A stretch of DNA of 64,000 nt from Escherichia phage vB_EcoM_WFL6982. Position numbers and translations under genes: made by a program. This document shows, in pieces, positions 1 through 64,000 of this stretch. Within the stretch, counting starts at the first letter, position 1. Each line of letters starts with the position of its first letter. A model generated the notes under the pieces. That model made no database searches, was not told the DNA's origin, and saw only the letters and a list, made by a program, of their open reading frames with translations. Location of the stretch: the sequence record MK373774.1. One strand, given 5' to 3'.

Positions 1-2214
1 TTATTTGGCCGCTTCCACGGCCTTCATGAATTTAACGATTTGAGCGACCTGTTCTTTGGAAAGAGTACCACGTCGTCCCATGTAGTCTGACACAATATGA
101 TAATTGGTTTCGAATTCAATAACCATTTTATCATCATTATCGTAAGCATTATCTTTAAGCTTATCGAAAATTTTAGCACACAATTCTAACTTCTTATTCA
201 GGTCTCTGTTATCAGCACCTGCGAATCGATTCCATCCCCAGCGATTATTTACTGTTGAGAGTTTTGCAAAGTCTTTACTGATTTCTTTGTTCTTAGAGCT
301 AAAATACTTACTAAGGAAGTTAAGCTCTTCATTACGAGTAATATGGTTTAGATAGGGCTGTGCTCTACGACTTGGTGATACATACTCATCATAATCTACT
401 TTATCGATTAGCGTAATATAGTCATTAATTGATTTTTCGAACAAGCATTCTACTTCGCCAAGTTTACGAACTTTCTTAGCAATCTGTGGGCGAACTACAG
501 TGAACTCTTTAATACCTGACAAATCAGCAATACGAGTCAAGAAATTAGAGTCATAGTTTAACCAACCTTTATCTGCGACAAGACATTCAGCATTAGAACG
601 ATTACGAATTACAACATAACCTTGAATCTCATCAGCTTTACTAGCCGGAATAAAGAGATCTTCTGATACCCAAACATCGTTTTCATTCTTAAAGAACCGA
701 TGAGCACTTGGGGATTTAGGACGAGGCTGCGATGAACGTTCTTTAACTTCAATCCATGGTTTAACTAATGCAAGAATTTCAGAGGTCTTATAAAATTTAA
801 GGCTATCACCAGCGAAAATAACCTTTAATCGTTCCAGAAGTTTCATTGCAACTTCATCTTCCGGGTTAATGAATAATACGCTACTACCCCGTCCAGAAGG
901 AACCTTATCAACGAGTGTTGATGCATCAGTGGAAGTCAAAGCATCGTTCAGAGCACGCATCATTGGTACGCGGCCTTTCACATCGTCAATAACGATATCA
1001 ATATGCTTACGACTAATACCTAGCAGGCTATTAATTGAAATAGTTGCAGACGAGCTTCCGCTTTCACGAATACGACGAAGTCGTGGGTCTGAAACGATAT
1101 CATATACAACGCCAAGGTTACACCATTCAGGTCCCATTTTAAAACGTTTGTACAACTCAGAATAAGTTAGTTGTTCTTTAGAGTATTTCAGTGATTCAAT
1201 ATTAGAACCAGCTTTTTCCATATATTTACGAGCAGAGTAACCAAGAGAATCGATTTCACGGAATACATGACGTGGATATTCACAATCAATCCATTTCTTA
1301 GAATCTTCAGCAAATAATTTTGCATCGATTTCTGCAACGCGTTTATGGATATTTGCTACTGTACGTTTATCAAATGACAATGCTTCACGAGACGGGGCTA
1401 CATCTAGTTCACCCATAGGGAATTTAATATAAGCTGTAGTGCATCGCGTCATCATCCAGGTTTGTTCTTTAATAACACTTCCGATTGGATATACAATACC
1501 ACCATAAACAGCCATGATATTACCACGTTCACCCCATGGAGCTTCCTTGGCTAAATAAACATCATCGAATTCCGGGAAGTATTTGATATCTTTAACACCA
1601 CGAACTTCTGCAATATCGCCGAGAGGACGCATAACATAAGCAATTTCGGATGCGAACTTTTCAAAATCTTCTGGGTTAACAGGCACAACTACTTCAACGC
1701 CGGTTCGGTCATCAGGACCCATCTTATCTACAAAGGTTGGCTTAATTTGTGGACCACTGTCATCTTGATAAATTACATAACCACGAACTTCACCATTATG
1801 ATAAGAAGTAATGTTAAACGTATCAGTATATGCTAATGGAGCTTTAGAACCGAGACCGAAACCACCAATGAAATCGTTACTCGATGTTTTAGTTGAAGCA
1901 AAATATGAGTTATAGATTCCTGGCTCTTCGTCATTACCTCGAATGGTGAAATCGCTCATACCAGGACCAAAGTCTCGAACTACAAAACGTGGGTCTAAAC
2001 GACCTGGAGCCTGAACAATAAACTTATCAGTGCAACCATTAAGAATTTGTCCATCGATACAGTTTGTGATTAATTCACGTACACAAGCCAATTCTTTGTT
2101 TGTATAAAGGTCATTAGACAAAATCTTATAAACTTTGCTATTGCCTTGAATAGTGAATGCTGTGCTCTTACCGCCTGAACCAATAATCGTTTCTTTAGCC
2201 GTTTCAATAATCAT
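1..2214 (-). CDS. rIIA: rIIA membrane-associated lysis-inhibition / prophage-exclusion protector protein
   Basis: 737-aa ORF with GHKL/Bergerat ATPase-like motif (DFGPGMS); size and position next to topoisomerase II gene as in T4 rIIA; stop codon at window bases 1-3. Confidence 0.85.
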   Translation of the reverse strand: MIIETAKETIIGSGGKSTAFTIQGNSKVYKILSNDLYTNKELACVRELITNCIDGQILNGCTDKFIVQAPGRLDPRFVVRDFGPGMSDFTIRGNDEEPGIYNSYFASTKTSSNDFIGGFGLGSKAPLAYTDTFNITSYHNGEVRGYVIYQDDSGPQIKPTFVDKMGPDDRTGVEVVVPVNPEDFEKFASEIAYVMRPLGDIAEVRGVKDIKYFPEFDDVYLAKEAPWGERGNIMAVYGGIVYPIGSVIKEQTWMMTRCTTAYIKFPMGELDVAPSREALSFDKRTVANIHKRVAEIDAKLFAEDSKKWIDCEYPRHVFREIDSLGYSARKYMEKAGSNIESLKYSKEQLTYSELYKRFKMGPEWCNLGVVYDIVSDPRLRRIRESGSSSATISINSLLGISRKHIDIVIDDVKGRVPMMRALNDALTSTDASTLVDKVPSGRGSSVLFINPEDEVAMKLLERLKVIFAGDSLKFYKTSEILALVKPWIEVKERSSQPRPKSPSAHRFFKNENDVWVSEDLFIPASKADEIQGYVVIRNRSNAECLVADKGWLNYDSNFLTRIADLSGIKEFTVVRPQIAKKVRKLGEVECLFEKSINDYITLIDKVDYDEYVSPSRRAQPYLNHITRNEELNFLSKYFSSKNKEISKDFAKLSTVNNRWGWNRFAGADNRDLNKKLELCAKIFDKLKDNAYDNDDKMVIEFETNYHIVSDYMGRRGTLSKEQVAQIVKFMKAVEAAK

Positions 2215-2226
2215 ATTTTTCTCTCA

Positions 2227-2427
2227 TCACAAGTTACGTTTAAAAATTTCTGCCACTTCGAGAAGTTCTTCTTTAGTAGCTGTATCGGTTTGTATTTTAT
2301 ATCGAATTTCTTTAAAGCGTTCTTTAAAGGACTCTGCTGACTCGATATCAAAAAATCTTTGGATAAGCCGGAATTCCCGGAGAACCGCTTTATCAAAAAG
2401 TTCCAAGTCCACGTTATATGTTCTCAT
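2227..2427 (-). CDS. small hypothetical protein (rIIA.1 position)
   Basis: 66-aa ORF tightly packed upstream of rIIA on same strand. Confidence 0.5.
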   Translation of the reverse strand: MRTYNVDLELFDKAVLREFRLIQRFFDIESAESFKERFKEIRYKIQTDTATKEELLEVAEIFKRNL

Positions 2428-2519
2428 AATATTCTCTTCAGTAGATTCCTAGGGCACTATTACTAAAGACCATATAATTTATCATCTTATGTGTAATAGT
2501 GCCTCAGGCTATTCAGGAT

Positions 2520-3620
2520 TTACGCTGTGAAGATTTTATCCCACATCGCAACAACTGCATCTCGATTATACTTCTTCCATACTGCTTCAGCACGTTTAAC
2601 TCGAGCTTCGTATGTGTCAGTGAATTCTAATACAGCTTTTGTGTAAAGCGCAACTACTTCTTTCTTAGGAGTAGAGGAATCAATTTCTACACGCACTGTA
2701 TCTGGGTCGTATTCGAATGTCGCATGAGGATAATCCTTAAAAACTAACTGGATTACAGGGACACCTTTAGAGATGGCTTCAATAGAACTATTCTCTACCG
2801 TACCTGTGTCAGGACACGTATTAATAAGTGCTTTAGCTGTTTTAAGACGTTCCATAATTTCACTGTGTGGAGCATCAATAATAACAGGATATTTAGCTGG
2901 TGGTGCCCATTTACTAGGACAGTATCCTGCACCATTTTCGCCTAGTGCTTTAATCGCTTCAAGAGCAACATCAGTACGACGCATTTTAGTGTCATAACGT
3001 TGTGCACTAATAATCAGATCAGTCGCTGGAAGAACTTCAGGTTTCTCATTCAAACAAATAACCGGATAATCTTCGGCTTCAAACAACGGATTTGCTCGCC
3101 AATAATCATAATCAATTTTGTCAGTCAGACCTGAAGTCATATAACAATATTTACGTTCAAATTCACGGAAGGCTTTAGTAGGAGCATAACTCTTACCACC
3201 ATTCTTATGAATTTGAATAGTCTGGTCCCAAATTTGAACAATGCCACGAGATACCGGTTCAAATGGTGTTGCCATAAAATTCTTATGAACTTTAGAGAGA
3301 CCTGCGTCTTTAATTGCCTGAACGGTTAGTTTAGTCGGTTCCATAGTAACAACAAAATCGTATTCATGGATGCCGGCTAGTTCAACAATCTTACGAGCCA
3401 TAGTATAACTCATACCTAGACCGAATTTAGTCAGATGACCAACAGGATGATGATTAACCTTCCAATCACCAAATGTGTCATTATCAAAACCAATATAATC
3501 AATATCGGCACCGATGGACACAAGATATTTCAACACATTTAAATGTACTGCTTCAAGACCACCTTGTACACGGTCAGGATTAAATGGGACTGCACGAGAT
3601 GGGATAAACATAACTTTCAT
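2520..3620 (-). CDS. putative glycosyltransferase (candidate 5-hmC sugar transferase, arabinosyltransferase-like)
   Basis: 366-aa ORF inserted between rIIA.1 and gene 39 where T4 has no such gene; N-terminus MKVMFIPSRA.. resembles a GT-B-type glycosyltransferase start; phage lacks alpha-gt/beta-gt homologs. Confidence 0.65.
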   Translation of the reverse strand: MKVMFIPSRAVPFNPDRVQGGLEAVHLNVLKYLVSIGADIDYIGFDNDTFGDWKVNHHPVGHLTKFGLGMSYTMARKIVELAGIHEYDFVVTMEPTKLTVQAIKDAGLSKVHKNFMATPFEPVSRGIVQIWDQTIQIHKNGGKSYAPTKAFREFERKYCYMTSGLTDKIDYDYWRANPLFEAEDYPVICLNEKPEVLPATDLIISAQRYDTKMRRTDVALEAIKALGENGAGYCPSKWAPPAKYPVIIDAPHSEIMERLKTAKALINTCPDTGTVENSSIEAISKGVPVIQLVFKDYPHATFEYDPDTVRVEIDSSTPKKEVVALYTKAVLEFTDTYEARVKRAEAVWKKYNRDAVVAMWDKIFTA

Positions 3621-3646
3621 AATTAAGCCTTATTAAAATTAAAATG

Positions 3647-3664
3647 AAGCTCCCGAAGGAGCTT
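3647..3664 (-). terminator. UUCG-tetraloop stem-loop at 3' end of gene 39
   Basis: AAGCTCC-cgaa-GGAGCTT perfect 7-bp hairpin overlapping the gene 39 stop codon. Confidence 0.45.
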
Positions 3665-5480
3665 AGGACATCCATTCTTTACGAAGTTCTGAATCATCAC
3701 CCATCAACATTTCAAAGAGTTCTTTCCAATTTTCAGGAAGTTTAACTACGTCGTACACAGGGTTCTGAATCATTTCACGATATTCTGACTTTTCAAGGGA
3801 GCCTAATCCCTTGATGTATCGAATACTATGCTTAGGCAGTGTATCTTTAACTTCTTCATACTCAGCTACAGTATAAAACCATTTTTGAGCTTTGCCAATT
3901 TGTGCAATAATTACAGGTGTTTTAACAAAGCGAATACGTCCTTGTTCAAACAATTCAGGCCAATTACTAAAGAAAGCAAGCAAAGCCGGATAGATACTTC
4001 CAAGACCGTCATGATCGGCATCGGTCATAATTGCAATATTACGATAGTTCGTATTCTCTGCCTTTTCACCAAGAATAAGACCCGTGATAGCACAGATATC
4101 AAAGAGCTCTTTGTTCTTCATCATATCAGCATATGACATACCCCAGCTATTCATCACCTTACCACGTAATGGGAATCCGCCGTGTAGTTCACGGTCACGA
4201 ACATCAATGAGATAACCAATTGCCGAATCACCTTCTGTTAAAAACAATGTCGTATCTGCATCTTTACCACATTGGTTAGCTTTAATATGCTTATGAACCT
4301 TAGCTTTAGTTGCCTTTTTAGCTGCTTTAGTTTCTGCAGCCTTTTCTGCTGCCAATTTACGAGCTAATGCTGCTTCAACAATAGGCATAATCAAGGCTTC
4401 GTTTTTAAGAAGTGCCTGAGCAATTTTCTTAGCATCTAATTGGATATGATTACGAATATCACCATACGTTGACGTTAAACGTTCTTTAGTCTGAGAATCA
4501 AAACGCATGTTGCTCATGTCTCTAATAAACATCAACATTGTGAGACATTCTTTAACACGAGCTTTAGTGACTTCAATACCCTTATATTTCTTTTTAATAC
4601 CGGGCAAAAGATGTTCGCAGATATCATCCATTACACATTCAACATGATGACCACCATTTTTAGTATGGATGTTATTCACATAAGTTAAATGACGGAAGCC
4701 ATCTGGTGATGTTGTGAATGCTATAGAGACTTTATCATTTTCTTGAATGATGTTATCTTCACCAAATTGTTTAGCAAATCGTTTAAAATTACCATCAACC
4801 TTTTTACCATTAAATGTGAACTTGATATCAGGATAAACGACTGCCAATGTTTGAAGTCTGTCTAAAGTAATATCTAAATAAATTTGAGATAAATTATGCT
4901 CTTCAAATGAAGAGAAATCAGGAGTGAAGATTACTTTAGTGCCTTTACATTTAGATTTCTTAGAAGACCATGATTTGTTTTCCATTCCGTTTGAACAGTT
5001 AACAGTGATTTCATTTTCGCCATCTGACGTGATGCCTGTAAACAACGTAGAGAAGATATTAGTTAAACTACTCCCGACGCCGTTCATACCACCAGTCTTG
5101 CGTTCAGAATCATCACCAAAGTTACCACCAGCCTTTGGAATAGTCCAGGCTGCTACAGGCCCAGGAATTTGTTCACCTGTTTGGTCGGTAACTAAACCTT
5201 GAGGAATACCACGTCCGTTATCTTCCACCAAAACTTGATTATTTTTAATTTGCACATCAATTTTATTTGCAAACTTAAATGATGTACGAATAGCTTCATC
5301 AACCGAGTTGTCAATAATCTCATCGATTAATTTAACCAGACCAGGAACATATTCAACTTGTTGATATTTACCAAACAAAAAACGCTCATGTGCTTCTTTA
5401 GCAGAAGAACCAATATACATACCACTACGTTTCTTAATATGTTCTACATCTGACAATACCTTAATTTCATTTTTAATCAT
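3663..5480 (-). CDS. 39: DNA topoisomerase II large subunit (ATPase, GyrB-like), unsplit gene 39+60
   Basis: 605-aa ORF; GHKL ATPase motifs (NSVDEAI, EDNGRGIP) and TOPRIM region (LTEGDSA); single continuous ORF, no gene 60 split. Confidence 0.9.
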   Translation of the reverse strand: MIKNEIKVLSDVEHIKKRSGMYIGSSAKEAHERFLFGKYQQVEYVPGLVKLIDEIIDNSVDEAIRTSFKFANKIDVQIKNNQVLVEDNGRGIPQGLVTDQTGEQIPGPVAAWTIPKAGGNFGDDSERKTGGMNGVGSSLTNIFSTLFTGITSDGENEITVNCSNGMENKSWSSKKSKCKGTKVIFTPDFSSFEEHNLSQIYLDITLDRLQTLAVVYPDIKFTFNGKKVDGNFKRFAKQFGEDNIIQENDKVSIAFTTSPDGFRHLTYVNNIHTKNGGHHVECVMDDICEHLLPGIKKKYKGIEVTKARVKECLTMLMFIRDMSNMRFDSQTKERLTSTYGDIRNHIQLDAKKIAQALLKNEALIMPIVEAALARKLAAEKAAETKAAKKATKAKVHKHIKANQCGKDADTTLFLTEGDSAIGYLIDVRDRELHGGFPLRGKVMNSWGMSYADMMKNKELFDICAITGLILGEKAENTNYRNIAIMTDADHDGLGSIYPALLAFFSNWPELFEQGRIRFVKTPVIIAQIGKAQKWFYTVAEYEEVKDTLPKHSIRYIKGLGSLEKSEYREMIQNPVYDVVKLPENWKELFEMLMGDDSELRKEWMS

Positions 5481-5529
5481 GTTGTCTCCTCGTTATGAAG
5501 GTATTCTATCATCCGAAATCTAAAGCAAA

Positions 5530-5545
5530 AAGGGCCGAAGCCCTT
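5530..5545 (-). terminator. UUCG-tetraloop stem-loop at 3' end of goF-like gene
   Basis: AAGGGC-cgaa-GCCCTT hairpin. Confidence 0.4.
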
Positions 5546-5969
5546 ATTTAAATTTAATTTTCTGAAGTGCATCAATTGCAGCCAAACGCCCTTGTTCACT
5601 TTTAACTGTAATGACCACATCGCCTGATACGATCACCGAACCATCAACAAATTCTATAGAGCCTTTTTTGAAATCGACAGCTGTATCTGGTTCCTGAACT
5701 TCTTCAAAGAATTTAAATTCTGCACCATAAAGCAGAATATCACCTTGCATACTATGAATAGTTCGACCATAATCGCCTACGGCTTCTACAGCAATAACCG
5801 AAACACCGTAACCAATCATCTCTTCCACAATAAAATCTTTGGACAATAAAGTAGTATGCAGATTAGTATTAAGACGTTTACCAGTCGTATTAAGAATTCT
5901 CAAGAAATTATCTTCCTGTCCTTTGATAATACGATATTTCTTACCAACTTCAAAACCTTTAAAAGCCAT
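5544..5969 (-). CDS. goF: hypothetical protein, goF-like by size and position
   Basis: 141-aa ORF immediately upstream of gene 39 as T4 goF (141 aa); no motif verified. Confidence 0.4.
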   Translation of the reverse strand: MAFKGFEVGKKYRIIKGQEDNFLRILNTTGKRLNTNLHTTLLSKDFIVEEMIGYGVSVIAVEAVGDYGRTIHSMQGDILLYGAEFKFFEEVQEPDTAVDFKKGSIEFVDGSVIVSGDVVITVKSEQGRLAAIDALQKIKFK

Positions 5970-5971
5970 AA

Positions 5972-6151
5972 TTAACCCTTCTTAAGTAAGTCGTAAAAAC
6001 CACCGTTCACATGTTTAGGAGCAGAAACCCGACGAGTAGACAGACGATGACATTCAGGGCAAACATCGTTTTCTCGTTCAGAAATCCTTTTAATTTTTTC
6101 ATATTCATGACCACAATCTTCAGATTGACATTTATAGTCGTATAACGGCAT
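5972..6151 (-). CDS. small zinc-ribbon protein (FmdB-like CxxC..CxxC)
   Basis: 59-aa [31 protein letters not shown] stop-start overlap with upstream gene; below ORF-track size cut-off. Confidence 0.5.
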   Translation of the reverse strand: MPLYDYKCQSEDCGHEYEKIKRISERENDVCPECHRLSTRRVSAPKHVNGGFYDLLKKG

Positions 6152-6582
6152 TATTGTTCCTTAAAATGTGCTTTCAACATTTGATACAAAGACCATGCCT
6201 GGTCGTTATTTTCGATAGTAATCGTCATCACCGGAAATTCAGACAATTCATCAAGTTCACCATAATCTTGCTCTTCGGGCGCTTGATATGGATTTCCAAC
6301 TTCGTCAAAGAATTCTGCTTCATTCGTGGAGAGCCAGATAAAGTTTTCATCAAGAATATCACCGCCTGTTGCGTATCCAACCATGCCAGTAGATGTCACA
6401 AGTTTAGTAGGACGTCCAAGATGGTCAACATCTAATACTTTAAACGGTTCCATGCCAAGACGTCGTGCATAAATCCCATTATCAGTGTGGTCTTTAATAA
6501 ACTCTTCTTGGGCACGTTTATCTATGAACTGATACCATTTATTAACTTCAAATTTATTAGCCATTAGTAAGTTTCCTTCCAA
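6151..6582 (-). CDS. hypothetical protein
   Basis: 143-aa ORF, acidic C-terminus, co-directional packing. Confidence 0.55.
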
Positions 6583-6836
6583 TAAGTTGTACCGTTTTCA
6601 GTGATTTCACGGAAGATACCATAGATAGGCATTTCATCGCCGAGTTTTTCGTAAACGTAAACCACTTCGGTGTAGCATAAAAATTCAGTCCAGTTTTTCT
6701 GTACAACAACTAAATCAGGATTAAACAGAACATCTTCAAACTCATCGATGTTTGAATCAGTAGTTACGTTTTTAATGATTTGACGTTTCATAATATTCTC
6801 CTCTTGTTTTGATAGGTCTATAGTATCATAGACCAT
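6564..6836 (-). CDS. hypothetical protein
   Basis: 90-aa ORF. Confidence 0.5.
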
Positions 6837-6848
6837 AGTTGTTGTACA

Positions 6849-7373
6849 TCATTTTAGCAAAATAAAATCAACTTGTTCTGCCAATGAACGTCTAAACATT
6901 AATTGACAACTTCCGAGGATGAAATCAGGTGCTTCATAGACCGCGATGTAGTATCCTTTAGCTTTCAAGAGTTCAACATCCACCTGGTCATCAAACCATG
7001 CATAAACCGCGTCAACACTTTCAAATCCAAAATAGAACCCTTGAGCCCAATCTTCGTTCAATTCAAATGTGTGCTCAATTCTATAGTATCTTAAAATATT
7101 TTGTTCAAGGAGTTTGTCTTCATTTACTGTAGGACGATTAGGGACATTATAGTTGTCGCCGTGATGGTAGAAGTTACCTGAGAGTATTCCATGCTTATCA
7201 AGGAACTCCCATGTTTCTTCAGAGTTGTCGGTGCCTGACCAACCGTATGGCGAACGAGGTTCTTTATTCCAAGAGGTTTCCCAAATTCTGACGGCTTTAC
7301 CGTCTTCGATAGCAATTCCTGGTAATGATTCACGTTGAGTACAAAAACTACGTTCTACGCGGTAAACTAACAT
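6849..7373 (-). CDS. hypothetical protein
   Basis: 174-aa ORF with early promoter immediately upstream. Confidence 0.6.
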   Translation of the reverse strand: MLVYRVERSFCTQRESLPGIAIEDGKAVRIWETSWNKEPRSPYGWSGTDNSEETWEFLDKHGILSGNFYHHGDNYNVPNRPTVNEDKLLEQNILRYYRIEHTFELNEDWAQGFYFGFESVDAVYAWFDDQVDVELLKAKGYYIAVYEAPDFILGSCQLMFRRSLAEQVDFILLK

Positions 7374-7398
7374 ATTATTCTCCTCTGGTTGATGTGGT

Positions 7399-7427
7399 TA
7401 TAATATCAAAACCAGAGGAGAAGTAAA
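7399..7427 (-). promoter_or_regulatory. T4-type early promoter
   Basis: minus strand GTTTAC-17nt-TATTAT, about 25 nt upstream of ORF start 7373. Confidence 0.6.
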
Positions 7428-7432
7428 CAACT

Positions 7433-7852
7433 TTATGCAAAAGATGCTGGACAATATTTTTTGATTTGGAACTCAGGAACTACCATGAACTGTCCAGCGA
7501 AAACGATGTTATAAAGCTTAGCACCATCTTCAACCCATTGGTCACTAATGAAGCCGGCGATTTGCTTAGTTTTCCATGGCGTTCCATCAGTTGCCGCAGC
7601 AATAGTAAATTCATGGTCTTTTACAACTAAAACAGACCTGCACAGTTTCCATTTGAACGCACGTTCTTCTGGCTCAATGAACTGGCTTGAGACGTAGCCA
7701 ATATTACCATTAGCGTCACGAACTTTAACTTCGTTACGTCCAAAAACCGGATCACTCACAGAAAGAACTTCAACCAACTTCCCGGCAACTTTAGAGCGAG
7801 AAGCAACAGATACATATACGTAATCACCTGTAGAGAGATTTACAATATTCAT
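7433..7852 (-). CDS. hypothetical protein, member of 3-gene tandem paralog family
   Basis: 139 aa; shares N-terminal (SRSKxAGKLVEV) and C-terminal (GFISDQWVEDGxKLYNIVF) blocks with the two following ORFs. Confidence 0.6.
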   Translation of the reverse strand: MNIVNLSTGDYVYVSVASRSKVAGKLVEVLSVSDPVFGRNEVKVRDANGNIGYVSSQFIEPEERAFKWKLCRSVLVVKDHEFTIAAATDGTPWKTKQIAGFISDQWVEDGAKLYNIVFAGQFMVVPEFQIKKYCPASFA

Positions 7853-7861
7853 AATAATTCC

Positions 7862-8347
7862 TTAAGCTTTACGAGGAGACACATAGCGAGTGATTTCAGA
7901 TTCTTTAACAACTCGGAAGTCACCTAAGAATACGATATTGTATAACTTTTCACCATCTTCGACCCATTGGTCGCTAATGAAGCCACACATAGTATCAGTT
8001 TTGCTTGGATAACCGTATTCATCGATGAAGTCAAATTCTTTATCAGTCTGGAATTCAACACCTTTACACAAGGCCCATTTGAACTGTACATTAGGCTCTG
8101 TGGATTCAACTTTTTCTCTTGAAGCAAAAGCACTACTCGCAGGAGTTTCCAAGAACTTTGCACGAACATAAGCGAACTGAGTTTCCCTCGACCCAAGACT
8201 AGGAATAATACGAACTTTTACCTCAGAATCTTCATCTTTAACGCCTTCTTTAAGTTGAATACTTACAACTTCGACCAATTTTCCTGCTGCTTTAGAACGA
8301 GATTTGTTAGATACGCGAACGATTTCACCAATAATACCAAGATTCAT
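7862..8347 (-). CDS. hypothetical protein, member of 3-gene tandem paralog family
   Basis: 161 aa; conserved blocks shared with 7433..7852 and 8409..8903. Confidence 0.6.
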   Translation of the reverse strand: MNLGIIGEIVRVSNKSRSKAAGKLVEVVSIQLKEGVKDEDSEVKVRIIPSLGSRETQFAYVRAKFLETPASSAFASREKVESTEPNVQFKWALCKGVEFQTDKEFDFIDEYGYPSKTDTMCGFISDQWVEDGEKLYNIVFLGDFRVVKESEITRYVSPRKA

Positions 8348-8376
8348 AATTTTCTCTCTTTGTTTAAGTTGAATTC

Positions 8377-8406
8377 ATTATACTCCATCCATCCTTGGAT
8401 GTAAAA
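8377..8406 (-). promoter_or_regulatory. early promoter with palindromic spacer (variant copy)
   Basis: (G)TTTTAC - CATCCAAGGATGGATGG - AGTATAAT; palindrome CATCCA/TGGATG inside spacer. Confidence 0.55.
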
Positions 8407-8408
8407 CG

Positions 8409-8903
8409 TTAATTAAGAATATTAACTACTGCACTACGTGGAACAACACTAAAATCACCAGCATGAACAACATTAATAAGTTCAACACCATCTTCAATCC
8501 ACTGATCAGTTACCCATCCACTCACTGGACCTGCGAATGGACGTCGAATTGAAACAGCTTTACACAACAAATCAGTAGGCTCAATAGGCTTAATCAGAGT
8601 ACCGTACATACAAGCGATATCCATATCAATACAGATGTCTTTAACGGGTTCTACTTCTTCAATCAACAGTTCAAAGTCAGTGCTTGGAACGGCGGTAGTA
8701 GAAATTGTACCTTGTGAATTTTTAATTTCTAAGAATAACCAAGGGCCTTCAGCTTGTTTGATGAAGTTAACAATAGTGAAACTATTACCTTGAGTGGCAC
8801 CTAAAATTTCACAAAACTTTTCATAAGCTCGCACTGAAGCACCGTACCAGTTGATTTGTTTTTCGTCTTTCAGGATGTAAGTAGCCGTAGTATTGATATT
8901 CAT
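8409..8903 (-). CDS. hypothetical protein, divergent member of tandem paralog family
   Basis: 164 aa; C-terminal GWVTDQWIEDGVELINVVHAGDFSVV matches family motif. Confidence 0.55.
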   Translation of the reverse strand: MNINTTATYILKDEKQINWYGASVRAYEKFCEILGATQGNSFTIVNFIKQAEGPWLFLEIKNSQGTISTTAVPSTDFELLIEEVEPVKDICIDMDIACMYGTLIKPIEPTDLLCKAVSIRRPFAGPVSGWVTDQWIEDGVELINVVHAGDFSVVPRSAVVNILN

Positions 8904-8934
8904 AATGTTTTTCCTGTTTGGTTAAGATAGAAAG

Positions 8935-8964
8935 ATTATACTCCAACCATCCTTGGTTGTAAAC
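8935..8964 (-). promoter_or_regulatory. early promoter with palindromic spacer
   Basis: GTTTAC - AACCAAGGATGGTTGG - AGTATAAT; 27-nt core identical to copy at 51116..51147. Confidence 0.6.
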
Positions 8965-8969
8965 TGATT

Positions 8970-9647
8970 TTATCGCTGTTTTACACTTAACGGGTCAGGA
9001 TTCTCAGGGACATCTTCAAGGCCAAGCGCATAACGCTGAGCATATTTTAACATCAAAATATCTTTAGCACAATCATGAATACTATCATGGGCAACGAATC
9101 CTTTTAGCGTACCCATCGGTAATGGACACATACTTAATCCTCGTGTCAACGAGTAAGCTTCGATTGCCGTACGAATATCGCGTTGAGCCCAGAATTTAAC
9201 CGGTTCTAATTTATCAGTATCAATATCTGGTTCAAGAACACCTTCATCACGATAGAGGTCACGAATCAAATCGACCAAGATCGGGAAGTCAAAGCTCATA
9301 CCACGGCACCACATCTGTGATTTCCATTGGTCAACTTTATTAGCTCGACAATAATCTAAAAAGATTTTAATGCCTTCAAGCGTAGTGACATCGTCTTCAG
9401 ACGGGGCCAAGTTTTTACGTGCTTCAGCCGATTGCTCTTTCCACCATTTCATAGTGGATTTAGCGAAAACTCGCTTCCCTTTTTGAGAAGCTAAATTAAA
9501 TTTAATTCGCTTACCTCGTTGAACAAGTTCTTCAAATGATTCAACAACTTCAGGGTCGGAATTATATGCAATAACCGCAAGGTCAATAACAGCCGCTTTT
9601 GATGTATTGCCGAATGTTTCAAAATCTATAATAACATCAGTGCTCAT
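8970..9647 (-). CDS. dexA: exonuclease A (DEDDh 3'-5' exonuclease)
   Basis: 225 aa; matches T4 DexA sequence as recalled from memory (IDFET..AVIDLAVIA..GFVAHDSIHDCAKDILM). Confidence 0.9.
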   Translation of the reverse strand: MSTDVIIDFETFGNTSKAAVIDLAVIAYNSDPEVVESFEELVQRGKRIKFNLASQKGKRVFAKSTMKWWKEQSAEARKNLAPSEDDVTTLEGIKIFLDYCRANKVDQWKSQMWCRGMSFDFPILVDLIRDLYRDEGVLEPDIDTDKLEPVKFWAQRDIRTAIEAYSLTRGLSMCPLPMGTLKGFVAHDSIHDCAKDILMLKYAQRYALGLEDVPENPDPLSVKQR

Positions 9648-9656
9648 AATTTTCTC

Positions 9657-10970
9657 TCAAATAAAATGGACGTCAAAACGACCACGAGTCGTGCCGACAT
9701 ACAATAACTGTTTAGCTAATTCTGAATCAGCATAATGGATACACGGTGTATAAACAAAGGCCGTGTCAACAGACATACCCTGGGCCTTATGGAAGGTTGA
9801 TACTGGTAGTGCCTTCACCTTAGTGAACATACGTTTAGCATCCCAGAATTCGCTCCATGGAGCTTTACCGCCTTTATTCCAGAATTTGTATGTTTCTGCG
9901 GTCTTAGCCAAAAACAAATTGAATTTATAAAGCTCTTCTTCAGAAGAAATAACCTTTATATCTTCTCGGATATATTCTTCATCATCCCCATATGTTTCTA
10001 CTGTAAGATTCCAGTATCGTATCATATATTCACCTGAAACACCACGTGCTTTAACGAATGTAGACGTTTCTACAGCATCTCGAATACGAACGAATTGCCC
10101 ATTATTGAAAAGCATTTCAGTCATATTTTTGCCATCTAGCTTGTACGTCTTAGTAAACGGCTCTTGTAGAACAATGACTTCGTCTTTAATAAATGGTTTT
10201 TCTGTTTCAAGAAGTTTTCGGCGAATAATTGAATTTAACTTGTCCACCGACTTATTTGTGAATGCCATCATTCGATTTTCGAAAAGGTCTTCAGGAGTTT
10301 TAACGACGTTAAAATAGTTCATCATATACGATTTAAGGTCTGTATATCCGTGAACACCGTGTCCATCAACTACTTTATCGTAAATCCATTTGCCATTACG
10401 AATATCAGTCGCAACATCAATAATTGGTGCATTGCTACGTTTAACTTCTGTAAGGTTGCATTGCACGAAGTCTTTGTGAGTGAAGAAAGGACTTAGATAC
10501 GCAGTTGATTCGCCTGGGTCTACCGGTCGAATCTGGCATCGGTCGCCGATTCCAATTACTGTACACCATTTAGGGATACTAGCTAACATTATTTTAAACA
10601 GAGAACGGTCGCACATTGACGCTTCATCAAATAGCAGTACACGACACAAGGCTAAGTCGGGAACCTTTTTCTGTTCAAACAATACGTTTTCTTCGTATGT
10701 AGTTGGGTTGATTTTAAGAATGCTATGAATAGTCGATGCTTCTTGACCCGCAAGTTTGCTTAGAACCTTTTTAGCAGCATGTGTAGGGGCTGCTAAAATA
10801 ATACCTGATTCTCCTGAAGAAATAAGAGCTTCAACAATAAATCTAGTAAGGGTTGTTTTACCTGTACCAGCCGGTCCATTAATAGTTACATGATGTTTCT
10901 TTTCTTTAATAGCTTCCATAACAACGTTGAAGGCGTTTTTCTGGCCTTCAGTCAAATCATCAAATGTCAT
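9657..10970 (-). CDS. dda: Dda DNA helicase (SF1B)
   Basis: 437 aa; Walker A GPAGTGKTT; near-colinear with T4 Dda as recalled from memory. Confidence 0.92.
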   Translation of the reverse strand: MTFDDLTEGQKNAFNVVMEAIKEKKHHVTINGPAGTGKTTLTRFIVEALISSGESGIILAAPTHAAKKVLSKLAGQEASTIHSILKINPTTYEENVLFEQKKVPDLALCRVLLFDEASMCDRSLFKIMLASIPKWCTVIGIGDRCQIRPVDPGESTAYLSPFFTHKDFVQCNLTEVKRSNAPIIDVATDIRNGKWIYDKVVDGHGVHGYTDLKSYMMNYFNVVKTPEDLFENRMMAFTNKSVDKLNSIIRRKLLETEKPFIKDEVIVLQEPFTKTYKLDGKNMTEMLFNNGQFVRIRDAVETSTFVKARGVSGEYMIRYWNLTVETYGDDEEYIREDIKVISSEEELYKFNLFLAKTAETYKFWNKGGKAPWSEFWDAKRMFTKVKALPVSTFHKAQGMSVDTAFVYTPCIHYADSELAKQLLYVGTTRGRFDVHFI

Positions 10971-11278
10971 CGTAAAGTCCCTGCAATTGGAATACTAACA
11001 ATACGGCCTGTGTCCAGGATTCGTTGATACAATCTTTGCGTCTCCGCATCTAGTTTAATGTGTTTCATTTCAAGCTTATTAAACCAGAACTTACGCGGAG
11101 TTTCGACCATTCTTAGAACTCCCATTTTTAAATCTGTTTTATACTGTGTTTTCAAAGTATCGAAAACTTTATCCGCAATATCCTTTCTAAAAAATACTGC
11201 AGGACGATGCTCATCAAGTGGAACCGGGACAGTAAATCCTTCCATATCTCGATAAACTATTGCATATACATAAACCAT
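10967..11278 (-). CDS. hypothetical protein (dda.1 position)
   Basis: 103-aa ORF overlapping dda start by 4 nt. Confidence 0.5.
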   Translation of the reverse strand: MVYVYAIVYRDMEGFTVPVPLDEHRPAVFFRKDIADKVFDTLKTQYKTDLKMGVLRMVETPRKFWFNKLEMKHIKLDAETQRLYQRILDTGRIVSIPIAGTLR

Positions 11279-11280
11279 AA

Positions 11281-12027
11281 TTAACCTTTAATCAGTTGGA
11301 ATAATGATGCGCTAAGTGGTAAGCCACGTTTCAATTTTAATTTACCAATGAAACCAATCTTTTCAAAACGTTGCAGACCTTGGATAACTTTATCATATGT
11401 ATCGAAAAGCGATTCAGCGTCAGTTAATTTAGTTTTAGTTTTCCAGTCAGAGCCTTTAAGAAGAACGTTGAGTTTAGTAAGTTCATGGCCTTCTGCTTGA
11501 TGTGAGCCATTAATGCGTGCTTTCAAAGCAACAATTCTAAGTTTAGATTCGTTAGATAAAGGTTGATTTTTCATCATGTTCGCCATATGCTTAACACGAT
11601 TTTCACGTTTTGCTCGGATTTTTAAAATAGTATCATAAACATTTTTAATTTGGGCCCATTTCTTCTCGTCGAGATTAAGTTTCTCTACTTTACGGGCAGA
11701 AGGATTAGCGATACGTCTTGCAATGGCATCACGTTTCACAATAAGTTCTTCTAATGTTAAATCAGAACGAGCCGTGTTATATTTTTTCTTAACTGGGATA
11801 ACATTACCTTTAATGTAGCCTATATCATTATTAAAACGTTCTAAGGATAATTTCTCACCTTCAACAGAGTTATTAAAGGATTCACCTGAGTAAGCGCAGA
11901 CCTTTTGATCAAGAATGTTTTTAAGGTAATTAAAGTCTAAGTTAAAATCCTTAGAGCGTCTCTTCGCAGAAGCTCTGGTGTGGTCAAGACGACGATTGAT
12001 TTTGTTAATTTTATTATTTGATAACAT
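11281..12027 (-). CDS. srd: hypothetical protein, Srd-like by size and position
   Basis: 248-aa basic ORF between dda.1 and modA, as T4 srd (about 250 aa); not verified by motif. Confidence 0.4.
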   Translation of the reverse strand: MLSNNKINKINRRLDHTRASAKRRSKDFNLDFNYLKNILDQKVCAYSGESFNNSVEGEKLSLERFNNDIGYIKGNVIPVKKKYNTARSDLTLEELIVKRDAIARRIANPSARKVEKLNLDEKKWAQIKNVYDTILKIRAKRENRVKHMANMMKNQPLSNESKLRIVALKARINGSHQAEGHELTKLNVLLKGSDWKTKTKLTDAESLFDTYDKVIQGLQRFEKIGFIGKLKLKRGLPLSASLFQLIKG

Positions 12028-12179
12028 AATATTTTCCTCTGTCTTACGGACGTTAGGTCATTTAGCTGATAAGCTTATAATATCATGCCCTCAGGTAGTG
12101 TACACTCTTTTTTCATAAAATGCTTTAATTTTTTATGTGTTATAATGGTTCTGAGTTCCATCCGGTTATTCCAATTCAG

Positions 12180-12788
12180 TCAGTAACTGACAATAGACAG
12201 ATTCCAGATTGTATAACGTCCATCTTGAATAATAGAATCTACACGCAGTGTAGTCCCTATAGGGAGCATAAATTCACATTCGTCAGATATAAGTCTAGCA
12301 TTAGACCGTCTTGTCGCTTCAGGGAAAGCTCCATTGAACTCACAAGATGGAGCAGCCAGAATCATGTTAAGCATATGTTCACGGAAGTTGAAAGCAAATG
12401 GTGCATCTTTGATGCAGAACATATTAAATGTTCCGTAAAAATTATATGAAGCAAAGTTACGTGCTACACCGAACACTGGGCTGAAGCTCATTACTCTGTC
12501 AAATTTAATAATACTACCAATGCCTTTATCATCGAGTGTGGCCATAGTTTTCTTAGAGATTCCACGATACATTGTCTCAGGAACAGAAGACGTCCAATTT
12601 CTACGAACGATTGAACTTAACTCCTGTTGAATACAGTCTGGCTTGTTTTCCATACACTGCCACAGTACACTTTGTTCAATGTCGCTGAATTGACTATCAA
12701 TTTCGTACTGCAATACATCTTGATATTCGGGGTTTTGAGCACGACGAACCATTTCTTCAATTTCACACTCGTTATACGGCATAAACAT
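12180..12788 (-). CDS. modA: ADP-ribosyltransferase ModA-like
   Basis: 202 aa; paralog of adjacent ORF; YRG ... S-T ... E pattern typical of R-S-E ADP-ribosyltransferases; T4 modA/modB position. Confidence 0.6.
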   Translation of the reverse strand: MFMPYNECEIEEMVRRAQNPEYQDVLQYEIDSQFSDIEQSVLWQCMENKPDCIQQELSSIVRRNWTSSVPETMYRGISKKTMATLDDKGIGSIIKFDRVMSFSPVFGVARNFASYNFYGTFNMFCIKDAPFAFNFREHMLNMILAAPSCEFNGAFPEATRRSNARLISDECEFMLPIGTTLRVDSIIQDGRYTIWNLSIVSY

Positions 12789-12845
12789 TTAGGTTTCTCC
12801 TGTGGTTGATAAAGGTATAGTATCATCATCGGAAGAGTTTGTACA

Positions 12846-13427
12846 CTAAAAATTCAACATTTTCAAATGAATGATTTTGTATAATCGAGATAAAGGGTCA
12901 TATTCTAAGTCTTCAATTTCCACAATCTCAAATCTAGAGATACCTGAGACCATGTACTCTTGTTCAGATTCAATCATATCTAGGACGTCAACACGCGTTT
13001 CTTCCATAACATGCTTAGGGTTCTTTCCGGCGAGTACAATGTTAATCATGTTTTGGTAGTAATCAAAAATGAATGGAGCATTCCTGAGACTAAGAATAGT
13101 GTACGTCTGATATTCCCATCTCCCAGAGAATTGACGAGCTGTACTGAAATCAGTTGTGAACGATGTTACTCGTCCAGGAGACCAATGGCATCCAACAGAA
13201 AGAAGTGAAAGACGTTCTACTTCTTCTGGAGTTACACCACGGTAGAGTTCTACTGGTACTGTAGAAGTCATATGCTTACGAACAAGATGGTCTAACTCAT
13301 AGTGGAAATCCGGGTCTTCCTTAGAATCGGTGCAAGCCCAGAGAATGTTTTGTTCTTGGCGGGTGAATTTGCTATCAATCAGATTTGTTAGGTATTCACG
13401 TTCTTGAAGTTCAGATTGACATGTCAT
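12846..13427 (-). CDS. modB: ADP-ribosyltransferase ModB-like
   Basis: 193 aa; paralogous to 12180..12788 (LYRG, NAPFxF blocks). Confidence 0.6.
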   Translation of the reverse strand: MTCQSELQEREYLTNLIDSKFTRQEQNILWACTDSKEDPDFHYELDHLVRKHMTSTVPVELYRGVTPEEVERLSLLSVGCHWSPGRVTSFTTDFSTARQFSGRWEYQTYTILSLRNAPFIFDYYQNMINIVLAGKNPKHVMEETRVDVLDMIESEQEYMVSGISRFEIVEIEDLEYDPLSRLYKIIHLKMLNF

Positions 13428-13643
13428 GATAGACCTCCATTTAAAGATAAGCCTATCATAACACGAGAGGAGGGAATGTAAACTACTTTTTAAGCTTTCC
13501 TACTAAAGGTCCATCAGGGCCAGGTTGTTCTAACATGAATAAGGATGCTTTAAAAAGCAATGTCAACCCTTTCACCATTCGATACCATGTCTCAAAGTCT
13601 TTTTCCTTGATTTCTAATAAGAATTTCTCTTTCAATTTCTCTT

Positions 13644-13832
13644 TCATTTCCAAGGACTCCATGGTGGAGGGTCATCATAATAAGAGGCGAGGTCTTTCAG
13701 GACATCTAATGGTAAACTAAAGCCGTGTCGTTGTATAATACTATCTAGTTCATCAATAAGTTCACTACGATGCACTTTAGGAGCCTCAACTTCAGGCTCG
13801 TCAAACATACTCATAAGGTCCATATTATTCAC
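13644..13832 (-). CDS. hypothetical small acidic protein
   Basis: 62-aa ORF. Confidence 0.4.
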   Translation of the reverse strand: MNNMDLMSMFDEPEVEAPKVHRSELIDELDSIIQRHGFSLPLDVLKDLASYYDDPPPWSPWK

Positions 13833-14289
13833 CTAGATAAAAACTAGCTGGTTCAGAGAATGTTTCTAGCGCTACACCTTTTGTCTTAAAAAATTTCCAA
13901 ATAGCTCGTTGCAAATGGATTAAATCTGCTAATGATGTAATAAAGTATTTTTTGGCAAAATACTTGTGGTCTCGCTTTTCAAACAAGTCTAAACGCTTTT
14001 CAGGATTCACATAAACGGCATTTTCCGTAGATTCATAACCTAAGTCCTTTATGCCTTCTTCAAGACTAAACGGAGAATTTTTAGAACGAGTAATAGCTCC
14101 AACTCGCTCTACACGAATTTTGTAACCTTTAGGAATCTGCAATTTGCAGAATTCTTCTACGATATATTGCGGATTATTTAGACTTTTGTTAATGAGAATA
14201 GCTATTTCTAGTGGAGTCTTATCTTCTACTGGTATATGTTTAAACGACTTGGCTTCAAGCAAATACATTTTAAATAACATAGCATCCAT
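13825..14289 (-). CDS. hypothetical protein (mrh region)
   Basis: 154-aa ORF. Confidence 0.5.
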   Translation of the reverse strand: MDAMLFKMYLLEAKSFKHIPVEDKTPLEIAILINKSLNNPQYIVEEFCKLQIPKGYKIRVERVGAITRSKNSPFSLEEGIKDLGYESTENAVYVNPEKRLDLFEKRDHKYFAKKYFITSLADLIHLQRAIWKFFKTKGVALETFSEPASFYLGE

Positions 14290-14468
14290 TATAATTTCCT
14301 CGATGGTTCACCCATATAAAGTTTTACAATACGTTCGCCTTCATCTTCGACGAGCTTTTCTTCATGTTTCTGGAGTTCTTTGACCATTTTCTCTTCAAAA
14401 ACATCTAACCAATCTTCTGGTTCGACTCCATCATTCAAGCTTTTAAACCATTTTACTATTCTGTTCAT
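14289..14468 (-). CDS. hypothetical small protein
   Basis: 59-aa ORF (MNRIVKWFKSLNDG..) with stop/start overlaps to both neighbours; below ORF-track cut-off. Confidence 0.4.
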   Translation of the reverse strand: MNRIVKWFKSLNDGVEPEDWLDVFEEKMVKELQKHEEKLVEDEGERIVKLYMGEPSRKL

Positions 14469-14773
14469 TCACAGCTCCCTGAGCTTGAACCACAATCAGA
14501 ATAACTTGTCCCAGAATCACCAGGCCAAGACGATACGTATGAATGATTATAACTTGAAGAGCTTGAAGCAGACTTAGGACGAACAACTTCTTCCATCATT
14601 CCGTCACCGATATATTCCCAACTTTTTTCGTGTGTATCAGGAATAGGCATCATACCTTCGCCTGGTTTAGCAGCAAACAACTTCTTCAGTATCGTAAGCA
14701 TAAATGGTTCCTCTAACAAAACGAACACCACCATCATCCCAGCGGATTTCGGCATTAAATTTGATGTCTTCAC
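14465..14773 (-). CDS. hypothetical protein with Ser-rich low-complexity C-terminus (start uncertain)
   Basis: 102-aa ORF; overlaps 14667..14894 in another frame, so true start is probably an internal Met. Confidence 0.3.
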   Translation of the reverse strand: MKTSNLMPKSAGMMVVFVLLEEPFMLTILKKLFAAKPGEGMMPIPDTHEKSWEYIGDGMMEEVVRPKSASSSSSYNHSYVSSWPGDSGTSYSDCGSSSGSCE

Positions 14774-14894
14774 CGTCCATCATGAAAGAATGTACCACAA
14801 CATCATCATAGTATCCAAGGCCGTACTTTAATGAAACTTCTTGAGCAATCAAAGCGCCTAATGTGTTATTAGGTTTAATCCAACGATTTAACAT
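14667..14894 (-). CDS. hypothetical protein
   Basis: 75-aa ORF downstream of an early promoter. Confidence 0.4.
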   Translation of the reverse strand: MLNRWIKPNNTLGALIAQEVSLKYGLGYYDDVVVHSFMMDGEDIKFNAEIRWDDGGVRFVRGTIYAYDTEEVVCC

Positions 14895-14968
14895 ATTGTT
14901 CTCCTCTTGAGTAAGTAAGAATATCTTAACATAGTTTTTAGTGGATGTAAACTCTAGAAACGAAAAAA

Positions 14969-14988
14969 AGGAATCCCGAAGGATTCCT
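14969..14988 (-). terminator. rho-independent terminator downstream of soc
   Basis: AGGAATCC-cgaa-GGATTCCT 8-bp hairpin followed on the transcribed strand by UUUUUUU. Confidence 0.65.
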
Positions 14989-14996
14989 TAAATTAT

Positions 14997-15233
14997 TTAA
15001 CCACTTACTGGTGTAGGGGTAAACATTGCAGCGTTCTTAGTACGCCAATCTGCTGCGTCAGTCACCACAGTAGTGTAAGCAGCTTTTTCGGACGGGAAAG
15101 TCTGATAATGAGAATCTGCAATCCGATGTTCGTTTGAATAAATCTCAAACGGAACAGAAACTTCCATACCTTTAACTTCTTTGCCTTCACCAGCAGGATG
15201 CGTAAAGGTTTTGATGTTTACATAACCACCCAT
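14997..15233 (-). CDS. soc: small outer capsid protein Soc
   Basis: 78 aa; GYVNIKTF ... HYQTFPSEKAAY match T4 Soc as recalled; TATAAATA late promoter upstream. Confidence 0.9.
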   Translation of the reverse strand: MGGYVNIKTFTHPAGEGKEVKGMEVSVPFEIYSNEHRIADSHYQTFPSEKAAYTTVVTDAADWRTKNAAMFTPTPVSG

Positions 15234-15264
15234 AATTAACTCCTTTGTTGTTTAATTACAGGTG

Positions 15265-15272
15265 TATTTATA
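15265..15272 (-). promoter_or_regulatory. late promoter (TATAAATA) upstream of soc
   Basis: perfect TATAAATA on minus strand about 30 nt upstream of soc ATG, followed by AAGGAG SD. Confidence 0.65.
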
Positions 15273-15278
15273 ACTTAA

Positions 15279-15800
15279 TTAGTAACCATTATCCTGACGT
15301 TCAAAGTTGTGTTGGTTTTTCAAGTAGTAAAGTTTAAAGATTTCTTCTGCTGTAAGACCAAGACCCTGGAACATATTCAGAACGAAATGAAGAATATCAA
15401 TCATCTCAAATTTAATTTCAAGCTGGTCTTCAGGAGACAGTTCATCGATACGACGATTTCGATATTCAGCATGTTGTGCTTTCCATGGCTTCCATACACT
15501 GCTGGCAGCTTTTTCACCGTTGGACATACCACCAAGTGAAGTCAGCAGTTCACGGAATTCATCATCAATATAATCTTTCTGATTACGCAGCCAATCAACA
15601 ACATCGCCAGCAGTAGCCAATTCATCAGGATGTTTGTTATGTTCAGGCTTGTCATTTGCCAGACGAACCTGTAAAGATTTCTGCATATCAAGCATTACCT
15701 GCAGTGGGTCTTTATCTTCGTGAATCAGAGCATTAAAATAAGCTTCTTCTGCTTTATCAACACCAGAAATAAGTTGTGAACATTCGTTAAAGTGTGCCAT
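15279..15800 (-). CDS. 56: dCTP pyrophosphatase (dCTPase/dUTPase, MazG-like)
   Basis: start moved to ATG at 15800 (MAHFNE.., AAGGA SD); MazG-type all-alpha NTP-PPase; T4 gp56 position next to soc. Confidence 0.85.
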   Translation of the reverse strand: MAHFNECSQLISGVDKAEEAYFNALIHEDKDPLQVMLDMQKSLQVRLANDKPEHNKHPDELATAGDVVDWLRNQKDYIDDEFRELLTSLGGMSNGEKAASSVWKPWKAQHAEYRNRRIDELSPEDQLEIKFEMIDILHFVLNMFQGLGLTAEEIFKLYYLKNQHNFERQDNGY

Positions 15801-15888
15801 TATTTTTCCTTTCAATTCAGTATAAGAGAGTTAATTCTAACATTAATTTTATAAAGCGTAATAAATAATAGGTAACTAAGGAGATATT

Positions 15889-16086
15889 ATGTTTAAACTT
15901 CCATCGTTAATCAACGCTATTAAAGGCAATAAAAAGAAAACTGCTATCGCTGCAATAGTTGTAGGTGGCATTATTTCATGGAACTTCGGGATTGCACCAT
16001 TGTTAGTTGCCCATGGTGTTATGGTTCCTTCTGTTCCATTGGATACTGTAGTTGATTTGGCCTTTGCTATTATAGGGCTTGTTTAA
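15889..16086 (+). CDS. small hydrophobic membrane protein (only convincing plus-strand gene)
   Basis: 65-aa ORF with strong SD AAGGAG 8 nt upstream of ATG; hydrophobic segments; lies in divergent gap between 56 and 61. Confidence 0.55.
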   Translation: MFKLPSLINAIKGNKKKTAIAAIVVGGIISWNFGIAPLLVAHGVMVPSVPLDTVVDLAFAIIGLV

Positions 16087-17105
16087 ATCTTCGAATAACG
16101 AGATAATCTCATTTTAGCATGCAACCCACTTGAAATATTCTGTTTCATATATTCTAAAATTTCTTGTGGTGTTGCATTTTCTTTCATTACCATATCATTC
16201 ACATCCTTTGATCTCCATGGAGCTCGGTCCCAGAACATGACACGTTCGCCTGCATCAACTAATCGCTTCATGCGAGCTATAGTATCCGGATGCCTAGGTT
16301 CATTATCCATTACCCATACCCGTCGTTCTTTAAATGGTACCACATCTAAATCTATTGAGCCGCCTGTAATAGCGATTGCATTGGGTATGAATAAACTATC
16401 AATAGGGCCTTCCATTACCCAGACGTCCCCTTCCTTAACACGTTCAACACCATAAATTTTTGTTGCAGACTCAAACGCTTTAATAGTGATATATTTCTGA
16501 GGAGCATCTTTACGAAGTGCACGTCCTTGGAATGACTCGGCCTTCCCATCTTTATTAAAAATAGGAATAACTAAACGTGGTTCGGGAATCTCTTTCTTAT
16601 ACGTACCAGGTTGAATCTTGTTGACCAATTTGGGCCATTCTAATGTGAACCATAATCTGTTCCATGATTCTTTAGGAATACACCGAGACTTAACATATTT
16701 CACAATAGGATGCTCTTCAGGCAACTTGTCCAGACGAGAACAAGACGGCAAAGAATTTATAGTCTTTTTCTCCGGTTCTTGTTTATGTTCAGGAACCTTT
16801 TCAATCTTTGGTTCCATTCTAGCTTTTTCTTTACGAACTTCCATTAGATATTCGCGATAAAGCTCTTCATCATACTCTTTTAAGTATCCGGAAATTGTAT
16901 TGTGGTATTGACAGTTATAGCAATGTACATTACCAGGAGTACCGCCATAATACCATCCGCGAGCTTTCATTGCATCTGTCTGGGAGTCGCCACAAACTGG
17001 ACATCGAAATGTTAATTTAAATGTGCTTGAATTATTGATTTGTCTAAAACGAGGTAGGTGAGAAAACGCACGATAAGCAAATTCATTATCTATCCATTCA
17101 GCCAT
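16083..17105 (-). CDS. 61: DNA primase
   Basis: 340 aa; N-terminal zinc ribbon CPVCGDS..CYNC and TOPRIM-like domain; T4 gp61 size (342 aa) and position. Confidence 0.9.
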   Translation of the reverse strand: MAEWIDNEFAYRAFSHLPRFRQINNSSTFKLTFRCPVCGDSQTDAMKARGWYYGGTPGNVHCYNCQYHNTISGYLKEYDEELYREYLMEVRKEKARMEPKIEKVPEHKQEPEKKTINSLPSCSRLDKLPEEHPIVKYVKSRCIPKESWNRLWFTLEWPKLVNKIQPGTYKKEIPEPRLVIPIFNKDGKAESFQGRALRKDAPQKYITIKAFESATKIYGVERVKEGDVWVMEGPIDSLFIPNAIAITGGSIDLDVVPFKERRVWVMDNEPRHPDTIARMKRLVDAGERVMFWDRAPWRSKDVNDMVMKENATPQEILEYMKQNISSGLHAKMRLSRYSKI

Positions 17106-17144
17106 AGTATTCTCCAGAGGCCTTAAATTAATAAGGCCATCTTA

Positions 17145-17639
17145 TCACAACTTATTAATATTTACTTTAATTCGCTTTCTTTTCTTGGAAGGAATTTGTT
17201 CGGGACCTTTATTTACAATTGCACCTGTAGTAGTTCCTGATGCAATAGCTTGAGGACTGCCACCCGAATCGCCAGCAACCATATCCTCAAATAAAGGGAG
17301 CTCTTTAAATATTTCTTTCTGTTGTTCTTCCGTAATGTTATAGCGTGAAGCTACAGCACTCCAGGCAGACATCATTGAGGCCATTCCATTAAGACCTGGA
17401 ACAGTGCTCATCATTCGCTTCATTGAACGAACTGAAGCATGAAAAGGTGTATAAGCCGCTTTCTCTTCAGGAGTAGAAGGACGTTTAAGAACACTTCCAC
17501 GTTCATCGATGATTTTGGCTTCGTATGCTTTCCATTCGGTAAAAGGTTTTTGCATTAGTCGAATAAACTTATATGCGTAAACAGAATCTATTGCAGTGTT
17601 AATAATACCCATAGGTACCTCCTGAGTATATTTAATCAA
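17145..17639 (-). CDS. hypothetical protein
   Basis: 164-aa ORF. Confidence 0.55.
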   Translation of the reverse strand: MIKYTQEVPMGIINTAIDSVYAYKFIRLMQKPFTEWKAYEAKIIDERGSVLKRPSTPEEKAAYTPFHASVRSMKRMMSTVPGLNGMASMMSAWSAVASRYNITEEQQKEIFKELPLFEDMVAGDSGGSPQAIASGTTTGAIVNKGPEQIPSKKRKRIKVNINKL

Positions 17640-17829
17640 TTACAAAGATTGCTTTGTCACCATTTATATCTGTTACTTCATATGTAGTGCCTTCATACTG
17701 TGGAATATTCCAAATTACACCATCATTAGCTTTTACGCTAATATGGCATTGGTGTTTTGAAACAACTTCATAATCTTCAAAACTTGTAAAAACACTAATT
17801 TTAGAACCAGTGCAAATTGCAGTAGTCAT
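17632..17829 (-). CDS. hypothetical protein
   Basis: 65-aa ORF. Confidence 0.45.
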   Translation of the reverse strand: MTTAICTGSKISVFTSFEDYEVVSKHQCHISVKANDGVIWNIPQYEGTTYEVTDINGDKAIFVID

Positions 17830-17830
17830 T

Positions 17831-18490
17831 TTAACCTCGATTCATAAATGCATTAAATATTTGGTCATCAACAGAAATTTCTAATTCGACTTCAATTGCT
17901 TCAGCCTTTTCTTCAGGTGGTAATTCGTATCCACACACTACAATTTTTTCATCGATATCAAAATATACAGAAGCAATACTATTAATGTTATTTTCAGTTA
18001 AGTCCAAATCAACACCAACATCTTTTTGGCCTACACTTAGAGGATAACTAATACGGGTTATTTTATTATCTTTAACAAAGAGTCCACCAACATACTCTGT
18101 ACTACGTTTGAAGTTTACACGTTTCCGAATTGAAAGATATGATACATCTTTACCGTGAGCTCGGCTCATAGGACATAATGAATAGCTAGAATAAGAGATG
18201 TCAAATCCTACACCTTCAATATGAGCCAACGTGTCACGATTAAACCAATTATAATCATATGCCAAATCCATTATATTGTAATATGTGAAAGGCACAGGAT
18301 TAACATCATATGTTGTACCTTTAAAATCTGCCCAGGCAACGATTTCGTTATCTTTAACAATTACAAAAATTACACCAATATGGTATCCGTTATTATTTTC
18401 ATTAGGCGTTATATTATAACATTGTGCATTAGGAAATTTACCATATTTAAACGGCGCGTTTTTGTGCATATAATAAATCATATTATTCAC
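17831..18490 (-). CDS. hypothetical protein
   Basis: 219-aa ORF. Confidence 0.55.
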   Translation of the reverse strand: MNNMIYYMHKNAPFKYGKFPNAQCYNITPNENNNGYHIGVIFVIVKDNEIVAWADFKGTTYDVNPVPFTYYNIMDLAYDYNWFNRDTLAHIEGVGFDISYSSYSLCPMSRAHGKDVSYLSIRKRVNFKRSTEYVGGLFVKDNKITRISYPLSVGQKDVGVDLDLTENNINSIASVYFDIDEKIVVCGYELPPEEKAEAIEVELEISVDDQIFNAFMNRG

Positions 18491-18776
18491 CTGTGATTTC
18501 GGTTACGATATCTTTGTTATCGAAATTAGGGTCACAATACAAAACATAGTTGTACTGCATGATACCGCCAGACTTAAGTTGTTCAACAACTTTATTAACC
18601 ATATTAGGACGGTCTCGTTTAGTGATGTTCATGATATCAGAGAAGATTTGTTGTTCAACATCTTCTTGATTTGCAGTCATTGACCACTCACAGAGGTCTT
18701 TATCATAACCTGCCGTAACTGGAGCCGGTGCACATGATACTGCAAGTAAGATTGCTGCCAATGATAACTTTTTCAT
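18483..18776 (-). CDS. sp: Spackle periplasmic protein (superinfection/lysis-from-without resistance)
   Basis: 97 aa; signal peptide MKKLSLAAILLAVSCAPAPVTA; GYDKDLCEWSMTA ... SGGxMQYNYVLYCD resembles T4 Sp as recalled. Confidence 0.8.
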   Translation of the reverse strand: MKKLSLAAILLAVSCAPAPVTAGYDKDLCEWSMTANQEDVEQQIFSDIMNITKRDRPNMVNKVVEQLKSGGIMQYNYVLYCDPNFDNKDIVTEITGE

Positions 18777-18839
18777 TTTAACTCCTTAGTTGATTTGATA
18801 TGACTACTATACTATAGTCCATCTATAATGTAAACAAGT

Positions 18840-19088
18840 TTATTCTTTTTCGCGAATAATAATTACTTGTTGAGGCTGCTGAGCTGATTTCTTTTCGGCA
18901 ACGATAGACCAAATTAAAGTTCCAATCCAACCAACCATCGTCCAGTTAAAGAGTAAAGATACAAAGAAGATTGCTGTTGTGCTTTTTGTGCCACGAATAA
19001 GTGCGATTACCCAAGGCAACATGTAAATGATGATTGAACCAATACCTGCGATTAAAACTGCTACTGAACTAGCTACGAATAATTCCAT
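18840..19088 (-). CDS. small integral membrane protein
   Basis: 82 aa, two or three predicted TM helices. Confidence 0.5.
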   Translation of the reverse strand: MELFVASSVAVLIAGIGSIIIYMLPWVIALIRGTKSTTAIFFVSLLFNWTMVGWIGTLIWSIVAEKKSAQQPQQVIIIREKE

Positions 19089-19149
19089 GTTAATTTCCTC
19101 TTGATTTGTTATGTTTATAGTATCTTGTTTTAACTTTGGTGTAAACCAA

Positions 19150-19518
19150 TTAATTAAATTTGTTTAAACGTTCAATACACTGGATGTAGTTATTCGCGAT
19201 TTGTTTCTGGGTAGGCTCTTTACCAGTTGTTTCAACATAGCGAATGAATGCGATTTCAGTAGCCTGTAGACAATGTTCTTTAACGCGTTGTTCTTTTGAC
19301 AATGCTACGGTATCAGAGTCACGATAACGTTGAGCATGGGCATCAGCTTGAATCATTCGATTACCTACAGTAACCGGGTCTTCCACTTCAACTTTAGGTT
19401 GGTCGTACTGTTTAACATTCGGATTGTAAATCAATTGGCCGACGTTATTAGGGATAAAGCCATGGGCACCACATCCGGTTAATCCAAATACCATTGCTAA
19501 AGCGATTAATTTTTTCAT
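19150..19518 (-). CDS. putative lipoprotein
   Basis: 122 aa; signal peptide with lipobox LTGC. Confidence 0.55.
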   Translation of the reverse strand: MKKLIALAMVFGLTGCGAHGFIPNNVGQLIYNPNVKQYDQPKVEVEDPVTVGNRMIQADAHAQRYRDSDTVALSKEQRVKEHCLQATEIAFIRYVETTGKEPTQKQIANNYIQCIERLNKFN

Positions 19519-19578
19519 TTCAATTTCCTCTGTAGTTGATAGAAAGATAGTAACACAGTATGTGGTGCTTGTAAACAG

Positions 19579-19791
19579 CTATTTTAAACTTTTTCGAAAT
19601 TTGCGTTTTTCTTGACGAATCTGTCGTTTAGTCGGACGTACAGCAAATTTAACGAAGTCCACTTTGCCGTGTGGAAACTTTTCAGATGCTTCGCAGTCCA
19701 TCATTAGTTCCCATCCTTCCAGAATAAGAGCTTTCCATTGTGTAGTTGATGCAAATTCGTATGTTGATGGTTTAAACACAGTTGAATACAT
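19579..19791 (-). CDS. small protein with basic C-terminal RPTKRQ tail (family of three in window)
   Basis: start moved to internal ATG after dmd stop; C-terminus VRPTKRQIRQEKRKFRK shared with ORFs at 47592..47771 and 48196..48393. Confidence 0.45.
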   Translation of the reverse strand: MYSTVFKPSTYEFASTTQWKALILEGWELMMDCEASEKFPHGKVDFVKFAVRPTKRQIRQEKRKFRKSLK

Positions 19792-19792
19792 A

Positions 19793-19984
19793 TTATCCTC
19801 TGAAATCAGCTTCAAAAACTTTCTCGTCATTAATAAATGCTTTAACTAATGCATTGTTCACTTCAGCAAGTTGTACCGTAACCCACTCGATTTCTTCGCG
19901 ATCACCTGATAACATGATATCTTTAGTGAACATCTCACCGCTTTTAAACCAACCGATAAAAGTAACTTTAGTTAATTTGCTCAT
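19793..19984 (-). CDS. dmd: Dmd antitoxin (discriminator of mRNA degradation, inhibitor of RnlA/LsoA toxins)
   Basis: about 63 aa from ATG at 19984; FIGWFK..MFTK..AEVNxALVKAFIxDxKV pattern matches T4 Dmd as recalled. Confidence 0.75.
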   Translation of the reverse strand: MSKLTKVTFIGWFKSGEMFTKDIMLSGDREEIEWVTVQLAEVNNALVKAFINDEKVFEADFRG

Positions 19985-20298
19985 ATTTCCTCGCAAAATG
20001 CCCATTCAGCGTGATAAACTGTAGCGCCTTTAGTATCATTCATTTGAACTACATCTACCGGAGAAATTACTCGATAGAGACGTGGTTCACCTCCATAAGA
20101 GCGTGCTGCTCGTCCTGCATAAATCTTTGCTAAACCGATATCTTCAGTAAAGAATACACGATCCAAGTTTTTCTTACGTCCAGTTTCAGACAGAACTCCT
20201 GTTTCTTCAGGAGAACAAAGCATGTTTTCGATGTTAGCTGAACTACTTGAACCGTGATAAAAAATCTTAAATTCTGCTTTACAATCGATGGTTTTCAT
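19981..20298 (-). CDS. hypothetical protein
   Basis: 105-aa ORF with early promoter upstream. Confidence 0.5.
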   Translation of the reverse strand: MKTIDCKAEFKIFYHGSSSSANIENMLCSPEETGVLSETGRKKNLDRVFFTEDIGLAKIYAGRAARSYGGEPRLYRVISPVDVVQMNDTKGATVYHAEWAFCEEI

Positions 20299-20324
20299 TT
20301 TGTTCTCCAGTAGTTGATAGGTCT

Positions 20325-20353
20325 ATAATAACACAACTACTGGAGAAGTAAAC
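20325..20353 (-). promoter_or_regulatory. T4-type early promoter
   Basis: GTTTAC-17nt-TATTAT followed by AGACCTATC. Confidence 0.6.
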
Positions 20354-20728
20354 TTAAAAACGTAATTTAGATATATCCGCGTTGATTTCGTTTTGGTTTG
20401 CGTCGTATGCAATTAAACGAACCGCTTTAGATGGGTCATTCAATGCATAGAAATGATGGAACATTGCTCGAACGATATCACCATTTACGAGTTCTACCTG
20501 GATAGGAGAACCTTTTTCGAGTTGGAAATGTTCATAAGCTTTGATGGTTCGTAGATAATCAAGTTTTTGATTTCCAGCTCCAACTATTTGTACGATACGT
20601 TTGCCTGTGTTTTCCATACGAGATACAATAGTTTTAGGAGCAAGAATAACGTAGGTTGCCAGCGGAGAAACTACTTCAACAGTTGTGTTTTCGGTGATTG
20701 CAGTAAAAATTGCTTGAGACATATTCAT
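20354..20728 (-). CDS. hypothetical protein
   Basis: 124-aa ORF. Confidence 0.55.
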   Translation of the reverse strand: MNMSQAIFTAITENTTVEVVSPLATYVILAPKTIVSRMENTGKRIVQIVGAGNQKLDYLRTIKAYEHFQLEKGSPIQVELVNGDIVRAMFHHFYALNDPSKAVRLIAYDANQNEINADISKLRF

Positions 20729-20792
20729 AATGTTTTCCTCTTGGTTTGTGTAAGTACATCATATCATGCCTAGAGGAAGATGTAAACCCCGA

Positions 20793-20813
20793 AAGGAGAC
20801 CGAAGTCTCCTTT
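20793..20813 (-). terminator. stem-loop downstream of gene 41 (possibly bidirectional terminator)
   Basis: AAAGGAGAC-cgaa-GTCTCCTTT hairpin; T-run on plus strand side. Confidence 0.4.
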
Positions 20814-20816
20814 TTA

Positions 20817-22259
20817 TTAAAATTTTAACTCATTGGCTAAGCTATCTAGGTCAGCACGTGTTGCTTTGGCTTTACCTACGCGTTCCGTACGATTCACCTC
20901 TGCCTGACGCATCTGAGCACCTGCGTTTTCATTTACTGTGTTAGGTGTGTTCATGCCTTCTTGCTCAATCTCAACCCATTTCTGATTGCCTTTACGTACA
21001 CCCATCAGGAATTTATTCCACTTATTCTTATCACCATATCGTGATTTGATTTGTTTGATAAGTTGTTGTTCAGCTTGTGCAAGTTCTTCGGTTTCAATTA
21101 CAGCCAACATGAAATCTGCCGTTGCTGGTAAACCTGCTGATTCTGCAATATCACTCATGTTCATATCCGAAGCATCCCATGCTGCACGTCCTACTTGAGC
21201 TGCAGTCCATAGAACTGTTTCAGATTCTACTGCTAATGCACGAAGTTCTTCTGCGATAGCTTTAACTAATGTGTAGCTATTTTCAGTGTAAACTCTGATA
21301 CGACAAGACCCACAAATACCTAAGTAATCAACCATGATTACAGATGGCACAAAATTCTTCTTAAGTTTTAACTCATTAAGCAATGCACGGAATGTATTAG
21401 CATTAGCTCCGCCAGTAGGATACTGTTTAACTACTAAACGTCCTAATGTGGATTTTGAACGCCATTTTTCCATCTTGGCTTTATATTCAGCATAAGATAC
21501 GTTACCATCATCGATATCATCGAGTGATACGTCAAGCATGTTTGCATCTATACGCTTAGCACAAACTTCTTCAGCCATTTCCATGGAAATATAAAGAACA
21601 TTATGACCTGTTTGAAGATAATCTGCAGCAAGTGAACAAAGGCCTAAAGATTTACCGACGTTAACACCAGCCATTAAAACGTTTAGTGTACCTGTTTCTG
21701 CACCGCCTTTAGTGATTTTATTCAAAATGTTTAATTTGAACGGGACCTTACGTGCTTTATTTAGATAAGAAAGCCAGCGTGCTTCGTAGTCTTCCATCCA
21801 GTCATGTCCAACATAACTATCAAACGAAATTGAAAGTGCTTGACGCATAATATCAGGAATAGCTCCTACGTCAGGCATTTTCTTGTTACGTTGTTCTGGA
21901 GGTAGTTCAGCATTAGACTGAATCTCAATTATTTTGGATGTAGCATTATACATCGCTTTTTGCTGGACATATTTCTCAGTTTCTTTAACCAACCATTCAT
22001 GGTCTTCAGGAGTATCAGCCAATTTTTCAATTAGGTCTGAAGTTCCTTTATATTCGGCTTCAGTTAAAGAACTGTTATCTAAAGCCACCTTTAACGCATT
22101 GATAGATGGCATTGCATTATATTCGTTAACGTGGCTCTTTATAATTTTAAAGACATTTTTTGCCGGTCCACGCTCAAAATAATCAGAATCCATATAAGGC
22201 CAGACCTTAGAAAAATAAGCCTGGTCATATACGAGATGAGACAAAATAATTTCTACCAC
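20817..22259 (-). CDS. 41: replicative DNA helicase (DnaB-like)
   Basis: 480 aa; Walker A GVNVGKS, near-colinear with T4 gp41 as recalled. Confidence 0.95.
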   Translation of the reverse strand: MVEIILSHLVYDQAYFSKVWPYMDSDYFERGPAKNVFKIIKSHVNEYNAMPSINALKVALDNSSLTEAEYKGTSDLIEKLADTPEDHEWLVKETEKYVQQKAMYNATSKIIEIQSNAELPPEQRNKKMPDVGAIPDIMRQALSISFDSYVGHDWMEDYEARWLSYLNKARKVPFKLNILNKITKGGAETGTLNVLMAGVNVGKSLGLCSLAADYLQTGHNVLYISMEMAEEVCAKRIDANMLDVSLDDIDDGNVSYAEYKAKMEKWRSKSTLGRLVVKQYPTGGANANTFRALLNELKLKKNFVPSVIMVDYLGICGSCRIRVYTENSYTLVKAIAEELRALAVESETVLWTAAQVGRAAWDASDMNMSDIAESAGLPATADFMLAVIETEELAQAEQQLIKQIKSRYGDKNKWNKFLMGVRKGNQKWVEIEQEGMNTPNTVNENAGAQMRQAEVNRTERVGKAKATRADLDSLANELKF

Positions 22260-22268
22260 GATAACTCC

Positions 22269-22631
22269 TTAAAAGAATTTAAATTTTTTCTTGGTTCGTT
22301 CATTAAAAGCTTGTTGTACTTGCATTGTAACACATTTTTCAACATGTGGTGCAAGTTCTGCTTTTCTGTCCTGGTCAAGAACTGCAAAGTCCATTACGAT
22401 TTTACCATCAACCCAGTCTAGTTTTGTAATATAGACTATATGATGGGAACCGTCTTCAAGTGTAATCAGAATCTCTTGAATGACATTTTCCATTGCTGAA
22501 CGGACAATTTTAAGAGATTCATTAAACACTCGTTCTTTGCGAATGTCCTCCCCTTCCGAAGAAGGGGATTCATCAACGATTTCTAGATTTAAATCATCGA
22601 GATTATTCATCGAAATCTTCCATTTCGTCAA
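22269..22631 (-). CDS. hypothetical protein (gene 40 position)
   Basis: 120-aa ORF between 41 and uvsX where T4 has gene 40; identity not verified. Confidence 0.4.
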   Translation of the reverse strand: MTKWKISMNNLDDLNLEIVDESPSSEGEDIRKERVFNESLKIVRSAMENVIQEILITLEDGSHHIVYITKLDWVDGKIVMDFAVLDQDRKAELAPHVEKCVTMQVQQAFNERTKKKFKFF

Positions 22632-23775
22632 GGTCGTTTTCTATATCTGCTGCAGACGGAGCATCAGAAGTTTTAACCGGAACTTTAGTTGTTGCTTTGC
22701 AATTAATAAGGTCGTTAACAGCGTCATCAACTTCTTTAATAGAAGAGATAGCACCTAGTTTATATTTAGTTTCAATTGCATCTCGGAAAGGTTTGTGTTT
22801 AAACAAAGGTCCCCAGAATTCTACACAATCAGTAGCTTTAGCACGCCACGATTTCTCTTCACGAATCATTTCGCCTGTTTCTTCGTCAAGGAATTCACGA
22901 GCATACCAACCAGCTTTAGGCTTAACTACAAAACCAATTTCAGTTGCCATTTCTAGCAAGCCACTGAATGGGTCGATACCACCATCGAAATTAACCGTGA
23001 TCGGGAAAGTAGATTTCTCTTTAACTGTACGAGATTTTTCTGCTTTCAACGTGAAGTCATAACCGGTCAATTCTGTACCTTCTTTAACCTGACGTTTAGA
23101 GATAAAGAATACAGTGTTAGCAGAATAAAGAATACCTGTACCACCGCCCATAATCTCTTTAGGATACAATCCGCCAATTTCCATTGCGGTATGGTTAATT
23201 GCAACACACGGAATATCTTTAATAGTCAGATACGGGGTCACAATACGGAAAAGAGATTTAAGTGCCTTAGCACGAGACATATCACCTACAACTTTCTCGT
23301 TCAATGCATCTTCAGTTTCTTTCTTAGATGCAGTATTACCGATTGAATCGATAAAGATAATAACTTTATCACCGCGTTCAATCGCGTCAAGCTGATTAGT
23401 CATATCAACTTTAAGTTGTTCGACTGACTGAATTGGTGTATGAACTACACGGTCTAAATCAACACCCATTGAACGAAAATAAGATTCTGAAGCACCAAAT
23501 TCTGAATCATAGAACAAACAAATTGCATCTTTATATTTCTTCATATATGCTGCAACCATAGTTAGTCCAAACAACGTTTTAAAGTGTTTAGAAGGAGCAG
23601 CAAAAATAGTCAAGCCTGATTGCAATCCTGCATTCAGAGCACCACCTAATGCAATATTCAACATCGGAATACGAGTAGGGACTTCATCACGATTATTAAA
23701 CAGCTTAGACTTAGTCAAGTCTGCAGTCATTTTAGAAGTAGAAGCTTTAATCAGACGAGATTTTAAATCAGACAT
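22603..23775 (-). CDS. uvsX: UvsX recombinase (RecA/Rad51-like)
   Basis: 390 aa; MSDLKSRLIKASTSK.. near-colinear with T4 UvsX as recalled. Confidence 0.95.
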   Translation of the reverse strand: MSDLKSRLIKASTSKMTADLTKSKLFNNRDEVPTRIPMLNIALGGALNAGLQSGLTIFAAPSKHFKTLFGLTMVAAYMKKYKDAICLFYDSEFGASESYFRSMGVDLDRVVHTPIQSVEQLKVDMTNQLDAIERGDKVIIFIDSIGNTASKKETEDALNEKVVGDMSRAKALKSLFRIVTPYLTIKDIPCVAINHTAMEIGGLYPKEIMGGGTGILYSANTVFFISKRQVKEGTELTGYDFTLKAEKSRTVKEKSTFPITVNFDGGIDPFSGLLEMATEIGFVVKPKAGWYAREFLDEETGEMIREEKSWRAKATDCVEFWGPLFKHKPFRDAIETKYKLGAISSIKEVDDAVNDLINCKATTKVPVKTSDAPSAADIENDLDEMEDFDE

Positions 23776-23873
23776 TGTATTTTTCCATAGGCATCATTAT
23801 ATTTTACTCATGTTTAAAAGATAAGATGATTATATACTAAGAGTTATACAGCATTTAAAACTTTAAATGGCTC

Positions 23874-24422
23874 TTAACGAGCCCATTTAATGATTTCTGT
23901 AATCAAATTATTACGTTCGCTTGCATTAAATCCTATAACTTTGTTAGAACCATCATGATTAAGTAATTGATACGTTTGGATTTTGTTATGAATTGCAAAC
24001 TCTTCAAAATGTGAAATGACTGTATTAAAACCGAATGAAGACAAAGTAATAAGGTCGTCTTCAAAACTTTCAGTCATTTCGTTACGTGTTAAAATAATTG
24101 TGAACACATCATGGTTTTGGCAAAGACGAACATAATCCTGTTCATAAACGTCAAGAACCGAGTCCGCATCTTGTCGAATACGTCCATAAACCCAGTTACT
24201 AATATATCCACGGTCTAATAGATAAATCTTAGTAGGGTCTAAATAATTCAACATCGTTTCGAAACAGCCAACTTCATTTCGAGACTTAACATCGAAACGC
24301 CCATCAACTGTTCGTTTAGGGAAATCAATCTTTACATATCTTTCACTAATTTCCATTATGTCATTAATGAAAGTTGTTTTACCAGCATTATCCGGCCCGT
24401 CTACTAAAATAATTTTAGCCAT
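23874..24422 (-). CDS. P-loop nucleotide kinase, thymidylate-kinase-like
   Basis: 182 aa; P-loop LVDGPDNAGKTT resembles TMPK GxDGAGKTT; LDRGY resembles the TMPK DRY motif; occupies T4 beta-gt locus. Confidence 0.5.
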   Translation of the reverse strand: MAKIILVDGPDNAGKTTFINDIMEISERYVKIDFPKRTVDGRFDVKSRNEVGCFETMLNYLDPTKIYLLDRGYISNWVYGRIRQDADSVLDVYEQDYVRLCQNHDVFTIILTRNEMTESFEDDLITLSSFGFNTVISHFEEFAIHNKIQTYQLLNHDGSNKVIGFNASERNNLITEIIKWAR

Positions 24423-24423
24423 T

Positions 24424-25323
24424 TTATTCCTCGATTACGACATCTTCGTATTTAGGTATATTATACGGTGAAGAAATTAAAGCATTAAAGTAGATGAACT
24501 CACCAAGACCTGGATGGAATACTTCTTCAGGATTTTCGAAATATTGAATCTTCGGACGTCCTTTAAGAATTTGATAGTACTCAGTTTTAGTTGGATTAAA
24601 AATTCGAATCAGCGCTTCTTCAGGATACTTATTTCTGTCGAAACTATTATTTGGATCAGTTATATAAAGCGGTTGACCTAATTGAATTGCGCATTCAACC
24701 ACTTGTTCAAAACGATAGCATGGGTCACTAATTCGAAATGGATGAAAAATACCATCTAGATGAATAGGAGCCAAATCACCTACAAGACGCTGCATGACGG
24801 AAGGACGTATAACTTTCTGCGTTACGATAATCTTATTACCATCTGCACCTGCGTTAACCAGCACTTCTTTTTGACGTTCATTCAACACAGTAGTTTGAAG
24901 TGAACGATTAACAGACAACATGTCGGTTTTTAAGAATTCATCAATATAAAAACGTGGTTTATTAGGGTCTGCAGTGATATTGAAATTGAATTCTACATCA
25001 AAAGCGCCGTCATATCCAGTGATATCTGTGATTAGAAAATCACAATCATAATAAGCAATTAATGAATCAACCACAAATTCATTTTCAGACCAAAAATATT
25101 TACGAGTGTTATACGCGTTATCTTTATACCATAATGGAACAAACTTAAATTCTGGGAAAAGACGTTCACATTCTTTAATATCAGATGCATTACGTGGATA
25201 TGTAATCACATCACCCGGATTAGCACGGTGCAAATGAAGTTGGAAGTTGCCATCCTTAAGGATAGCATACTGTCCAGTTTCATAAGACCGCATACTCAAG
25301 ATAGGTACGCGGAAAATAGCCAT
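24424..25323 (-). CDS. hypothetical protein at beta-gt locus (function unknown, possible DNA-modification enzyme)
   Basis: 299-aa ORF between TMPK-like gene and gene 42; no recognisable motif. Confidence 0.55.
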   Translation of the reverse strand: MAIFRVPILSMRSYETGQYAILKDGNFQLHLHRANPGDVITYPRNASDIKECERLFPEFKFVPLWYKDNAYNTRKYFWSENEFVVDSLIAYYDCDFLITDITGYDGAFDVEFNFNITADPNKPRFYIDEFLKTDMLSVNRSLQTTVLNERQKEVLVNAGADGNKIIVTQKVIRPSVMQRLVGDLAPIHLDGIFHPFRISDPCYRFEQVVECAIQLGQPLYITDPNNSFDRNKYPEEALIRIFNPTKTEYYQILKGRPKIQYFENPEEVFHPGLGEFIYFNALISSPYNIPKYEDVVIEE

Positions 25324-26039
25324 TAGTCAAGGAATCCTTTAACATAATCAAAATCACGTTCAAACACATGGGCACTTACCATGGTATGAGTATAATCACC
25401 AACTTCTACACCACATTCGTTAGCGATATAATGAAGTAATTTTCCTTGGAGATAAAAATCCAACTGCATAACAACAGCACAGTTCTGGGAACGCATATGA
25501 CAGTGGGTATAAAGCTTACCGTCACGAATATAATAAGTCACTGAGTCAGTACATGGATATTCAAGCGTTTCGTCCGAATCAAGCAAAGCCTGATCAGAAC
25601 TTTCTAGAATTTGGAACACAACTCTTCGGGAGTTAGGCTTCTCTTTAAGTTCTTTTAGAAGAGCTGGTAATTGGGCCGCAATGCGAGGACCATAGAAAGT
25701 GTTGAAGTTCGCCGGCAAAACATCTGATTTTGGTTTAGAAATAAATTTAGCGACATTAGGATATGCCTTAAACGCTTCTTCTGCGTTGGTACCACCAGAA
25801 ATCATAAACTTCCAGAAGTCTTCGGCATATTCATAAGAGATGCGGTTAATACGTGGGTCAGTCATTTTGAATGATGATGGAGTGTCAACAACTACTGTCA
25901 TAGACCCAATTTCATTACAACGTCCAATACGAGAATCAGTTACGAATTCCGGGTTTTCTAAAATTTCACGATTGACTGCTTTAAATGCGGTTTGAAAATC
26001 TGCGGCTTTGATATATTTCATTGTGTTATGTTTTCCCAT
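25323..26039 (-). CDS. 42: dCMP hydroxymethylase (thymidylate synthase fold)
   Basis: 238 aa; TS-like fold with catalytic Cys context (YPCTD); T4 gp42 size and position. Confidence 0.85.
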   Translation of the reverse strand: MGKHNTMKYIKAADFQTAFKAVNREILENPEFVTDSRIGRCNEIGSMTVVVDTPSSFKMTDPRINRISYEYAEDFWKFMISGGTNAEEAFKAYPNVAKFISKPKSDVLPANFNTFYGPRIAAQLPALLKELKEKPNSRRVVFQILESSDQALLDSDETLEYPCTDSVTYYIRDGKLYTHCHMRSQNCAVVMQLDFYLQGKLLHYIANECGVEVGDYTHTMVSAHVFERDFDYVKGFLD

Positions 26040-26081
26040 GTTTACCTCAATACAATTTATTATATACTCAATTCGTAAAGC

Positions 26082-26321
26082 TTATTTGAATTTCTTGACA
26101 ATGTTGATATAACGTAAAGCTTCAGCATCGATACTTCCAAGAACACTATGAAGAAATGCATCAGCGTAGTATTCCAATTGAACAGGTTCTTTAATCACTT
26201 TAGCCGCTTTAGTTTCAAACAGGCCCATAAGGGCCTTTTTAAGAATTTGTTCGTTAGTGTTCAGTTTAATAGTCAAAATCTCTTCATTAAGTTGGTGATT
26301 AAAAGTTTTTCTAGAAATCAT
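26082..26321 (-). CDS. hypothetical protein
   Basis: 79-aa ORF, ATGA overlap with upstream gene. Confidence 0.45.
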   Translation of the reverse strand: MISRKTFNHQLNEEILTIKLNTNEQILKKALMGLFETKAAKVIKEPVQLEYYADAFLHSVLGSIDAEALRYINIVKKFK

Positions 26322-27487
26322 TCCGGGTACCTCAGAGCGTCATCAGAGTTAGTTATATCAATAATAGATATAGAGTTTTCTGCTAACCCGTTTTTAGATA
26401 ATTGACGTTTATAATATCTTTCACAATATGTACACGTTGATCCACAGATTTCATTAGCACAATCAAAATCTGGATGTCTGAACCACCTTTTTTCTAAAAA
26501 GCCATCTAACAAAGAGGTTTCAATATTTACTGTATGTGAAAACTCAGTTTCATTTTCAAGAGTGAAAATAGTCTCTAAAGGCTTCCACAGTTCTAACAAA
26601 TTACCTTCAAACTTTTCAGAAGCGTATGCTTCAAGAACTTTCAAAATGTAGTCTGTGCTACCTGTACGTCCTGAAACTTTGAATTGAGTGATACCAATAT
26701 CATTATAAAGTTTCAAATCTTGAGGACGAACAAAACGAGTTCTCAACCAGTTAAATGGGTCTGTATCACGAGCTTTAATACAGTGCTGCATTGGATATCC
26801 GTTTAAGGATTTAGCATCATCAGCTGTAACATCAGTACTATGGAAAATATAGCAAGAGTCACGATAGCTACAATGTGTTGTATACCCTTTACCAGCGTTA
26901 GAACAGAACTCATTTACAAGAACTTCAAATATTATATTGTTCTTATTGCAAAACTCTGCTGCACGCTTCAGGAAAGAAACTGAACGGTTCTTATGAATTC
27001 CACAGCAGACCTTTTTGATATTGTATTGGTCATGTAAGTATTTTATTTGAGTTACAGCATCGACATGTAGAATTGTTGAAACTTCAATCTCAATGTCTTT
27101 ATTGACTTCACGAACAATTTCCATAACAACAGGGTTAGCGATAGTAATACGCCATACGCCTATTGACCAAAGATACTGAACATAATCCTGAATAGCTTTC
27201 TTCTTCCACTCGACTAGTTCTCTTTTTGAACCAGGATTTATCGTGTTGAGTGTATAGTTAAAGCAAATACCTAATTCGTTACAACGTTTAACGTAATCTT
27301 CTAACATCTTTTTGTCGACGTCAGGAAGCCTAAAATCAGGTCTGGCTGCTACAAAAGCCATTTCTCTTGTAGAGCCGTATACTTCGTTTATCAAGCTATT
27401 AGGATAAGTTTTATTGAGCTCTACGATTTTATCAAGAAGAGCTAAATCAAAATTCGTTCCGATTTTAAAAGTATTCATTTTTTGCAT
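26318..27487 (-). CDS. Cys-rich U32-like (peptidase U32 / putative Fe-S enzyme family) protein
   Basis: 389 aa; IEIEVS..YLHDQYNIKKV and EVLVNEFCSNAGKGYTTHCSY blocks resemble E. coli YhbU-type U32 proteins; C-terminal CANEICGSTCTYC cluster. Confidence 0.45.
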   Translation of the reverse strand: MQKMNTFKIGTNFDLALLDKIVELNKTYPNSLINEVYGSTREMAFVAARPDFRLPDVDKKMLEDYVKRCNELGICFNYTLNTINPGSKRELVEWKKKAIQDYVQYLWSIGVWRITIANPVVMEIVREVNKDIEIEVSTILHVDAVTQIKYLHDQYNIKKVCCGIHKNRSVSFLKRAAEFCNKNNIIFEVLVNEFCSNAGKGYTTHCSYRDSCYIFHSTDVTADDAKSLNGYPMQHCIKARDTDPFNWLRTRFVRPQDLKLYNDIGITQFKVSGRTGSTDYILKVLEAYASEKFEGNLLELWKPLETIFTLENETEFSHTVNIETSLLDGFLEKRWFRHPDFDCANEICGSTCTYCERYYKRQLSKNGLAENSISIIDITNSDDALRYPE

Positions 27488-27533
27488 CTCGCGTTAATTG
27501 ATGCGATGGTTTTTGCAGGTCTTACTTAAATTA

Positions 27534-27935
27534 TTATAGATTCGGTTTATATGATTTAAATGTTTCGAATTCGCCTTTATTCATAAGAGCTTTGAATTCG
27601 TCAGGACGCATAGCTTTGTCGTCGATAATCCAATCATATACTGGTTTATGTGTTAGCAAATTATGGTACTTCAAGCCAATGTTTGCCAAGTTCTGAATCA
27701 GACTTGGGAGAATGTCAATTGCTATACGACCAGGACCTACTGACTTCATACCGCGAGCAGTGTAAAGCGTTATGGTATGCCCTGCATCATACAGGGCATT
27801 AATGGCAGACACCATTTCGACGTCTGGTTTGAAGTTCACGTAATCACGATTGTTATTCCACTCTGTTATACAATCATCGACATCAAAACAAAGATTAAGC
27901 ATGTTTTCTACACGGTGCATTAGATTCGTTCCCAT
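27534..27935 (-). CDS. small HAD-superfamily phosphatase
   Basis: 133 aa; HAD motif I FDVDDCIT, motif II T (LYTARG), motif III K...DD (KPVYDWIIDDK). Confidence 0.6.
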   Translation of the reverse strand: MGTNLMHRVENMLNLCFDVDDCITEWNNNRDYVNFKPDVEMVSAINALYDAGHTITLYTARGMKSVGPGRIAIDILPSLIQNLANIGLKYHNLLTHKPVYDWIIDDKAMRPDEFKALMNKGEFETFKSYKPNL

Positions 27936-29605
27936 TGATGAGTGATATCGCCACCGATTGGACGATAAGAAACACCAGTTTCTTTATCAGTTAGTACCCA
28001 TTTACCAGGATTTTTTGTAATCAGAGTAGCCGTTACAGGTTCTGCTACGTCATAACTAATAGAGCCGTCTTGAAGTACACGGCCCATGTTACGTAATTGC
28101 TTAGTCAGAAGTTCCATACCTTTATAATATGCAGCTACCGCTTTAAGTGGATTATTCTTGAAATAACCACCTAATGCAATCCAGATAATTGCCACTGCCA
28201 AATGATGATACTCGTTAAACGAACTCATCTTTCCATATTTGTAAACTAATGGATTGATGTTAATAGTCACATTACAAGTTGTTTCATCAATAGTAAACTG
28301 TCCCCAGGTCGGATTAGCATTGAATTCATCATAACCTGAAACAGCGTAAAGCACTTTAGCTTCATCGTACAATTTTGGCCCGTAAATCTTGGTTTCGCCA
28401 AAATATCCGCGAGGGTCGATAAACTTGACTTCGCCATCATCAGTAATCATAGTATTACTGAAGTTCGGGTCACCATGAATAACAGAGTACTGTCCCTGAG
28501 AACGATTATGATAACGAATAAGGTGTTCTAAAGCTTGTTTCAGCATTGGCTTCAGACGTCCAATCTTAGTGTAGTTCACATGTGTGATTTTACCAAATGA
28601 ATCAATCAATGGTTGAATGCTTTCACAACGATCAATAACTTTCGTATAGAACTCTTTAGTGAAATCACGGCGAACAGTTTCAGGACTTACAAAATACGTG
28701 TCTGTGCTGAATTTCAGTGCATCTAAAATTGCATCAACAATTTGTGGACGAGCAAGACTTGATTTGGATTTAATATATTCAAATGCCGGCTTACCTTTAA
28801 TGCGTTCCATTTCAAAGTTATTTTCATTAACAGAAACTAACTGAGGAACTGAATCTGATTTCACTTTCAAATACCACGAAATCTCATCTTTCTGAAGAGC
28901 TCGTCCCTGTTCGGTTAATGCGAATTTAGTTACAGTTTCTTCACCAATTTCAACTGCATTAAAACTACGATTAAGTTCACGAACTTCATGAGCTTTTTCA
29001 AGTTTAGGCATATCACCTAAATCAATTATATTCATAAGCTCTGATTTATTGAATGCGCCGCTGTAAAGGAATTCTACGAAATCACGTCCTTTGCAGTATT
29101 CATGAATTTCCTCATCGGTAGAACCCATATAGAATTCCCAGTCTTTGAACTGATAAATTCCTACAACATTACCACCTGTTGAACCTACGTTAGTGATATT
29201 TTCACCGTCGAAATTATACCGACATTCGTCACCCTTAACATAGATTGCGTTAACATTCCAAGACCATGAACCAAAATCAGGAATAATATCACACCAGTTA
29301 ACAATTACATTATGGCCGTCTAAATCTTTGTGTAATTTAGCAAGAGCATAAGCAGAACCGTACGCTTCATCAACTGTACGAATAGTCACATTGAACCCTT
29401 CTTGCTCACAATAAGCTCGAACAGTTTCAGCAAATTTTGAATGAACTACTACAATAATTTCATCTGCGCCAAGGTCAGAATAAATTGTATACAAATTGCT
29501 CAGAATAGTGTCTTGTTTATAGTTAACAAGCACCTTAGGAATATGATGCGTTATTGGATATAAACGAGTCGCCAGTCCAGCACCAAGAATAACAGCTTTT
29601 TTCAT
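27920..29605 (-). CDS. bifunctional sugar-1-phosphate nucleotidyltransferase / sugar kinase (APH/choline-kinase fold)
   Basis: 561 aa; N-terminal AVILGAGLATRLYPIT..PKVLV nucleotidyltransferase signature; C-terminal kinase motifs IHGDPNFSN and FIDPRG. Confidence 0.7.
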   Translation of the reverse strand: MKKAVILGAGLATRLYPITHHIPKVLVNYKQDTILSNLYTIYSDLGADEIIVVVHSKFAETVRAYCEQEGFNVTIRTVDEAYGSAYALAKLHKDLDGHNVIVNWCDIIPDFGSWSWNVNAIYVKGDECRYNFDGENITNVGSTGGNVVGIYQFKDWEFYMGSTDEEIHEYCKGRDFVEFLYSGAFNKSELMNIIDLGDMPKLEKAHEVRELNRSFNAVEIGEETVTKFALTEQGRALQKDEISWYLKVKSDSVPQLVSVNENNFEMERIKGKPAFEYIKSKSSLARPQIVDAILDALKFSTDTYFVSPETVRRDFTKEFYTKVIDRCESIQPLIDSFGKITHVNYTKIGRLKPMLKQALEHLIRYHNRSQGQYSVIHGDPNFSNTMITDDGEVKFIDPRGYFGETKIYGPKLYDEAKVLYAVSGYDEFNANPTWGQFTIDETTCNVTININPLVYKYGKMSSFNEYHHLAVAIIWIALGGYFKNNPLKAVAAYYKGMELLTKQLRNMGRVLQDGSISYDVAEPVTATLITKNPGKWVLTDKETGVSYRPIGGDITHQWERI

Positions 29606-29646
29606 GTTGAAGTCCTCATTGGTAAGTAGGAGTATTGTACACTATT

Positions 29647-29790
29647 CTAGTTAAAGCATTCATACTTTGCTTGTAGTCCAATCATAATCCATCCAATTAC
29701 AAGTGTTGGAATCATTACTGGAGCCGTTAAGCTCCAGTAGATAGTCATGACAAACATCAATAGTAAAAGTCCTATTGTTATTGCTTTCAT
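29647..29790 (-). CDS. small single-pass/hairpin membrane protein (possibly Imm-like)
   Basis: 47-aa hydrophobic ORF MKAITIGLLLLMFVMTIYWSL.., ATGA overlap with upstream SIS gene; not in ORF track. Confidence 0.4.
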   Translation of the reverse strand: MKAITIGLLLLMFVMTIYWSLTAPVMIPTLVIGWIMIGLQAKYECFN

Positions 29791-30422
29791 TGTTCGCCTC
29801 GTAACATGGCACCTAGTGCACCGCCTGGATGGAACTTAAGGAAATCATTAGAGGTAAATCCACGTTCAGACGAAAGGTTGATAGCGAACGTATCGATAAG
29901 CGCTAACAACAATGTAGTAGACATTGTCGGAGCTAAAGAGTTCTCGTCAACTTCTACCGCGATACCGGTACAGAACGTATAATCAAAAAGAGCTTCGTAT
30001 TCTTGTGGAATGTCAGGGTTACAATGTAACAGAATCTGTTTAACCTGAGGACGAATCATACGAAGATGTTTAGCAACACCTATCATTTCTTCAGTCTTAC
30101 CAGAACGACTGATGTGAACTAATACATCATTAGGTGCAATAAATCCTGCGTCACCATGAGAATAATGCCCAGTGTTCAAATACATGCTAGGAATACCTAG
30201 TGAAGCAAAAGTCTCGGAAGCTTTAGTTGCGATATTAGCGTTCTTACCAACACCTGTAATAATTACACGACTTTCATAATTACTCAGTCCAGGGCGACGA
30301 AGAGTTTCTAGAATAGCATTATAACGAGCAGGGTTTTGACTAATTACTTTAGCCATAGTGGCAAGAGAAGAAGCTTGTTTTATGATTGCGTCAATAGCGA
30401 TAGTGATTGGTGTAGTTTTCAT
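29787..30422 (-). CDS. SIS-domain sugar-phosphate isomerase, D-arabinose-5-phosphate isomerase (KdsD/GutQ-like, no CBS domains)
   Basis: 211 aa; RVIITGVGKN..HGD..ISRSGKT..LAPTMSTT..HPGGALG aligns block by block with E. coli KdsD SIS domain as recalled. Confidence 0.85.
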   Translation of the reverse strand: MKTTPITIAIDAIIKQASSLATMAKVISQNPARYNAILETLRRPGLSNYESRVIITGVGKNANIATKASETFASLGIPSMYLNTGHYSHGDAGFIAPNDVLVHISRSGKTEEMIGVAKHLRMIRPQVKQILLHCNPDIPQEYEALFDYTFCTGIAVEVDENSLAPTMSTTLLLALIDTFAINLSSERGFTSNDFLKFHPGGALGAMLRGEQ

Positions 30423-30462
30423 ATTTCTCTCATTTAATTAGTTTACCGTCCATGACATTATA

Positions 30463-33174
30463 TCAAAAATCGAACATATCGAACAGAGATGCTTTCTTCT
30501 CATAATCGAGTTTCGCTGCTGATGTGAATCCTTCAAGTGGTTTAATAAATGTCTTCTCAAGGAGAACCGTGTAGTCCATCCAATGAAGTACATCATCTTT
30601 GATTAAATCAGTGATTTCAGTACCAGAAGGCCATGCGATACATTTATCACCGAATGGGTTTCCTTCACGTAAAGGCAGAACATATACTTTTTCACCTTCT
30701 ACAACTTGTGGTGCATCGATATTACCTTTGATAGCCCGGTTATACGTCAGAATTCCACGAATATGGAACGGGCATTTAGGACCCGGGAATCCACCTACGT
30801 CGTATTTAGCAATGTTATTCGCAGAAGATACCGACGCGATGCTAATATAATTCAATTGACGGAATTCTTTTTCAAACTCTTTAAAATATTCTTGTAATGA
30901 TTCTTCACCTTCTTGAAGCATACGACGAATACATTCTTTAAGAGCTTTCTGTACTGCTTTAGGAGTCGAAGATTTCTGAGTCTCTAGACCCATGATTTTG
31001 AGTTTAGGCTCAGCGTAACGAGTACCTTCCATATCCCACACGTTTAATGCATAACGTTTCTTACCAGTCCAAAATCCGCCAATACCTTTAGAACCAAGCG
31101 GAGGCCCAGCGATAGCTTCTCGGTCCATGAACATTAAGTGTTGTTTATTGTTCATGTATTCACACATTTCACGGAAACCTCTATCAATAGCAGGTTCCAT
31201 ACGTTCACGAGCAAACTTATCTAAGAAGTCTACCCAATGGTTGGTATCACGGAATTTAGATTCACCAACCTTATCGATAATTTTATCAGCAGATACGTAA
31301 ATGGAGTCTGTATCACCATATAGAACGAAAGCTTCACCTTCTGTACCACAAACTTCATTCAGATATTCATTAACTTTACGTTCAATCCACTGTAAAGCCA
31401 TTTGCCCGAATGTTGTGATTGCAGTAGCATTACGCAAATCATAATAACGGAACCAAACGTTTCCAAGTGCACCATAAAGCGAGTTGATAAGCAATTTACG
31501 GTTAATTTGTGCAGTCATACCTGCAACTTCAGTACGTTGAGCTCTAAACAACATTTCATTAAGAGATTTAGCAGACAACTTTTTAATCTTTTCTTTAATC
31601 TCATCACTGAAGTCGAAACGATAATCAACATCTAATGGTTCGTCAACAGAAAGATTAGGATTATGCAATGCCTCTTTAATTATTTCGCCATTACGTTGAG
31701 CTGCAAGCATGTAACCTTTATGTTCTTTACGTTGATTAAAGACCTTAGTGATTTCAGTTGGAACTACACCATCACGGTCTTTATAATACATCATGCCGTT
31801 AGGAGAACAACTGTACACATCTGAAGGACGTTCAGCGATTGCGTTAATATAATCATGCAATGGAGCTACTTTAAACGTTCCTGCTATTGTTTCCGGGCTA
31901 ATATTCACTTGGCGAATAATACTTGGATACAGAGATGTAAGGTCGAAACTCATTACATATTTGTATCGATTTGGAATAGGTTCCTTAACAAAAGCGCCGG
32001 GATAAGGTTGAACCGGGTGAGAACGACCTTGTGGAATCACCTTGTTCTGCTCTTTAAGGCTATTAAAAATAATAGCATCCCATGTTTTAATTGGGCTAAA
32101 CACAGATTGAATCTGTATCTTAGCATAATAACCCATGTCCAAGCTCAAGTTGATGAACTGACGCTTAGAATCAATTTGCAATACACGATATACGTCGATA
32201 ATGTTATAAGAAATATATCGTTGGTGATTGCTTTCACGAAGCTTAGAAATAGGGCCGTCGTATTTCAGTTTGCCAACGTTCAATTCAAATTCTGAAATGT
32301 AATCCAGAGAATACGACGGTTGGTTCGTGAAAGAGAACTTTTTGTAAAGGTCAATGTAATCAAGAACAGAGATACCGAACAATGTAATGATTTCACGAGA
32401 ACCATACATGTTTTCGATAACTTTAACACGAGTTTTACGATGTGGTGATAAACGTTTCGCAGTAGATTCGCCAAAAATATTCTTGATTCGGTTATACACA
32501 TATGGAATATCAAATGACTCAACGTTCCATCCAGTCAAAATGACAGGAGTTTTCTGTTGCCAGAAGTTGAGATATTCCATCAACAATTCTTTTTCGTTAT
32601 CGAACGGCATATAAATGATTTTATCGATAATTTCGGATGGAACTTCATCGCCGCCTTGTTCTTGAAGCTTAGCCGCAATTTCGATAGACCATTCTTCTAC
32701 ATTACCATATGGAGAATTCAATAGATCAAATACGTAGAACCTGTCGTCAATTGAGTCATAATGGGTGATAGCATCAATTGGATGTTTTGCTTGTGACGGC
32801 TCAGGGAACCCGTCCGGAGATGTTACTTCGATGTCGAAGTTAGCCACACGAATTTTTGTATGGTCGTATTTGATTTCATAGTTATAAGTGTCAGACAAAT
32901 ACGCCAATTTGAAATCGTCCATGCCAAGTGCTTCAAGTCCGATATCTTCCATGCGTTTAATCCATTGGGAGGCATCACGCATATTAGCGAACAACTTACG
33001 AGTACACGGCTTACCGTAGATATCGAAATATTTCGTAGCCTGACTTTCTGGACAATGAGCAAACAGTGATGGTTTATATTCTACTTCACGAGTACGTTCA
33101 CGGCCATTAGAATCGATGTAACGTTCAAAAATTGAATCACCAATCTGTTCAACCGTTAAGTAAAATTCTTTCAT
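30463..33174 (-). CDS. 43: DNA polymerase (family B) with 3'-5' exonuclease
   Basis: 903 aa; exo motifs FDIE, YNIIDV; pol motifs DxxSLYPS, YGDTDS; sequence recognised as RB69-type gp43 from memory. Confidence 0.97.
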   Translation of the reverse strand: MKEFYLTVEQIGDSIFERYIDSNGRERTREVEYKPSLFAHCPESQATKYFDIYGKPCTRKLFANMRDASQWIKRMEDIGLEALGMDDFKLAYLSDTYNYEIKYDHTKIRVANFDIEVTSPDGFPEPSQAKHPIDAITHYDSIDDRFYVFDLLNSPYGNVEEWSIEIAAKLQEQGGDEVPSEIIDKIIYMPFDNEKELLMEYLNFWQQKTPVILTGWNVESFDIPYVYNRIKNIFGESTAKRLSPHRKTRVKVIENMYGSREIITLFGISVLDYIDLYKKFSFTNQPSYSLDYISEFELNVGKLKYDGPISKLRESNHQRYISYNIIDVYRVLQIDSKRQFINLSLDMGYYAKIQIQSVFSPIKTWDAIIFNSLKEQNKVIPQGRSHPVQPYPGAFVKEPIPNRYKYVMSFDLTSLYPSIIRQVNISPETIAGTFKVAPLHDYINAIAERPSDVYSCSPNGMMYYKDRDGVVPTEITKVFNQRKEHKGYMLAAQRNGEIIKEALHNPNLSVDEPLDVDYRFDFSDEIKEKIKKLSAKSLNEMLFRAQRTEVAGMTAQINRKLLINSLYGALGNVWFRYYDLRNATAITTFGQMALQWIERKVNEYLNEVCGTEGEAFVLYGDTDSIYVSADKIIDKVGESKFRDTNHWVDFLDKFARERMEPAIDRGFREMCEYMNNKQHLMFMDREAIAGPPLGSKGIGGFWTGKKRYALNVWDMEGTRYAEPKLKIMGLETQKSSTPKAVQKALKECIRRMLQEGEESLQEYFKEFEKEFRQLNYISIASVSSANNIAKYDVGGFPGPKCPFHIRGILTYNRAIKGNIDAPQVVEGEKVYVLPLREGNPFGDKCIAWPSGTEITDLIKDDVLHWMDYTVLLEKTFIKPLEGFTSAAKLDYEKKASLFDMFDF

Positions 33175-33205
33175 TTAATTTCCTTTAGACGAGTTATTGT
33201 CTTTT
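33175..33205 (-). promoter_or_regulatory. gene 43 translational operator region (small hairpin plus SD AAGGAA)
   Basis: mRNA-sense AGACAAUAACUCGUCUAAAGGAAAUUAAAUG resembles the T4 gp43 autoregulatory operator (UAAUAACUCG..AAGGAA). Confidence 0.5.
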
Positions 33206-33232
33206 GTTTGTTGATGAACTTATTATACTCCA

Positions 33233-33252
33233 AATGGGACCGAAGTCCCATT
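33233..33252 (-). terminator. stable UUCG-tetraloop stem-loop between regA and 43
   Basis: AATGGGAC-cgaa-GTCCCATT perfect 8-bp hairpin 4 nt after regA stop. Confidence 0.5.
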
Positions 33253-33255
33253 GCT

Positions 33256-33624
33256 TTAATTACCAATTGTATATTTTGCTTTCAAAGTCCAGTCATCTTT
33301 CTGTTTAAAAGAGATAACACGGAAGTTATTAGTCAGGCCAAACAGATCTTCACGAGCAGAGTCTTCAATAACAATCAATCCCCAGTCTTCAAGCAACTGA
33401 GCAATCGAATCACGTCGCTGATAGTCTTCACCATCAATATCAACCTGACGTCCGTCCATACGCAGCATTTCTTTAAAGTGGACGATGTAATATTTACCTT
33501 GCTTTTGGAGGATATGACAGGACTGATAAAGAACTTTATCCTTGTTATTAGCGATGCCCATACGGGTCAGAGTCTCTTTGACTTTCAGAAAATCTTCGGG
33601 GTTCTTCAATTTAATTTCGATCAT
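33256..33624 (-). CDS. regA: RegA translational repressor
   Basis: 122 aa from ATG at 33624; MIEIKLKNPEDFLKVKETLTRMGIANNKDKVLYQSCHIL matches T4 RegA as recalled. Confidence 0.92.
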   Translation of the reverse strand: MIEIKLKNPEDFLKVKETLTRMGIANNKDKVLYQSCHILQKQGKYYIVHFKEMLRMDGRQVDIDGEDYQRRDSIAQLLEDWGLIVIEDSAREDLFGLTNNFRVISFKQKDDWTLKAKYTIGN

Positions 33625-33626
33625 TT

Positions 33627-34190
33627 TTACCATTCCAATGCTAATTTTTTAAATTGTTTTTGTTCTTTCACATTTTTTGTAACTTCTTTGAGAAACTCAT
33701 CAGTGACCATGGCCTTCAGTTCTTTAAGGACTATTGGCAACTTGTTATTTTTTTCAAGGAGCCGCTTATACTCGGTAGCATCATTCATGTTGATTGTGTA
33801 ATGTTTCATCAACAGTTTGATAACTAGTAACTCTGAAGTGTCTTCGACTAGTTTAGCCCATTTAGAGAATCGTCGGCCACGTGGAATTGCCGCCATCATA
33901 TAGTTGAAGTGCGCTTCATCACTTAATTCAGAACCGACTAAGTTCATCATGTAAACGGCTGGCATACATTCTGGGAACTGGGATAATGAGTTCTCAACCA
34001 TAAATTTTGAGTAGTCGACCTGAGCAATTGACATAGATTTCTTTTCATTAATAGCATTAATGATTTTAAAGAATTCATTCTCAGGTTTTTCTTTAAACAT
34101 GTCAGCACATTTTTGAATCGCATCAGCGTCATTAGACTTCCATGCAATTTGGTGCTCGTTAAGTTGGACGTCATCATCAAATAAGTTCAT
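33627..34190 (-). CDS. 62: clamp loader small subunit
   Basis: 187 aa, same size and position as T4 gp62. Confidence 0.85.
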
Positions 34191-34191
34191 A

Positions 34192-35154
34192 TTATTTCCA
34201 AGTCAGTTCGCAGGTCAGTTGAAGAAGCATATACATAACGTGTAATTCAATATTACTAGCTAGTCCATGAAACTTATTATTTTCGCCTGCAATTTCATAA
34301 AGCGAAATAATACTTTTACCAGGTGCAACTTTGTCATAACACTCGGAAACTAATTTATCGATGAACCATGAATAATCTGCAGCGTATTTTGGAGCTAATG
34401 CACGAAGCTGTTTGATATCTTTATTTTTCATTGCTTCTATGACATCATCTACCGTGCCACGATCATTGGTTACAATCGACAAAATACCTGCATCAAGAAC
34501 ACCTTTAGACGAGTACTGGTCTAATTGACCAATTGTACGTCGAAAGTCCGGGAAGTTCTTTTTAACCAGAGCTGCAACAACTTTCATATCAGCGATTTCG
34601 ATATTTTCGTTCTTACAGATTTCAACCATGCGATGAATCATTTTCTTCATCATTGAGATTTTATCTTCTTCGGTTGGACGTCCGAATTCGATAACTCGAC
34701 AACGACTACGTAACGGTTCGATAATTCCATCGATGTTGTTGGCAGTAATAATAATAGAACAGTTACTAGAGAATTCTTCCATGAATGTACGAAGGTGACG
34801 TTGTGATTCGGCGAGGCCACTACGGTCAAATTCATCAATAACAATAACTTTAGGCTTGCCTTCCATTGAGACTGAACGAGCGAATGCAGTTAACGGACCA
34901 CGCACAAAATCAATCTTACAATCAGAACCGTTGACGAACATCATTTCGGCATTGATATCATTACATAATGCTTTTGCTACGGTTGTTTTACCGGTACCAG
35001 GAGATGGAGAGTGTAAAATAATATGAGGAAGTTTTCCTTTAGATACTAAAGACTTGAATGTTTCATGGTCATACGCAGGCAGAATACATTCGTCAATGGA
35101 AGAAGGACGATATTTCTGTTCTAGAATGTGTTCTTTGTAATTGATAGTAATCAT
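34192..35154 (-). CDS. 44: clamp loader large subunit (AAA+ ATPase)
   Basis: 320 aa; Walker [11 protein letters not shown], Walker [12 protein letters not shown] motif. Confidence 0.92.
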
Positions 35155-35229
35155 GTAATTTTCCTCATTATCATTAAACTGGAGGATTTCTCCTCCATAA
35201 TCGTACTACATTAAACGTAAAGCTTTGAC

Positions 35230-35916
35230 TTAGAAGTCGTGGGTAGAATCGGCTTCCATCGCAATAACATAACTTACTTGAGAGCTTTCAAACTTGGCTG
35301 CAACTTTATCACCAGCTCCCCACAACATTACTTTATAGTTACCTGGCTGGATTTTCATATTAGCCATATTGATTACGAAGTTAAAGTTGTTAGAACCATC
35401 ATAATCAGTAAGAGTCAAAGAATACTTAGGACGAGTCAAGCCAGAATCTTCAACTTTATTGTAACCGTTGATAACAATTTTACCATCTTTATTTGTAATA
35501 GCAATTGTATCAATCTGAAGACCGCGTGAAACTCGAAGCAATTGTTGAAGGTCTTCGGCTTTAATTTCAGTAATCACAGAAGCCATTGGGAATTGAATTG
35601 GCTTATTAGGAAAAACAATGGTGCTCTTGTCGGCAGCAGGCCAATAAACTGTGGAACGTGTATCTGCAATTTTAATATTGCCATCAGTATGCATTGAAAT
35701 TTCGGCATCATCAGACACTAGACTCAAAATGCTTAAGAAGCTATTCAAATCATAAAGTGCTACGTCAAAATCAATTTCATCAGAGATATTTGCTTCCGCA
35801 TAAGTGGTGCCATTAACTGCACGAGTCATAATAAATTTACCTTGACTCAGCAGAATGCCAGAGTTAATAGAGGCAAAGTTTTTCAGAATAGCGATAGTAT
35901 CTTTAGACAGTTTCAT
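35230..35916 (-). CDS. 45: sliding clamp
   Basis: start moved to MKLSKDT (ATG 35916); near-colinear with T4 gp45 as recalled. Confidence 0.95.
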   Translation of the reverse strand: MKLSKDTIAILKNFASINSGILLSQGKFIMTRAVNGTTYAEANISDEIDFDVALYDLNSFLSILSLVSDDAEISMHTDGNIKIADTRSTVYWPAADKSTIVFPNKPIQFPMASVITEIKAEDLQQLLRVSRGLQIDTIAITNKDGKIVINGYNKVEDSGLTRPKYSLTLTDYDGSNNFNFVINMANMKIQPGNYKVMLWGAGDKVAAKFESSQVSYVIAMEADSTHDF

Positions 35917-35958
35917 TTTATTTCCTTTCAAGACAATTCAAAGTTTATAACAAATTTA

Positions 35959-36375
35959 TTATGCAGCAACCATCTGCTTTTTAATAGCTTCAGGCAGTGA
36001 TTCAATATATTCTGGAATTTTAGAAGCAACAATTTCGCCAGCTGCAATTAGTTGTTCGTCGGCATCAACACAGTAGAAATCTTCCAGACGCTCAGAACCG
36101 TCTTTATCAAGAACGATTTTTGCGCCAGCTTCAATAGAATCTTTATAGTGCTTACGCATCAGATGAATCCACATATCAGATACATCGTTATCAATAAAAC
36201 CATAAATCATAAAACGAGTTTCTTGCGGCAAAGATTGGAGTTTTTTAGCACTTGCGTCATCACAATGCAGGACCCATGCTTTACGAACACGATTATGGTT
36301 ATGTGGGTTAGCGTCAGTACGGATAGAAGTAACTTTCAGATCAGCAGCAGTGAAACCTTTAGCAGTAGTAAACAT
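35959..36375 (-). CDS. hypothetical protein (rpbA position)
   Basis: 138-aa ORF between 45 and 46 where T4 has rpbA; identity not verified. Confidence 0.4.
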   Translation of the reverse strand: MFTTAKGFTAADLKVTSIRTDANPHNHNRVRKAWVLHCDDASAKKLQSLPQETRFMIYGFIDNDVSDMWIHLMRKHYKDSIEAGAKIVLDKDGSERLEDFYCVDADEQLIAAGEIVASKIPEYIESLPEAIKKQMVAA

Positions 36376-36387
36376 ATTATTTCTCTC

Positions 36388-36588
36388 TTATTCGTAGAAG
36401 TCGGTAACTGTCCATGCAGAATTGCGATTAGACATTATTTTATTATACTCATCTTTAAAAGCAGATTTGAGCATTTGTTCAGTAACAATATGTTCTTCAC
36501 CTGAAAACGTATTGGTCAAAACATATTTTTTAATTTCAGGGACAACGAGAAGATGTTGTCCAGTTGAATACTCCATGTTGTTCTCCAT
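36388..36588 (-). CDS. hypothetical small protein
   Basis: 66-aa ORF. Confidence 0.4.
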   Translation of the reverse strand: MENNMEYSTGQHLLVVPEIKKYVLTNTFSGEEHIVTEQMLKSAFKDEYNKIMSNRNSAWTVTDFYE

Positions 36589-36630
36589 TTAATTTGATGT
36601 GGTCATTATAACCACATCGTGTTAAAGCGT

Positions 36631-38319
36631 TTATGAAACAGTCATTACTGTAAATCGTCCAACTTTGCTCATCTGAAGATGTTGTCCATAAGCTTGTGGG
36701 TCATGGTCTCTGTGACTAATTATAAACACGTTTGCATCGGTTAGAGAGTTAAGAATTGTTGAAATAGCTTTAATACCTTCAGAATCAGTCGCGGAATCCA
36801 TGACTTCGTCCATAATTAATGTATTGATTCTAACACCAGAGACCTTTTCAGCAATATCTCGCCATGTAAACAACAACGCGATATCGATACGTGCTTTTTC
36901 ACCTTGACTAAATGAAGCATAACTGAACTCTTCACGGCCACGTGATTTTATAGATTCATTGAATTCTTCGTCAATAGAAAACACGTAATCAGCTTCCATG
37001 ATTTTAAGATAATGGTTAATCTGCTTGTTGAACAGAGGCACATATTTTTTAATGATAGCACCTTTAATACCAGAATCTTTTAACATATCTGTGATAATAC
37101 CACGATGGTATTTTTCAAGAACGATATCTGATTTTGTTTTAATGATTTTATCAAGTTCTTTTTGAAGCAAAGCTATCTCATCGGCATGGTCGATAAATTC
37201 TGCTGAGGCTTGCTCTATTGCAGCTTTAACTTTCTTAGCTTTATCAATAGTGGCAATCATTGCTTGTTTCTTGGTACGAATATCAGATGCAAGGTCCTGC
37301 TTAGTCTTAACATTAGCTCTATATTCATCAACTAGGACACTCAGATTATCTCTGTGACAGGTAAGTTGCTCGAATGAGTGATTACATTCATGAAGCTTAT
37401 CGGTAATCTTAGAGACAATAGGGTCACCCTGGTGCAATTGTGATGCACAAGTAGGACATGTGCCACCGTCATGATACATCTTAATAACTTTGTTATATGA
37501 GTCGATTTTAGATTTAATCAAGAATGCTTCTTGTCCTATCTTGTTGAATGCCTCAGTAGGGTCTTCATCAAGAACGATATTAAGTAGTCGCTCATTAGCT
37601 TCTTCGATTTCTGCTTTTAATGAACGAGCTTCTTTGGCTAGGTCGTCATACATATTCTGTAGACGCGCTACATTATCACCAGATAATTTCTTTTGACGTT
37701 CGATATTCTCGTTATAAATCTTAATTTGTTGGATAATACCATCTTTCTTGGCATCAAGAACTTGTCCCTGAGAATTAAGTTCGCGAACTTGAGACTTATT
37801 GATTTTATCCATTTCAGCGAGTGTGCCGACTTCTAAAAGGTCTTCGACAAGTTTTCTACGAGCAGGGGTGCTAAGAGCCATGAAAGGGGTATACCCTGCC
37901 GTCCCAAGCACAACGATTTGTTTAAAAGACGCGTATGACATTCCGATGCTACGTTCAAATTCTTCTTGGAAGTCACGACTGCTGGCAGATTCATCGAGAC
38001 GAACACCGTCAACGGAGATTTCGAAAATATTGGGCTTTTGGCCACGTTTAATGAAGTATTTTTTATCATCGAATTCCATCCAAAGCTCAACTAAGAGCTC
38101 TTTCTTGTTCGTGCTATTAATGATTTGTCCTTTCTTAACATCACGAAATGGTTTACCGAAAAGTCCGAAAGTAATGGCTTCTAACATCGTAGATTTACCA
38201 CCGCCATTTTTACCTGTGATTAAGGTCTTTTGGACTTTATCTAATTGGATATCGATAAAATTTTGCCCAACAGACATTATATTTTTATAACGAACACGAT
38301 TTAATTTAAATGATTTCAT
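36631..38319 (-). CDS. 46: recombination endonuclease subunit (SbcC/Rad50-like ATPase)
   Basis: 562 aa; Walker A GKNGGGKST, coiled-coil middle with CxxC zinc hook (CPTC), signature SQGE and Walker B LIMDE. Confidence 0.92.
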   Translation of the reverse strand: MKSFKLNRVRYKNIMSVGQNFIDIQLDKVQKTLITGKNGGGKSTMLEAITFGLFGKPFRDVKKGQIINSTNKKELLVELWMEFDDKKYFIKRGQKPNIFEISVDGVRLDESASSRDFQEEFERSIGMSYASFKQIVVLGTAGYTPFMALSTPARRKLVEDLLEVGTLAEMDKINKSQVRELNSQGQVLDAKKDGIIQQIKIYNENIERQKKLSGDNVARLQNMYDDLAKEARSLKAEIEEANERLLNIVLDEDPTEAFNKIGQEAFLIKSKIDSYNKVIKMYHDGGTCPTCASQLHQGDPIVSKITDKLHECNHSFEQLTCHRDNLSVLVDEYRANVKTKQDLASDIRTKKQAMIATIDKAKKVKAAIEQASAEFIDHADEIALLQKELDKIIKTKSDIVLEKYHRGIITDMLKDSGIKGAIIKKYVPLFNKQINHYLKIMEADYVFSIDEEFNESIKSRGREEFSYASFSQGEKARIDIALLFTWRDIAEKVSGVRINTLIMDEVMDSATDSEGIKAISTILNSLTDANVFIISHRDHDPQAYGQHLQMSKVGRFTVMTVS

Positions 38320-38570
38320 ATGTATTCTCTTCGAATGAAGTCCTCTACATATTTTAACATGTCATCTCTATCAGCAAAATATTCATCTAGTTCTGCATAC
38401 ATAACAACACCTGGTGCATACTCGCAAGTAACATACATTGTTCCAAAGAAACGAGGAGTTGATTCCTCGTAATTCTCAGTCCATTCAACGATGCCAATAT
38501 AACCGTCACCAATACTAAATTCATGACGATGGATTTCATAATCAGTCTTCGTCATTATACGCATCCTCAA
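38316..38570 (-). CDS. hypothetical small acidic protein
   Basis: 84-aa ORF. Confidence 0.45.
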   Translation of the reverse strand: MRMRIMTKTDYEIHRHEFSIGDGYIGIVEWTENYEESTPRFFGTMYVTCEYAPGVVMYAELDEYFADRDDMLKYVEDFIRREYI

Positions 38571-38799
38571 TACACGCTTCAGCCATTTTAAGAATAGAGC
38601 CGGGAGTATCGTTGTCCATTATATTAAAGCTAAATTCAATAGCCCAGTCGGTGCAGACATGAACTGCTTTAACTTCATTGCCTTCAACGCGTAATGGCTC
38701 AATCCAATACTTGATGGTGTTCTCGAATCCATCATCATCTTTAACGTCTATTTCAACTTCAAGCCCGAGCCCAGCATTGTTAAATTCATCTAAAGTCAT
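38542..38799 (-). CDS. hypothetical small acidic protein
   Basis: 85-aa ORF. Confidence 0.45.
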   Translation of the reverse strand: MTLDEFNNAGLGLEVEIDVKDDDGFENTIKYWIEPLRVEGNEVKAVHVCTDWAIEFSFNIMDNDTPGSILKMAEACIEDAYNDED

Positions 38800-39815
38800 T
38801 GTGTTGCCTCAATATAAAGTTCGTTGGAATATTTGACCAGCGCTTCTCTGTCTTCGTCTGAGATATCTGGAATCGCGTCAATATATTCTTTAATGATATC
38901 TTGAAGTGATTTAATCTCGATTTCCTGGTCATCATCAGATTCAACACTGTTATCAACTTTAGAAACCATACGAAGAGAGTGAACTACTTTTTCAAGTTCA
39001 GATTCAAACTTAGTCAACTCTGAATCAATTTCTGATACTATAACACGTACGGCTAGATTAGTATAATCAGAATAATTGATTTTGCCTTTAAACGGATAAG
39101 TGATTCGTCGATGCCATGTTGTTTCATTTGGAATAAATTCCATACGTTCAACATCAGTGTCAAATACCCAGAATCCGCGCGGGTCGTTCTCATCGCCTGC
39201 AGTAAGGGTCCATGGTGTCCCAATATATTTGACGTTAGCAGCTTCAGAGATTGTGTGGAAGTGGCCGGACCAGACTTGTTTATAGGTCTTTAAGAAATCA
39301 GGTTCAAGCCCATGAGACTTCATTCCTTTATAGAAATAAAAGCCATTCAGTTCCCAGTGCCCAACACAATACGCTGCGGAAGAAGTCTTGATGTGCTCTA
39401 AGATTTCACCTGTATTTTCTTCACACATCCATGGAACGATATCAATCAGACATCCGTCAAAATCTACAGTAGTCGGATGCTCGTAAATAGTAAAGTTTTC
39501 AAATTGAGTTAACAATTCAGAAACAGTGTTAGGTGTTATTGTATTCTTAAACGCCATGTCATGGTTTCCTATCGTGACATGAACGTGAATGCCTGCCTTA
39601 GAAATCATATCAACGATTTCACGATTGAATTCCATTGTACGATGTGTTATTGCTTTACGGACGTCGAACCAATCACCGTATTGAATCCAAGTTTTAATCC
39701 CGTGTTTCTTAGAGTATTCAATTGCTTGTCGAATACCATCACGTTGAATATCTTGAACCCATGGGTCATCTTGTTTGACTCCGATATGGAAGTCGCCTAA
39801 GTGCAAAATTTTCAT
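38796..39815 (-). CDS. 47: recombination endonuclease subunit (SbcD/Mre11-like phosphoesterase)
   Basis: 339 aa; calcineurin-like motifs LHLGDFH, GDWFD, GNHD, GHxH. Confidence 0.92.
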   Translation of the reverse strand: MKILHLGDFHIGVKQDDPWVQDIQRDGIRQAIEYSKKHGIKTWIQYGDWFDVRKAITHRTMEFNREIVDMISKAGIHVHVTIGNHDMAFKNTITPNTVSELLTQFENFTIYEHPTTVDFDGCLIDIVPWMCEENTGEILEHIKTSSAAYCVGHWELNGFYFYKGMKSHGLEPDFLKTYKQVWSGHFHTISEAANVKYIGTPWTLTAGDENDPRGFWVFDTDVERMEFIPNETTWHRRITYPFKGKINYSDYTNLAVRVIVSEIDSELTKFESELEKVVHSLRMVSKVDNSVESDDDQEIEIKSLQDIIKEYIDAIPDISDEDREALVKYSNELYIEATQ

Positions 39816-39867
39816 ATTATTTCCTCATTAGTTAATTCATTCTATCATCCGTTTATAAAGCAAAAAA

Positions 39868-39885
39868 GGAACTCCGAAGAGTTCC
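39868..39885 (-). terminator. rho-independent-type terminator hairpin (UUCG loop plus U-run)
   Basis: GGAACTC-cgaa-GAGTTCC preceded on plus strand by AAAAAA (U-tract on the transcribed strand). Confidence 0.5.
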
Positions 39886-40058
39886 TATCCACATAGTACA
39901 CCGTACAGAGGCTCATTTGAACTTTTAAATCGAATGGGCTTGTATGTAATAGTTCCTTCGGCTTTAGCTTTATCATAAGACTCTTTAAAACGTCTCATTC
40001 TTTCTGCTTTGCCTTTACGGATTTTATCGAAATTTTCAGAAGTCGGGATGTTCGTCAT
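39885..40058 (-). CDS. hypothetical small basic protein
   Basis: 57-aa ORF with GAGGTG SD; not in ORF track. Confidence 0.3.
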   Translation of the reverse strand: MTNIPTSENFDKIRKGKAERMRRFKESYDKAKAEGTITYKPIRFKSSNEPLYGVLCG

Positions 40059-40097
40059 GCATAAGCACCTCTCAGAAAATGCCTAAATCGATTTCTC

Positions 40098-40319
40098 TCA
40101 TCGTTTCCACCATTTCTTAACTTGAAATGAATCAACCCACACGAGTTGTTTTGGGTCTGCCTTTACAATAGGCGGACAAATTTCTGTAATAGAACCGTCG
40201 TGATATTCCTTTTCAGAAATTTTAACACAAAGAGGACCACCCAATTTAACGGTGAACCCTGCGTTCAGCTTCAGACGTTTAAACTTTGTTTGAACTAGCG
40301 CCATTAATGATGTCCTCAA
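40098..40319 (-). CDS. hypothetical protein
   Basis: 73-aa ORF. Confidence 0.4.
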   Translation of the reverse strand: MRTSLMALVQTKFKRLKLNAGFTVKLGGPLCVKISEKEYHDGSITEICPPIVKADPKQLVWVDSFQVKKWWKR

Positions 40320-40602
40320 TAGCCTGACGAGTAGTAACCCACTGGATTTTAATTAACTTGTCATTATACGGTTGTCGTAGAATATCCCGAGATTTCTTAA
40401 TAGCATATTCGTAAGCTTCGAAGTTGTTTTGAATTGCTGCTTCTTGAGCATGTGCATAAAGACGGTTTAGTTCAAAACGATTCTTTTTAAGAATCTTTTC
40501 GGATTTTTTACGTGCTTCAGCTTCATTTTTCTTTTGGATTTCTTGTAGCATTTTAGCTACTGCATCTTCTGCTTCTTTATTTTCAATAATCTCGGTAGTC
40601 AT
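40279..40602 (-). CDS. hypothetical protein
   Basis: 107-aa ORF. Confidence 0.45.
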   Translation of the reverse strand: MTTEIIENKEAEDAVAKMLQEIQKKNEAEARKKSEKILKKNRFELNRLYAHAQEAAIQNNFEAYEYAIKKSRDILRQPYNDKLIKIQWVTTRQAIEDIINGASSNKV

Positions 40603-40603
40603 A

Positions 40604-40813
40604 TTATCTCATTAAATTAAAATAAAAACGTCCATCCTCTTCAATACAGAACTCATATTCAACTGGAGTCCCGTTTATCGAAAATGACATGTCATGTGGG
40701 TTCAAAGGGTCGATGTCAAAATTAATTTTAAATTCACGACCCAACAGTTTTACCAAATAAGGGATTGCTTCGTCAAAAGGTTCTTCTAAGTAGTTAGAGA
40801 TGTCAATTGTCAT
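40604..40813 (-). CDS. hypothetical protein
   Basis: about 69 aa from internal ATG just after gp55 stop. Confidence 0.4.
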
Positions 40814-41360
40814 CCTCATATAAAAAATCCAAACTAGGCGAATCGCTAACAACTTCCTTCTTTTCAGCCCCAGGAGCTTTATAAGCGGATTCTTCATAAT
40901 GCGTCATTTTATCGTAGATGTCTTGAATAAATGTTTCATCTACCAACGCTACCATATCATCGTCATGACTGTCGTAGACATTATGAACGAAGTAACTATA
41001 TTTCTTTGCAACTTCCTTACGTTCTTTTTTGATACGTTGGACAAAAGCATTAAAACAAGCTCGAGTTATGTATGCATGTGGGTTATTGTACTTAGTTTCG
41101 TCGAAATTATGAAGTCCCTTAATAGAGGCTTCAATCCCATCTGCAATCATCTCCTGCTTCCAAGACTGGGTATATCCTGAAAAGTTGAAACGTTTGGACA
41201 GGCCTTCGGCGATAAGCATAATTGCTAAACCGATGGTATCATTCTGACGAATAATTTTGTTTGGGTCTTTATTATTTAAGAGCTCCTTTTTCCACTCGAT
41301 TATAGCGGCGAGAAGCTCTTTATTATTCACATAGTTATTTTTAGGTTTTTGTTCAGTCAT
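40803..41360 (-). CDS. 55: late-transcription sigma factor
   Basis: 185 aa from ATG 41360 (AAGAGG SD); [32 protein letters not shown] matches T4 gp55 as recalled. Confidence 0.92.
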
Positions 41361-41432
41361 AAGTACCTCTTGGCTCAATTCATAGGTCTATTATATCATA
41401 ATATTTAGAGACCTATCTTAAAGCACGAGATA

Positions 41433-41702
41433 CTATCGGAGCAAACAATAAGCCTGAAACACTTTTTCCATTAAACGTTTGAACTCATGGATATCGATAT
41501 AAAGCTCAGTAAGACCGGCATTATAAAGAAAATCTAAAAAGTTCTCATGTGTTTCGTTATAGTCGCCTTCGTTTAATTGAGATACATGAGTTTCCCAAAA
41601 ACCAACACCTTTAACGAATGGAAAATACGTGACTTTCATGTATTCGTCAACATAAAATTCGCCCAGCTTTTCTTCAGTTATACTGATTCGAGTTAATTTC
41701 AT
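41433..41702 (-). CDS. hypothetical protein
   Basis: 89-aa ORF. Confidence 0.45.
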   Translation of the reverse strand: MKLTRISITEEKLGEFYVDEYMKVTYFPFVKGVGFWETHVSQLNEGDYNETHENFLDFLYNAGLTELYIDIHEFKRLMEKVFQAYCLLR

Positions 41703-41926
41703 TCTAGTTCCTTTGCTGCTTCAAGAGCAGCATCCAGCGAATCAAATTGGTCAACGAAATCAATATTCAACGCATCGTCAACCGTAGCATATAACCACCA
41801 TTGTTTGAATTCGTATTCTAGAATAAATCCAGGACCTTCAATCTGAGGAAGACCTAGACTATTTGTACCAACTTCGTAACCAGCTAGACGCAGGTCATTA
41901 ATCAAAGTTTCTGTTAATACGCTCAT
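41699..41926 (-). CDS. hypothetical protein
   Basis: 75-aa ORF. Confidence 0.45.
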   Translation of the reverse strand: MSVLTETLINDLRLAGYEVGTNSLGLPQIEGPGFILEYEFKQWWLYATVDDALNIDFVDQFDSLDAALEAAKELE

Positions 41927-42285
41927 TTTACCGCCTTAACAATTTTAAGGTCAACGAATTTTTTCTTACGTTGATTTTTCATACGACGGATAGTCTTTTC
42001 AGAGATTTCATGTTTCTGATAAGCTTTAGATTCAACACCAAATGCAGCAACGTCAAATTCAGAAAGAATATATTGTACTAGAATTTCACGAATAGAATTA
42101 CGTCCAATTTTCTGGTCGTGTTTTTGCATGATTTCATAAAGACGGAATTCCCACGCATCAAGAACTTGAGGAGTAACAATATTGCCAGATTCCAGAAGAG
42201 CAACAACTTTATCGAAAGCGAAAGAATTAACTACGTTTTTGATTTTAGTAGACATATTATTTTCCTCGGTTATTTTATTATCCAA
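41923..42285 (-). CDS. hypothetical protein
   Basis: 120-aa ORF. Confidence 0.5.
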   Translation of the reverse strand: MDNKITEENNMSTKIKNVVNSFAFDKVVALLESGNIVTPQVLDAWEFRLYEIMQKHDQKIGRNSIREILVQYILSEFDVAAFGVESKAYQKHEISEKTIRRMKNQRKKKFVDLKIVKAVK

Positions 42286-42321
42286 CGAGAGAATTATACT
42301 CTGCTCTCAAGAGTTTGTATA

Positions 42322-42561
42322 CTATTTTTTAAGCATGAAAAGCAAGTAATTTGTATCGCGTGGAGTAATATCAACACCCATATCAAAGACGCCTTTATAG
42401 ATTGGGTATTTGTTTTCGGTTGTATCGAAGCTGAAACTATTTCCATCACATCTAACAGTAATAGCATCTGTTAAAATGTCATACTCAATCCTAACAATTG
42501 AATCCCCAATTTTAACGTCGAGGTGTTTTTTGAATTTGATAAAATCTAATTCTTGGGCCAT
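42322..42561 (-). CDS. hypothetical protein
   Basis: 79-aa ORF. Confidence 0.45.
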   Translation of the reverse strand: MAQELDFIKFKKHLDVKIGDSIVRIEYDILTDAITVRCDGNSFSFDTTENKYPIYKGVFDMGVDITPRDTNYLLFMLKK

Positions 42562-42624
42562 GATATTTTCCTCATTTTAAGACGATAGGAAGATAATAAC
42601 ATGTCTTCCTATCGTTGTACATTA

Positions 42625-42825
42625 TTAACCGAACTTTTTAGCGCCTTTCCAGCCTTCGTACATAACTGCACAAGTCAGTAGTACAGCGTGCTGGCATTCT
42701 TTGTATTTGTAAATCCAGAACCAGCGTAAGAAGTCTTCATCCTCAACGCCGTTGAGTTTCATATTGGCAAAGAATTCGGCACGTTCTTCACGAAGCTTTT
42801 GCGATAACATAGATTCAGGATTCAT
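42625..42825 (-). CDS. hypothetical protein
   Basis: 66-aa ORF. Confidence 0.4.
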   Translation of the reverse strand: MNPESMLSQKLREERAEFFANMKLNGVEDEDFLRWFWIYKYKECQHAVLLTCAVMYEGWKGAKKFG

Positions 42826-42956
42826 TTTGTGTTCCAGGCCCCATTTTCATCGATGAACTTAATCCAGTCATTTACAGACCATTTAGTTGTATCACCCTTT
42901 GGATTAACATTTAAAGTATATAATCCCTGCTTAAAAAGCATTCGTTTGATATTCAT
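42822..42956 (-). CDS. hypothetical small protein
   Basis: 44 aa from internal ATG with strong SD (GAGGAAATT); longer ORF-track version overlaps upstream gene. Confidence 0.35.
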   Translation of the reverse strand: MNIKRMLFKQGLYTLNVNPKGDTTKWSVNDWIKFIDENGAWNTK

Positions 42957-42963
42957 AATTTCC

Positions 42964-43284
42964 TCAACTGTAACGATAACATTCGTTAGCTTTACGTTTG
43001 GCTTCAGTATGAGAAGTATTATAATCATACTCTTCTTTACTGTAAACATCTTTTTTCAACTTACGAACTTCTTTGCGGAGTTGTCGATTCATTTCATTCT
43101 TGACTTCAGAATCAACGCCTTTCATACGTTTCCATTTATCTGAGCGGAAAATGTTTTCAACCATGTCTTTGTGGCTAACACCGTCAGGAGCTTTACGCTT
43201 ACCAAAATAGTCGTAATCGCGAACTTTCAAATCTTTACGACGATATGTTTTACCCATAAGTACCTCAGAGGTTGATTGATACAA
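42964..43284 (-). CDS. hypothetical basic protein
   Basis: 106-aa ORF (start may be the internal Met). Confidence 0.45.
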   Translation of the reverse strand: MYQSTSEVLMGKTYRRKDLKVRDYDYFGKRKAPDGVSHKDMVENIFRSDKWKRMKGVDSEVKNEMNRQLRKEVRKLKKDVYSKEEYDYNTSHTEAKRKANECYRYS

Positions 43285-43513
43285 CGCGTTTGATAAAATT
43301 CACTTCACTTACTGAAAGGTCTTTAAGACCGATTGATTCTAAACGCTGAGTAAGCGTCAACATCGGGATATAATCCCAATGAGTTTTATTTGCTTGATAA
43401 GTACGAACGCCATTAGCAATTTCAACATGCAAATCGGAAATGGTAACGAATACCAGACGCTCGTCATTAACTTTAAGGGTTAGAACAACTTTCTTTGAAT
43501 CTAAACTAATCAT
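43265..43513 (-). CDS. hypothetical protein
   Basis: 82-aa ORF. Confidence 0.45.
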   Translation of the reverse strand: MISLDSKKVVLTLKVNDERLVFVTISDLHVEIANGVRTYQANKTHWDYIPMLTLTQRLESIGLKDLSVSEVNFIKRVVSINL

Positions 43514-43692
43514 GGCTTAATTTCCTTCGCAATTGAACAGAAGATACCACGGTCACAAAGCATTTCACCAATTTCTGGATATTTGATTGAACGATACCAA
43601 ACATCCAGGCTTGAAACTCTGGTTATCTGTACGGCATTACCATTGACAGAATAGTACTGGTCAACCTTAATTTCTTTATCTTCAATTGTCAT
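43510..43692 (-). CDS. hypothetical small protein
   Basis: 60 aa from ATG 43692 with strong SD (AGAGGAAA); upstream part of ORF-track ORF is promoter/UTR. Confidence 0.4.
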   Translation of the reverse strand: MTIEDKEIKVDQYYSVNGNAVQITRVSSLDVWYRSIKYPEIGEMLCDRGIFCSIAKEIKP

Positions 43693-43841
43693 TTTGTTTT
43701 CCTCTATAGCAGATGGTTTAATCTTAACATATCTATCGAGGATGTAAACTGTTTTATGAAAATATTTTTTGATTTGAGAGGGGCACAAGGAGATAGTGAA
43801 GTGAAGATTCCAATGGATTATATTAGAAATGAGATAAAGAA

Positions 43842-43860
43842 GACCAGGCGGCACCTGGTC
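43842..43860 (-). terminator. rho-independent-type terminator after nrdH
   Basis: GACCAGG-cggca-CCTGGTC stem-loop followed on the transcribed strand by a U-rich run. Confidence 0.5.
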
Positions 43861-44182
43861 AATCTTCTATGATATCAGAGTCATATCCTAATGAAATCAA
43901 GGACTTTTTAAACTCTGCAATATTCTTTTGTTTCTTATCATTTAAAAATATGACAGGATAACGAATATTAAGTGAAGTGAATCCTGCACGTTTAGCAAGA
44001 GATACGATTAAAGGACGGTCATATTCAATCTTACCATTATTAGTGAGGACTTTATAAAATGTATAAGGAGCATTGAGCTCCTTTAAAAGTTTTGTAACAG
44101 TATAACATCCTGGACAACGTCCAACTTCTTCAGGGATGCCATAAATTTCAATCTTGTTCTTTAAGTTCGAGTTTTGTTCCAC
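43859..44182 (-). CDS. nrdH: glutaredoxin-like protein (NrdH-type redoxin)
   Basis: thioredoxin-fold CPGC active site; start uncertain (probable GTG at 44182; ORF-track N-terminus overlaps upstream gene). Confidence 0.55.
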   Translation of the reverse strand: MEQNSNLKNKIEIYGIPEEVGRCPGCYTVTKLLKELNAPYTFYKVLTNNGKIEYDRPLIVSLAKRAGFTSLNIRYPVIFLNDKKQKNIAEFKKSLISLGYDSDIIED

Positions 44183-44465
44183 GAGAAATAATTCCTTGGT
44201 AAGCCCAATAAGGAGGATTAACAGAATCCTCACCAGAGTTTTCTTCAGGAAAATAAACCTGGATAACGAAGCCGGATTCATCAAAGGTAAAATAAACCGT
44301 AGGCAGTTCACCTAACAAATCGGCACGAGCGTTGATTTCTTCGAGGTCTTGTTCACGTCCAGCCCAGAAGCTTGGGTTCAGACTACATTCATAGAAATAA
44401 TAGTCATTACCGAACATATCAAAACCATTCCAACTCTCTACTACATACCGCTCAAAACTAATCAT
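44148..44465 (-). CDS. hypothetical acidic protein
   Basis: 105-aa ORF. Confidence 0.5.
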   Translation of the reverse strand: MISFERYVVESWNGFDMFGNDYYFYECSLNPSFWAGREQDLEEINARADLLGELPTVYFTFDESGFVIQVYFPEENSGEDSVNPPYWAYQGIISRGTKLELKEQD

Positions 44466-44467
44466 AA

Positions 44468-44683
44468 TTAAGCCTTTTTATCAAGAACAGAATTCAGTTT
44501 ATTAGTAATTTTGTCCAAACGTTCATTGAATTCGCTGGAGGATAAACCCTTTTCTGGAGAAATTAAACTAATCACGAAAAATACACCAGTAAAAGGAATA
44601 AGAAAAATAGCTCCAACTGCCATAAACAAAAAGAACGTTACAGTTGTAAGAAAATCAGCTAAACCTTTACGAAATTTGTACAT
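44468..44683 (-). CDS. small membrane protein
   Basis: 71 aa with long hydrophobic stretch. Confidence 0.45.
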   Translation of the reverse strand: MYKFRKGLADFLTTVTFFLFMAVGAIFLIPFTGVFFVISLISPEKGLSSSEFNERLDKITNKLNSVLDKKA

Positions 44684-44797
44684 ATTTACCCTTAATTAAT
44701 TAACCAAGCATTGATAAGCACTAAACCATATTGCGAATAAAATTCTGGACCAAAATGAAAAATCATATCATTTATAGTATCCATAATGTAATTCAAT

Positions 44798-45268
44798 TTA
44801 ATCATGTTTCCACACCCCATCGGTATTTGACCAAAGTCGCTGATTATCTGATCCTCGCCACAGCTTTTTAGTCGGAAGATTTTTCTCATACTTCCCATCA
44901 ATAATAACATCAACATATTTAAGCATTTCTAGCTGTTTAATATCTTCAAACTTATATCCTGTCCACAACCAAATGCTTTTATTAGGATAAAGATTTTTTA
45001 CTGTTTGAACAATGCAATGAATAACATCTCGGTTATCAGGATAGAGAGGGTCACCTCCGGTTATAGTTAATCCTTCTATATAATCATTATTCAAACATTC
45101 AATTAATTGTTCTAGTGTCTCTCCAGTGAATGGAATACCATTTCTAGCATTCCATGTTGATTTATTATAACACCCTTCGCATTTATGCAAACAACCCGTA
45201 ACGAAAAGAACGACCCTGCAACCAGGGCCATTCACAAAATCGCAAGGATAAAATCTATCATAATTCAT
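44798..45268 (-). CDS. nrdG: anaerobic ribonucleotide reductase activating protein (radical SAM)
   Basis: 156 aa; Cys-rich N-terminal block (GCLHKCEGC); T4 NrdG size and position. Confidence 0.9.
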   Translation of the reverse strand: MNYDRFYPCDFVNGPGCRVVLFVTGCLHKCEGCYNKSTWNARNGIPFTGETLEQLIECLNNDYIEGLTITGGDPLYPDNRDVIHCIVQTVKNLYPNKSIWLWTGYKFEDIKQLEMLKYVDVIIDGKYEKNLPTKKLWRGSDNQRLWSNTDGVWKHD

Positions 45269-47082
45269 TGGTGTTTAACCCTATGCATGATTTCTTTATT
45301 TTTACCGAGATTAAATCCGCGTTCGTTCGGATTTCCCAAATATCCGCATGTTCTTCTTATGGTGTTCATCTTTTTAGGATCAGTTTCTCCGCAAACTGAA
45401 CAAACAAATCCGTTTTCAGTAGGAGTCATTTCATGGGTACTTCCACATGTAAAACATTTATCTACTGGCATATTAACACCAAAATAATCTAAATGTTGTG
45501 CAGCATAATCCCAGACGGCCTCAAGTCCCTTTAAATTGTTTTTCATATCTGGAAGTTCAACATAAGAAATGTGACCGCCTGTCGCAATGAAATGATACGG
45601 CGCTTCACGAGAAATCTTTTCAAACGGAGTAATATTTTCTTCTACTGAAACATGGAAACTATTAGTGTACCAGCCTTTATCGGTAACATCTTTTACACTT
45701 CCATATTTTTCTGTATCGAGTTTACAGAAGCGATAACAAAGGTTTTCAGCAGGAGTAGAATACAAGCTAAAAGCAAATCCAGTTCTTTCGGTCCACTGTT
45801 TAAGATGAGCATTCATTTTAGTTAAAATTTCTTGCCCAATATCACGACCGACAAGAATATTCAATTCGTGAATACCAATGTATCCTAAAGACACTGAACT
45901 TCTACCGTTTTTAAATAACTCAATTATATCGTCATCAGGTTTAAGGCGAACCCCGAATGCACCTTCTTGGTAAAGAATAGGAGCAACAGTCGCTTTAACT
46001 CCTTTTAAGGAACTAATTCTACACATCAAAGCTTCAAAACACAGGTCCATTCGTTCGTTAAATAGCTCAACAAATTTCTGTTCATTGAACTGTGTTCCAA
46101 TATAAGAATCTAACGCAATACGAGGAAGATTCAGTGTTACAACACCAAGATTATTACGTCCATCAAGAATTTCATTACCAGTCGAATCTTTCCATACGCT
46201 CAAGAAACTACGGCAACCCATTGGAGAAACTGGAACTGAAGAACCGGTAATAGCTTTATTATTCTTAACCGAAATAATGTCAGGATACATTCTTTTGCTT
46301 GCACATTCTAACGCAAGTTGTTTAATATCATAGTTTGGATCATCTTTATAAAGATTAACACCTTCTTCAACAAACATAACAAGTTTAGGAAAAATAGGAG
46401 TTATTCCATCACGACCAAGACCTTTAATGCGGTTTTTAAGAATTGCCTTCTGAATCATTCGTTCAGTCCAGTCAGTTCCCGTACCAAATGTAATTGTTAC
46501 AAAAGGCGTTTGTCCGTTTGAACTAAAGAGAGTATTTACTTCGTATTCATAAGCTTGGAATGCGTCATAGACATCTTTTTCTGTTTTAGATTGAGCATAA
46601 TTCAACGCATCAGCGATTTGCCATTTTTCTGCATCTTCAACATGTTTAGCGTATGTGCGTTTAACATAAGGAGAAAGAACTTTATCTACATTCGCAAATG
46701 TAGTTCCGCCATACTGGTGTGAAGCAACTTGTGCGGTAATTTGTGCCATAATTGCAGTAGCAACACCAATAGATTTAGGCGTTTCAATTTGAGCATTGCC
46801 TAATTTAAATCCATTCTCAAGCATCCCCTTTAAATCGACTAAACAGCAATTGGTAAACGGAAGAGCAGGAGAATAATCAATATCATGCATGTGAATGATT
46901 CCGCTTTCATGCGCATTCATAATAAAAGACGGGACCATATTTTTGGCAATGTGTTTAGACACAATACCAGCCATAAGGTCCCGTTGAGTTGGAAAAACAC
47001 GAGAATCTTTATTAGCATTCTCGTTCAAAAGATCTTTATTAGTTTTATAAATTAATCCTTCAATTTCTTTTTCAATTTTCAT
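45265..47082 (-). CDS. nrdD: anaerobic ribonucleoside-triphosphate reductase (glycyl radical enzyme), no intron
   Basis: 605 aa; C-terminal Zn site CxxC..CxxC and glycyl-radical motif RTCGYLG; continuous ORF. Confidence 0.95.
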   Translation of the reverse strand: MKIEKEIEGLIYKTNKDLLNENANKDSRVFPTQRDLMAGIVSKHIAKNMVPSFIMNAHESGIIHMHDIDYSPALPFTNCCLVDLKGMLENGFKLGNAQIETPKSIGVATAIMAQITAQVASHQYGGTTFANVDKVLSPYVKRTYAKHVEDAEKWQIADALNYAQSKTEKDVYDAFQAYEYEVNTLFSSNGQTPFVTITFGTGTDWTERMIQKAILKNRIKGLGRDGITPIFPKLVMFVEEGVNLYKDDPNYDIKQLALECASKRMYPDIISVKNNKAITGSSVPVSPMGCRSFLSVWKDSTGNEILDGRNNLGVVTLNLPRIALDSYIGTQFNEQKFVELFNERMDLCFEALMCRISSLKGVKATVAPILYQEGAFGVRLKPDDDIIELFKNGRSSVSLGYIGIHELNILVGRDIGQEILTKMNAHLKQWTERTGFAFSLYSTPAENLCYRFCKLDTEKYGSVKDVTDKGWYTNSFHVSVEENITPFEKISREAPYHFIATGGHISYVELPDMKNNLKGLEAVWDYAAQHLDYFGVNMPVDKCFTCGSTHEMTPTENGFVCSVCGETDPKKMNTIRRTCGYLGNPNERGFNLGKNKEIMHRVKHQ

Positions 47083-47552
47083 TTTAAACTCTTTCTAAGC
47101 TGCTTTTTGAATGAAGCTATTAATTGTGTTTTAGTATCAGATTCATTATATTCAAATCCTCTTTGAAGCATCTCGGACATCATTTCCTCTTTACCTAGTC
47201 TTGAGAACTCTTTAGTTTTGTCTGGAACAAAATTAGGATGGATATTATTATCAGAATAATCTTGTTTCAAATAAGCAAGAAGAGATTCAAGCCATTCGAG
47301 GTAGTCGACATCACGACCTTTAAGACCAGAACGGTTGAACTTATGCTTCATTTGGCCTTCTGCTGCGTTGCACAGATTACAGAGTAACCCACGAACTCTA
47401 CCTGCTTTTGGCCCGTTTAATTCGTGGTCGTGGTCAAGATGGTTACCTTGAACATCAGGGTCTAATTCACGGTGGCAAATAGGACACTTACCGTTCTGTG
47501 CATCATAAAATTTTTGTTTTTCTTCTTTGTATAATTTGCCAGATAATAACAT
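47079..47552 (-). CDS. 49: endonuclease VII (Holliday junction resolvase)
   Basis: 157 aa; CPICHR..LDHDHEL..GLLCNLCN matches T4 gp49 as recalled. Confidence 0.92.
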   Translation of the reverse strand: MLLSGKLYKEEKQKFYDAQNGKCPICHRELDPDVQGNHLDHDHELNGPKAGRVRGLLCNLCNAAEGQMKHKFNRSGLKGRDVDYLEWLESLLAYLKQDYSDNNIHPNFVPDKTKEFSRLGKEEMMSEMLQRGFEYNESDTKTQLIASFKKQLRKSLK

Positions 47553-47581
47553 AATAAACCCTTACCATATATAGATAAGGG

Positions 47582-47589
47582 TATTTATA
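47582..47589 (-). promoter_or_regulatory. late promoter (TATAAATA) upstream of gene 49
   Basis: plus-strand TATTTATA = TATAAATA on minus strand, about 30 nt upstream of gene 49 ATG; T4 gene 49 is known to have a late promoter. Confidence 0.5.
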
Positions 47590-47591
47590 AT

Positions 47592-47771
47592 TTAGTAAAC
47601 GTTATAAAAGTCTCGATGAAAACGTTTATACTGTCGAATCATTCTTTTAGTAGGACGTGTTACCGAAATGATTGAAGTCCTCATGTTCGGATTGTTTGGA
47701 GCCCCAATCATAATAAATTTCCAGGATTTTTGGCCGTTTGTTCTTTCGCCATAAAATAGTTCAGTTTTCAT
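47592..47771 (-). CDS. small protein with basic C-terminal RPTKR tail (family member)
   Basis: 59-aa ORF ending ..VTRPTKRMIRQYKRFHRDFY; not in ORF track. Confidence 0.4.
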   Translation of the reverse strand: MKTELFYGERTNGQKSWKFIMIGAPNNPNMRTSIISVTRPTKRMIRQYKRFHRDFYNVY

Positions 47772-47780
47772 AATAAACCT

Positions 47781-48194
47781 TTAACTTAAACGTCTTTCTA
47801 AATATTCAATGTATTCCGCTGCGGCTTGCATCAGATTACCTTCATAACCGTCATTATTTTCTTGGGCGGCTAATTTAGCTAAAGCATAAGAAATACGTTC
47901 ACCTTCGAATTCGCCAAGTCCACCATCACAAACTACTTGGTCAATTTCTTCGAGTTCATCTATTGAATGGGATTCCCAGAAGCACCAAAGAGAAGTATCA
48001 CGGTCATAGATGCAAAGTTTCTCACCTGTGTTCAACATCACTTCAATAATGCCATGGTCGCCATAACCATCTTCGGTAGTAGTACCAATTACCTTGATGA
48101 TCGTATCTTTCTTTAATTCAGGAAACTTGACTTGTAGTTCTTCATCTTCTTTAACAATCTTGAACCATTTACCGCGAGTTTCAGAAATATTCAT
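47781..48194 (-). CDS. hypothetical acidic protein
   Basis: about 137 aa from internal ATG (MNISETRGKWF..); ORF-track N-terminus overlaps upstream gene. Confidence 0.5.
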   Translation of the reverse strand: MNISETRGKWFKIVKEDEELQVKFPELKKDTIIKVIGTTTEDGYGDHGIIEVMLNTGEKLCIYDRDTSLWCFWESHSIDELEEIDQVVCDGGLGEFEGERISYALAKLAAQENNDGYEGNLMQAAAEYIEYLERRLS

Positions 48195-48195
48195 A

Positions 48196-48393
48196 TCAAT
48201 ATTCTCTATAAAAGTTACGATGAGAACGTTTAGCTTTGCGAAGCTGACGTTTAGTAGGACGAACTGTAAATGGTTGTCCAGAGAAAAAATTCGGATCGGT
48301 TTTAATAAGCAAATACCAATCATGCTTGCCATTTTTTAATAAACGGTACAATAATTTAACTTGCATAATAATCTCTTCCCATCTCCATATCAA
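48196..48393 (-). CDS. small protein with basic C-terminal RPTKRQ tail (family member)
   Basis: 65-aa ORF ending ..FTVRPTKRQLRKAKRSHRNFY. Confidence 0.4.
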   Translation of the reverse strand: MIWRWEEIIMQVKLLYRLLKNGKHDWYLLIKTDPNFFSGQPFTVRPTKRQLRKAKRSHRNFYREY

Positions 48394-48494
48394 TTAATTC
48401 ATTTATTGAAGGTTCATCATAACACGTTTCTTCGTCGTTGTAAACTGTTTCGACGTCTGGCTCGACTGTCTCCCATCGAGCCGAATACCATGGC

Positions 48495-48851
48495 TTAACC
48501 CCGGAGTTTATTGAGCTCTTCATAATCAATCCAGGATTCTAGCCCTGACGGCAGGTCACATTCAATGTTCCACAGAAGCTCTTCAATGGCTTGCAGGCGA
48601 TTATATTCTTCAACGGTAATGGTAACCATTGGTGCAACCGGTTCTGCCTTTTTAACCATCATGTCGTTCATCAGGACGTAAAGGTCATCACGAACGACAG
48701 TGTCGTTCCAACCCCATGATTTGGCTTCGTAAGCTAATGATGAAGGGAGCACATTTAAAACTTCAATAATAGTTGGAGCATCAGGACCAAGTTCATTGGC
48801 ACAAACTTCGTATACATCCTGGAAATCTTTAAGATTTAATGAATATGTCAT
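48495..48851 (-). CDS. hypothetical acidic protein
   Basis: 118-aa ORF. Confidence 0.5.
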   Translation of the reverse strand: MTYSLNLKDFQDVYEVCANELGPDAPTIIEVLNVLPSSLAYEAKSWGWNDTVVRDDLYVLMNDMMVKKAEPVAPMVTITVEEYNRLQAIEELLWNIECDLPSGLESWIDYEELNKLRG

Positions 48852-48869
48852 TTAAAATTTTCTCGCAGG

Positions 48870-49166
48870 TTATTGTTCTACCCATGAACAAGAGACTTCA
48901 AAATCAGGACCACCGTATTCCCAGTGATATTCACCAACAGGAATCCAGTCACCGTGCTCGTTTTCTTCATAGTCCTCAGGCTCAAGGCCAACGAATCGCC
49001 ATTGGACACCGATGATTCGATTACCCATCATTACTCGAAATTCGCCCCATGGATTATCGATAGCATACTGAATATCGTTCTTGGCACGAGAGCACATTTC
49101 TTGATATAATAAAGCTTCTAATTCACCCTGGTCATAAGGGCCAGGGAAAGTTAAATCAATACTCAT
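48870..49166 (-). CDS. hypothetical acidic protein
   Basis: 98-aa ORF. Confidence 0.5.
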   Translation of the reverse strand: MSIDLTFPGPYDQGELEALLYQEMCSRAKNDIQYAIDNPWGEFRVMMGNRIIGVQWRFVGLEPEDYEENEHGDWIPVGEYHWEYGGPDFEVSCSWVEQ

Positions 49167-49426
49167 TTAAAATATTCTCGTAGTTGGTCAAATCCACCAA
49201 TGTGACTTCCGTCAGGAGCAAACACCTGAGGCATAGTCAATCCAACTTGTGATTCACGTCCAAGCTTAACCAGAAGCTCAGTAATTTTCTCATCATCGAA
49301 CACACCTTTTTCCGGCATAACATTAATGAATTCGAATGGTTGTTTCTTAACAGTCAGCAATCGTTTCGCATTATCACAATAAATGCATTTATGAATAGTA
49401 GAGTCATACCCGTACACTTTAAACAT
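49163..49426 (-). CDS. nrdC: thioredoxin/glutaredoxin NrdC
   Basis: 87 aa from MFKVYGYD; CxxC (CIYC); near-colinear with T4 NrdC as recalled. Confidence 0.9.
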   Translation of the reverse strand: MFKVYGYDSTIHKCIYCDNAKRLLTVKKQPFEFINVMPEKGVFDDEKITELLVKLGRESQVGLTMPQVFAPDGSHIGGFDQLREYFK

Positions 49427-49832
49427 TATTTTTCCTTTCATCGATTAAATATGCAATGCCAAATACAATACATGTAATAAAACCTGTGATACAGATAGAA
49501 ACCAACAATACTGTACCAAAGAACCAAATCAAGTTATCTTTGGTAGTTTGTTTGATATCCATCTCACGAATTTCTATAGCTATCGTATCACCTTTATTCA
49601 GAAGCGTATAAAACGATGGCGATACACGCCTGTCAAAAACTCGTCCTTGCTCATCTTTATAGACTGCAATAAATTCTAATTTAGAATATTTTCCTGTAGA
49701 TTGGCCTGAGATTAATTCCACTACCTCCACAGGAATTACTTTAGTTTCCATGTAAGTATTCTGGCTGTTCCAAATGAATGGAATAATAGCAAAAACTAAA
49801 GCTGTGATAAAACAACGAAGGCTATATCTCAT
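49419..49832 (-). CDS. membrane protein
   Basis: 137 aa with N- and C-terminal TM helices. Confidence 0.5.
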   Translation of the reverse strand: MRYSLRCFITALVFAIIPFIWNSQNTYMETKVIPVEVVELISGQSTGKYSKLEFIAVYKDEQGRVFDRRVSPSFYTLLNKGDTIAIEIREMDIKQTTKDNLIWFFGTVLLVSICITGFITCIVFGIAYLIDERKNNV

Positions 49833-50137
49833 TATAATGTTCTCTCAAATTTGTGGAAGCATTTACGGCATTTCAATTTCAAGTTATCAGTTGTCCAGTT
49901 AACCAGTTGGACTTGGATAGTTCCACATTCCGGGCATGGATGTTTTGCTGCCGATTTAGCAGCATTTTCACGTCGTTCAACCATTTTCATTATTTCGTTC
50001 CATGCCGGAGGAACAAACTCTTCTTCACCGTGGATTTTATCTCGCTGAACAAATTCAATCTTTGAACTATCGTCAATAAACTTAACCAAGCCATGATTAG
50101 TGCTCATATCAATATCCTCTAAAAGACGTAGTTTCAT
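49832..50137 (-). CDS. hypothetical zinc-ribbon protein
   Basis: 101 aa; CPECG ... CRKC. Confidence 0.5.
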   Translation of the reverse strand: MKLRLLEDIDMSTNHGLVKFIDDSSKIEFVQRDKIHGEEEFVPPAWNEIMKMVERRENAAKSAAKHPCPECGTIQVQLVNWTTDNLKLKCRKCFHKFERTL

Positions 50138-51087
50138 TATAACACCTCAATGGCATTTCGTAAACCATCCGCTTTCGCATTCAGAGCTTTTAACGATTTA
50201 GTTTGTTCTGCAATCTGGGCTTCGACTTCTTTCAGACGAGATTTGAGGTATTCACGTTCTTCAGCCATGATATCAACCTTTTCTGCTTTAGGTTCTTTAA
50301 TAAGCTTAGGTTTATACGTATTAGGGTTCTTCAGCTTAATTCGGGTACGAGAACTGTATAACATTGAACCGTTATCTTCGGATTCGTCGAACGTTTCAAC
50401 AACATCCATAGTCTCTAACAATGTAATAAGTTTATAAGACAATGAACGAACGGTTTTGTTATGCTTATTAATTTCTTCAGCTTTCATGGTACCGAGATTA
50501 CGTGAGTAGTAATAAGGAACCTGGATATCAATTGATAATGATGCGTTACCATTACCAGTTGGTTTGAATACTGCAGTAACCCAATCTTTAACATGAACTT
50601 TATTTGTACGACCATCACCGCCCGTGAATAATTTACGAGAATGTTTAAAAAGCATATTCACTTGGTTATTGAATTCACAAGCAAATTTATCAGCAAATTT
50701 AGTTTCAGGAATTGTAGATAACCAATCAGCCAAATGAGTCTTTTTAACATCGTTAATAATAGTGAATTCAACCAAATCAGTTTTAGATGTCACAGATTTA
50801 ATAAAGCTCGGTTTCATAAAGTTTTTAATGTTATCGCGAGCTACAGTAGAAGATAATAAACGAGAACGTTTGAACCATTGAAGCAACGTCCCTAATGAAT
50901 GAGAATATGCATTTTGAGTATCTTTACAGATATGATTTTCTTGGTCTGTGTATGTACCAAAATCGCGAAGAATACCACTTACTACATCTCGGTGTGGAAC
51001 ATCAAATCCTAGTGCGCCAGTAGCGCGCTGAGCATGAACGTTAGCGATAAGGCCGGCAAAGTATTCAATGTAATGTGAACGTGTCAT
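50137..51087 (-). CDS. hypothetical protein with C-terminal coiled coil
   Basis: 316-aa ORF; palindrome-bearing early promoter upstream. Confidence 0.6.
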   Translation of the reverse strand: MTRSHYIEYFAGLIANVHAQRATGALGFDVPHRDVVSGILRDFGTYTDQENHICKDTQNAYSHSLGTLLQWFKRSRLLSSTVARDNIKNFMKPSFIKSVTSKTDLVEFTIINDVKKTHLADWLSTIPETKFADKFACEFNNQVNMLFKHSRKLFTGGDGRTNKVHVKDWVTAVFKPTGNGNASLSIDIQVPYYYSRNLGTMKAEEINKHNKTVRSLSYKLITLLETMDVVETFDESEDNGSMLYSSRTRIKLKNPNTYKPKLIKEPKAEKVDIMAEEREYLKSRLKEVEAQIAEQTKSLKALNAKADGLRNAIEVL

Positions 51088-51115
51088 AATATTTTCCTCT
51101 CGTTAAGATAAATTC

Positions 51116-51147
51116 ATTATACTCCAACCATCCTTGGTTGTACATCA
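51116..51147 (-). promoter_or_regulatory. early promoter with palindromic spacer (third copy)
   Basis: -35 variant TGTACA, spacer AACCAAGGATGGTTGG, -10 TATAAT. Confidence 0.5.
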
Positions 51148-52140
51148 TTCCTTAAGAAGTTTTACTACTTGAATAAGATTAGCTCGTTCTGTTTTATTTT
51201 TACCGTTTAAGCCTGCTAATCGTGAGATTTCATCGTCAGTCTGTTGAATAGTTACATTAAGTTCGTTAATCAAAGCTTCAAAGTATTTGATTTGCTCAGC
51301 ATGTTTTGATTCAAATTTCTGAACCGGAATAACGTCTTGGTTCAGTTCATCAATAAGGTCTTTAAGAGCATCTTCTTGGTTGATATCATATTCAACTTCT
51401 TTTATTTCTTCAACGAGCTCGTCTTTATATCTAACGTCTTTTAGTCCTGGAGCTGGTCCTGAAATCTCTTCTTTAAGAGTACAAACATACCCAATACGGT
51501 ATCCAACGCCGTCTCGCTTGATATCAACTTCGTCGATAAATCCACAATGTTTAAGTCCAGAGCCGATTATGTCAAAATATCCTTGACGTCGTCCTTCAAA
51601 CGTTACACGAACTACTAAGACAGTTTTACCTGCAACCTTTTGAAGCTCACATTTATAAAAGTCAGTTGAACCTGAATAACGTGGATGAGTTTTAAAGTTC
51701 ATCTGACGATCTAGGCCCATTTGTAAGCGTGCTGTTACGGCCATAAAACGTGTTTGGTTCTCGTTAAGATGAGCAACAATCCATTTCAAAGGCATTTTAC
51801 ACTGTTCACGGCCGAACAAATCAGTACGTCCTAAATTACGCAGGATATTGTTAGAGTTAATCATCGACAGAACGTTAAGTTTATTCAGCGCGCTGAAGAT
51901 TCCATCAGCCATTGATTTCCCATAACCTTTACACGCTTTAATAAGTGCTCGCGGCAGATTAGTATAGATTTCAGACGGCATATGAAAATCAAATTTACTA
52001 ACCAGTAATTGATGAACTTGGATAGCAATTTGTTCATAATTAAGTGCTCTGCGATCGTTATGGTCTTTAAACCACACTTTAATCTGTGAAGCACATAAAC
52101 CGTTAATTTCATGTTTTACCGCATCAGATGTAATGCTCAT
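51145..52140 (-). CDS. hypothetical protein with C-terminal coiled coil
   Basis: 331-aa ORF. Confidence 0.6.
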   Translation of the reverse strand: MSITSDAVKHEINGLCASQIKVWFKDHNDRRALNYEQIAIQVHQLLVSKFDFHMPSEIYTNLPRALIKACKGYGKSMADGIFSALNKLNVLSMINSNNILRNLGRTDLFGREQCKMPLKWIVAHLNENQTRFMAVTARLQMGLDRQMNFKTHPRYSGSTDFYKCELQKVAGKTVLVVRVTFEGRRQGYFDIIGSGLKHCGFIDEVDIKRDGVGYRIGYVCTLKEEISGPAPGLKDVRYKDELVEEIKEVEYDINQEDALKDLIDELNQDVIPVQKFESKHAEQIKYFEALINELNVTIQQTDDEISRLAGLNGKNKTERANLIQVVKLLKE

Positions 52141-52202
52141 AACTATTTCCTCAGATTGAATTGGAACTCAAAACCATTATAACCCGTCCTTGGGTAAAGC
52201 GT

Positions 52203-52730
52203 TTATGCGTGAACCGTCTTTAAACGTTCTTCAAATTTCCGAAGAGTACTAATACGTTCTGCTTTCTGTTTTGTATAGTTTGCAATACGTTCTGAAGTGA
52301 GAGCGTATCGTTCGTTTACTGTTTCTTTCATGAAGTCAGGGATTTCACGAGAAGCTTTAATTTCATCAAACTTATCGAGTACTGCCTGGTCTTCAGCAAT
52401 TAAATTTTCGTACATCTCGATATCTTTCTTGATGAAGTCGATATCTTCCTGGGTTACTTTGGATAAACGAGATGCTTTATCCTTTTTGTACTGCTCGTTA
52501 GTTTCACGAGACCAGAATAATGTACGTTTTTTGTTAGTGTTTTTGTAGACTTCCACAATTCCAACTGAATCGATGATAACAATCCAATTCCAGCGAGATT
52601 TGAAAATCTGACCTCCGTCCACGGTAATCTCGTTACCATAAGCAACGTCATTAAAGAACTTGCTTTGTGCTTCAGATTTAAATTTACCGTCGTTATAATT
52701 TACCAGGTTGAAAATATCTTTAGCGTTCAT
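52203..52730 (-). CDS. hypothetical protein
   Basis: 175-aa ORF with early promoter upstream. Confidence 0.55.
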   Translation of the reverse strand: MNAKDIFNLVNYNDGKFKSEAQSKFFNDVAYGNEITVDGGQIFKSRWNWIVIIDSVGIVEVYKNTNKKRTLFWSRETNEQYKKDKASRLSKVTQEDIDFIKKDIEMYENLIAEDQAVLDKFDEIKASREIPDFMKETVNERYALTSERIANYTKQKAERISTLRKFEERLKTVHA

Positions 52731-52757
52731 GTTTTACCTCCAGTAGTTGATAGGTCT

Positions 52758-52786
52758 ATAATAACATAACCATAGACCTTGTAAAC
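52758..52786 (-). promoter_or_regulatory. T4-type early promoter
   Basis: GTTTAC-17nt-TATTAT. Confidence 0.6.
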
Positions 52787-52788
52787 AA

Positions 52789-53076
52789 CTAAAAGAAACT
52801 TTTTTCGGTATTTTTTCCACTGAACCAAACAGACTTCGGGATTTTTTGTAATTTTTCAGATTTAAGTTTCTCTTCCTGTTCTTTCTTATATACACCCTTG
52901 TCGTACTGGAGCATCTCTATGGCATTCTTTTGCAAACGATCTAAGGTAATTAAGGCTTTAGTTTTTCCTTTCAAGGAAGAGTCCTGGCGAACCTCCTCGC
53001 TATATTGCATAGTAGAACTAACCATACGATGAGCATAGAGTTCGACTGCGGCTTTAATTTTTTGCGTAAAATCCAT
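52789..53076 (-). CDS. hypothetical protein
   Basis: 95-aa ORF. Confidence 0.45.
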   Translation of the reverse strand: MDFTQKIKAAVELYAHRMVSSTMQYSEEVRQDSSLKGKTKALITLDRLQKNAIEMLQYDKGVYKKEQEEKLKSEKLQKIPKSVWFSGKNTEKSFF

Positions 53077-53214
53077 AACATATCCTCTTTGATTTGTACA
53101 TCATTATTTTTAAATATTTCTATGCCCTCAGTAGGTTCCTGGTGTCCTTCTTTGAGGTAAACCATATGATTATTCATCTTTATGGCTTTTGTTACCTCAG
53201 AACTTCCTATAAGC

Positions 53215-54207
53215 TTATTTCAGTAAAGTAACTTCCGAGATTTCCTCCCAACCATCTTTATCAGTTGAAATAAAATCTGCTACATAAAGAGCCGTACGTA
53301 ATGATACATTGCGAAGACGAGATACGTTAGCCTTCATCCAGGACAATGCTTTGTACGTTTCTGCATCCGTCAGGCCACGTTTCTGCATCATGTCAGTAGA
53401 TAATATTACATCTTCAACTCGGACCATAATCTCTTCATTAGAGTGTACTCCAAGGTCGAGATACACTGAACGAGATACTAAAGCTTGAAGGTGTGGAGCA
53501 AGTTTCGAACCACGTTCTAACTCTTTATCGATATCAACGTTTGTAATGAAAACGATAGTACCTTCAAACTCAAATTCTTTATCAATACCCTTATCCTCGA
53601 GATAAGATGACGCAGTGCTCCAACAAACTTTGCGTTTATCTCCGGTATCTAATGCTGCTTTAAGAAGGTTCAGGATGTCCATATCTGAGAATACGTCAAC
53701 GTCATCGATTAAGAGAACGCTGTCTGCATCACGGTTGAGCCAAAGTTGTTCGTAAAGGCCAATACCAGAGATTTTACCATTAATGCTTTTGTATTTGATG
53801 AAACCATTATCATTAGCATTATTAAGTGCTTTATCCAGAGAATATGTCTTACCAATACCGGCTGCACCTGAAATAATGAGTGAACGAATTTTGCCATCGA
53901 TAATACCATTCGTCATCATGTTCATTACTTTAAAGCGTTTGTTGATACGAGTTTTCATATCTTCAGTGCTTTCAACAACTGCAACCGGTGACGTCTCAAC
54001 TCCTTCCATTATGATGTCTGATTTGAAGACCCATACTCCACGTTCAGAACCATCAATCATAACGAAAATTTTACCATCACCTAAGTGGGAACATTCAGGA
54101 TTAAGCTTTACCGGGAACCAGGTCTTTGTGGCAACATAAGAACCAGAGATTTCGTTATTACGATAGATACCTTTTTTGATTTGAACGTTGAACATTTTAT
54201 TCTCCAA
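53215..54207 (-). CDS. P-loop ATPase (AAA-like) with N-terminal extra domain
   Basis: 330 aa; Walker A SGAAGIGKT, Walker B LLIDDVD. Confidence 0.6.
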   Translation of the reverse strand: MENKMFNVQIKKGIYRNNEISGSYVATKTWFPVKLNPECSHLGDGKIFVMIDGSERGVWVFKSDIIMEGVETSPVAVVESTEDMKTRINKRFKVMNMMTNGIIDGKIRSLIISGAAGIGKTYSLDKALNNANDNGFIKYKSINGKISGIGLYEQLWLNRDADSVLLIDDVDVFSDMDILNLLKAALDTGDKRKVCWSTASSYLEDKGIDKEFEFEGTIVFITNVDIDKELERGSKLAPHLQALVSRSVYLDLGVHSNEEIMVRVEDVILSTDMMQKRGLTDAETYKALSWMKANVSRLRNVSLRTALYVADFISTDKDGWEEISEVTLLK

Positions 54208-54234
54208 ATTTACTCATTTCGTTTCGATAGGTCT

Positions 54235-54263
54235 ATAATAACATGTTTAAAGCAAAAGTAAAC
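54235..54263 (-). promoter_or_regulatory. T4-type early promoter
   Basis: GTTTAC-17nt-TATTAT followed by AGACCTATC. Confidence 0.6.
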
Positions 54264-54265
54264 AA

Positions 54266-54484
54266 TTATTTGCGACGAGATTTTTTGGTAAGAGGTTGAA
54301 AGAACACTGCTTTACCGGCTGGGGTTAAGGTGACTCGTAATGCATTACCGATTCCCAAGGATGCTTTAACCAGACCTTTAGATTTCAGTTCACCGAATGC
54401 TTGACGTTGGTCTGCATCACGAGTGTTAACCATAAGACCTTTATCACCTGCTTCACGAATCATTTCTAACATTTTTGTTTTCAT
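54266..54484 (-). CDS. hypothetical small basic protein
   Basis: 72-aa ORF. Confidence 0.45.
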   Translation of the reverse strand: MKTKMLEMIREAGDKGLMVNTRDADQRQAFGELKSKGLVKASLGIGNALRVTLTPAGKAVFFQPLTKKSRRK

Positions 54485-54514
54485 TTTGTTTTCTCCTCTT
54501 GTTTTGATAAGTCT

Positions 54515-54543
54515 ATAATAACATATCCTAAAAGCATGTACAC
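54515..54543 (-). promoter_or_regulatory. early promoter (variant -35 GTGTAC)
   Basis: GTGTAC-17nt-TATTAT followed by AGACTTATC. Confidence 0.45.
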
Positions 54544-54571
54544 TACTTTTTAAAAATATTTTGACCCCCTA

Positions 54572-54589
54572 AAGGGCCTGAAGGCCCTT
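54572..54589 (-). terminator. stem-loop downstream of NTase-fold gene
   Basis: AAGGGCC-tgaa-GGCCCTT perfect 7-bp hairpin. Confidence 0.4.
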
Positions 54590-54590
54590 A

Positions 54591-55580
54591 TCATTTATAG
54601 TACGAATTGTGGTTTTCTAAGTAGACTTGCTCAAGGAAGTCATCCCAGAAACTCATATCTACTTTTTGTTGCATACCGTTCTTAGCAGCTTGTTCTGCTG
54701 CATGTTCAACTTGGTCAACGATATCTTCTAGGAATTCTTGTACAGTTTTAAACGTATGTTTACCAAGCTTAACATCGAGAATAAATGGAGCATCCTGAAG
54801 TGGGTAAACCAGGTCGCCGGTTTTGTAAATTTCCAATAATTGAAGTCCACCACGACATGCATGACTCAATGCTTTCCAGTCAATACCTTCGTTGGCTTCT
54901 GCCTTACGAGCACGTTCGCCATAGTTCTCTTCCAGTTTAACCAGGATGGCATTGAACTCTTTATTGGTTAACGTATCTTGGAATTTACGGTCTAACAGAT
55001 TATAGAATGTTTGCATACCTGTTTTCTCGTTTTCGGTTTCAACCCACGAAGCAAATTCACCTACAGGCAGAACATTCTTCATATGTGATAAACGAATTAC
55101 TGCACCATTATCAAAGTATTGTCCCCATTCATTAGAACGTTTAAGGGCTTGACGAAGAACAGCCAGTCGAGAACCCTTGACACCGTATTTAGAAGCTTGC
55201 TTACGGACATACCCTAAATAAGATTTCATGTTAGTGGTATAGAAACGAGACCTGTTATCTTGAATATACTTCCATACATCAGGCAAATCAGATTTAACTA
55301 CTAGACTTTGTGGAGTGTGAAGCATGTCTAATGCGACGGTTTCACCGTCCACAGCTAGTTTAAAGAAATATTTGAGACTATACAACTCATGGTCCACGTC
55401 GTCTTTTGTGTTCTTAGAAGATGTGTTATTCGTGTTCTTGCTCATGTGTTCTTTAACGTTACCGGTCAAGATATCACGAGCATGAGGGACATAAATTTCT
55501 TTAAAATCGACGTCAGATTCAGGAGTAGACGTTCCATAAAGGTGGCTACCAAAGTAGCCTTTCATAATTGTTTTCATCAT
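54591..55580 (-). CDS. nucleotidyltransferase-fold protein (pol-beta superfamily signature GS-x10-DxD)
   Basis: 329 aa; N-terminal GYFGSHLYGTSTPESDVDF fits the hG[GS]x9-13Dh[DE]h motif. Confidence 0.55.
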   Translation of the reverse strand: MMKTIMKGYFGSHLYGTSTPESDVDFKEIYVPHARDILTGNVKEHMSKNTNNTSSKNTKDDVDHELYSLKYFFKLAVDGETVALDMLHTPQSLVVKSDLPDVWKYIQDNRSRFYTTNMKSYLGYVRKQASKYGVKGSRLAVLRQALKRSNEWGQYFDNGAVIRLSHMKNVLPVGEFASWVETENEKTGMQTFYNLLDRKFQDTLTNKEFNAILVKLEENYGERARKAEANEGIDWKALSHACRGGLQLLEIYKTGDLVYPLQDAPFILDVKLGKHTFKTVQEFLEDIVDQVEHAAEQAAKNGMQQKVDMSFWDDFLEQVYLENHNSYYK

Positions 55581-56050
55581 TTAGCCTTATATTCAAGAGT
55601 AGGACAGACTTTTTCTTTACGAGCTTTAAGGTATTCGCCTATTAATGATTTCTTACGTTCAATAGGCCCAAGTCCATTTTTAATTCGTTCTTGGTTTTGC
55701 GCAATGAGCTCAATTTCTTTATAATATTTTCTGTCGTTATATTTGTCTAACAACCAAGACGGACCAATTATCAATCCGGCAGAAATAAAAGCCATGACTG
55801 CTACCATTAAAATGCCTACACCAATTGAGGCCGGAACTAATGTCCATAGACTGCTAAAAACAAAGAATTTAGTTAAAATTTCATGGCCAACGATTGTGAC
55901 TGCTGCTAAAATCGCAAATCCAATAATTGAAACAGACAATACCGGAATTAACGTTTTCCAAAAATAAGCACACAACGTTTTCGGGCGATTCCATGTACTA
56001 TTGAACGCGGCATAAATTTTAAAGTGCCAAGAGTTTTCATTGATAATCAT
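55577..56050 (-). CDS. integral membrane protein, translationally coupled to NTase-fold gene
   Basis: 157 aa, three or four TM helices; ATGA stop/start overlap with downstream gene. Confidence 0.5.
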   Translation of the reverse strand: MIINENSWHFKIYAAFNSTWNRPKTLCAYFWKTLIPVLSVSIIGFAILAAVTIVGHEILTKFFVFSSLWTLVPASIGVGILMVAVMAFISAGLIIGPSWLLDKYNDRKYYKEIELIAQNQERIKNGLGPIERKKSLIGEYLKARKEKVCPTLEYKAK

Positions 56051-56059
56051 AATAATTCC

Positions 56060-56593
56060 TTATTTCAAAGTCGGGATAATAGAATCAAGATAAGCTTTAA
56101 GAGCAACTGCTTCATCTTTGTCTAATGTAACGATATGTTGACGAAGGTCATCAATTTGACGAATAACTACGACATCACCATCTTCATAAGAAGGATTAAC
56201 GCCTAGGACTGTTGTATAGTCAGGGCGGTCCTGATTTGTAATAAAAGCATTACGGCATTTAGCCCATTGAAGTTTGGCCTTTTTGGCTGTTTCAGATTCC
56301 ATTAATTCTTTCACCTTAGTGACGAATGTTTTCCAATTATTAATAGAAAAACATTCGTCTTCAGTTTCGATATTGGCCGCGTTGTAAAGACCCGGATAAA
56401 AACGAACTTGGAGGTCTTCACCAATGTTAATTACCTCTCGACGACGTCCAGACGGATTGAGTTTCAAAATCTTGTCCAGTTCCATAGGAAGAATAGTAGC
56501 AGCATCATCTTCTTGTGTCAGAACATACACATAACCACGTTTTTCGATACATAAATCACCGAACAACTCGGTTGTTTCAATTACAGTTTTCAT
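56060..56593 (-). CDS. hypothetical protein
   Basis: 177 aa from ATG 56593 (MKTVIETTEL..). Confidence 0.55.
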   Translation of the reverse strand: MKTVIETTELFGDLCIEKRGYVYVLTQEDDAATILPMELDKILKLNPSGRRREVINIGEDLQVRFYPGLYNAANIETEDECFSINNWKTFVTKVKELMESETAKKAKLQWAKCRNAFITNQDRPDYTTVLGVNPSYEDGDVVVIRQIDDLRQHIVTLDKDEAVALKAYLDSIIPTLK

Positions 56594-56594
56594 A

Positions 56595-56774
56595 TTATTC
56601 ACCAATTAAAGTTTCAACAAAATTCACCAAAGCATTCTGGCAAGCGTCAACCTGATTTTCATAAAAATCTCCGTTATCATTTACCGCATGATAAGCTACA
56701 TCATTCAAATCTGAATCAGCTTCACGTAAGTCACGGATAAGGTCCATCAATTTATTAGCTTGTTCACGGGTCAT
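56595..56774 (-). CDS. hypothetical small acidic protein
   Basis: 59-aa ORF hand-translated codon by codon; stop 2 nt before next ATG; weak SD. Confidence 0.35.
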   Translation of the reverse strand: MTREQANKLMDLIRDLREADSDLNDVAYHAVNDNGDFYENQVDACQNALVNFVETLIGE

Positions 56775-56938
56775 TTTACCATACTCGTTTCAATAAGATT
56801 CACTATGCCGTTTACCATGTTATAAGTAAACATCGGATAATTGTATTGTACCACAACATAAGCGATAAGCAAAAGTTTCATTTTGTTCTCCGTTTGTTTT
56901 GATAGGACTACTATAACATAGTCCTACCAAGATGTAAA

Positions 56939-57148
56939 CTACCGATTGTGTTTTAAATGTTGATAAAGTTCTTCAACTTGTTTTGGGTCCAAAACAATTA
57001 GGTCATTTTCTTGACGAAGATAAATCCATCCCTTATCCCCAGGACCATTTTTACAAAACATCACCGTCGTCATATCATCATCTTCAGCGCTTTCAGGTAA
57101 AAGTTCAAGTACACCGTCTTCAGATTTTCCAGTATAATCGTAAAGCAT
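56939..57148 (-). CDS. hypothetical small acidic protein
   Basis: about 69 aa from internal ATG with GAGGA SD. Confidence 0.4.
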   Translation of the reverse strand: MLYDYTGKSEDGVLELLPESAEDDDMTTVMFCKNGPGDKGWIYLRQENDLIVLDPKQVEELYQHLKHNR

Positions 57149-57155
57149 AATATCC

Positions 57156-57335
57156 TCACATAATCTCGTTAACATACATTTGCAATTCGGTGTGGGCTTC
57201 GGCCATCTTTTTCATAGCTCTGTTAATGTCGATGTCTCCATCTTCGCAACCATGAGCATTTTCCCAATCAGATACCGCATTAGCGTACTCTTCAATCAAA
57301 AACATTAACTTAGAAATTTTTTCTTTACGTGACAT
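57156..57335 (-). CDS. hypothetical small protein
   Basis: 59 aa from internal ATG with GAGGAGAA SD; promoter at 57363..57391 lies inside the longer ORF-track version. Confidence 0.4.
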   Translation of the reverse strand: MSRKEKISKLMFLIEEYANAVSDWENAHGCEDGDIDINRAMKKMAEAHTELQMYVNEIM

Positions 57336-57362
57336 AACGTTCTCCTCTAGTAAGTAAGGTTT

Positions 57363-57391
57363 ACTATAACACAACCTGAGGAGAAGTAAAC
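57363..57391 (-). promoter_or_regulatory. T4-type early promoter
   Basis: GTTTACTTCTCCTC ... TATAGT. Confidence 0.55.
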
Positions 57392-57406
57392 TGATAGATG
57401 CCAAAA

Positions 57407-57430
57407 AGCCCCAACCATAAGGAAGGGGCT
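57407..57430 (-). terminator. rho-independent-type terminator after rI
   Basis: AGCCCC-loop-GGGGCT hairpin followed on the transcribed strand by UUUUU. Confidence 0.5.
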
Positions 57431-57436
57431 AGTAAA

Positions 57437-57886
57437 TTAGATAGATGTAGGCTCTAATTTTATTTTCATGAACTCGGCAAATTGTCTGGCAGTTTTTATG
57501 CCTTGTTCATGACATTCAAATGCATCATCACAGGGGCTATTTTTGTAATGCTTTGCCATATACTTATAGAATTTTTCAGAATTCTCGACATTTTGAATTT
57601 CAAACAAAGTATATACGTTTTTAATCCCTGATTCCATAAAGTTATCAAAATATGGGTCGGTATATGCAGTACCAACGATAGGAGTTGTTGCTGCAAAAAA
57701 CCCCAGCATCGCCTTAACATCTGTGAGGTATTTTTCCAGCTTGCGCTTGCGTGTATAATCAGCTTTAGAACCAGTTTGACGGATATCCTCGTTTAAATGA
57801 GAAATAGAATGTCCTAATTCTCTTCGGATTTCATCCAATTGGGTTACAGTAAGATTACGAAGTTGTCTTTCGTTTAATTGCTGCAT
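57437..57886 (-). CDS. rI: lysis inhibition regulator RI (antiholin), with in-frame N-terminal extension or alternative start near 57709
   Basis: C-terminal 75 aa ([32 protein letters not shown]) matches T4 RI periplasmic domain as recalled; 59 aa hydrophilic extension upstream in same frame. Confidence 0.75.
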
Positions 57887-57913
57887 ATATACCTCTTGGT
57901 TAGATATTAGTAT

Positions 57914-58495
57914 TTATAACAACCCTGTCAAATCATTCCAATGCTTCCGGCATAATGACACGTATCTATCGGTATCACCAATTTCAATTTGACTGCCATC
58001 TGTAATTGGAAGTCCGTCTTCCGTGACTCTAGCTACCATTGTGGCCTTTTTACCACAATGACAGACGCCTTTAAGTTCAACAAGCTTATCGGCAATAGCC
58101 ATTAATGCTTGAGAACCTTCAAATAGATTACCTTTAAAATCTGTTCGTAGTCCATATGCCATTACCGGCACATTGTATACGTCAACAATACGACTAAGTT
58201 GATACACCTTTTCAGTAGTTAAGAACTGAGCTTCGTCAACAAATACGCAGTGAATATCCTTTTGTGCTGCAGCCCATTTATAAAATTCAAAGATATCCAT
58301 GTCTTTTGTAATTATATTGGCGTCCTGACGAATACCAATACGAGAGACTATTTCACCTTTTGAATCGCGAGTATCAATAGCCGGTTTAAGAACTAATACA
58401 CCCATGCCACGTTCTTTATAGTTATGTGCGGCAGTAAGTAATGAAGCAGACTTACCAGCGTTCATAGCGGCATATGTAAAAATTAAACTAGCCAT
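57914..58495 (-). CDS. tk: thymidine kinase
   Basis: 193 aa; P-loop YAAMNAGKS, C-terminal Zn site CxCG. Confidence 0.92.
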   Translation of the reverse strand: MASLIFTYAAMNAGKSASLLTAAHNYKERGMGVLVLKPAIDTRDSKGEIVSRIGIRQDANIITKDMDIFEFYKWAAAQKDIHCVFVDEAQFLTTEKVYQLSRIVDVYNVPVMAYGLRTDFKGNLFEGSQALMAIADKLVELKGVCHCGKKATMVARVTEDGLPITDGSQIEIGDTDRYVSLCRKHWNDLTGLL

Positions 58496-58504
58496 AAGAG
58501 TCCT

Positions 58505-58687
58505 TTATAGTGAATTCACGTAGTCAATGAGTTCTTGTTCTTTCCTGTCAAATGATTCCATCAATGCGTGATATTCTTCGTCCGTCAAAGGAGCATATTC
58601 ATCATACGCATTGGTGGCTGATTGTTCATCCAATAGGTCATGGATAAGTTCGAATAGTTTAGCTTTCTCTTCTTTAGTCAATTTCAT
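58505..58687 (-). CDS. hypothetical small acidic protein
   Basis: 60-aa ORF. Confidence 0.45.
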   Translation of the reverse strand: MKLTKEEKAKLFELIHDLLDEQSATNAYDEYAPLTDEEYHALMESFDRKEQELIDYVNSL

Positions 58688-59178
58688 TTAGGTTCCCAAT
58701 CAACAATCACAATTTCTAGTTTAGTGGAATATGTATCTAAAATCTCTTCGATGACGTCCCAGTTTCCACCGCCAATACCTGCACCAATTCTTGGCATATA
58801 AATTACAGGCTTTGTTATCTTATTCTTTCCGAATTCATTTAATTCTATTATACAATTCATTAAAGCAGAGTACTCAAAATTAGGTCCCGGCTCAAACTGT
58901 GTATAAAGATTAAAGCAATAAGCTTTATGGGTCTTAAAATATTTTTCATAAACCGAATAAGTCCCGAGTTTAGACTTGTCTCCGAATTCGGTTTGAAGTT
59001 TATCGGCTTCTAAAATTTTTGGATAAGCCTTTGCTAATTGGCCTGCTACACCGGCGCCCATTGTATGAAAACAATTACACCCATGAGCAATATTATTACC
59101 TTTAGAAAACAGGGCGACAATATCGCCCTTGATATAGTTTTTAATCACTTGCTGCAAGTCCTCTATTATAAGAGTCAA
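58684..59178 (-). CDS. macro-domain protein (ADP-ribose binding / processing)
   Basis: 164 aa; GDIV..N..MGAGVAGQL and IGAGIGGG blocks match macro-domain diphosphate-binding loops. Confidence 0.65.
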   Translation of the reverse strand: MTLIIEDLQQVIKNYIKGDIVALFSKGNNIAHGCNCFHTMGAGVAGQLAKAYPKILEADKLQTEFGDKSKLGTYSVYEKYFKTHKAYCFNLYTQFEPGPNFEYSALMNCIIELNEFGKNKITKPVIYMPRIGAGIGGGNWDVIEEILDTYSTKLEIVIVDWEPK

Positions 59179-59488
59179 CTAGACGGTCCACCATAGAATT
59201 GCATGCTGCCTTATCTTTAGGTTCCGCCACCGAGCATTCTAATATTTGCCATTTTTTATAGTATCTTTTAATTAAGGTAGACGCCTTGAACCTACTAGAC
59301 GCCCCGTCTTTTTCTCCGTCTTTATACGCGTATAACAATTTTTGTGAAAAATCTACTTTACACTCTTGACTTTTACCACAATAATCAGACGCCGTTCTGT
59401 TTGTATACTCCGTTACATCAGTATATGTAGTATTAGCAAGAGCGTTAAATGAAACCAAGCTAACTATTAAAGCCAACATTTTGGTCAT
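59141..59488 (-). CDS. secreted/periplasmic hypothetical protein
   Basis: 115 aa; signal peptide MTKMLALIVSLVSFNALA. Confidence 0.45.
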   Translation of the reverse strand: MTKMLALIVSLVSFNALANTTYTDVTEYTNRTASDYCGKSQECKVDFSQKLLYAYKDGEKDGASSRFKASTLIKRYYKKWQILECSVAEPKDKAACNSMVDRLVDSYNRGLAASD

Positions 59489-60027
59489 TCTTTTATTTCC
59501 AGTAGTTTATTTGATTTAAGGTAATTAGCCTTTTCTAGGACTTCAGAAGCATATTTACTTCCGGCACTTGTCTTCCATCCCGCATTATATGAGGATATAG
59601 CTTTTCTTATATCCCCGTTATGTATATTTAACCAATAAGAAAATTCGATATAAGCCCATCTGGCTGAATTAGACCGCTTAGATAGCATTTTCTTAATTTG
59701 GGCATCAGTCATATTATAACCAAGCTGGTTAATTCTTGCCCTCATTGTCGGTAGATAATTTTGGAACATTCCATACGCATGGTGACCTTTCTTATCTTTA
59801 AGATTAATACCGGCAGATGATTCCTGCCATAGTATTGCGGCCATTATGTATCCAAGTCCTTTCTTATGCATATTTTCATGCGTTTTAAATTTTCCATCCT
59901 TAGAAAACTGTTCCCCAAACTGATAAGCATAATTCAAGTTATCGAGTTGGACATTACTAAAAGTATGCTCGGAGCTATGTGCTGATAATGAAAGAGCAAA
60001 TAGACCAGCGAGTAGTGCTTTTCTCAT
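59485..60027 (-). CDS. lytic transglycosylase (SLT) domain protein with signal peptide
   Basis: 180 aa; signal peptide; QESS catalytic-Glu context and AYGMFQ, SxYNAG blocks. Confidence 0.6.
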   Translation of the reverse strand: MRKALLAGLFALSLSAHSSEHTFSNVQLDNLNYAYQFGEQFSKDGKFKTHENMHKKGLGYIMAAILWQESSAGINLKDKKGHHAYGMFQNYLPTMRARINQLGYNMTDAQIKKMLSKRSNSARWAYIEFSYWLNIHNGDIRKAISSYNAGWKTSAGSKYASEVLEKANYLKSNKLLEIKE

Positions 60028-60035
60028 GTTTACCT

Positions 60036-60494
60036 CTAGATTTTAATCACTGCTTTAGAAGCTTTTCCTGGTAGTCGTTTATTGTTAATAATAGCCATTC
60101 TGCATTGAAGAGTCTTCATTTTGAATGCCGGATTTTCGCGACAAACTGTAAGTCCTAACCAAAGATTTCCGTCAGTTATTTCTAAACGGCCCGGGCGATA
60201 TTCGACACCTTCGACAAAATCTTCATCAACATCTGGACGTGCCGGCATTGATAAAAATTCTGCAACTTCTTTAACATGATTTTTTACTTTATGAAATAAT
60301 TCAAAAACGTAATTCTCATCTATTTCTCTCTGGATGGCACGATCTAAGAGATGTTGAGAATACTTGATATGAAAGCCTGGTAGTCCAAGAGACTTTGCAG
60401 CATCTTTTATACCGGCATTTATTTTGCGGAACTCCGTTTCAAAGATTCGACGGAGTTTATTACGGCGGATAAAAACGTCTGAATTGATAGTCAT
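60036..60494 (-). CDS. regB: RegB site-specific endoribonuclease
   Basis: 152 aa; position after vs/tk and partial recall of the T4 RegB N-terminus (MTIN..VFIRRNKLRR). Confidence 0.6.
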   Translation of the reverse strand: MTINSDVFIRRNKLRRIFETEFRKINAGIKDAAKSLGLPGFHIKYSQHLLDRAIQREIDENYVFELFHKVKNHVKEVAEFLSMPARPDVDEDFVEGVEYRPGRLEITDGNLWLGLTVCRENPAFKMKTLQCRMAIINNKRLPGKASKAVIKI

Positions 60495-60522
60495 TTTGAT
60501 TTCTCCTCTAGTTGACAGGTCT

Positions 60523-60551
60523 ATAGTAACACAACTAGAGGAGAAGTAAAC
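60523..60551 (-). promoter_or_regulatory. T4-type early promoter upstream of regB
   Basis: GTTTACTTCTCCTC-...-TACTAT. Confidence 0.55.
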
Positions 60552-60850
60552 TACTCTTTGAAAGGAATTAACTTTTTAACTGCTTTAGATACTTCGTCAC
60601 GAACCTGGTGGAAGTTCTTGAGCTGTTCAAGGCGTTGTTCGTAATACGCAATCTCATCTTCTTCAAGACAATCGTCAGCGTCTTCTTTCAGATATGCCTT
60701 GTACTCATTAAAGAGGGCCCATAGGCGATTCTCAAAGTCATCAAGGCTTTGAATTTTCTTGTGCTTCGGAACAAGGCCAAAAGGATTGCTTTCAGTTATG
60801 CGTCTAGATGCTTCATAATGAGTTCCAAAGCCTGATAGGATTTGAGCCAT
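60551..60850 (-). CDS. hypothetical protein
   Basis: 99-aa ORF. Confidence 0.45.
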
Positions 60851-61116
60851 TAGTATTTTTCCTCAGGTCGAAATACTGCACGACAGGCCCACATGCTGGC
60901 TTCTTTTAGATGTTGCTTAGCATACTTAAGAGCCTGCACTGCATCCATATCTTCTTTGGTTTGTTGCTCTGTTTCGTTTTCTTTCAAGATATATGCTTCT
61001 TCAATCAGAGCATCAAACAACAATCCAAGACGGACTTCTGCATCTTTAATAGCGTTCACTTTACCGATTTTATCATCGGTATGCGGCTTGTAGCCTTTGA
61101 TGTCTTCAATCGACAT
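60850..61116 (-). CDS. hypothetical protein
   Basis: about 88 aa from internal ATG (MSIEDIKGY..). Confidence 0.4.
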
Positions 61117-61330
61117 AAGGAATTTCCTCATCGGTGGCAAGGTCATATTCGACCAATTGGATAGGCTCATTAATACCATATCCACGTACAGTGATATCAG
61201 TTGCCGGATAGTTTCCAGTAATATCACCCATTCTAAATGCTTCAATGAATGATTGCTCGCCTGAGCAACTAAACCAGGCGGCAAAACATTTTAAAACATC
61301 TTCAGACCCTTCTATAATCAATTTAGCCAT
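61106..61330 (-). CDS. hypothetical acidic protein
   Basis: 74-aa ORF. Confidence 0.4.
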   Translation of the reverse strand: MAKLIIEGSEDVLKCFAAWFSCSGEQSFIEAFRMGDITGNYPATDITVRGYGINEPIQLVEYDLATDEEIPYVD

Positions 61331-61692
61331 TATAGACTCTCAGTAAAGGTACGAGCGATAACGTCACGCTGCTGTCCCGGAGTCAGAGAGTTAAAGCGAA
61401 CTGCATAACCGGATACACGGATGGTCAACTGCGGATATTTTTCTGGATGCTTAACTGCATCTTCCAGAGTTTCACGACGCAGAACATTAACGTTCAGGTG
61501 TTGACCACCTTCAATTTTAACTTTAGGTTGATGTTCAATTTCAATTTCACGGGCATTCAAACCGTAGAAAATTTCCGGGTCTACAATAGCGTCTTCTTTA
61601 AAAGTCTTAGAGACAATAATCCGGGCTTGAGTACCGTCTTCAAAATAAATAGTGCCTTTATGTGCACCTTCAAGAATTTGATATGCTTTCAT
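61330..61692 (-). CDS. autonomous glycyl radical cofactor (GrcA/YfiD-like)
   Basis: 120 aa; C-terminal about 60 aa nearly identical to E. coli GrcA as recalled, including glycyl radical motif RVSGYAV. Confidence 0.9.
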
Positions 61693-61698
61693 ATAACC

Positions 61699-62007
61699 TC
61701 AATTAGAAAATAAATTTATCCAAGATTTTTCTTTAATCAAAAATGGGTCGGAATTAAACGCCATTAAACTTTGAGTGATTAATCCCTTAAATGGCCCATC
61801 AATAAATTCCATTTTGAAATGCGGAATACTAGTCATCAACCGTGCATTAGGAGCAGTACAAAGAACCTGCTGCCCTGCGAACGGACCTTTAGTCAAACGG
61901 TATCGTTTAGGTTTAAAATGGTAAATCTCGTAATTTTTTACAAGGGCCCTTTTATTGCATACTGGGCTGTTATAACAATATTCAAAAACTTCAATAGTGG
62001 TCATCAT
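61699..62007 (-). CDS. hypothetical protein
   Basis: 102-aa ORF. Confidence 0.45.
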   Translation of the reverse strand: MMTTIEVFEYCYNSPVCNKRALVKNYEIYHFKPKRYRLTKGPFAGQQVLCTAPNARLMTSIPHFKMEFIDGPFKGLITQSLMAFNSDPFLIKEKSWINLFSN

Positions 62008-62543
62008 TGCATTCCAATCACAAAAAATTGAGGACGAGCATTACCGCCGATGCAATATTTGCTTTTGCAACAGTGTTGGACTGTTTTAATATGTACATTG
62101 TAAATCTTATCCATATCAGGAGCTTTAATAGGCTCGTCAATTATATACAGAATACGAGAAAGCGTTAATCCACGGAATTTAGAACCTTCATTGCCAATAA
62201 AACTACGAACAGAATCAGTAAATAAACGGAATCGAATATCGTCGCTAGAATAACGAGAAAATTCTTTTTCAATGTTGCCGGCAGAAATTTTAGCATAAGC
62301 CGAAGTATTAGAAAGAACAATAACTGTTCCACCATCATACAGCCAATTAACAGCAAAATTAGTTACTGCGGTCGATTTACCTGATTGTCTGCCACCGTCT
62401 AAACGAAGTGTACAGTACTGCTTGAGTACGTCTTCAAATGGTGGGACATAACCATTCTTACAAATTTCTTCTACTCTAGCATCAGAATGGTGTGTAAAAG
62501 CATTCATCAGGGATAGATAAGGACCAGTTAAAAATGTTCTCAT
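62004..62543 (-). CDS. P-loop NTPase-like hypothetical protein
   Basis: about 179 aa from ATG 62543; Walker A-like GGRQSGKST. Confidence 0.5.
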   Translation of the reverse strand: MRTFLTGPYLSLMNAFTHHSDARVEEICKNGYVPPFEDVLKQYCTLRLDGGRQSGKSTAVTNFAVNWLYDGGTVIVLSNTSAYAKISAGNIEKEFSRYSSDDIRFRLFTDSVRSFIGNEGSKFRGLTLSRILYIIDEPIKAPDMDKIYNVHIKTVQHCCKSKYCIGGNARPQFFVIGMQ

Positions 62544-62715
62544 ATTATTTCTCTTAAGGTTTGGACCATTCCGTGGCACATGTTAGGTCCTTCGACTCGC
62601 TATGTAAACCCATTACCGCATTGCGCTCGACCTTATTACAGGTTGGAAAAGGTACATCACTCAGAGGACTCGACGTTCATGAGGAGAGGTTGCGTTTCCC
62701 TTTATTAGGCAAGAA

Positions 62716-63045
62716 TTATACTCTAGGCTTTTGAGCTTGTTTGGTATTGGATTCCCATGCGGCTTTGGTAATTTTGTTAGCGGCATAACCAAAGGCATTA
62801 GATAGAACACCTTTAGAGTTGAATACATCCAATCCAATAAGTACACCGGCTGTGTTAAATTTAGGAGCAAAGTACGCATTAGTTTTAGAAAGAACTTTTT
62901 TCAATTCAGGGTCTTGAACCAAGCCATCAAAAACGCCTTTACTATTTACTTTGTATGTTACTTTGGGATTTTTACCTTCTTCGATAGCAGCTTTCTGTTC
63001 CGCAGATAATGTAACTTCAGTGATAAACTCCTGATATGTTTTCAT
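62716..63045 (-). CDS. internal head protein with capsid-targeting sequence
   Basis: 109 aa; N-terminal MKTYQEFITE matches T4 internal-protein capsid targeting sequence (prohead protease LxE site). Confidence 0.7.
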   Translation of the reverse strand: MKTYQEFITEVTLSAEQKAAIEEGKNPKVTYKVNSKGVFDGLVQDPELKKVLSKTNAYFAPKFNTAGVLIGLDVFNSKGVLSNAFGYAANKITKAAWESNTKQAQKPRV

Positions 63046-63108
63046 TTTTGTTTCCTTGTTTGTTTTGATAGAGTAATTATACCATATTAATACTTAAGCG
63101 TAAACAAT

Positions 63109-63363
63109 TTAAGCTTTACCGCCAGAAATAATTCCGAAGTTGTTAAAATCATATCCAATATCGTCAACATCTACTTTAGGACTTGCTACAACATAAGCAA
63201 TTTCACTACGTTTTGCATAGGTGTTGATTTCTTTACCATCGCCACCTAAGAAAGAATACCCATTACGTTTTAATGAGCCAAAGTCTTCCGCATCACCAAT
63301 GAAAGCTTTAACTTTAAATTTGGGGTCTTTGGCATCTGCTTCAATGATAAATTCTTGATACAT
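63109..63363 (-). CDS. internal head protein-like with capsid-targeting sequence
   Basis: 84 aa; N-terminal MYQEFIIEA resembles CTS. Confidence 0.6.
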   Translation of the reverse strand: MYQEFIIEADAKDPKFKVKAFIGDAEDFGSLKRNGYSFLGGDGKEINTYAKRSEIAYVVASPKVDVDDIGYDFNNFGIISGGKA

Positions 63364-63375
63364 TTTCGTTTTTCC

Positions 63376-63786
63376 TTAGTAAATTGATTTACCATAGTAT
63401 TTGTACCAAGTCGGACGTTGAGCAATTTTTTCATCTAAGCGTGCTTGACTTATCGCAATGGACGCTTCGGACGGGACGTAATTATTACGAAATTCGGCAG
63501 GGATGTCGGAAATATCCTGGACAGTCGTGTCCTTGATTTTGAAACCACGTTTCAAGCATTCAGCGATTAGCTCGTTTTGACGTAAACGTAAAAATTCGAG
63601 TTTGTCGTAAAAGAATGTTACGTGACCTGTGCCTAAGATAAATGTTGGAGAGATTTTAAAATCCTTTACACGTTTACCGTTTTGAACATGTTTACGGACT
63701 GCACCAAATACGCGTGGTAATTCACGATACTCAGCCATAAGATGTTGGTCGGCCAGTTCAGAAACAAGTGTTAAATTGATACGGGT
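63376..63786 (-). CDS. denV: endonuclease V (pyrimidine dimer DNA glycosylase)
   Basis: start moved to MTRINLT (ATG 63786); near-colinear with T4 DenV as recalled. Confidence 0.95.
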
Positions 63787-63816
63787 CATAATTTCCTCCA
63801 AGTAGTTGATGAATGT

Positions 63817-63846
63817 ATAGTATCAAAACCCTTGGAGGAAGTAAAC
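63817..63846 (-). promoter_or_regulatory. T4-type early promoter upstream of denV
   Basis: GTTTACTTCCTCC ... TACTAT. Confidence 0.5.
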
Positions 63847-63847
63847 A

Positions 63848-64000
63848 CTATTTTTCTGAAGCGCCTGAAATATATTTTTCAAGACGTTGTTTCATCAGCG
63901 AGCCGTTCTTAGCGATTTCTTCTGGTTTATCGCACATACGCAACAAGGCTTCAAGCTTAGCGATATCGCTGGTACGTTCAAATTTGCGAGTATCTATCTT
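63848..64000 (-). CDS. C-terminal fragment of ORF continuing beyond window
   Basis: open frame from window edge ending ..KYISGASEK; 5' part outside window. Confidence 0.35.
   Translation of the reverse strand, partial: KIDTRKFERTSDIAKLEALLRMCDKPEEIAKNGSLMKQRLEKYISGASEK

Follow-up and report, generated by a model that had tools for sequence, protein, structure and literature searches.

Three tandem genes next to dexA in a Mosigvirus genome are very probably motB.1, motB and a second copy of motB

The closest described relatives of the locus studied here are the motB and motB.1 genes of phage T4. T4 MotB is reported to be a toxic protein, made early, that binds DNA non-specifically and coats it, co-purifies with H-NS/StpA, raises the burst size about two-fold, alters the H-NS footprint on DNA and de-represses part of the H-NS regulon (PMC6070864, PMC7827196). 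MotB.1 has its C-domain in common with MotB, and in RB69 one motB.1 stands beside two motB genes (Patterson-West et al. 2021, PMC7827196). The N-domain of MotB.1 is LSm-like, in a fold family that also comprises GoF and Frd.2 and is characterised by a bent beta-sheet of five strands at the N-terminus, related to GoF (Kim 2025, PMC12152347). Deleting motB.1 from T4 left burst size and latent period unaffected, its amber mutants plated normally, and an RNA reporter assay showed no effect of MotB.1 (PMC12152347). The form described there has a mass of 13.8 kDa, which corresponds to the truncated reference ORF of 119 aa. The arrangement of the cluster presented below is already known as that of the published MotB/MotB.1 family.

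The analysed window comprises 64,000 nucleotides of Escherichia phage vB_EcoM_WFL6982 (MK373774.1) and is 100% identical to MK373775.1 (vB_EcoM_WFK, Mosigvirus). The three ORFs of 139, 161 and 164 aa listed in a preliminary description of this DNA were confirmed on the minus strand at 7433-7852 (W139), 7862-8347 (W161) and 8409-8903 (W164), and all are annotated CDSs in MK373775.1, each named 'hypothetical protein' in GenBank. Their placement upstream of dexA holds in plus-strand coordinates only: since the minus strand is the one transcribed for the trio and dexA alike, the three genes come after dexA and are downstream of it. These genes are very probably the motB.1 (W164), motB (W161) and second motB (W139, motB') of a Mosigvirus, that is, MotB-family genes that are early and non-essential and serve host takeover, with functions assigned by orthology with T4. 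The position of the MotB genes in the early dexA-cef block is syntenic with T4 and RB69, and RB69 and phiC120 have this gene set annotated as well. The RB69 locus (RB69p010, motB, RB69p012, motB.1) does not differ from that of the window in gene content or in gene order, which is dexA, motB.1, motB, second motB, motB.2, cef. T4, unlike this phage, has no second motB copy. The motB.2 orthologue (W174, 6849-7373, minus strand; 34% identity, E 3.6e-15, to T4 MotB.2) is no MotB homologue; according to the gene-order comparison, motB.2 adjoins dexA in T4 and follows motB' here. With motB.2 at another place in this phage, W164 adjoins dexA, unlike the T4 MotB.1 gene.

The C-terminal block G[FW]xxDQWxEDGxxLxNxVxxGxFxVV, described previously as shared, was found by pattern scan in all three proteins, at aa 100-125 of W139 (GFISDQWVEDGAKLYNIVFAGQFMVV, 7478-7555), aa 122-147 of W161 (GFISDQWVEDGEKLYNIVFLGDFRVV, 7907-7984) and aa 129-154 of W164 (GWVTDQWIEDGVELINVVHAGDFSVV, 8442-8519, also seen in the alignment), all on the minus strand. 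BLASTP E values were 2e-29 for W139/W161 (43% identity across the whole length), 6e-11 for W139/W164 and 3e-10 for W161/W164. In pairwise Smith-Waterman alignment the proteins scored 231, 103 and 97, whereas shuffled sequences averaged ~29 (sd ~5) and none of 2000 shuffles scored as well, so that alignment did not reduce the C-terminal similarity to noise; the block common to all three is real, far beyond chance. All three proteins also exceed the Pfam gathering score of PF17613 (motB), which is 25 bits, with 77.9 bits for W139, 182.4 for W161 and 35.8 for W164 (C-terminal half only). All three proteins share a single homologous domain at the C-terminus, about 55-75 aa long and predicted from models to be a small beta-barrel, and orthologues of the trio occur in hundreds of phage genomes.

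The second block that had been attributed to the trio, the N-terminal SRSKxAGKLVEV, is present in W139 (aa 18-29, SRSKVAGKLVEV, 7766-7801, minus strand) and in the KOW-like N-domain of W161 (aa 16-27, SRSKAAGKLVEV, 8267-8302, minus strand), as revealed by pattern scan, and is missing from W164. The N-terminal 85 residues of W164 have no similarity to W139 or W161 (score 23, with shuffles averaging ~22 and 666 and 726 of 2000 of them as good), and hhalign of the two N-domain profiles, MotB-type and W164-type, gave no match. Paralogy is real, but simple serial duplication in three steps does not describe it: W161 and W139 are whole-gene tandem paralogues, whereas W164 shares the C-terminal domain only. 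W161 and W139 match MotB proper (phrog_1671) with E 2.6e-69 (aligned 6-161) and E 1.6e-51 (aligned 5-139), respectively. W164, with neither the SRSK block nor N-domain similarity, falls outside MotB proper ('Category 1').

W161 is 58.6% identical to T4 MotB (E 2.6e-60) and resembles it in having the same length, a KOW-like N-domain followed by a C-domain, and a position between dexA and cef. Its layout comprises a KOW-like basic N-domain (aa 1-66), a disordered linker (aa 67-88) and the C-domain (aa 89-161), with an AF2 model of pLDDT 78.9 (around 90 in the C-domain). The N-domain has a pI of 9.8 and the C-domain 4.7; the whole protein is acidic (pI 5.4), unlike the basic T4 MotB (pI 9.2), and may not equal it in DNA affinity. 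The N-domain occurs as two alleles, one of them T4-like; the allele in this phage is nearly that of T4, and RB69 MotB has the other.

W139 contains the same two domains as MotB joined by a short linker, and its KOW-like N-domain with the SRSKxAGK motif has a near-neutral pI of 6.1. It is 37% identical to T4 MotB and differs from the MotB proteins (37-43% identity) in forming a separate, basal lineage in the tree, lacking the ~25-aa linker and having a less basic N-domain. Its start lies 9 nt past the W161 stop, so the two genes are probably co-transcribed. A search of IMG/VR with W139 gave just 2 loci, and comparison loci were taken singly from GenBank phage records. In the phage collection, 207 records matched W139 at >=80% identity, 0 at 60-80% and 570 at <60%; across the 207 records, identity is 87-100%, and W139 is thus strongly conserved. 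Some Tequatrovirus genomes have a W139 ~90% identical to that of Mosigvirus, together with a dexA that is only 70% identical.

W164 consists of a probably LSm/GoF-like N-domain (aa 1-83), a disordered linker (aa 84-108) and the MotB-type C-domain (aa 109-164), with an AF2 pLDDT of 78.8. It matches phrog_2333 over its full length (E 4.6e-82), which places it in MotB.1 ('Category 2'), carries the MotB.1-type C-domain signature PTDLLCKAV…GWVTDQWIEDGVELLNVVH, groups with the MotB.1 clade in the C-domain tree, and is 46% identical (E 6.6e-45) to the frameshift-repaired T4 MotB.1 of 143 aa. The protein is acidic throughout (C-domain pI 4.9). Like T4 MotB.1, it combines the same N-domain with the same MotB-type C-domain and immediately precedes motB on the transcript; unlike the T4-type 143-aa protein, it has an extra ~20-aa linker segment with a DxDIxxxY…P motif. 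This 16-aa linker motif (DMDIACMYGTLIKPIE, 8580-8627, minus strand) was identified by pattern search and alignment, and its position varies among MotB.1-type proteins. The pattern D.D[ILVM].[SCT].Y was found in 94 of the 120 matches of the MotB.1 search and in none of the 120 matches of the MotB search. The only other six-frame match in the window (27728, plus strand) was rejected, as its flank (…QDLLTSYREQCKALW) is unlike the conserved motif. The N-domain of W164 is related to that of W141, a GoF-family protein encoded at 5544-5969 on the minus strand that matches both phrog_622 and phrog_2333 (hhalign probability 88.9%, E 2.4e-6). Against GoF alone the hhalign result is not significant (E 0.21), and the link is visible only through W141. 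Since its C-domain is shared with MotB and its N-domain is homologous to that of W141, W164 is, as judged from sequence, a domain chimera of a probably GoF/LSm-like N-domain and a MotB-type C-domain.

The comparison yielded one new, minor point: the T4 reference motB.1 carries a one-base error. Owing to one extra base, the reference ORF is truncated to 119 aa, and independent T4 re-sequencings encode the real protein of 143 aa with a complete, intact MotB-type C-domain. This affects the reading of experiments with the 13.8-kDa form and explains the '29-aa peptide' reported in RB69, where the reference motB.1 is split into ORFs of 132 and 29 aa by two single-base insertions relative to WFK.

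The MotB genes are probably transcribed from early promoters, as consensus TTTACA-17-TATAAT promoters are predicted on the minus strand before W161 (8405-8377, promoter scan) and before W164 (8963-8935, 11 of 12 consensus matches). The latter fits the PeSL (promoter-early stem-loop) consensus TTTACW-N17-TAYWAT (PMC4122927). A 56-nt direct repeat (8350-8405 and 8908-8963, 79% identical) brackets W164, and its first copy contains the W161 promoter. Before the motB.2 orthologue, RNA folding and promoter scanning revealed a PeSL-like hairpin with the promoter TTTACT-16-TATTAT (7378-7422, minus strand; -21.1 kcal/mol, z -4.2, equalled by none of 200 shuffles); both the -10 box and the ribosome-binding site lie within it. 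The hairpins at both promoters flanking W164 do not surpass shuffled sequences (z -0.9 and -0.3). Among the elements folded, the one before motB.2 is the only convincing PeSL hairpin. PeSL cassettes were reportedly described by Arbiol in 2010 and Comeau in 2014. The locus resembles such cassettes of T4-type phages in its consensus intergenic early promoters, one of them in a strong hairpin, in the repeated copies that bracket single genes, and in a gene order that differs between genera exactly at the cassettes; it differs in that both W164-flanking promoters have only weak hairpins, with recombination at these sites being presumed.

These data raise the question of whether, as had been proposed, an arms race (diversifying selection) drives the evolution of the trio as a family for anti-defence or counter-defence. 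Among 9 Mosigvirus genomes, the trio is indeed more divergent than its neighbours (W161 down to 70% aa identity, dexA 99-100%), its dN/dS is 3-6 times that of dexA, motB.2 and cef, and the early region around it is plastic, with cassette shuffling. However, gene-wide dN/dS values of 0.13, 0.27 and 0.15 are all below 1, those of the shared C-domains are 0.09-0.10, and the maximum, 0.58, is reached in the W161 linker, which is disordered. The three genes are all under purifying selection, with no gene-wide or domain-wide dN/dS signal of positive selection, and arms-race pressure is not supported. Moreover, dS is raised in parallel (0.42 in W161 vs 0.08 in dexA), discrete N-domain alleles are exchanged, and exchange is seen at the allele, domain and cassette levels, between repeated early-promoter elements. 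With the high dS and the evident swapping of alleles and domains, the extra divergence probably stems from recombination and not from diversifying selection. The conservation of W139 across the 207 records also runs against the anti-defence interpretation, as does the published function of the orthologue, which is nucleoid/H-NS remodelling, the literature cited here tying no specific defence system to MotB. We therefore consider an arms-race family very unlikely. The MotB family would instead diversify through recombination, both within genes and between repeated PeSL-type promoter cassettes, and not through fast point mutation.

Another question is what the C-domain does. AF2 models of the C-domains match Tudor/KOW-type SH3-like barrels; the likeness to Tudor/KOW/PWWP SH3-like small beta-barrels such as the 53BP1 tandem Tudor and Spt5 KOW6-7 is a fold-level resemblance only, at 9-19% identity. 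Profile searches of the PDB with the MotB and MotB.1 alignments found no relative (best E 0.31). An OB-fold (cold-shock-type) C-domain was proposed in 2021, but the best structural matches included none that was recognised as an OB-fold protein. Searching 1.84 billion representatives with the C-domain profile gave 33 matches, of which four, 600-860 aa long, were rejected as spurious, matching only via short repeated GYQWQKNG-/GYATEQWV-like segments; two of them (P0258 and P0261) were repeat proteins on sequence inspection. Apart from these, the C-domain occurs in proteins of about 100-250 aa only.

RNA polymerase is the docking site of Tudor-like domains in UvrD, Mfd and CarD and of the NusG KOW domain. 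The MotB-type C-domain might do the same, making these proteins true 'modifiers of transcription', and this would agree with the origin of the motB name in a historical transcription phenotype and with the canonical KOW motif in the N-domain of distant family members. Yet the fold is generic, eukaryotic Tudor domains score higher, knockdown of T4 motB is reported to leave early and middle transcription unchanged, and MotB pull-downs gave H-NS and StpA, the abstract making no mention of RNA polymerase (PMC6070864); such docking is likewise very unlikely. An explanation of the similarity by chance or by sequence composition, or one in which the ORFs are not genes, is hardly conceivable given E values of 6e-11 to 2e-29, the shuffling results, the Pfam and PHROG matches, purifying selection and the wide occurrence of orthologues.

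The Tudor/KOW-type match of the AF2 models and the acidity of the C-domains of W161 and W164 suggest a division of labour, with nucleic acid bound by the N-domain and a partner by the C-domain. The KOW-like N-domain would be the likely DNA-binding part in W161 and probably in W139, the conserved acidic C-domain would serve as a common interaction or assembly module and not as a DNA binder, and MotB.1 may bring to this partner an N-domain of another kind, which possibly binds RNA. A more far-reaching version, which we regard as rather unlikely, is that the acidic C-domain is a module for docking or assembly (for instance of H-NS/StpA or of the paralogues as hetero-oligomers) with interchangeable KOW-like (DNA) and LSm-like (RNA) heads and a position-shifting 16-aa motif, the trio forming one modular anti-silencing toolkit built by promoter-cassette recombination. 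If this were true, the published T4 MotB.1 work would have used a protein without its docking module, owing to the reference frameshift.

The practical gain is a better annotation of genes now called 'hypothetical protein', and both the error in the T4 reference motB.1 and the match of the C-domain fold to Tudor/KOW barrels are useful by-products for T4 workers. The preliminary guess of host takeover fits the literature on the T4 orthologue, with its toxicity, DNA binding, H-NS/StpA association and effect on burst size, and by analogy W161, and probably W139, would do the job of T4 MotB in this phage.

In a megablast search, the 5400-9700 region aligned at 100% identity with the same coordinates of Escherichia phage vB_EcoM_WFK (WFK; MK373775.1; Straboviridae, Tevenvirinae, Mosigvirus). 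The minus strand is the coding strand for every gene in this part of the genome, and the transcription order is dda (9657-10970), dexA (8970-9647), W164 (8409-8903), W161 (7862-8347), W139 (7433-7852) and W174 (6849-7373), where the numbers denote protein lengths in aa, followed by cef, goF (6151-6564), a zinc-ribbon gene, W141 (5544-5969) and gene 39. The trio of W164, W161 and W139, which the preliminary description placed upstream of dexA, therefore lies downstream of it. The three ORFs are real and correspond to annotated CDSs, each labelled 'hypothetical protein' in the record. All three proteins score above the threshold of Pfam PF17613 ('motB, modifier of transcription'); in PHROGs, W161 and W139 belong to phrog_1671 (MotB-like family) and W164 to phrog_2333. 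Comparison with T4 identified W161 as the MotB orthologue (58.6% identity, E 2.6e-60), W164 as the MotB.1 orthologue, W174 as the MotB.2 orthologue and W139 as an additional MotB copy (motB'; 37% identity to T4 MotB). The same gene set and order are present in RB69 and phiC120, both of which are Mosigvirus. Patterson-West et al. 2021 (PMC7827196, section 3.2) described a common conserved C-domain and different N-domains in MotB and MotB.1, considered that one gene was possibly derived by duplication of the other, and reported two motB copies, one motB.1 and a 29-aa peptide in RB69. The trio is thus a real feature, partly mis-described at first and already published as the MotB/MotB.1 family; its discovery interest is low, with some value for annotation and hypotheses.

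Shared N- and C-terminal blocks had been taken to indicate serial duplication of all three genes, and pairwise alignment partly confirmed this observation. The C-terminal block is common to W139, W161 and W164 and is highly significant: BLASTP E values were 2e-29 for W139/W161 (43% identity over the whole length), 6e-11 for W139/W164 and 3e-10 for W161/W164, and Smith-Waterman scores of 231, 103 and 97 compare with shuffle means of ~29, with 0 of 2000 shuffles scoring as high. In family alignments, the homology extends beyond the 26-residue block to the whole C-domain, in which the MotB type carries a ~17-residue insertion relative to the MotB.1 type. The N-terminal SRSKxAGKLVEV block, however, is confined to W139 and W161. 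Over its N-terminal 85 residues, W164 resembles these two proteins no more closely than shuffled sequences do, and profile-profile comparison of the N-domains gave no match.

The nearest relative of the W164 N-domain within the window is the N-domain of W141, a GoF-family protein (hhalign probability 88.9%, E 2.4e-6), and W164 is therefore a domain chimera rather than a diverged whole-gene duplicate; duplication holds for W139 and W161. Kim et al. 2025 (PMC12152347) assigned the MotB.1 N-domain, GoF and Frd.2 to one LSm-like fold family, with which our hhalign comparisons agree in part, since the match of the W164 N-domain to GoF alone was not significant. GoF itself is a distant paralogue of W141 (both match phrog_622; hhalign E 4.6e-4); thus, three recurring domain types build five genes that lie between gene 39 and dexA. 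The disordered linker of W164 (aa 93-108; 8580-8627, minus strand) contains a 16-aa motif, DMDIACMYGTLIKPIE, of the form D[MF]D[IV]xSxY…P. Of the 120 hits retrieved in the MotB.1 search, 94 matched the pattern D.D[ILVM].[SCT].Y, compared with none of the 120 hits in the MotB search. The motif lies at the N-terminus of MotB.1-type proteins of 180 aa and in the linker of hybrid proteins in which a KOW-like N-domain is joined to a MotB.1-type C-domain. Judged from these sequences, the motif tracks the MotB.1-type C-domain, is absent from MotB proper and, differing in position among proteins, is mobile; it may represent a short linear interaction motif.

AlphaFold2 models built from family alignments (mean pLDDT ~79; ~90 for the W161 C-domain) each predict two beta-rich domains separated by a disordered linker. 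Their structural matches include the Tudor domains of PHF19, ERCC6L2 and SMN, Spt5 KOW6-7, PWWP, chromo and BAH domains, and the KOW domains of NusG and RfaH. No OB-fold or cold-shock protein was found by description among the top 60 hits of either structural search, and the 'OB-fold' label given to the C-domain in 2021 from HHpred (PMC7827196) is therefore unsupported by the models, to which SH3-like (Tudor/KOW-type) barrels are a better fit. Sequence-profile searches found no solved relative. The MotB C-domain family is narrow, its profile retrieving only 33 representatives (~29 real) among 1.84 billion proteins; a textbook KOW motif is present in the N-domain of its most distant members.

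PMC6070864 describes T4 MotB as toxic in E. coli, as binding tightly and independently of sequence to unmodified and glucosyl-hmC DNA alike, as co-purifying with H-NS and StpA, and as conferring a two-fold burst-size benefit. T4 MotB also alters H-NS footprints and upregulates 75 host genes, of which about one third belong to the H-NS regulon (PMC7827196). By analogy, W161 would play the same role, as probably would W139. W161 has a basic KOW-like N-domain (pI 9.8), whereas that of W139 is near-neutral (pI 6.1); the conserved C-domains of W161 and W164 are acidic (pI 4.7 and 4.9), and W164 is acidic over its whole length (pI 4.5). The two domains of W161 and W139 may therefore divide the work between them, and on this charge pattern the shared C-domain looks less like a DNA binder than like a putative module for partner binding or assembly.

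Another question is whether the trio evolves under arms-race selection, as initially supposed. Across nine Mosigvirus loci, it diverges more than its neighbours, with W161 identity as low as 70% where dexA is 99-100% identical. Nei-Gojobori estimates of dN/dS (dS in parentheses) were nevertheless 0.13 (0.165) for W164, 0.27 (0.42) for W161, 0.15 (0.24) for W139 and 0.04 (0.08) for dexA, with dN and dS rising together; the C-domains showed values of 0.09-0.10, and the disordered linker of W161 alone reached 0.58. At the level of genes and domains, these estimates give no support for diversifying selection.

Recombination is indicated instead by several observations. The W161 N-domain exists as two discrete alleles on one C-domain (window versus L004, which is RB69, and loci L008-L015): WFK, phiC120 and LF82-2 carry a near-T4 allele and other Mosigvirus genomes an RB69-type allele. 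Together with an N-domain dS of 0.79 in the MotB orthologue, this indicates that different genera have recombined within the gene. W139 is a tight lineage, with 207 phage records at identities of at least 80% and none at 60-80%, and always follows motB by 9 nt in the Mosigvirus and Tequatrovirus loci compared. It is ~90% identical between Mosigvirus and Tequatrovirus ime09, RB68, Sf24 and S1P5QW (L010-L013), while identity in the flanking genes is only 35-79% (dexA 70%, cef 65-67%, goF 72-79%, motB.2 34-35%), which indicates that Mosigvirus and some Tequatrovirus have recently exchanged the motB-motB' pair laterally. Gene order also differs, being dexA, motB.2, motB.1, motB in Tequatrovirus and dexA, motB.1, motB, motB', motB.2 in the window. 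Alleles, exchange and order all point to recombination. In a weak neighbour-joining tree of ~70 residues, W139-type C-domains branch basally within the MotB clade, which suggests an old duplication.

The reference annotations of motB.1 also deserve attention. In the T4 reference (NC_000866.4 / AF158101.6), MotB.1 is annotated as 119 aa (L002, 2792-3151 and the next 150 nt; corresponding to window 8409-8530). An extra G at …CAATGGATTG|GAAGATGG… cuts the ORF short, and the rest of the C-domain, EDGVELLNVVHAGEYSVVPRSAVVAILN, follows in the next reading frame. Only the two reference records match this stretch at 100%; 13 further records of T4 or nearly identical phages (11 T4 or T4T genomes, RB55 and RB59) lack one base there. 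The MotB.1 encoded by MT984581 is 143 aa long with a full MotB-type C-domain and is identical to a protein on 256 contigs. The T4 reference therefore almost certainly contains a one-base error. The 13.8-kDa MotB.1 described in 2025 (PMC12152347) matches the truncated ORF, in which most of the shared domain would be absent. RB69 motB.1 (NC_004928.1, 3877-4373; compare window 8409-8560) has two single-base insertions relative to WFK, yielding 132-aa and 29-aa ORFs, which accounts for the 29-aa 'Category 3 peptide' (Patterson-West 2021).

Predicted TTTACA-17-TATAAT promoters precede W164 and W161, and W139 follows W161 after 9 nt, an arrangement that fits early expression. W164 is bracketed by a 56-nt direct repeat (8350-8405 / 8908-8963; 79% identical) containing an early promoter and leader, with 27 of 29 promoter-core positions matching; cassettes are likely to be gained, lost or shuffled by way of this repeat. 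Ahead of the motB.2 orthologue, a PeSL-like hairpin with a promoter (7378-7422, minus strand; -21.1 kcal/mol, z -4.2) has the -10 box inside it and is predicted to pair with the ribosome-binding site of that gene. The leader ahead of cef is related to this hairpin leader, the two sharing an inverted repeat (6796-6814 / 7404-7422) and a direct repeat (6789-6808 / 7371-7390). PeSL elements, with the promoter consensus TTTACW-N17-TAYWAT (PMC4122927), are proposed mediators of modular shuffling (Arbiol 2010; Comeau 2014), and both the 56-nt repeat and the hairpin appear to fit their description. Gene-order breakpoints coincide with these repeated regulatory cassettes, and the evolution of the trio fits purifying selection combined with recombinational mosaicism rather than diversifying selection.

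Follow-up and report, generated by a model that had tools for sequence, protein, structure and literature searches.

Three short cassettes on the minus strand of an RB69-type phage (Mosigvirus) appear to combine an early promoter on the DNA, a hairpin encoded by the paired arms of the promoter spacer and likely present in read-through mRNA, and a substrate for recombination. We give this composite reading about an even chance. The analysis covered nt 1-64000 of the phage DNA, and this whole stretch of 64,000 nt is here referred to as the window.

Composition and position of the cassettes

Each cassette has the structure T(T/G)TACA-N17-TATAAT with the palindromic spacer CAACCA-AGGA-TGGTTG, in one copy with the arms CATCCA/TGGATG. 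Read on the gene strand (minus), copy 1 is TTTACA-ACCAAGGATGGTTGGAG-TATAAT, copy 2 is TTTACA-TCCAAGGATGGATGGAG-TATAAT and copy 3 is TGTACA-ACCAAGGATGGTTGGAG-TATAAT. As described in the original prediction, the spacer contains an inverted repeat. This palindrome of 16 nt consists of a 6-bp stem and a 4-nt centre, the first two bases being shared with the -35 hexamer.

The same prediction had reported a 27-nt core that is identical at two sites and varied at a third one. With up to three mismatches allowed, exactly three sites were present in the window, two of them without any mismatch (8935-8961 and 51116-51142) and one with two mismatches (8377-8403), and there were no matches in 100 shuffles at the same tolerance. 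Beyond the core, the similarity between the copies is a mosaic (GAATT, TATCTTAAC).

Table 1. Coordinates of the cassettes, the predicted hairpins and the genes discussed in the text
Feature	Position	Strand	Remarks
Cassette copy 1	8935..8963	-	-35 TTTACA at 8958-8963; 17-nt spacer; -10 TATAAT at 8935-8940
Hairpin of copy 1	8944..8959	-	CAACCA-AGGA-UGGUUG, 6 bp, AGGA loop; predicted from folding (-6.9 kcal/mol) and covariation
RegB/S1-site-like 11-mer of copy 1	8934..8944	-	GGAGUAUAAUC; overlaps the -10; GGAG at 8941-8944, its first G being the last stem base
Cassette copy 2	8377..8405	-	-35 TTTACA at 8400-8405; -10 TATAAT at 8377-8382
Hairpin of copy 2	8386-8401	-	CAUCCA-AGGA-UGGAUG; GGAG at 8383-8386
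Cassette copy 3	51116..51144	-	-35 TGTACA at 51139-51144; -10 TATAAT at 51116-51121
Hairpin of copy 3	51125-51140	-	GGAG at 51122-51125
dexA (exonuclease A)	8970..9647	-	Cistron upstream of copy 1; its read-through transcript would carry hairpin 1
motB.1-like gene, 164 aa	8409..8903	-	C-terminal MotB-family match; between copies 1 and 2
motB, 161 aa	7862..8347	-	PF17613 (E = 7.6e-54); downstream of copy 2
Another MotB paralogue	7433-7852		
nrdC.3 orthologue, 316 aa	50137..51087	-	Downstream of copy 3
nrdC.6 orthologue, 331 aa	51145..52140	-	Cistron upstream of copy 3
regB, sequence-specific endoribonuclease	60039..60494	-	tblastn, 98.7% identical to RB69 RegB

All copies are located close to the stop codon of the preceding gene (Table 1). 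Copy 1 is found 6 nt past the dexA stop codon, copy 2 is found 3 nt past that of the motB.1-like gene, and copy 3 lies directly 3' of the nrdC.6 stop codon. The genes downstream are the motB.1-like gene, motB and nrdC.3, respectively; originally, two of them had been assigned to a tandem paralogue family and the third had been described as an unrelated 316-aa gene. In T4, the position orthologous to copy 2 is occupied by the motB promoter and its RegB site. The possibility that copy 3 is a mere part of a duplicated gene unit was rejected, since paralogy of nrdC.3 and nrdC.6 was undetectable (E = 5.8).

Promoter features

The sequence of all three copies supports their prediction as T4-type early sigma-70 promoters. 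Copies 1 and 2 matched the sigma-70 consensus at 11 of 12 positions and copy 3 at 10 of 12, each being the best match in its own region; the -35 hexamer of copy 3 (TGTACA) is weaker than the TTTACA of the other two. A TGn motif is absent in all copies, where GAG precedes the -10. The upstream sequence is A/T-rich, yet it is coding sequence of the preceding gene. In total, 28 early-type promoter matches were found in the window, and a stem of more than 4 bp was present in these three only. Together with the perfect TATAAT, the missing TGn and the GGAG before the -10, they form a distinct promoter subclass. A middle promoter was rejected as none of the copies has a MotA box (TGCTT) at -30.

The same boxes with 17-bp spacing, located between a stop codon and the next gene, are known from T4-type early promoters (GTTTAC at -36 to -31, TATAAT, UP element, TGn; PMC1524935; Hinton 2010, PMC2988021). 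The present cassettes differ from these by GGAG instead of TGn before the TATAAT, by the absence of the usual downstream AGACCTATCAAC box and by a self-contained spacer hairpin, the spacer otherwise pairing with the downstream Shine-Dalgarno sequence.

The promoters themselves are not new, since they were already predicted in 2006. Among the 58 early promoters predicted for RB69 (Nolan et al. 2006, PMC1524935) all four RB69 orthologues of the cassette are listed, namely Pe:8947 (27.2), Pe:51019 (27.8), Pe:52042 (18.2) and Pe:8387 (6.2). Pe:8947 corresponds to copy 1 and Pe:8387 to copy 2, the latter in a degenerate form (TGTACA...TATAAA). The T4 motB promoter, which is the sister cassette, is active in vivo according to primer-extension stops. 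The literature search gave no map of transcript ends in T4 or RB69 that includes these sites.

Pairing of the spacer arms

The palindrome alone is not significant. In simulations, a perfect 6-bp stem arose in a random 23-nt spacer with P = 0.012, and at least one such palindrome appeared by chance in approximately 29% of 28-promoter sets and 50% of 57-promoter sets, so that about half of the genomes with ~57 promoters would show one. Both changes in copy 2, A to T and T to A, fall at paired positions and keep the complementarity, as had been pointed out originally; two random substitutions in the 27-mer do so with P = 0.0057 (simulation).

Further compensatory and wobble changes were found in related phages. 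The variable stem pair is A-T, T-A, G-C or G.T (A-U, U-A, G-C or G.U as RNA). Across Mosigvirus, JS98-type and T4-type phages another stem pair occurs as A-U, U.G, U-A or C-G and yet another as C-G, U.G or A-U, and the centre AAGGA is invariant and asymmetric in the same phages while the arms vary. The promoters of T4 nrdC.3, nrdC.4 and rIIA.1 keep the AGGA loop with different stems, and the stem length ranges from 5 to 8 bp with 8 bp in the JS98 version. Both arm alleles are present together in one genome. Furthermore, the hairpin is retained where the -10 or the -35 has decayed (TATAGT, TATAGC, TATAAA, TGTATA), and in the T4 nrdC.4 and rIIA.1 promoters its register relative to these boxes is shifted by 4 nt.

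In a set of 14 variants, 91.7% of the cells were paired compared to 67.4% in shuffles and 15-43% in slid registers, and the covariation of 0.557 (shuffles: 0.119) was reached by none of 500 shuffles. A conservative set of nine rows gave 90.7% versus 75.8% paired cells and again none of 500 shuffles, a comparison that contains few independent events (~8) and in which related sequences can exceed shuffles even when there is no structure. As a chance control we used a permissive scan for TTTAM..AAGGATG..TATAA, which is swamped by chance matches. Among its 121 matches to the AAGGATG core a stem of at least 5 bp was present in 0 of the 120 non-homologues, and the lone exception was a true T4-type homologue. 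Since compensatory as well as wobble changes recur in related phages, the comparison supports the view that the symmetry is upheld by selection on pairing and not on the primary sequence, as proposed initially.

Independent divergence of the arms in related genomes had been named as evidence to the contrary. Among ~250 genomes such divergence is seen in two rare cases only. In phage JK42 two copies have demonstrably recombined, and JM10 carries either a point change or a short conversion tract. A metagenome scan that left the arms free gained few true copies, the matches listed being mostly unrelated, and a search for the locus with the nrdC.3 protein yielded four loci only.

A purely neutral history would assume that a palindromic spacer arose by luck and was copied, and that the symmetric change came about without selection, for instance by template switching or gene conversion, the hairpin having no function. 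Template switching in quasi-palindromes is known as the Ripley mechanism and was reportedly first shown in T4. Besides the expected frequency of chance palindromes mentioned above, the copies demonstrably recombine, the folding energy is unremarkable, and the Mosigvirus data can be reduced to two main haplotypes and essentially to one double event. However, template switching yields perfect complements and not the G.U states seen in L083, L213, LF82-1 and T4 nrdC.4. The invariant asymmetric loop and the stems kept in decayed promoters would be unexplained, as would the combination of different stems with the same loop in T4 nrdC.3, nrdC.4 and rIIA.1 and in the JS98-type phages, and chance AAGGATG matches never attain a 5-bp stem. 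We therefore consider a neutral history unlikely.

The spacer might also tune the promoter through its shape or through contacts to RNA polymerase or the ADP-ribosylated alpha subunit, the symmetry being incidental. According to a review, T4 early promoters hold conserved information outside the -35 and -10, and the three copies do form a subclass of their own. Tuning would select for sequence or shape rather than complementarity, however, and here the arms change and stay paired; the hairpin also outlasts degraded boxes and takes another register in T4. This makes tuning by the spacer improbable.

The original prediction allowed for either a dimeric operator or a hairpin. Only the hairpin part is upheld. 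A dimeric repressor on double-stranded DNA overlapping the promoter, for instance in early shut-off, would find a perfect 6-4-6 palindrome over the -35 and the spacer, which is the classic operator position, and how early promoters are shut off is only partly understood according to a review. Nevertheless, the conservation is inverted, with variable arms around an invariant asymmetric centre. The two arm alleles occur side by side in a single genome, G.T states and a register shift of 4 nt occur, only 3 of the ~28 early-type promoters in the window carry the palindrome, and a symmetric change in both half-sites is unexpected if one protein reads both alleles. An operator is thus very improbable.

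Folding and strand of the hairpin

The variation observed fits a folded single strand instead of a dimeric operator. A folded strand is favoured because the stem outlives decayed -10 sequences and because the arms change around a constant, asymmetric centre. The folding energies are modest (-6.6 to -8.2 kcal/mol) and not significant (z of -0.5 to -2.2), and copy 1 showed competing alternative pairings in a longer context.

The main hairpin has four G.U pairs and seven mismatches among its non-Watson-Crick cells on the sense strand, compared to five and six on the antisense strand, and the wobble pairs do not identify its strand. Through a recurrent T to C change the closing pair becomes A.C on the sense strand. 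Read in the sense direction, the sister hairpin of T4 motB contains six G.U pairs and no mismatches. Taken as a whole, we consider it most likely that the hairpin acts in read-through early mRNA.

Alternatively, the folded form could be single-stranded DNA during replication, recombination or packaging, and TTGGAG a preferred DNA break or end that aids recombination of the cassettes. Covariation is blind to the strand and to DNA versus RNA. The virion DNA ends of phage IME08 have the consensus TTGGA|G with one of the top 20 sites inside a cassette, TTGGAG is present in the main allele of the window, and indels are flanked by cassettes. On the other hand, the TTGGA|G ends occur genome-wide in IME08 and are mostly free of hairpins, the T4 nrdC.4 and rIIA.1 versions lack TTGGAG, and arms of 6 bp are short for extrusion from a duplex. 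The wobble pairs of the sister hairpin fit sense-strand RNA only. Additionally, short homology suffices for recombination in T4 according to Arbiol et al. (PMC2839356), and no special structure would be required. A role as folded DNA accordingly appears to be rather unlikely as well.

For RNA, several known types of signal were considered. The terminator scan called no intrinsic terminator at the cassettes, which have no U tract and a stem of only about -7 kcal/mol, and it gave no convincing terminator between the upstream early promoters and the cassettes. None of the Rfam families matched anywhere in the window at the gathering score. The literature search for the sequence strings gave no description of the hairpin. 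A mini-ORF AUG-GUU-GGA-GUA-UAA beginning at the loop-closing U was rejected, as the AGGA-to-AUG spacing is zero and the AUG is lost in the T to C variants.

Promoter-embedded hairpins that hide the ribosome-binding site (T4 gene e and others, PMC3014915) resemble the cassette hairpin in that the structure is present only in transcripts begun upstream. Such read-through structures are the norm for the other early promoters in the window, where the spacer is the 5' arm and pairs with the Shine-Dalgarno sequence at -17 to -24 kcal/mol. In contrast, the cassette hairpin is local (16 nt) and leaves the downstream Shine-Dalgarno sequence free.

A general enrichment of AGGA-loop hairpins was not seen in the window (6 observed versus 3.7 expected). 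Those at 59900 and 47059 lie in coding sequence.

Similarity to the T4 motB RegB/S1 site

The hairpin follows the upstream stop codon closely, and right behind it comes GGAGUAUAAU, a sequence similar to the proven RegB/S1 cleavage site of T4 motB. The minimal substrate of that site ends in GGAGUAUAAAA, and its cleavage in vivo is efficient (Durand et al. 2006, PMC1702504). The 11-mer of copy 1 is identical to it at 9 of 11 positions, as is GGAGUAUAAU of the window, and GGAGUAUAAAU of RB69 copy 2 and T4 nrdC.3 at 10 of 11, with GGAGUAUAA as the common part. In each copy GGAG, i.e. GGA with G at position 4, is found on the minus strand (Table 1). Its first G takes part in the stem pairing, and the other 10 nt of the site are predicted to be mostly unpaired.

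Positions 5-11 (UAUAAUG/C) agree with RAYARAA at four of seven positions, or at five of seven if U5 is accepted as in motB, and C is absent from positions 5, 6 and 9. Relative to motB, the window sites deviate in having U at position 10 and G/C at position 11; motB has A at both, and A is the strongly favoured base there. When scored against GGAGRAYARAA, the cassette sites were of middle rank and the top sites were Shine-Dalgarno sequences.

In T4 the minimal motB site sits 2 nt past the hairpin. Moreover, all intergenic GGAGUAUAA sites on the sense strand of the sampled phages followed a hairpin at a distance of 0-2 nt. The T4 site and RB69 copy 2 also align in their position upstream of motB and in the downstream sequence, and both are intergenic, that of the cassette presumably in early transcripts as well. 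The T4 site is part of the leader of motB's own transcript, downstream of a separate -10, whereas the window element is the -10 itself and only read-through RNA would contain it.

The cassette GGAG site is intergenic and presumably present in early read-through RNA, and regB is encoded in the window; the RegB product is a candidate trans-acting factor for this element. We infer this link from the likeness to the T4 motB site. It speaks against the link that cleavage in vitro by RegB/S1 needs nothing 5' of GGAG (PMC1702504) and that the T4 nrdC.4 and rIIA.1 versions as well as the 8-bp JS98 versions have the hairpin without a GGAG after it. The structured RegB substrate (Lebars et al. 2001, summarised in PMC1702504 and PMC3014915) has the GGA unpaired in a loop and the fourth nucleotide paired, comparable to A-GGA-U here. 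However, the fourth base is U, or C in some variants, and not G, and this is a resemblance only. Cleavage in a GGAU loop is disfavoured, since RegB cut just 2 out of the 30 natural intergenic GGAU sites that had been tested in T4.

Proposed function of the cassette

At the DNA level, the cassette would serve as a strong T4-type early sigma-70 promoter immediately 3' of the upstream stop codon. Its 17-bp spacer is the sole part of the very short intergenic region that is free of the -35, the -10 and the ribosome-binding site, and this part encodes the AGGA-loop stem. The hairpin would fold in early mRNA that reads through from the upstream gene; the transcript of the cassette itself would start downstream and lack it. 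As the stem seems to be kept paired by selection, we regard the folded strand as the probable working form.

In the read-through mRNA the hairpin would cap the 3' side of the upstream cistron and adjoin GGAGUAUAA(U/A), the sequence resembling the T4 motB RegB/S1 site. The mark for processing at the boundary of the cistrons would thereby be confined to transcripts that read through. After cleavage the hairpin would stay at the 3' end of the upstream fragment and may have a protective role. Finally, homologous recombination between copies of this repeated cassette of 27-53 nt deletes or inserts the intervening gene.

A further proposal is possible, although we regard it as doubtful. The AGGA hairpin could be a dedicated RNA signal by which read-through and promoter-initiated copies of one gene are handled differently, with the -10 doubling as RegB/S1 sequence and the hairpin either presenting the GGA, as a natural equivalent of the structured RegB substrate obtained by SELEX, or capping the upstream fragment after cleavage, the whole forming a mobile module of 29 nt that would spread.

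T4-type phages serve as the model in which the control of early genes, processing by RegB and modular genome shuffling are studied, and the element, which adjoins a sequence resembling the best-studied RegB site, would tie all three together. If the role as RNA is true, a promoter and an RNA-processing signal would be dual-coded in 29 nt, and RegB would have a natural structured context that, according to the RegB literature, is not findable by simple folding of natural substrates.

Recombination and gene gain or loss

The cassette is a PeSL-like element with a new anatomy. Like the PeSLs (Arbiol et al. 2010, PMC2839356; Comeau et al. 2014, PMC4122927), it is a repeated intergenic early promoter with a stem-loop that ends in the Shine-Dalgarno sequence and start codon of a non-essential gene. 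It is also found in plastic regions (motB and nrdC clusters) with copies flanking gene indels made by recombination, and the PeSL promoter consensus of PST/T4, TTTACW-N17-TAYWAT, fits the present cassettes. The anatomy differs. The PeSL stem-loop is located just upstream of an AT-rich region and the -35, whereas here it is inside the -35/-10 spacer and the -35 abuts the upstream stop codon. Furthermore, the PeSL stem-loop is a terminator (GC-rich in RB49/phi1, AGNA-loop-TCNT in PST), in contrast to the present cassettes, which have no U tract and carry an invariant AGGA loop adjoining a GGAG element.

Because it is repeated, the cassette is a substrate for homologous recombination, and whole genes come or go at this point. 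RB69 and phiE142 carry the gene nrdC.5, which the window lacks precisely between two cassette copies, the indel of 1,022 bp being bounded by the cassette. Copy 3 is a hybrid of the copies on either side of nrdC.5 in these two phages, and a 53-nt overlap of it can be aligned with each of the two phiE142 copies, which are separated by 1,022 bp. In phage JK42, motB.1 was deleted between two copies and a chimeric cassette was left, with the crossover inside CCAAGGATGG. Even if the role as RNA is false, these two clean examples extend PeSL-type shuffling to Mosigviruses. For annotation, they explain the presence or absence of motB.1 and nrdC.5 among RB69-like phages.

Structure and gene setting of the cassettes

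The window matches Escherichia phage vB_EcoM_WFK (MK373775.1), a Mosigvirus of the RB69 type, at 100% over nt 1-64000 with identical coordinates. A 27-mer search of the window gave two exact matches and a third with two mismatches, and none in any shuffled sequence, which confirmed the original prediction of a palindromic cassette in three copies with a paired change in the arms. On the gene strand the cassette consists of T(T/G)TACA, a 17-nt spacer and TATAAT. The palindrome CAACCA-AGGA-TGGTTG includes the final two -35 bases and the greater part of the spacer; in copy 2 the arms are CATCCA/TGGATG. All genes around the cassettes lie on the minus strand, and at each copy 0-6 nt separate the upstream gene's stop codon from the start of the -35.

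Positions of the cassettes and of other features in the window
Feature	Position	Strand	Hairpin	27-mer match	TTGGAG	Mini-ORF region	Upstream gene	Gene 3' of cassette
Cassette copy 1	8935..8963	minus	8944-8959	8935-8961, exact	8941-8946	8947-8961	dexA	motB.1-like
Cassette copy 2	8377..8405	minus	8386-8401	8377-8403, 2 mismatches		8389-8403	motB.1-like gene	motB
Cassette copy 3	51116..51144	minus	51125-51140	51116-51142, exact	51122-51127	51128-51142	nrdC.6	nrdC.3
Single 495-nt ORF (motB.1)	8409-8903							
regB	60039-60494							
AGGA-loop stem AGUUUUCUA-AGGA-UGGAAAAUU, inside ORF 3' of regB	59900	minus						
AGGA-loop stem AAAUUGA-AGGA-UUAAUUU	47059	minus						

The loop-closing AUG starts a 4-codon mini-ORF (AUG GUU/GAU GGA GUA UAA) ending in the -10. 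This ORF probably has no significance, since the spacing from AGGA to AUG is zero and the AUG is gone in T->C variants.

Where the window carries a single motB.1 ORF, RB69 (locus L027, 8376-8872) is annotated with a 399-nt motB.1 and a separate 90-nt ORF (RB69p012). The T4 gene is shorter too (360 nt), and phage JK42 has lost it by deletion. In some phages this MotB-cluster gene seems to be in decay or to have been frameshifted.

Promoter class

Copies 1 and 2 matched the sigma-70 consensus at 11/12 positions, the top of their region, and copy 3 at 10/12. All four RB69 orthologues (Pe:8947, Pe:51019, Pe:52042 and the degenerate Pe:8387) are in the HMM-based RB69 early-promoter list (Nolan et al. 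2006, PMC1524935). The call of the sites as early promoters is thus supported by sequence, and it is not new because it was already published as a prediction for RB69.

The cassette belongs to an unusual subclass of T4-type early promoters. The remaining 25 early-type matches in the window mostly read T(T/G)TAC...(A/G)TG(T/A)TA(T/C)TAT-AGACCTATCAAC with an extended -10, whereas the cassettes have GGAG-TATAAT without TGn. Among all early-type matches in the window, only the three cassettes contain a stem of more than 4 bp, and within the window they form a subclass. The box AGACCTATCAAC, conserved 3' of the -10 in ordinary early promoters (e.g. 52785, 54262, 54542, 60550 and 20352), is missing from all three cassettes; part of it forms the loop or 3' side of structures sequestering the Shine-Dalgarno (SD) sequence.

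Covariation of the stem

A random 23-nt spacer contains a perfect 6-bp stem at P = 0.012, and a genome with ~57 early promoters yields one such palindrome about half the time; the palindrome alone is within chance expectation. The symmetric double change has a chance probability of P = 0.0057 and is one single post-hoc event. The question therefore needed related sequences. Variants were gathered from scans of public collections (among the matches listed), which put no constraint on the varying arm positions, from orthologous loci and from reference genomes.

Stem variants, sense strand (L-numbers are related phage loci)
Arms (5'/3')	Pairing	Occurrence
CAACCA/UGGUUG		window copies 1 and 3, RB69
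CAUCCA/UGGAUG		window copy 2; nrdC.4 promoter of JS98/IME08-type phages
CAGCCA/UGGUUG	G.U pair	L083
UAUCCA/UGGAUG	U.G pair	LF82-1
CUUCCA/UGGAGG	both sides changed to U.G	L213, L232
AGCCA/UGGCU	G-C pair	T4 nrdC.3 promoter and relatives
UGCCACA/UGUGGUA	G.U version	T4 nrdC.4 promoter
UACCACA/UGUGGUA	A-U version	T4 rIIA.1 promoter
UUAUACCA/UGGUAUAA	8 bp	JS98-type

Further covariation, which the original prediction had proposed to look for, was found in related phages as G.U, U.G and G-C states, while AAGGA (loop and closing base) was invariant. Over 14 variants 91.7% of cells were paired, compared to 67.4% after shuffling and 15-43% in slid registers, and the covariation score of 0.557 (shuffled 0.119) was attained in 0 of 500 shuffles; these values derive from few independent events and related rows, in registers chosen by the analyst. 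Restricting the set to the nine variants that align unambiguously in the GGAGUAUAA register gave 90.7% against 75.8% paired cells and a score of 0.343 against 0.080, again with 0/500 shuffles. As a control, 121 matches in which AAGGATG lies between sequences resembling a -35 and a -10 box were analyzed, and a stem of at least 5 bp was present in none except one true T4-type homologue.

Pairing was broken in some variants. A recurrent T->C produces an A.C loop-closing pair (RB69 copy 2, JS98-type, L006), and the outermost pair is gone in T4 nrdC.3. The cassette of locus L202, with an interior C.A and a damaged -10 (TACAAA), looks like a decaying copy. A query of ~250 phage genomes for the two half-changed haplotypes returned one exact full-length match each: arms that diverge independently do exist, but each state was seen only once.

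Hairpin or operator

The original prediction had named a dimeric operator or a hairpin as the selected feature. The arms vary and the centre is invariant and asymmetric, the reverse of the pattern of a dimeric operator. Two arm alleles stand side by side in one genome, and G.T states occur among the arm pairs. In the T4 nrdC.4 and rIIA.1 versions the hairpin lies 4 nt nearer to the -10 and its 3' arm overlaps TGGTATAAT, and the 5' arm has evolved complementarity to it. Several Mosigviruses retain an intact stem at the motB site although the -10 or -35 there has degenerated (TATAGT, TATAGC, TATAAA, TGTATA). Together, these features indicate that selection acts on pairing in a single strand and that it depends only in part, if at all, on promoter function. 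Covariation and G.T states thus favour the hairpin, and the operator part of the interpretation did not stand.

The same 29-nt cassette TTTACTTT(G/A)CCACAAGGATGTGGTATAAT lies 5' of T4 rIIA.1 (L375 ~2443) and nrdC.4 (L251 ~50958) in the scanned T4 nt 1-52000. The two are 48.5 kb apart and differ solely at one stem position (A-U vs G.U). This hairpin was also present 3' of dexA in L056, L060 and L061.

Strand and RNA context

The non-Watson-Crick cells of the main hairpin (sense 4 G.U and 7 mismatches; antisense 5 and 6) do not discriminate the strand. The arguments for sense-strand RNA come from context, namely terminator absence, spacer use and a sister cassette, and we consider an RNA-level reading in its broad form somewhat probable.

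No convincing terminators were found between the upstream early promoters (12104, 12845, 13482; 52785) and the cassettes, therefore read-through RNA should cross them. The cassette's own transcript would start 3' of the -10 and lack the hairpin, a structure that would be specific to read-through RNA.

In ordinary early promoters of this phage the spacer as a rule supplies the 5' arm of structures predicted to be very stable (-17 to -24 kcal/mol). Long inverted repeats between spacer and sequence 3' of the -10 were seen at promoters with -35 starts at 7427, 13482, 20352, 42621, 52785, 60550 (regB's own) and 63845, all minus; at 7427, 20352, 60550 and 63845 the spacer pairs with the SD region (e.g. 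UUCUCCUCUGGUU with AACCAGAGGAGAA). As modelled, such structures would form in read-through transcripts only, so that RNAs from the promoter itself and read-through RNAs should be unequally translatable, and their GGAG SD unequally open to RegB. Since these spacers pair with the downstream SD, spacers in this phage would already serve RNA structure. In contrast, folding is weak overall at the cassette junctions (-9 to -12 kcal/mol), and the downstream SD is not hidden.

In the sister cassette, the T4 motB promoter TTTACAAACTCTT[GGGACC]AGAGTATAAT[GGTCCC], the stem surrounds the -10, which is the loop. It reads on as [GGTCCC]GT-GGAGTATAAAATC including the proven RegB site (L026, T4 6500-10500, motB.1-motB intergenic; also L011, L022 and L044-L053). 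Its stem variants are GGGGTC/GACCCC (two compensated pairs), GGGGCC/GGTCCC and GGGATC/GGTCCT; in L048 two pairs are fully compensated. All cells (100%) are paired; where a cell is not Watson-Crick, it is G.U on the sense strand (6/6). L011 and L022 carry the sister cassette at a second locus too.

Two further AGGA-loop stems in the window are probably coincidental; the one at 47059 is conserved in T4 and RB69. No Rfam family matched in the whole window.

Possible link to RegB

GGAGUAUAAU follows immediately 3' of the cassette stem. The T4 motB leader is a model RegB/S1 substrate cleaved efficiently in vivo, and the minimal in vitro substrate ends GGAGUAUAAAA (Durand et al. 2006, PMC1702504). 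The sister hairpin of T4 is followed by this 11-mer at a distance of 2 nt; RB69 copy 2 (GGAGTATAAATCTTAACAACAAAGAGAG) can be aligned to both the 11-mer and the sequence downstream of it. Identity to the 11-mer was 9/11 for the window sites and 10/11 for RB69 copy 2 and T4 nrdC.3. Additionally, all intergenic sense-strand GGAGUAUAA sites in the sampled phages have a hairpin ending 0-2 nt upstream, and the window encodes regB. The cassette loop shares its geometry (GGA unpaired, fourth base paired) with the structured S1-independent substrate of Lebars et al.

However, cleavage by RegB/S1 in vitro needs nothing 5' of GGAG (PMC1702504), the shifted-register versions have no GGAG after the hairpin, and only 2/30 of the T4 intergenic GGAU sites assayed were cut. 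The window sites deviate at positions 10-11, where A is preferred, and rank midway against GGAGRAYARAA. The cassette, a candidate site, resembles that of T4 motB, and a link to RegB seems rather unlikely.

Recombination and relation to known cassettes

The cassette behaves like the promoter-early stem-loop (PeSL) cassettes of T4-like phages, combining promoter and stem-loop, being repeated and shuffling genes. However, two defining PeSL features are missing: the stem-loop does not lie upstream of the promoter, and it does not have the character of a terminator. A description of the hairpin was not found in the literature searched.

RB69 and phiE142 have the order nrdC.6-[cassette]-nrdC.5-[cassette]-nrdC.3. 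At this place the window has a single hybrid cassette, without nrdC.5, and a 53-nt stretch of the window aligns to both phiE142 cassettes, 1,022 bp apart. In JK42, dexA is followed by one chimeric cassette (left half copy 1, right half and flank copy 2) without motB.1; the crossover inside CCAAGGATGG generated the half-changed palindrome AACC...GGAT. The reciprocal half-change is found in copy 1 of JM10, where nothing is deleted. The nrdC.5, JK42 and JM10 patterns match published recombination signatures of PeSL cassettes (Arbiol et al. 2010, PMC2839356; Comeau et al. 2014, PMC4122927).

The main allele of the window contains a perfect TTGGAG. In a published study of IME08 virion DNA, read ends had the consensus TTGGA/G (slash, read end). 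The cassette could be linked to DNA ends and end-driven recombination, though TTGGA/G sites occur genome-wide. IME08 position 46215 (gatggatGGA/Gtataat), among the top 20 end sites, falls within the cassette copy of that phage.

Follow-up and report, generated by a model that had tools for sequence, protein, structure and literature searches.

Three small genes at two loci of an RB69-like phage

The window analyzed here, a 64,000-nt stretch of DNA from Escherichia phage vB_EcoM_WFL6982 (MK373774.1), matches bases 1-64000 of Escherichia phage vB_EcoM_WFK (MK373775.1) letter for letter, with coordinates unchanged. WFK is an RB69-like Mosigvirus (Tevenvirinae) with a genome of 164,590 nt. Three small ORFs in the window, all on the minus strand (hereafter, ORF1, ORF2, and ORF3), end with a shared basic motif, as had been predicted from the letters of the DNA. 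Six-frame translation of the window contains three occurrences of RPTKR..R, compared to none in each of 100 mononucleotide shuffles, and these lie at the predicted places. No fourth copy turned up in the part of the genome covered (164,000 of 164,590 nt), using a looser motif regular expression and a family HMM built from ORF1, ORF2, ORF3, and published TifA homologs. The motif is genuine, well above what chance would give, yet it is the known RNA-binding helix of a known protein family, TifA.

ORF1 (19579..19791, minus strand, 70 aa) is the second gene of a dmd-tifA pair in the 41-61 early region, with dmd directly before it, whereas ORF2 and ORF3 lie elsewhere, on either side of pin in the interval from nrdC to gene 49 (endonuclease VII). 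[quoted passage not shown] ORF1 codons R52-R66 (RPTKRQIRQEKRKFR; 19594..19638, minus strand) encode the Pro-Thr cap and the basic stripe of the C-terminal helix. Directly upstream of dmd is a 105-aa ORF (19981-20298, minus strand) that is a homolog of RB69ORF040c; it has no Pfam match, and T4 has no counterpart of it between 41 and dmd. Its position is included in a region that was described as a possible anti-TA island by Srikant et al. (PMC9391042).

At the second locus, ORF2 (WFK_00083; 47592..47771, minus strand, 59 aa), the ortholog of RB69ORF087c, lies between pin and gene 49 and is directly followed by a terminator-like hairpin (47558..47582, minus strand), which is a terminator in the source record too. 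Its basic helix motif (codons R39-R53, RPTKRMIRQYKRFHR; 47613..47657, minus strand) is inside a 55-nt direct repeat. The pin gene (47781..48194, minus strand) encodes PinA, the inhibitor of the host Lon protease, based on a Pfam Inhibitor_I24 match (E 3.5e-47) and the source-record annotation. Upstream of pin is ORF3 (WFK_00085; 48196..48366, minus strand, 56 aa), with its basic helix motif at codons R36-R50 (RPTKRQLRKAKRSHR; 48217..48261, minus strand) and a start that overlaps the end of the 49.1 homolog. The predicted coordinates were correct for ORF1 and ORF2, but probably not for the start of ORF3, which had been placed at a TTG at 48393. The start of ORF3 is most likely the ATG at 48366, because this is annotated in the source record, the orthologs begin with MQVKLL, and a Shine-Dalgarno-like stretch (GGGAAGAGA) precedes it. 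Shine-Dalgarno-like stretches precede all three starts. T4 gene 49.1 was considered as a counterpart of ORF3 and rejected, given that 49.1 corresponds to the neighboring WFK_00086.

Another gene of the nrdC-49 region, WFK_00087 (48495-48851, minus strand), has a C-terminus of about 50 residues (…EEYNRLQAIEELLWNIECDLPSGLESWIDYEELNKLRG) that closely resembles the 56-aa PP01_087. The RefSeq label of PP01_087 is 'antitoxin from a toxin-antitoxin system', and Pfam finds nothing. WFK_00087 may be another counter-defense candidate in this region.

ORF1 is near certainly TifA

The ORF1 protein is 100% identical to RB69 gp61.4/TifA and to JS09 gp61.4; its ortholog is annotated as gp61.4 in RB69. Judging from this identity, ORF1 is near certainly TifA itself. 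[quoted passage not shown] (2022, PMC9391042), who found that amplification of dmd-tifA lets T4 escape toxIN, a type III toxin-antitoxin system, with higher tifA copy number allowing T4 to beat plasmid-borne toxIN. In the same study, TifA rescued ToxN toxicity and co-precipitated with ToxN, and RB69 TifA was a more potent version than that of T4 (PMC9391042).

Guegler et al. (2023, PMC10853763) studied ToxN, an endoribonuclease, together with its inhibitor RB69 TifA, which binds 45- to 15-nt RNAs with a KD of 0.36-2.3 uM. Without ToxN, TifA still binds RNA, showing little preference for sequence, and RNA co-purifies with it; in the ToxN-TifA complex, 16S rRNA is enriched (PMC10853763). The predicted C-terminal helix of TifA has a conserved Pro-Thr cap and is lined with basic residues; both the P53A T54A and the K55A R56A R59A mutants lost RNA co-purification as well as ToxN neutralization (PMC10853763). 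By residue count, the motif of ORF1 (R52-P53-T54-K55-R56-Q57-I58-R59) is exactly this mutated RNA-binding element. Residue 41 is a documented determinant that tunes ToxN inhibition (PMC10853763), and ORF1 carries H41, the same as RB69 TifA. The suggestion that the tail binds nucleic acid or the ribosome is therefore correct for ORF1, as already demonstrated with the identical RB69 protein, its mutants, and the 16S rRNA enrichment (PMC10853763), and for ORF2 and ORF3 it would follow from residue conservation.

Six more distant TifA homologs neutralized 0 of 6 ToxN/TenpN toxins tried (PMC10853763). Because they were inactive against all of these toxins, membership of the Pfam family that covers TifA (DUF7279, see below) predicts neither a target nor an anti-toxin role. 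The published homolog set demanded full query coverage, and there are no sequences of the short type in the published test panel.

The three proteins as whole-domain paralogs

Beyond the tail, the three proteins were compared by profile searches, pairwise alignments, and, for ORF1 and ORF2, predicted structures. All three matched Pfam PF23945 (DUF7279; gathering cut-off 24.5 bits), with 72.1 bits for ORF1 (E 3.5e-20), 53.1 bits for ORF2 (E 3e-14), and 54.5 bits for ORF3 (E 1.1e-14). These matches extend from position 1 or 2 to position 52 or 53 of the 53 profile positions (ORF2: 2-53; ORF3: 1-53). DUF7279 was also matched by 11 of the 11 TifA homologs scanned (TifA of T4 and RB69, six further homologs from the published panel, and three relatives from databases), so that DUF7279 is, on profile evidence, the TifA family. 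In PHROGs, the family of ORF1 is phrog_2375 and that of both ORF2 and ORF3 is phrog_3272, and the two share cross-hits. PF23945, phrog_2375, and phrog_3272 are all still labeled 'unknown function', an annotation gap in which the link to TifA is unrecorded; NCBIfam gave no hit, and literature searches for DUF7279 returned nothing.

ORF2 and ORF3 share 37% identity from M1 to the last residue (E 1e-11) and have a subfamily-specific HRxFY ending, whereas their identity to TifA is about 30-34%. The ORF1-ORF2 alignment covers 39 residues, including the W-x-hydrophobic strand. Alignment of the short subfamily to the TifA homologs with hhalign resulted in a probability of 96.9% (E 1.5e-10) over 43 columns. 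Across ORF1-3 and the database relatives, M1, Y11, W27, R52, T54, K55, R59, K62, R63, and R66 are invariant, and P53 is nearly so. The cap and basic residues of ORF1 (P53, T54, K55, R56, R59) have their equivalents in ORF2 (P40, T41, K42, R43, R46) and ORF3 (P37, T38, K39, R40, R43), and the KRxxRxxKRxxR stripe is retained in full in both short proteins. ORF2 and ORF3 lack most of the segment aligned to TifA residues 7-24, and the loop aligned to TifA residue 41 (NNPNMRTS in ORF2, TDPNFFSG in ORF3) shows no similarity to EASEKFPHG of TifA.

The ORF2 model (AlphaFold2, mean pLDDT 88) contains three strands (residues 2-9, 15-22, and 31-36) followed by a helix (42-58). The ORF1 model (AlphaFold2, pLDDT 85) has the same order of elements (strands 2-6, 9-15, 18-23, 27-33, and 43-49; helix 55-69) with an extra, lower-confidence hairpin at residues 9-23, and is in line with how the literature describes TifA, a small sheet packed against a basic helix. 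A PDB sequence search with the TifA profile and a literature search identified no solved structure of the TifA family. Foldseek returned nothing at E <= 0.001 for the ORF2 model; the best BFVD matches were small proteins of T4-like phages (S16; Merlin, TM 0.83/0.90), and the best PDB match (E 0.63) was weakly dsRBD-like. Taken together, ORF1-3 are very probably whole-domain paralogs of one family, TifA/DUF7279, in which the shared helix would be the RNA-binding element. The TifA family and ORF1 are known, and what is new is the recognition of ORF2 and ORF3 as short members, paralogs that neither TifA paper mentions; the word 'paralog' is absent from both (PMC9391042, PMC10853763). For the labels ORF087c, ORF078c, and ORF089c, a literature name search led to a single paper, PMC8056088, in which 'ORF087c' occurs.

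These comparisons bear on two alternatives contained in the original prediction, which had regarded the N-terminal regions as unrelated. A portable basic tail or targeting signal appended to different modules would be in line with BLASTP of ORF1 against ORF3, which aligns only the 19-residue tail. However, the profile methods align nearly the whole proteins, ORF2 and ORF3 align end to end, and the order of predicted secondary structures is the same in the ORF1 and ORF2 models; with no sign of a localization signal, we regard this reading as very improbable and the N-terminal regions as related. Still less probable is that the motif derives from a repeated, untranslated nucleotide element, the small ORFs being chance reading frames. 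The 3' parts of ORF2 and ORF3 do constitute a 55-nt direct repeat (76% identity; 47603-47657 and 48207-48261) that brackets pin, but dN/dS was well below 1 in informative ortholog pairs (ORF2: 0.05-0.20; ORF3: 0.10-0.29). In the 15-codon core, the codons differ for 5/10, 5/10, and 2/9 of the identical residues in the three ORF pairs, and the arginine after Lys in the motif is CGA, AGA, and CGT in the three genes, which argues for conservation of the motif at the protein level. Furthermore, ORF2 orthologs from four genera are 51-60% identical in protein sequence with saturated synonymous sites, and the ORF1 product is a purified, characterized protein (PMC10853763). Given the low dN/dS and the different codons at conserved residues, all three ORFs appear to be translated genes under purifying selection. 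Literature searches, including one for RB69 expression data on these ORFs, turned up neither transcripts nor peptides of ORF2 or ORF3.

Distribution, decay, and recombination at the pin locus

Orthologs of ORF2 occupy the same slot between pin and gene 49 in Tequatrovirus PP01, Dhakavirus IME08, Gaprivervirus VR20, Mosigvirus SF, and RB69 (ORF087c). Using tblastn, an ORF2-type gene was found in at least 355 phage records, and ORF3 (at >= 80% identity) in at least 145 records, all of the Mosigvirus type. These counts are lower bounds and were not used for co-occurrence statistics; for example, TifA was counted in at least 68 records at >= 95% identity, compared to about 144 Mosigvirus records with a DNA match over the whole region (TifA of JS09 is the same as ORF1). 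The TifA and ORF2 hit lists overlap in several phages, including PYps14T, ZN18, and HY126, showing that co-occurrence of the two is common. At the T4 pin locus, to which this comparison refers, there is neither ORF2 nor ORF3, and this absence may be the reason that the T4-centered literature left them undiscussed.

In large protein databases, a search with the short-subfamily alignment identified 19 clusters of the short type at 90% identity. An exhaustive search of 1.84 billion representatives (50% clustering) with the whole-family profile found nine at E <= 0.001, one of which (P0023, 195 aa, repetitive) looks spurious. The TifA family is narrow, or its members are too short for detection further out. 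A word-indexed homolog search with ORF1 resulted in two clusters and missed T4 TifA, and is thus uninformative about family size.

Close relatives differ in whether they carry ORF2, ORF3, and pin, each of which is found in some and missing from others. In the RB69 reference (AY303349 48375-48535), ORF3 is frameshifted in a homopolymer (7 A, vs 6 A in WFK; window ~48330-48345) and the only annotation there is the truncated RB69ORF089c. ORF3 may be a genuine pseudogene in RB69, or the frameshift an error of sequencing; since RB69 carries it, that copy of ORF3 would be dispensable in the laboratory. Several database relatives of ORF2 (P0014, P0017, P0018, and P0019) are truncated forms of 30-45 aa, some with altered ends, which suggests repeated gene decay in some lineages, or assembly errors. 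Phages PECP20 and SHSML-52-1 contain a single chimeric gene that consists of the ORF3 body, the ORF2 ending (…NFY|NIY), and the ORF2 3' flank, with neither pin nor the ORF2 body. Because the junction of this chimera is within the shared ACTTTTATA and both pin and the ORF2 body are missing, recombination between the paralogs has deleted pin in nature.

Proposed mechanism and alternative roles

For ORF1, the mechanism is that shown in the literature for a protein of identical sequence (PMC9391042, PMC10853763). Shut-off of host transcription after infection leads to decay of toxI and the release of ToxN. The early-expressed TifA then binds RNA with the basic side of its C-terminal helix (PT-KRxxRxxKRxxR), which carries the Pro-Thr cap, and the surface formed by the beta-sheet and loop holds ToxN. 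In this way ToxN ends up in an inert ribonucleoprotein with abundant RNA, 16S rRNA in particular, with no turnover on phage transcripts, and ToxIN abortive infection is defeated.

ORF2 and ORF3 are predicted to adopt a shorter version of the TifA fold, with three beta-strands and the same helix. Because every residue that is needed for RNA binding in TifA is conserved in them, we infer that they are RNA-binding proteins that may tether or mask a protein partner on RNA. This partner would be a different one, given that the specificity-determining parts of TifA are missing or unrelated, and most likely a host RNase-type defense effector other than the ToxN variants covered by TifA. Their position around pin, patchy presence, frameshifts and truncations, and variable loop fit accessory counter-defense genes. 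We consider the chances of a counter-defense role against a different RNase effector to be about even.

Two other roles have to be weighed against this one, and we consider both unlikely. ORF2 and ORF3 could be general small RNA- or ribosome-binding proteins with no defense partner, such as modulators of early translation or mRNA stability, as is compatible with RNA binding by TifA alone (little sequence preference, co-purification with RNA without ToxN; PMC10853763) and with short paralogs that keep little besides the core sheet and helix. A housekeeping function fits poorly, however, with genes that are patchily distributed, are frameshifted or truncated in close relatives, and are both absent from the T4 pin locus. 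Somewhat more doubtful is a role as additional ToxN inhibitors, either as extra doses of TifA or tuned to ToxN alleles that escape it. Selection for more TifA-like activity is documented by the tifA copy number that T4 needs against plasmid-borne toxIN (PMC9391042), and the RNA-binding stripe is fully conserved; yet the short proteins have only about 30-34% identity to TifA, lack most of residues 7-24, and have a loop at TifA residue 41 that is unrelated in sequence, and the more distant TifA homologs inhibited no ToxN tested (PMC10853763).

Under the preferred reading, in which ORF2 and ORF3 act against a different RNase effector, a broader and more tentative possibility is that the short DUF7279 proteins and the Lon inhibitor Pin represent a second anti-toxin island in T-even phages. 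Each short protein would be an RNA tether with a different partner surface, directed at a different host RNase or RNA-targeting defense effector, and the island would be reshuffled by paralog recombination, of which the chimeras without pin would be natural examples.

Comparison with known systems

TifA (gp61.4 of T4 and RB69) and the short proteins have in common the Pfam domain, a W-containing central strand, the Pro-Thr cap, the KRxxRxxKRxxR stripe, and a predicted sheet-plus-helix fold. They differ in size (70-85 aa in TifA, 56-59 aa in ORF2 and ORF3), and the short proteins have the HRxFY ending, an unrelated middle loop, and pin beside them instead of dmd. The immediately upstream gene product of the tifA locus, Dmd (T4 gp61.5, the antitoxin for RnlA and LsoA), is likewise a small early phage protein that neutralizes a host RNase toxin, but belongs to an unrelated sequence family (Pfam Dmd). 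Dmd binds its toxin directly, without RNA.

In lambda N, HIV Rev, and Tat, a short basic helix also provides RNA affinity, whereas the helix of the TifA family is predicted to be packed on a small beta-sheet and would be no free peptide. The HIV Vif-RNA-APOBEC3 complex, in which RNA holds a viral antagonist and a restriction factor of the host together, is an analogy drawn by Guegler et al. for TifA (PMC10853763). None of these proteins (lambda N, Rev, Tat, Vif) has a sequence or fold relationship to the TifA family.

To a specialist the family will come as no surprise, and most of the finding follows from what is already known. Among phage counter-defense proteins, TifA is one of few known to trap a host nuclease on RNA rather than simply bind it, and many T-even phages have one or two extra, stripped-down TifA paralogs that are missing from the T4 pin locus. 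ORF2 and ORF3 are thus concrete, testable candidates for new anti-defense specificities and, as a putative natural minimal version of the TifA fold, are of use for structural work. For curation, DUF7279, phrog_2375, and phrog_3272 can be linked to TifA.

Follow-up and report, generated by a model that had tools for sequence, protein, structure and literature searches.

Two open reading frames (ORFs) lying between uvsX and a thymidylate-synthase homolog in this phage are probably the nucleotide kinase and the first glycosyltransferase (GT) of the module for arabinosyl-5-hydroxycytosine (ara-5hoC) hypermodification that has been published for RB69-like phages. We favor this reading because the two proteins are nearly identical to their RB69 counterparts, have matching folds and, in the kinase, matching motifs, share the window (the whole 64-kb stretch of DNA analysed) with the full gene set for UDP-arabinofuranose (UDP-Araf) and a second GT, and keep both company and order with the synthase in other viruses. 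The pair itself is already known, since proteins 98-99% identical to it have been described (PMC13326640). What the analysis adds is that the synthase gene is accompanied by those of the transferase and the kinase at about 60 diverse viral loci.

Layout of the locus and its RB69 counterparts

The window and Escherichia phage vB_EcoM_WFK (MK373775.1), a Mosigvirus, were 100% identical, with coordinates that coincide, and other Mosigvirus phages, Bas46 among them, were about 99% identical to the window. Three genes follow one another on the minus strand: a thymidylate-synthase homolog of the 5-hydroxy-dCMP synthase type (25323..26039); a 299-aa compact GT-B glycosyltransferase (24424..25323; WFK_00043, ortholog of RB69p047+p046), which is a candidate for the first, base-proximal arabinosyltransferase; and a 182-aa P-loop nucleotide kinase with the thymidylate kinase (TMPK) fold (23874..24422; WFK_00042, ortholog of RB69p045). 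The stop codon of the synthase overlaps the start codon of the 299-aa gene (TAATG), one base lies between the stop codon of the 299-aa gene and the start codon of the 182-aa gene, and uvsX (22603-23775) lies 3' of the kinase gene in the direction of transcription. Both ORFs were intact in about 345 phage genomes and both proteins were conserved down to about 30% identity, which indicates that they are real genes. In the region 23600-26400 a scan for sigma-70 promoters stayed at chance level (12 sites against 11.7 expected), and a terminator scan found none. On the minus strand of the intergenic region between the kinase gene and uvsX (23776-23873) we noted AAATGCTGTA, followed after 12 nt by TATAAT, an arrangement that we take to resemble a T4 MotA-box middle promoter.

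The gene order in T4 is 43 - imm.1 - imm - 42 - b-gt - segA - uvsX, so that the slot between uvsX and the synthase homolog is the one that segA and beta-gt occupy in T4. The initial annotation had placed the two genes at the beta-gt position between uvsX and a gene-42-like gene, and the T4 order bears this out. It had also linked both genes to DNA modification, and indeed they have their orthologs, in the same order, in the gp45-55-type modification cluster of RB69.

The kinase shares 98.4% protein identity with RB69p045, the 299-aa ORF matches RB69p047 and RB69p046 over 880/901 nt (about 98% identity), and the synthase homolog is 99.2% identical to RB69 gp48 (RB69p048); as in RB69, the orthologs of RB69p045 and RB69p046:47 sit between uvsX and the thymidylate-synthase homolog. 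Lee et al. named RB69 gp45 a "nucleotide kinase" and gp46:47 "arabinosyltransferase 1" of the ara-5hoC pathway (Lee et al., NAR 2026, PMC13326640). Both functions are predictions, and we found no substantive difference from the RB69 proteins, except that the 299-aa ORF is intact here and frameshifted in the RB69 record. That record (L003:4598-5498; RB69 24597-25497) splits the transferase into ORF046c and ORF047c by one extra T (TTGTAGTGTGAT in RB69 against TTGTAG-GTGAT in WFK), consistent with the sequencing error to which Lee et al. ascribed the split (PMC13326640). Further equivalents of the kinase and the transferase are found in Bas46/47, DLP3 (gp78/gp79) and Thanatos (TH1_064/TH1_063). 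Phage HY126 (He et al. 2026) reportedly carries equivalent genes as well.

The remainder of the modification cluster extends upstream on the minus strand. A HAD-type sugar phosphatase (27534..27935; RB69 gp51 / HY126 AfhF analog; PHROG 1238, 5e-43) is followed by a bifunctional sugar kinase and nucleotidyltransferase that makes UDP-Araf (27920..29605; RB69 gp52:53 / HY126 AfhE analog), both with roles taken from PMC13326640; the product of the latter gene matched Pfam NTP_transferase (8e-10) and, weakly, APH-type kinases in its C-terminal half. An arabinose-5-phosphate isomerase with a SIS domain (29787..30422; RB69 gp55 analog; Pfam SIS 8.5e-10, PHROG 5670 2.7e-116) completes the UDP-Araf gene set (27534-30422). 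Elsewhere in the window, also on the minus strand, lie a second arabinosyltransferase (2520..3620), a homolog of RB69 gp3 that matched PDB 9iqz/9ir0, "phage HY126 glycosyltransferase", with a phmmer E of 2.6e-249, and a gp56-type dCTP pyrophosphatase (15279..15800; "putative dCTP pyrophosphatase" in MK373775.1), which provides dCMP while keeping dCTP out and has RB69p028 as its RB69 analog (PMC13326640).

Between the synthase and the sugar genes we observed a U32-peptidase-family, Fe-S-type protein (26318..27487, minus strand; Pfam PF01136 7.4e-11), 99.2% identical to RB69p050, which Lee et al. labelled only "sugar or heterocycle reductase" (PMC13326640). It is 81.5% identical to TH1_065 of Shewanella phage Thanatos (L007:7462-8598), where the neighbouring modification proteins reach 41-68%, and it has 13 conserved cysteines, including C195/C206/C212/C236 and a C-terminal C-x4-C-x3-C-x2-C. 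The U32 family includes the O2-independent hydroxylases RlhA, TrhP and UbiU/V, and the phage protein could provide an anaerobic route to the 5-hydroxy base. The gene was absent from the JS98 cluster.

Synthase chemistry and the proposed pathway

The initial annotation had called the upstream neighbour gene 42 and had assumed a pathway of hydroxymethylcytosine (hmC) and sugar; neither survived. The neighbour is only 25% identical to T4 gp42, and it matched a 238-aa chain of PDB 9iqc/9ir2, deposited as thymidylate synthase, with an E of 8e-161. We infer that this chain is the HY126 hydroxylase, because the entry for the HY126 glycosyltransferase (9iqz) falls in the same accession series. The protein has the catalytic Cys (C163), MRSQN at 182-186 (the D169N signature; T4 gp42 has MRSND at the corresponding motif) and D194 (the N177D substitution). 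According to Lee et al., D169N is diagnostic of 5-hydroxy-dCMP synthases, and the catalytic Cys and N177D also belong to the signature (PMC13326640). Judged by these residues, the neighbour is a flavin-dependent 5-hydroxy-dCMP synthase and not a dCMP hydroxymethylase. We therefore rejected the hmC pathway on three grounds, namely the low identity to T4 gp42, the D169N signature and the 9iqc match, and with the near-identity to gp48 the pathway here is that of ara-5hoC.

Experimental data on close relatives define the product. RB69 gp48 was shown to make 5-hydroxy-dCMP (5hodCMP) with flavin and O2, and mono- and di-arabinofuranosyl-5-hydroxycytosine were detected in RB69 DNA by LC-MS and NMR (PMC13326640). 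Arabinosyl-5-hydroxycytosine has also been seen by HPLC/MS in virion DNA of Mosigvirus NP. NAD(P)H-FMN-reductase/flavodoxin-like genes (Pfam PF02525 1.7e-13, PF03358 2.7e-15) adjoin D169N-type synthases in two unrelated metagenomic phage contigs (L005:4739-5293; L072:4232-4702, minus strand), in keeping with the reported need of the hydroxylase for flavin.

In the proposed pathway, the gp56-type dCTPase would yield dCMP, which the thymidylate-synthase homolog would hydroxylate to 5hodCMP with flavin and O2, the step shown for the 99%-identical RB69 gp48. The 182-aa TMPK-fold kinase would then convert 5hodCMP to the diphosphate, in parallel to the gp1-type dNMP kinase or as its dedicated partner. 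Host NDK would form the triphosphate, and the phage polymerase would insert 5-hydroxycytosine (5hoC) instead of C. The 299-aa GT-B enzyme would place the first alpha-D-arabinofuranose onto O5 of 5hoC in DNA, with UDP-Araf supplied by the upstream isomerase, kinase/uridylyltransferase and phosphatase genes, and the gp3-type GT at 2520-3620 would add the second arabinose.

Three published results cut against so simple a story for the kinase and the transferase. RB69 gp159, the gp1-type dNMP kinase and like the 182-aa protein a phage kinase of the modified-pyrimidine nucleotide route, converts 5hodCMP to 5hodCDP in vitro, and gp159 and gp48 suffice to put 5hoC into E. coli DNA (PMC13326640); this step would thus not obviously call for the 182-aa kinase, for which the initial annotation had suggested a modified nucleotide as substrate. 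Individual GTs supplied with UDP-Araf or UDP-Arap did not arabinosylate 5hoC-DNA, and Lee et al. left undecided at which level, mononucleotide or DNA, the first sugar is attached (PMC13326640). Thanatos TH1_063, an ortholog 47.5% identical to the 299-aa protein, was reported to have UDP-xylose pyrophosphorylase activity in vitro (Thanatos paper).

Co-occurrence and synteny across viruses

A tblastn search gave 348 phage records for the transferase and 343 for the kinase, and the two sets shared one host-genus profile. We further scanned IMG/VR loci pulled by kinase and transferase alignments, metagenome contigs and Thanatos with HMMs of synthase, transferase and kinase; pattern-based retrieval by the kinase alignment gave only 17 loci, and the GT alignment performed better. 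A D169N-type synthase together with a kinase match was present in 58 loci, a few of which are the same contig re-sampled. Most of them had the order synthase, transferase, kinase, with the GT ORF followed directly by the kinase ORF and usually overlapping it, and this order held even in contigs whose proteins were only 31-38% identical to those of the window. Overlapping or abutting GT and kinase ORFs were seen in Mosigvirus, Thanatos and many metagenomic loci.

The tight pairing can be read in another way, in which glycosylation takes place at the nucleotide level. The 299-aa GT would arabinosylate free 5hodCMP, and the 182-aa kinase would be specialised for the bulky arabinosyl-5hodCMP, possibly no substrate for the gp1-type kinase. 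The triphosphate would then be polymerised with its sugar in place, and only the second and third sugars would be added on DNA. Such a scheme is rather unlikely in our estimate, but it draws on several results: the negative assays on 5hoC-DNA with the question of nucleotide or DNA left open, the coverage of the 5hodCMP step by gp159, which leaves the extra kinase in need of another job, and the abutting ORFs themselves. It also gains from more distant transferase relatives (24-28% identity), which have divergent TMPK-like ORFs beside them (hhalign probability 94-96%); in four such loci (L071, L073, L075, L077) the TMPK-like neighbour occurred with no synthase within 5 kb. Against it, negative in-vitro data can have many trivial causes, and two loci (L072, L074) had synthase and transferase with no kinase within the sequence examined. 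Nor does the kinase always stand beside the GT: in JS98-type phages it lies directly before the synthase, and in some Klebsiella and Proteus phage loci 2-3 kb upstream. To our knowledge, pre-replicative glycosylation has no precedent among phage DNA modifications.

The kinase was also the fastest-diverging member of the cluster, only 39-41% identical where uvsX was 58-90% identical; against the JS98 copy (L008:3655-4191) it reached 39%, with uvsX at 90% and gp43 at 84%. This divergence, together with its shifting place (after the transferase, before the synthase or 2-3 kb upstream; L028-L030, L047-L048), suggests that the kinase gene has been exchanged repeatedly. The divergence argues for a generic, exchangeable nucleotide-kinase role over an obligate complex with the transferase, and for this reason we keep nucleotide-level glycosylation as a low-probability rival. 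That the conserved GT-kinase pair acts on free nucleotides and the polymerase inserts an already glycosylated dNTP is, likewise, improbable; if true, there would be no earlier example of a phage DNA base that is glycosylated before replication.

One metagenomic locus (L005) had the triad and a flavodoxin-like reductase with no sugar-synthesis genes. This locus, and the position of the JS98 kinase directly before the synthase, tie the kinase to the nucleotide rather than to the sugar branch. Lee et al. reported this triad also from Rhizobium phage RL38J1, which uses hexoses as its sugars (PMC13326640).

Two of the metagenomic loci had additional features. In L072 (L072:5452-7107) the transferase forms the C-terminal part of a 551-aa ORF, the N-terminal part of which is presumably HAD-phosphatase-like, by motif alone. 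L074 (L074:3615-6201) has a synthase with MRSQS in place of MRSQN, then the transferase, then a further ORF that we take, by its N-terminal dinucleotide-binding motif alone, to be a UDP-galactopyranose mutase.

The kinase, the transferase and their possible substrates

At the sequence level the kinase matched only PHROG 761 "thymidylate kinase" (1.7e-45). Pfam gave no match to PF02223 at E<=0.1, and in a profile search the P-loop alone matched, the top matches being a repeat artefact from concatenated RecA. Structural matching, on the other hand, revealed a TMPK fold, with dTMP kinases as all of the best matches, in agreement with the initial annotation, which had described a TMPK-like kinase. 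The motifs it had reported were also found, GPDNAGKTT at residues 9-17 and LDRGY at 69-73. The kinase thus keeps the catalytic and acceptor motifs of nucleotide kinases, with the P-loop G9-P-D11-N-A-G-K15-T16 including its Lys, D11 as the equivalent of human TMPK D15, FPKR at 34-37 and D70-R71-G-Y, although R37 of FPKR was present in only 19/24 sequences. R113, a candidate LID Arg, was invariant.

The protein departs from known thymidylate kinases (human, vaccinia and bacterial TMPK; PF02223, TIGR00041) in several respects. Sequence identity to them is 8-19%, they are longer, the P-loop Arg of type-I TMPKs is replaced by Asn (N12), their DRY/H/F is DRGY here, and the distribution of the 182-aa kinase is tied to 5hoC modules. 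Profile comparison to human TMPK aligned only kinase residues 3-40, with the thymine-contacting part outside the alignment; F54 and L58, which were not aligned, may be the equivalents of human TMPK F72 (stacking) and R76 (to O4). Distant relatives next to a transferase homolog (L075, L078-L082; hhalign probability 94% to the kinase family) have the P-loop G-x-D-R-x-G-K-D, with Asp replacing Ser/Thr, and the Asp that precedes the conserved motif Arg is missing from them.

The dTMP kinases at the head of the structural matches, the weak sequence matches to TMPKs and several GenBank records that say thymidylate kinase would suit an ordinary dTMP kinase that raises the dTTP supply of an AT-rich genome and shares only its location with the modification genes. 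This is unlikely: the protein scored 16.9 bits with TIGR00041, the curated dTMP-kinase model, far below the cutoff of 83.25, its alignment to human TMPK is confined to the short N-terminal part, and it occurs almost exactly where the D169N synthase and the GT occur, not in T4-like phages generally. T4 itself has segA in the kinase slot. Moreover, gp1-type kinases already phosphorylate dTMP in T4-like phages.

The initial annotation had found no recognisable motif in the 299-aa ORF. Our searches agreed, with no match in Pfam or NCBIfam, specifically none to Glycos_transf_1 or Glyco_trans_4, no PDB homolog by profile search, and PHROG 3891, of unknown function, as the only match. The fold is GT-B/GT4-like, with two Rossmann-like domains and an inter-domain cleft, and resembles glycosyltransferases including T4 alpha-GT. 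The two Rossmann-like domains are shared with GT4-type retaining GT-B enzymes (sucrose-phosphate synthase 6kih, BshA, PimA, WaaG), which are 60-100 residues longer. Both this fold and the TMPK fold of the kinase reproduce Table 1 of PMC13326640. An invariant Arg, Lys and acidic residue in the C-terminal domain are consistent with NDP-sugar binding. An E-x7-E motif was considered and dropped; E267-x7-E275 is present in the 299-aa protein, but most relatives have K or T at position 267. Homology to T4 beta-gt (GT63) was likewise rejected, as none was detectable. All cluster proteins are acidic, so net charge and pI gave no guide to a DNA or a nucleotide acceptor.

The suggestion that the 299-aa protein is a transferase is thus in line with its GT-B fold, but its description as a second transferase or accessory enzyme does not hold, since the second transferase lies at 2520-3620. 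The beta-gt slot is held by an unrelated transferase for a different base, 5hoC and not hmC, and this transferase is the candidate for the first transfer. If the activity reported for TH1_063 applied here, the 299-aa protein would be a UDP-pentose pyrophosphorylase and the gp3-type GT would carry out all transfers. We consider this very unlikely: the GT-B fold, like that of T4 alpha-GT, differs from that of nucleotidyltransferases, a dedicated NTP-transferase domain is already encoded elsewhere in the cluster, the gene occupies the beta-gt slot, and Thanatos DNA is mono-glycosylated with the 299-aa ortholog as its only GT (Lee et al., PMC13326640).

A substrate other than a free pyrimidine nucleotide is, finally, very unlikely for the kinase. 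It is a P-loop kinase, and other phage hypermodification pathways use DNA kinases (5-hmdU, thymidine hypermodification), so that an arabinose-branch sugar phosphate, the 5-OH or a DNA end could be considered; but D11, FPK(R) and DR, which in TMPK contact the deoxyribose 3'-OH and the 5'-phosphate of the acceptor, are kept, the kinase occurs both in the locus devoid of sugar-synthesis genes and with the hexose-using RL38J1, and the sugar branch has a kinase domain of its own.

The value of the analysis is mainly corrective, in that the beta-gt slot holds an unrelated transferase and the modified base is 5hoC rather than hmC. The remaining interest lies in which substrate the TMPK-like kinase takes and which acceptor the first transferase uses; in the published literature covered, we found no kinase or transferase assay of either protein. 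Since ara-5hoC protects these phages from restriction enzymes, the Brig1 glycosylase and type I CRISPR-Cas, the full set of enzymes that make it matters for phage therapy, phage engineering and the enzymatic synthesis of glycosylated DNA.
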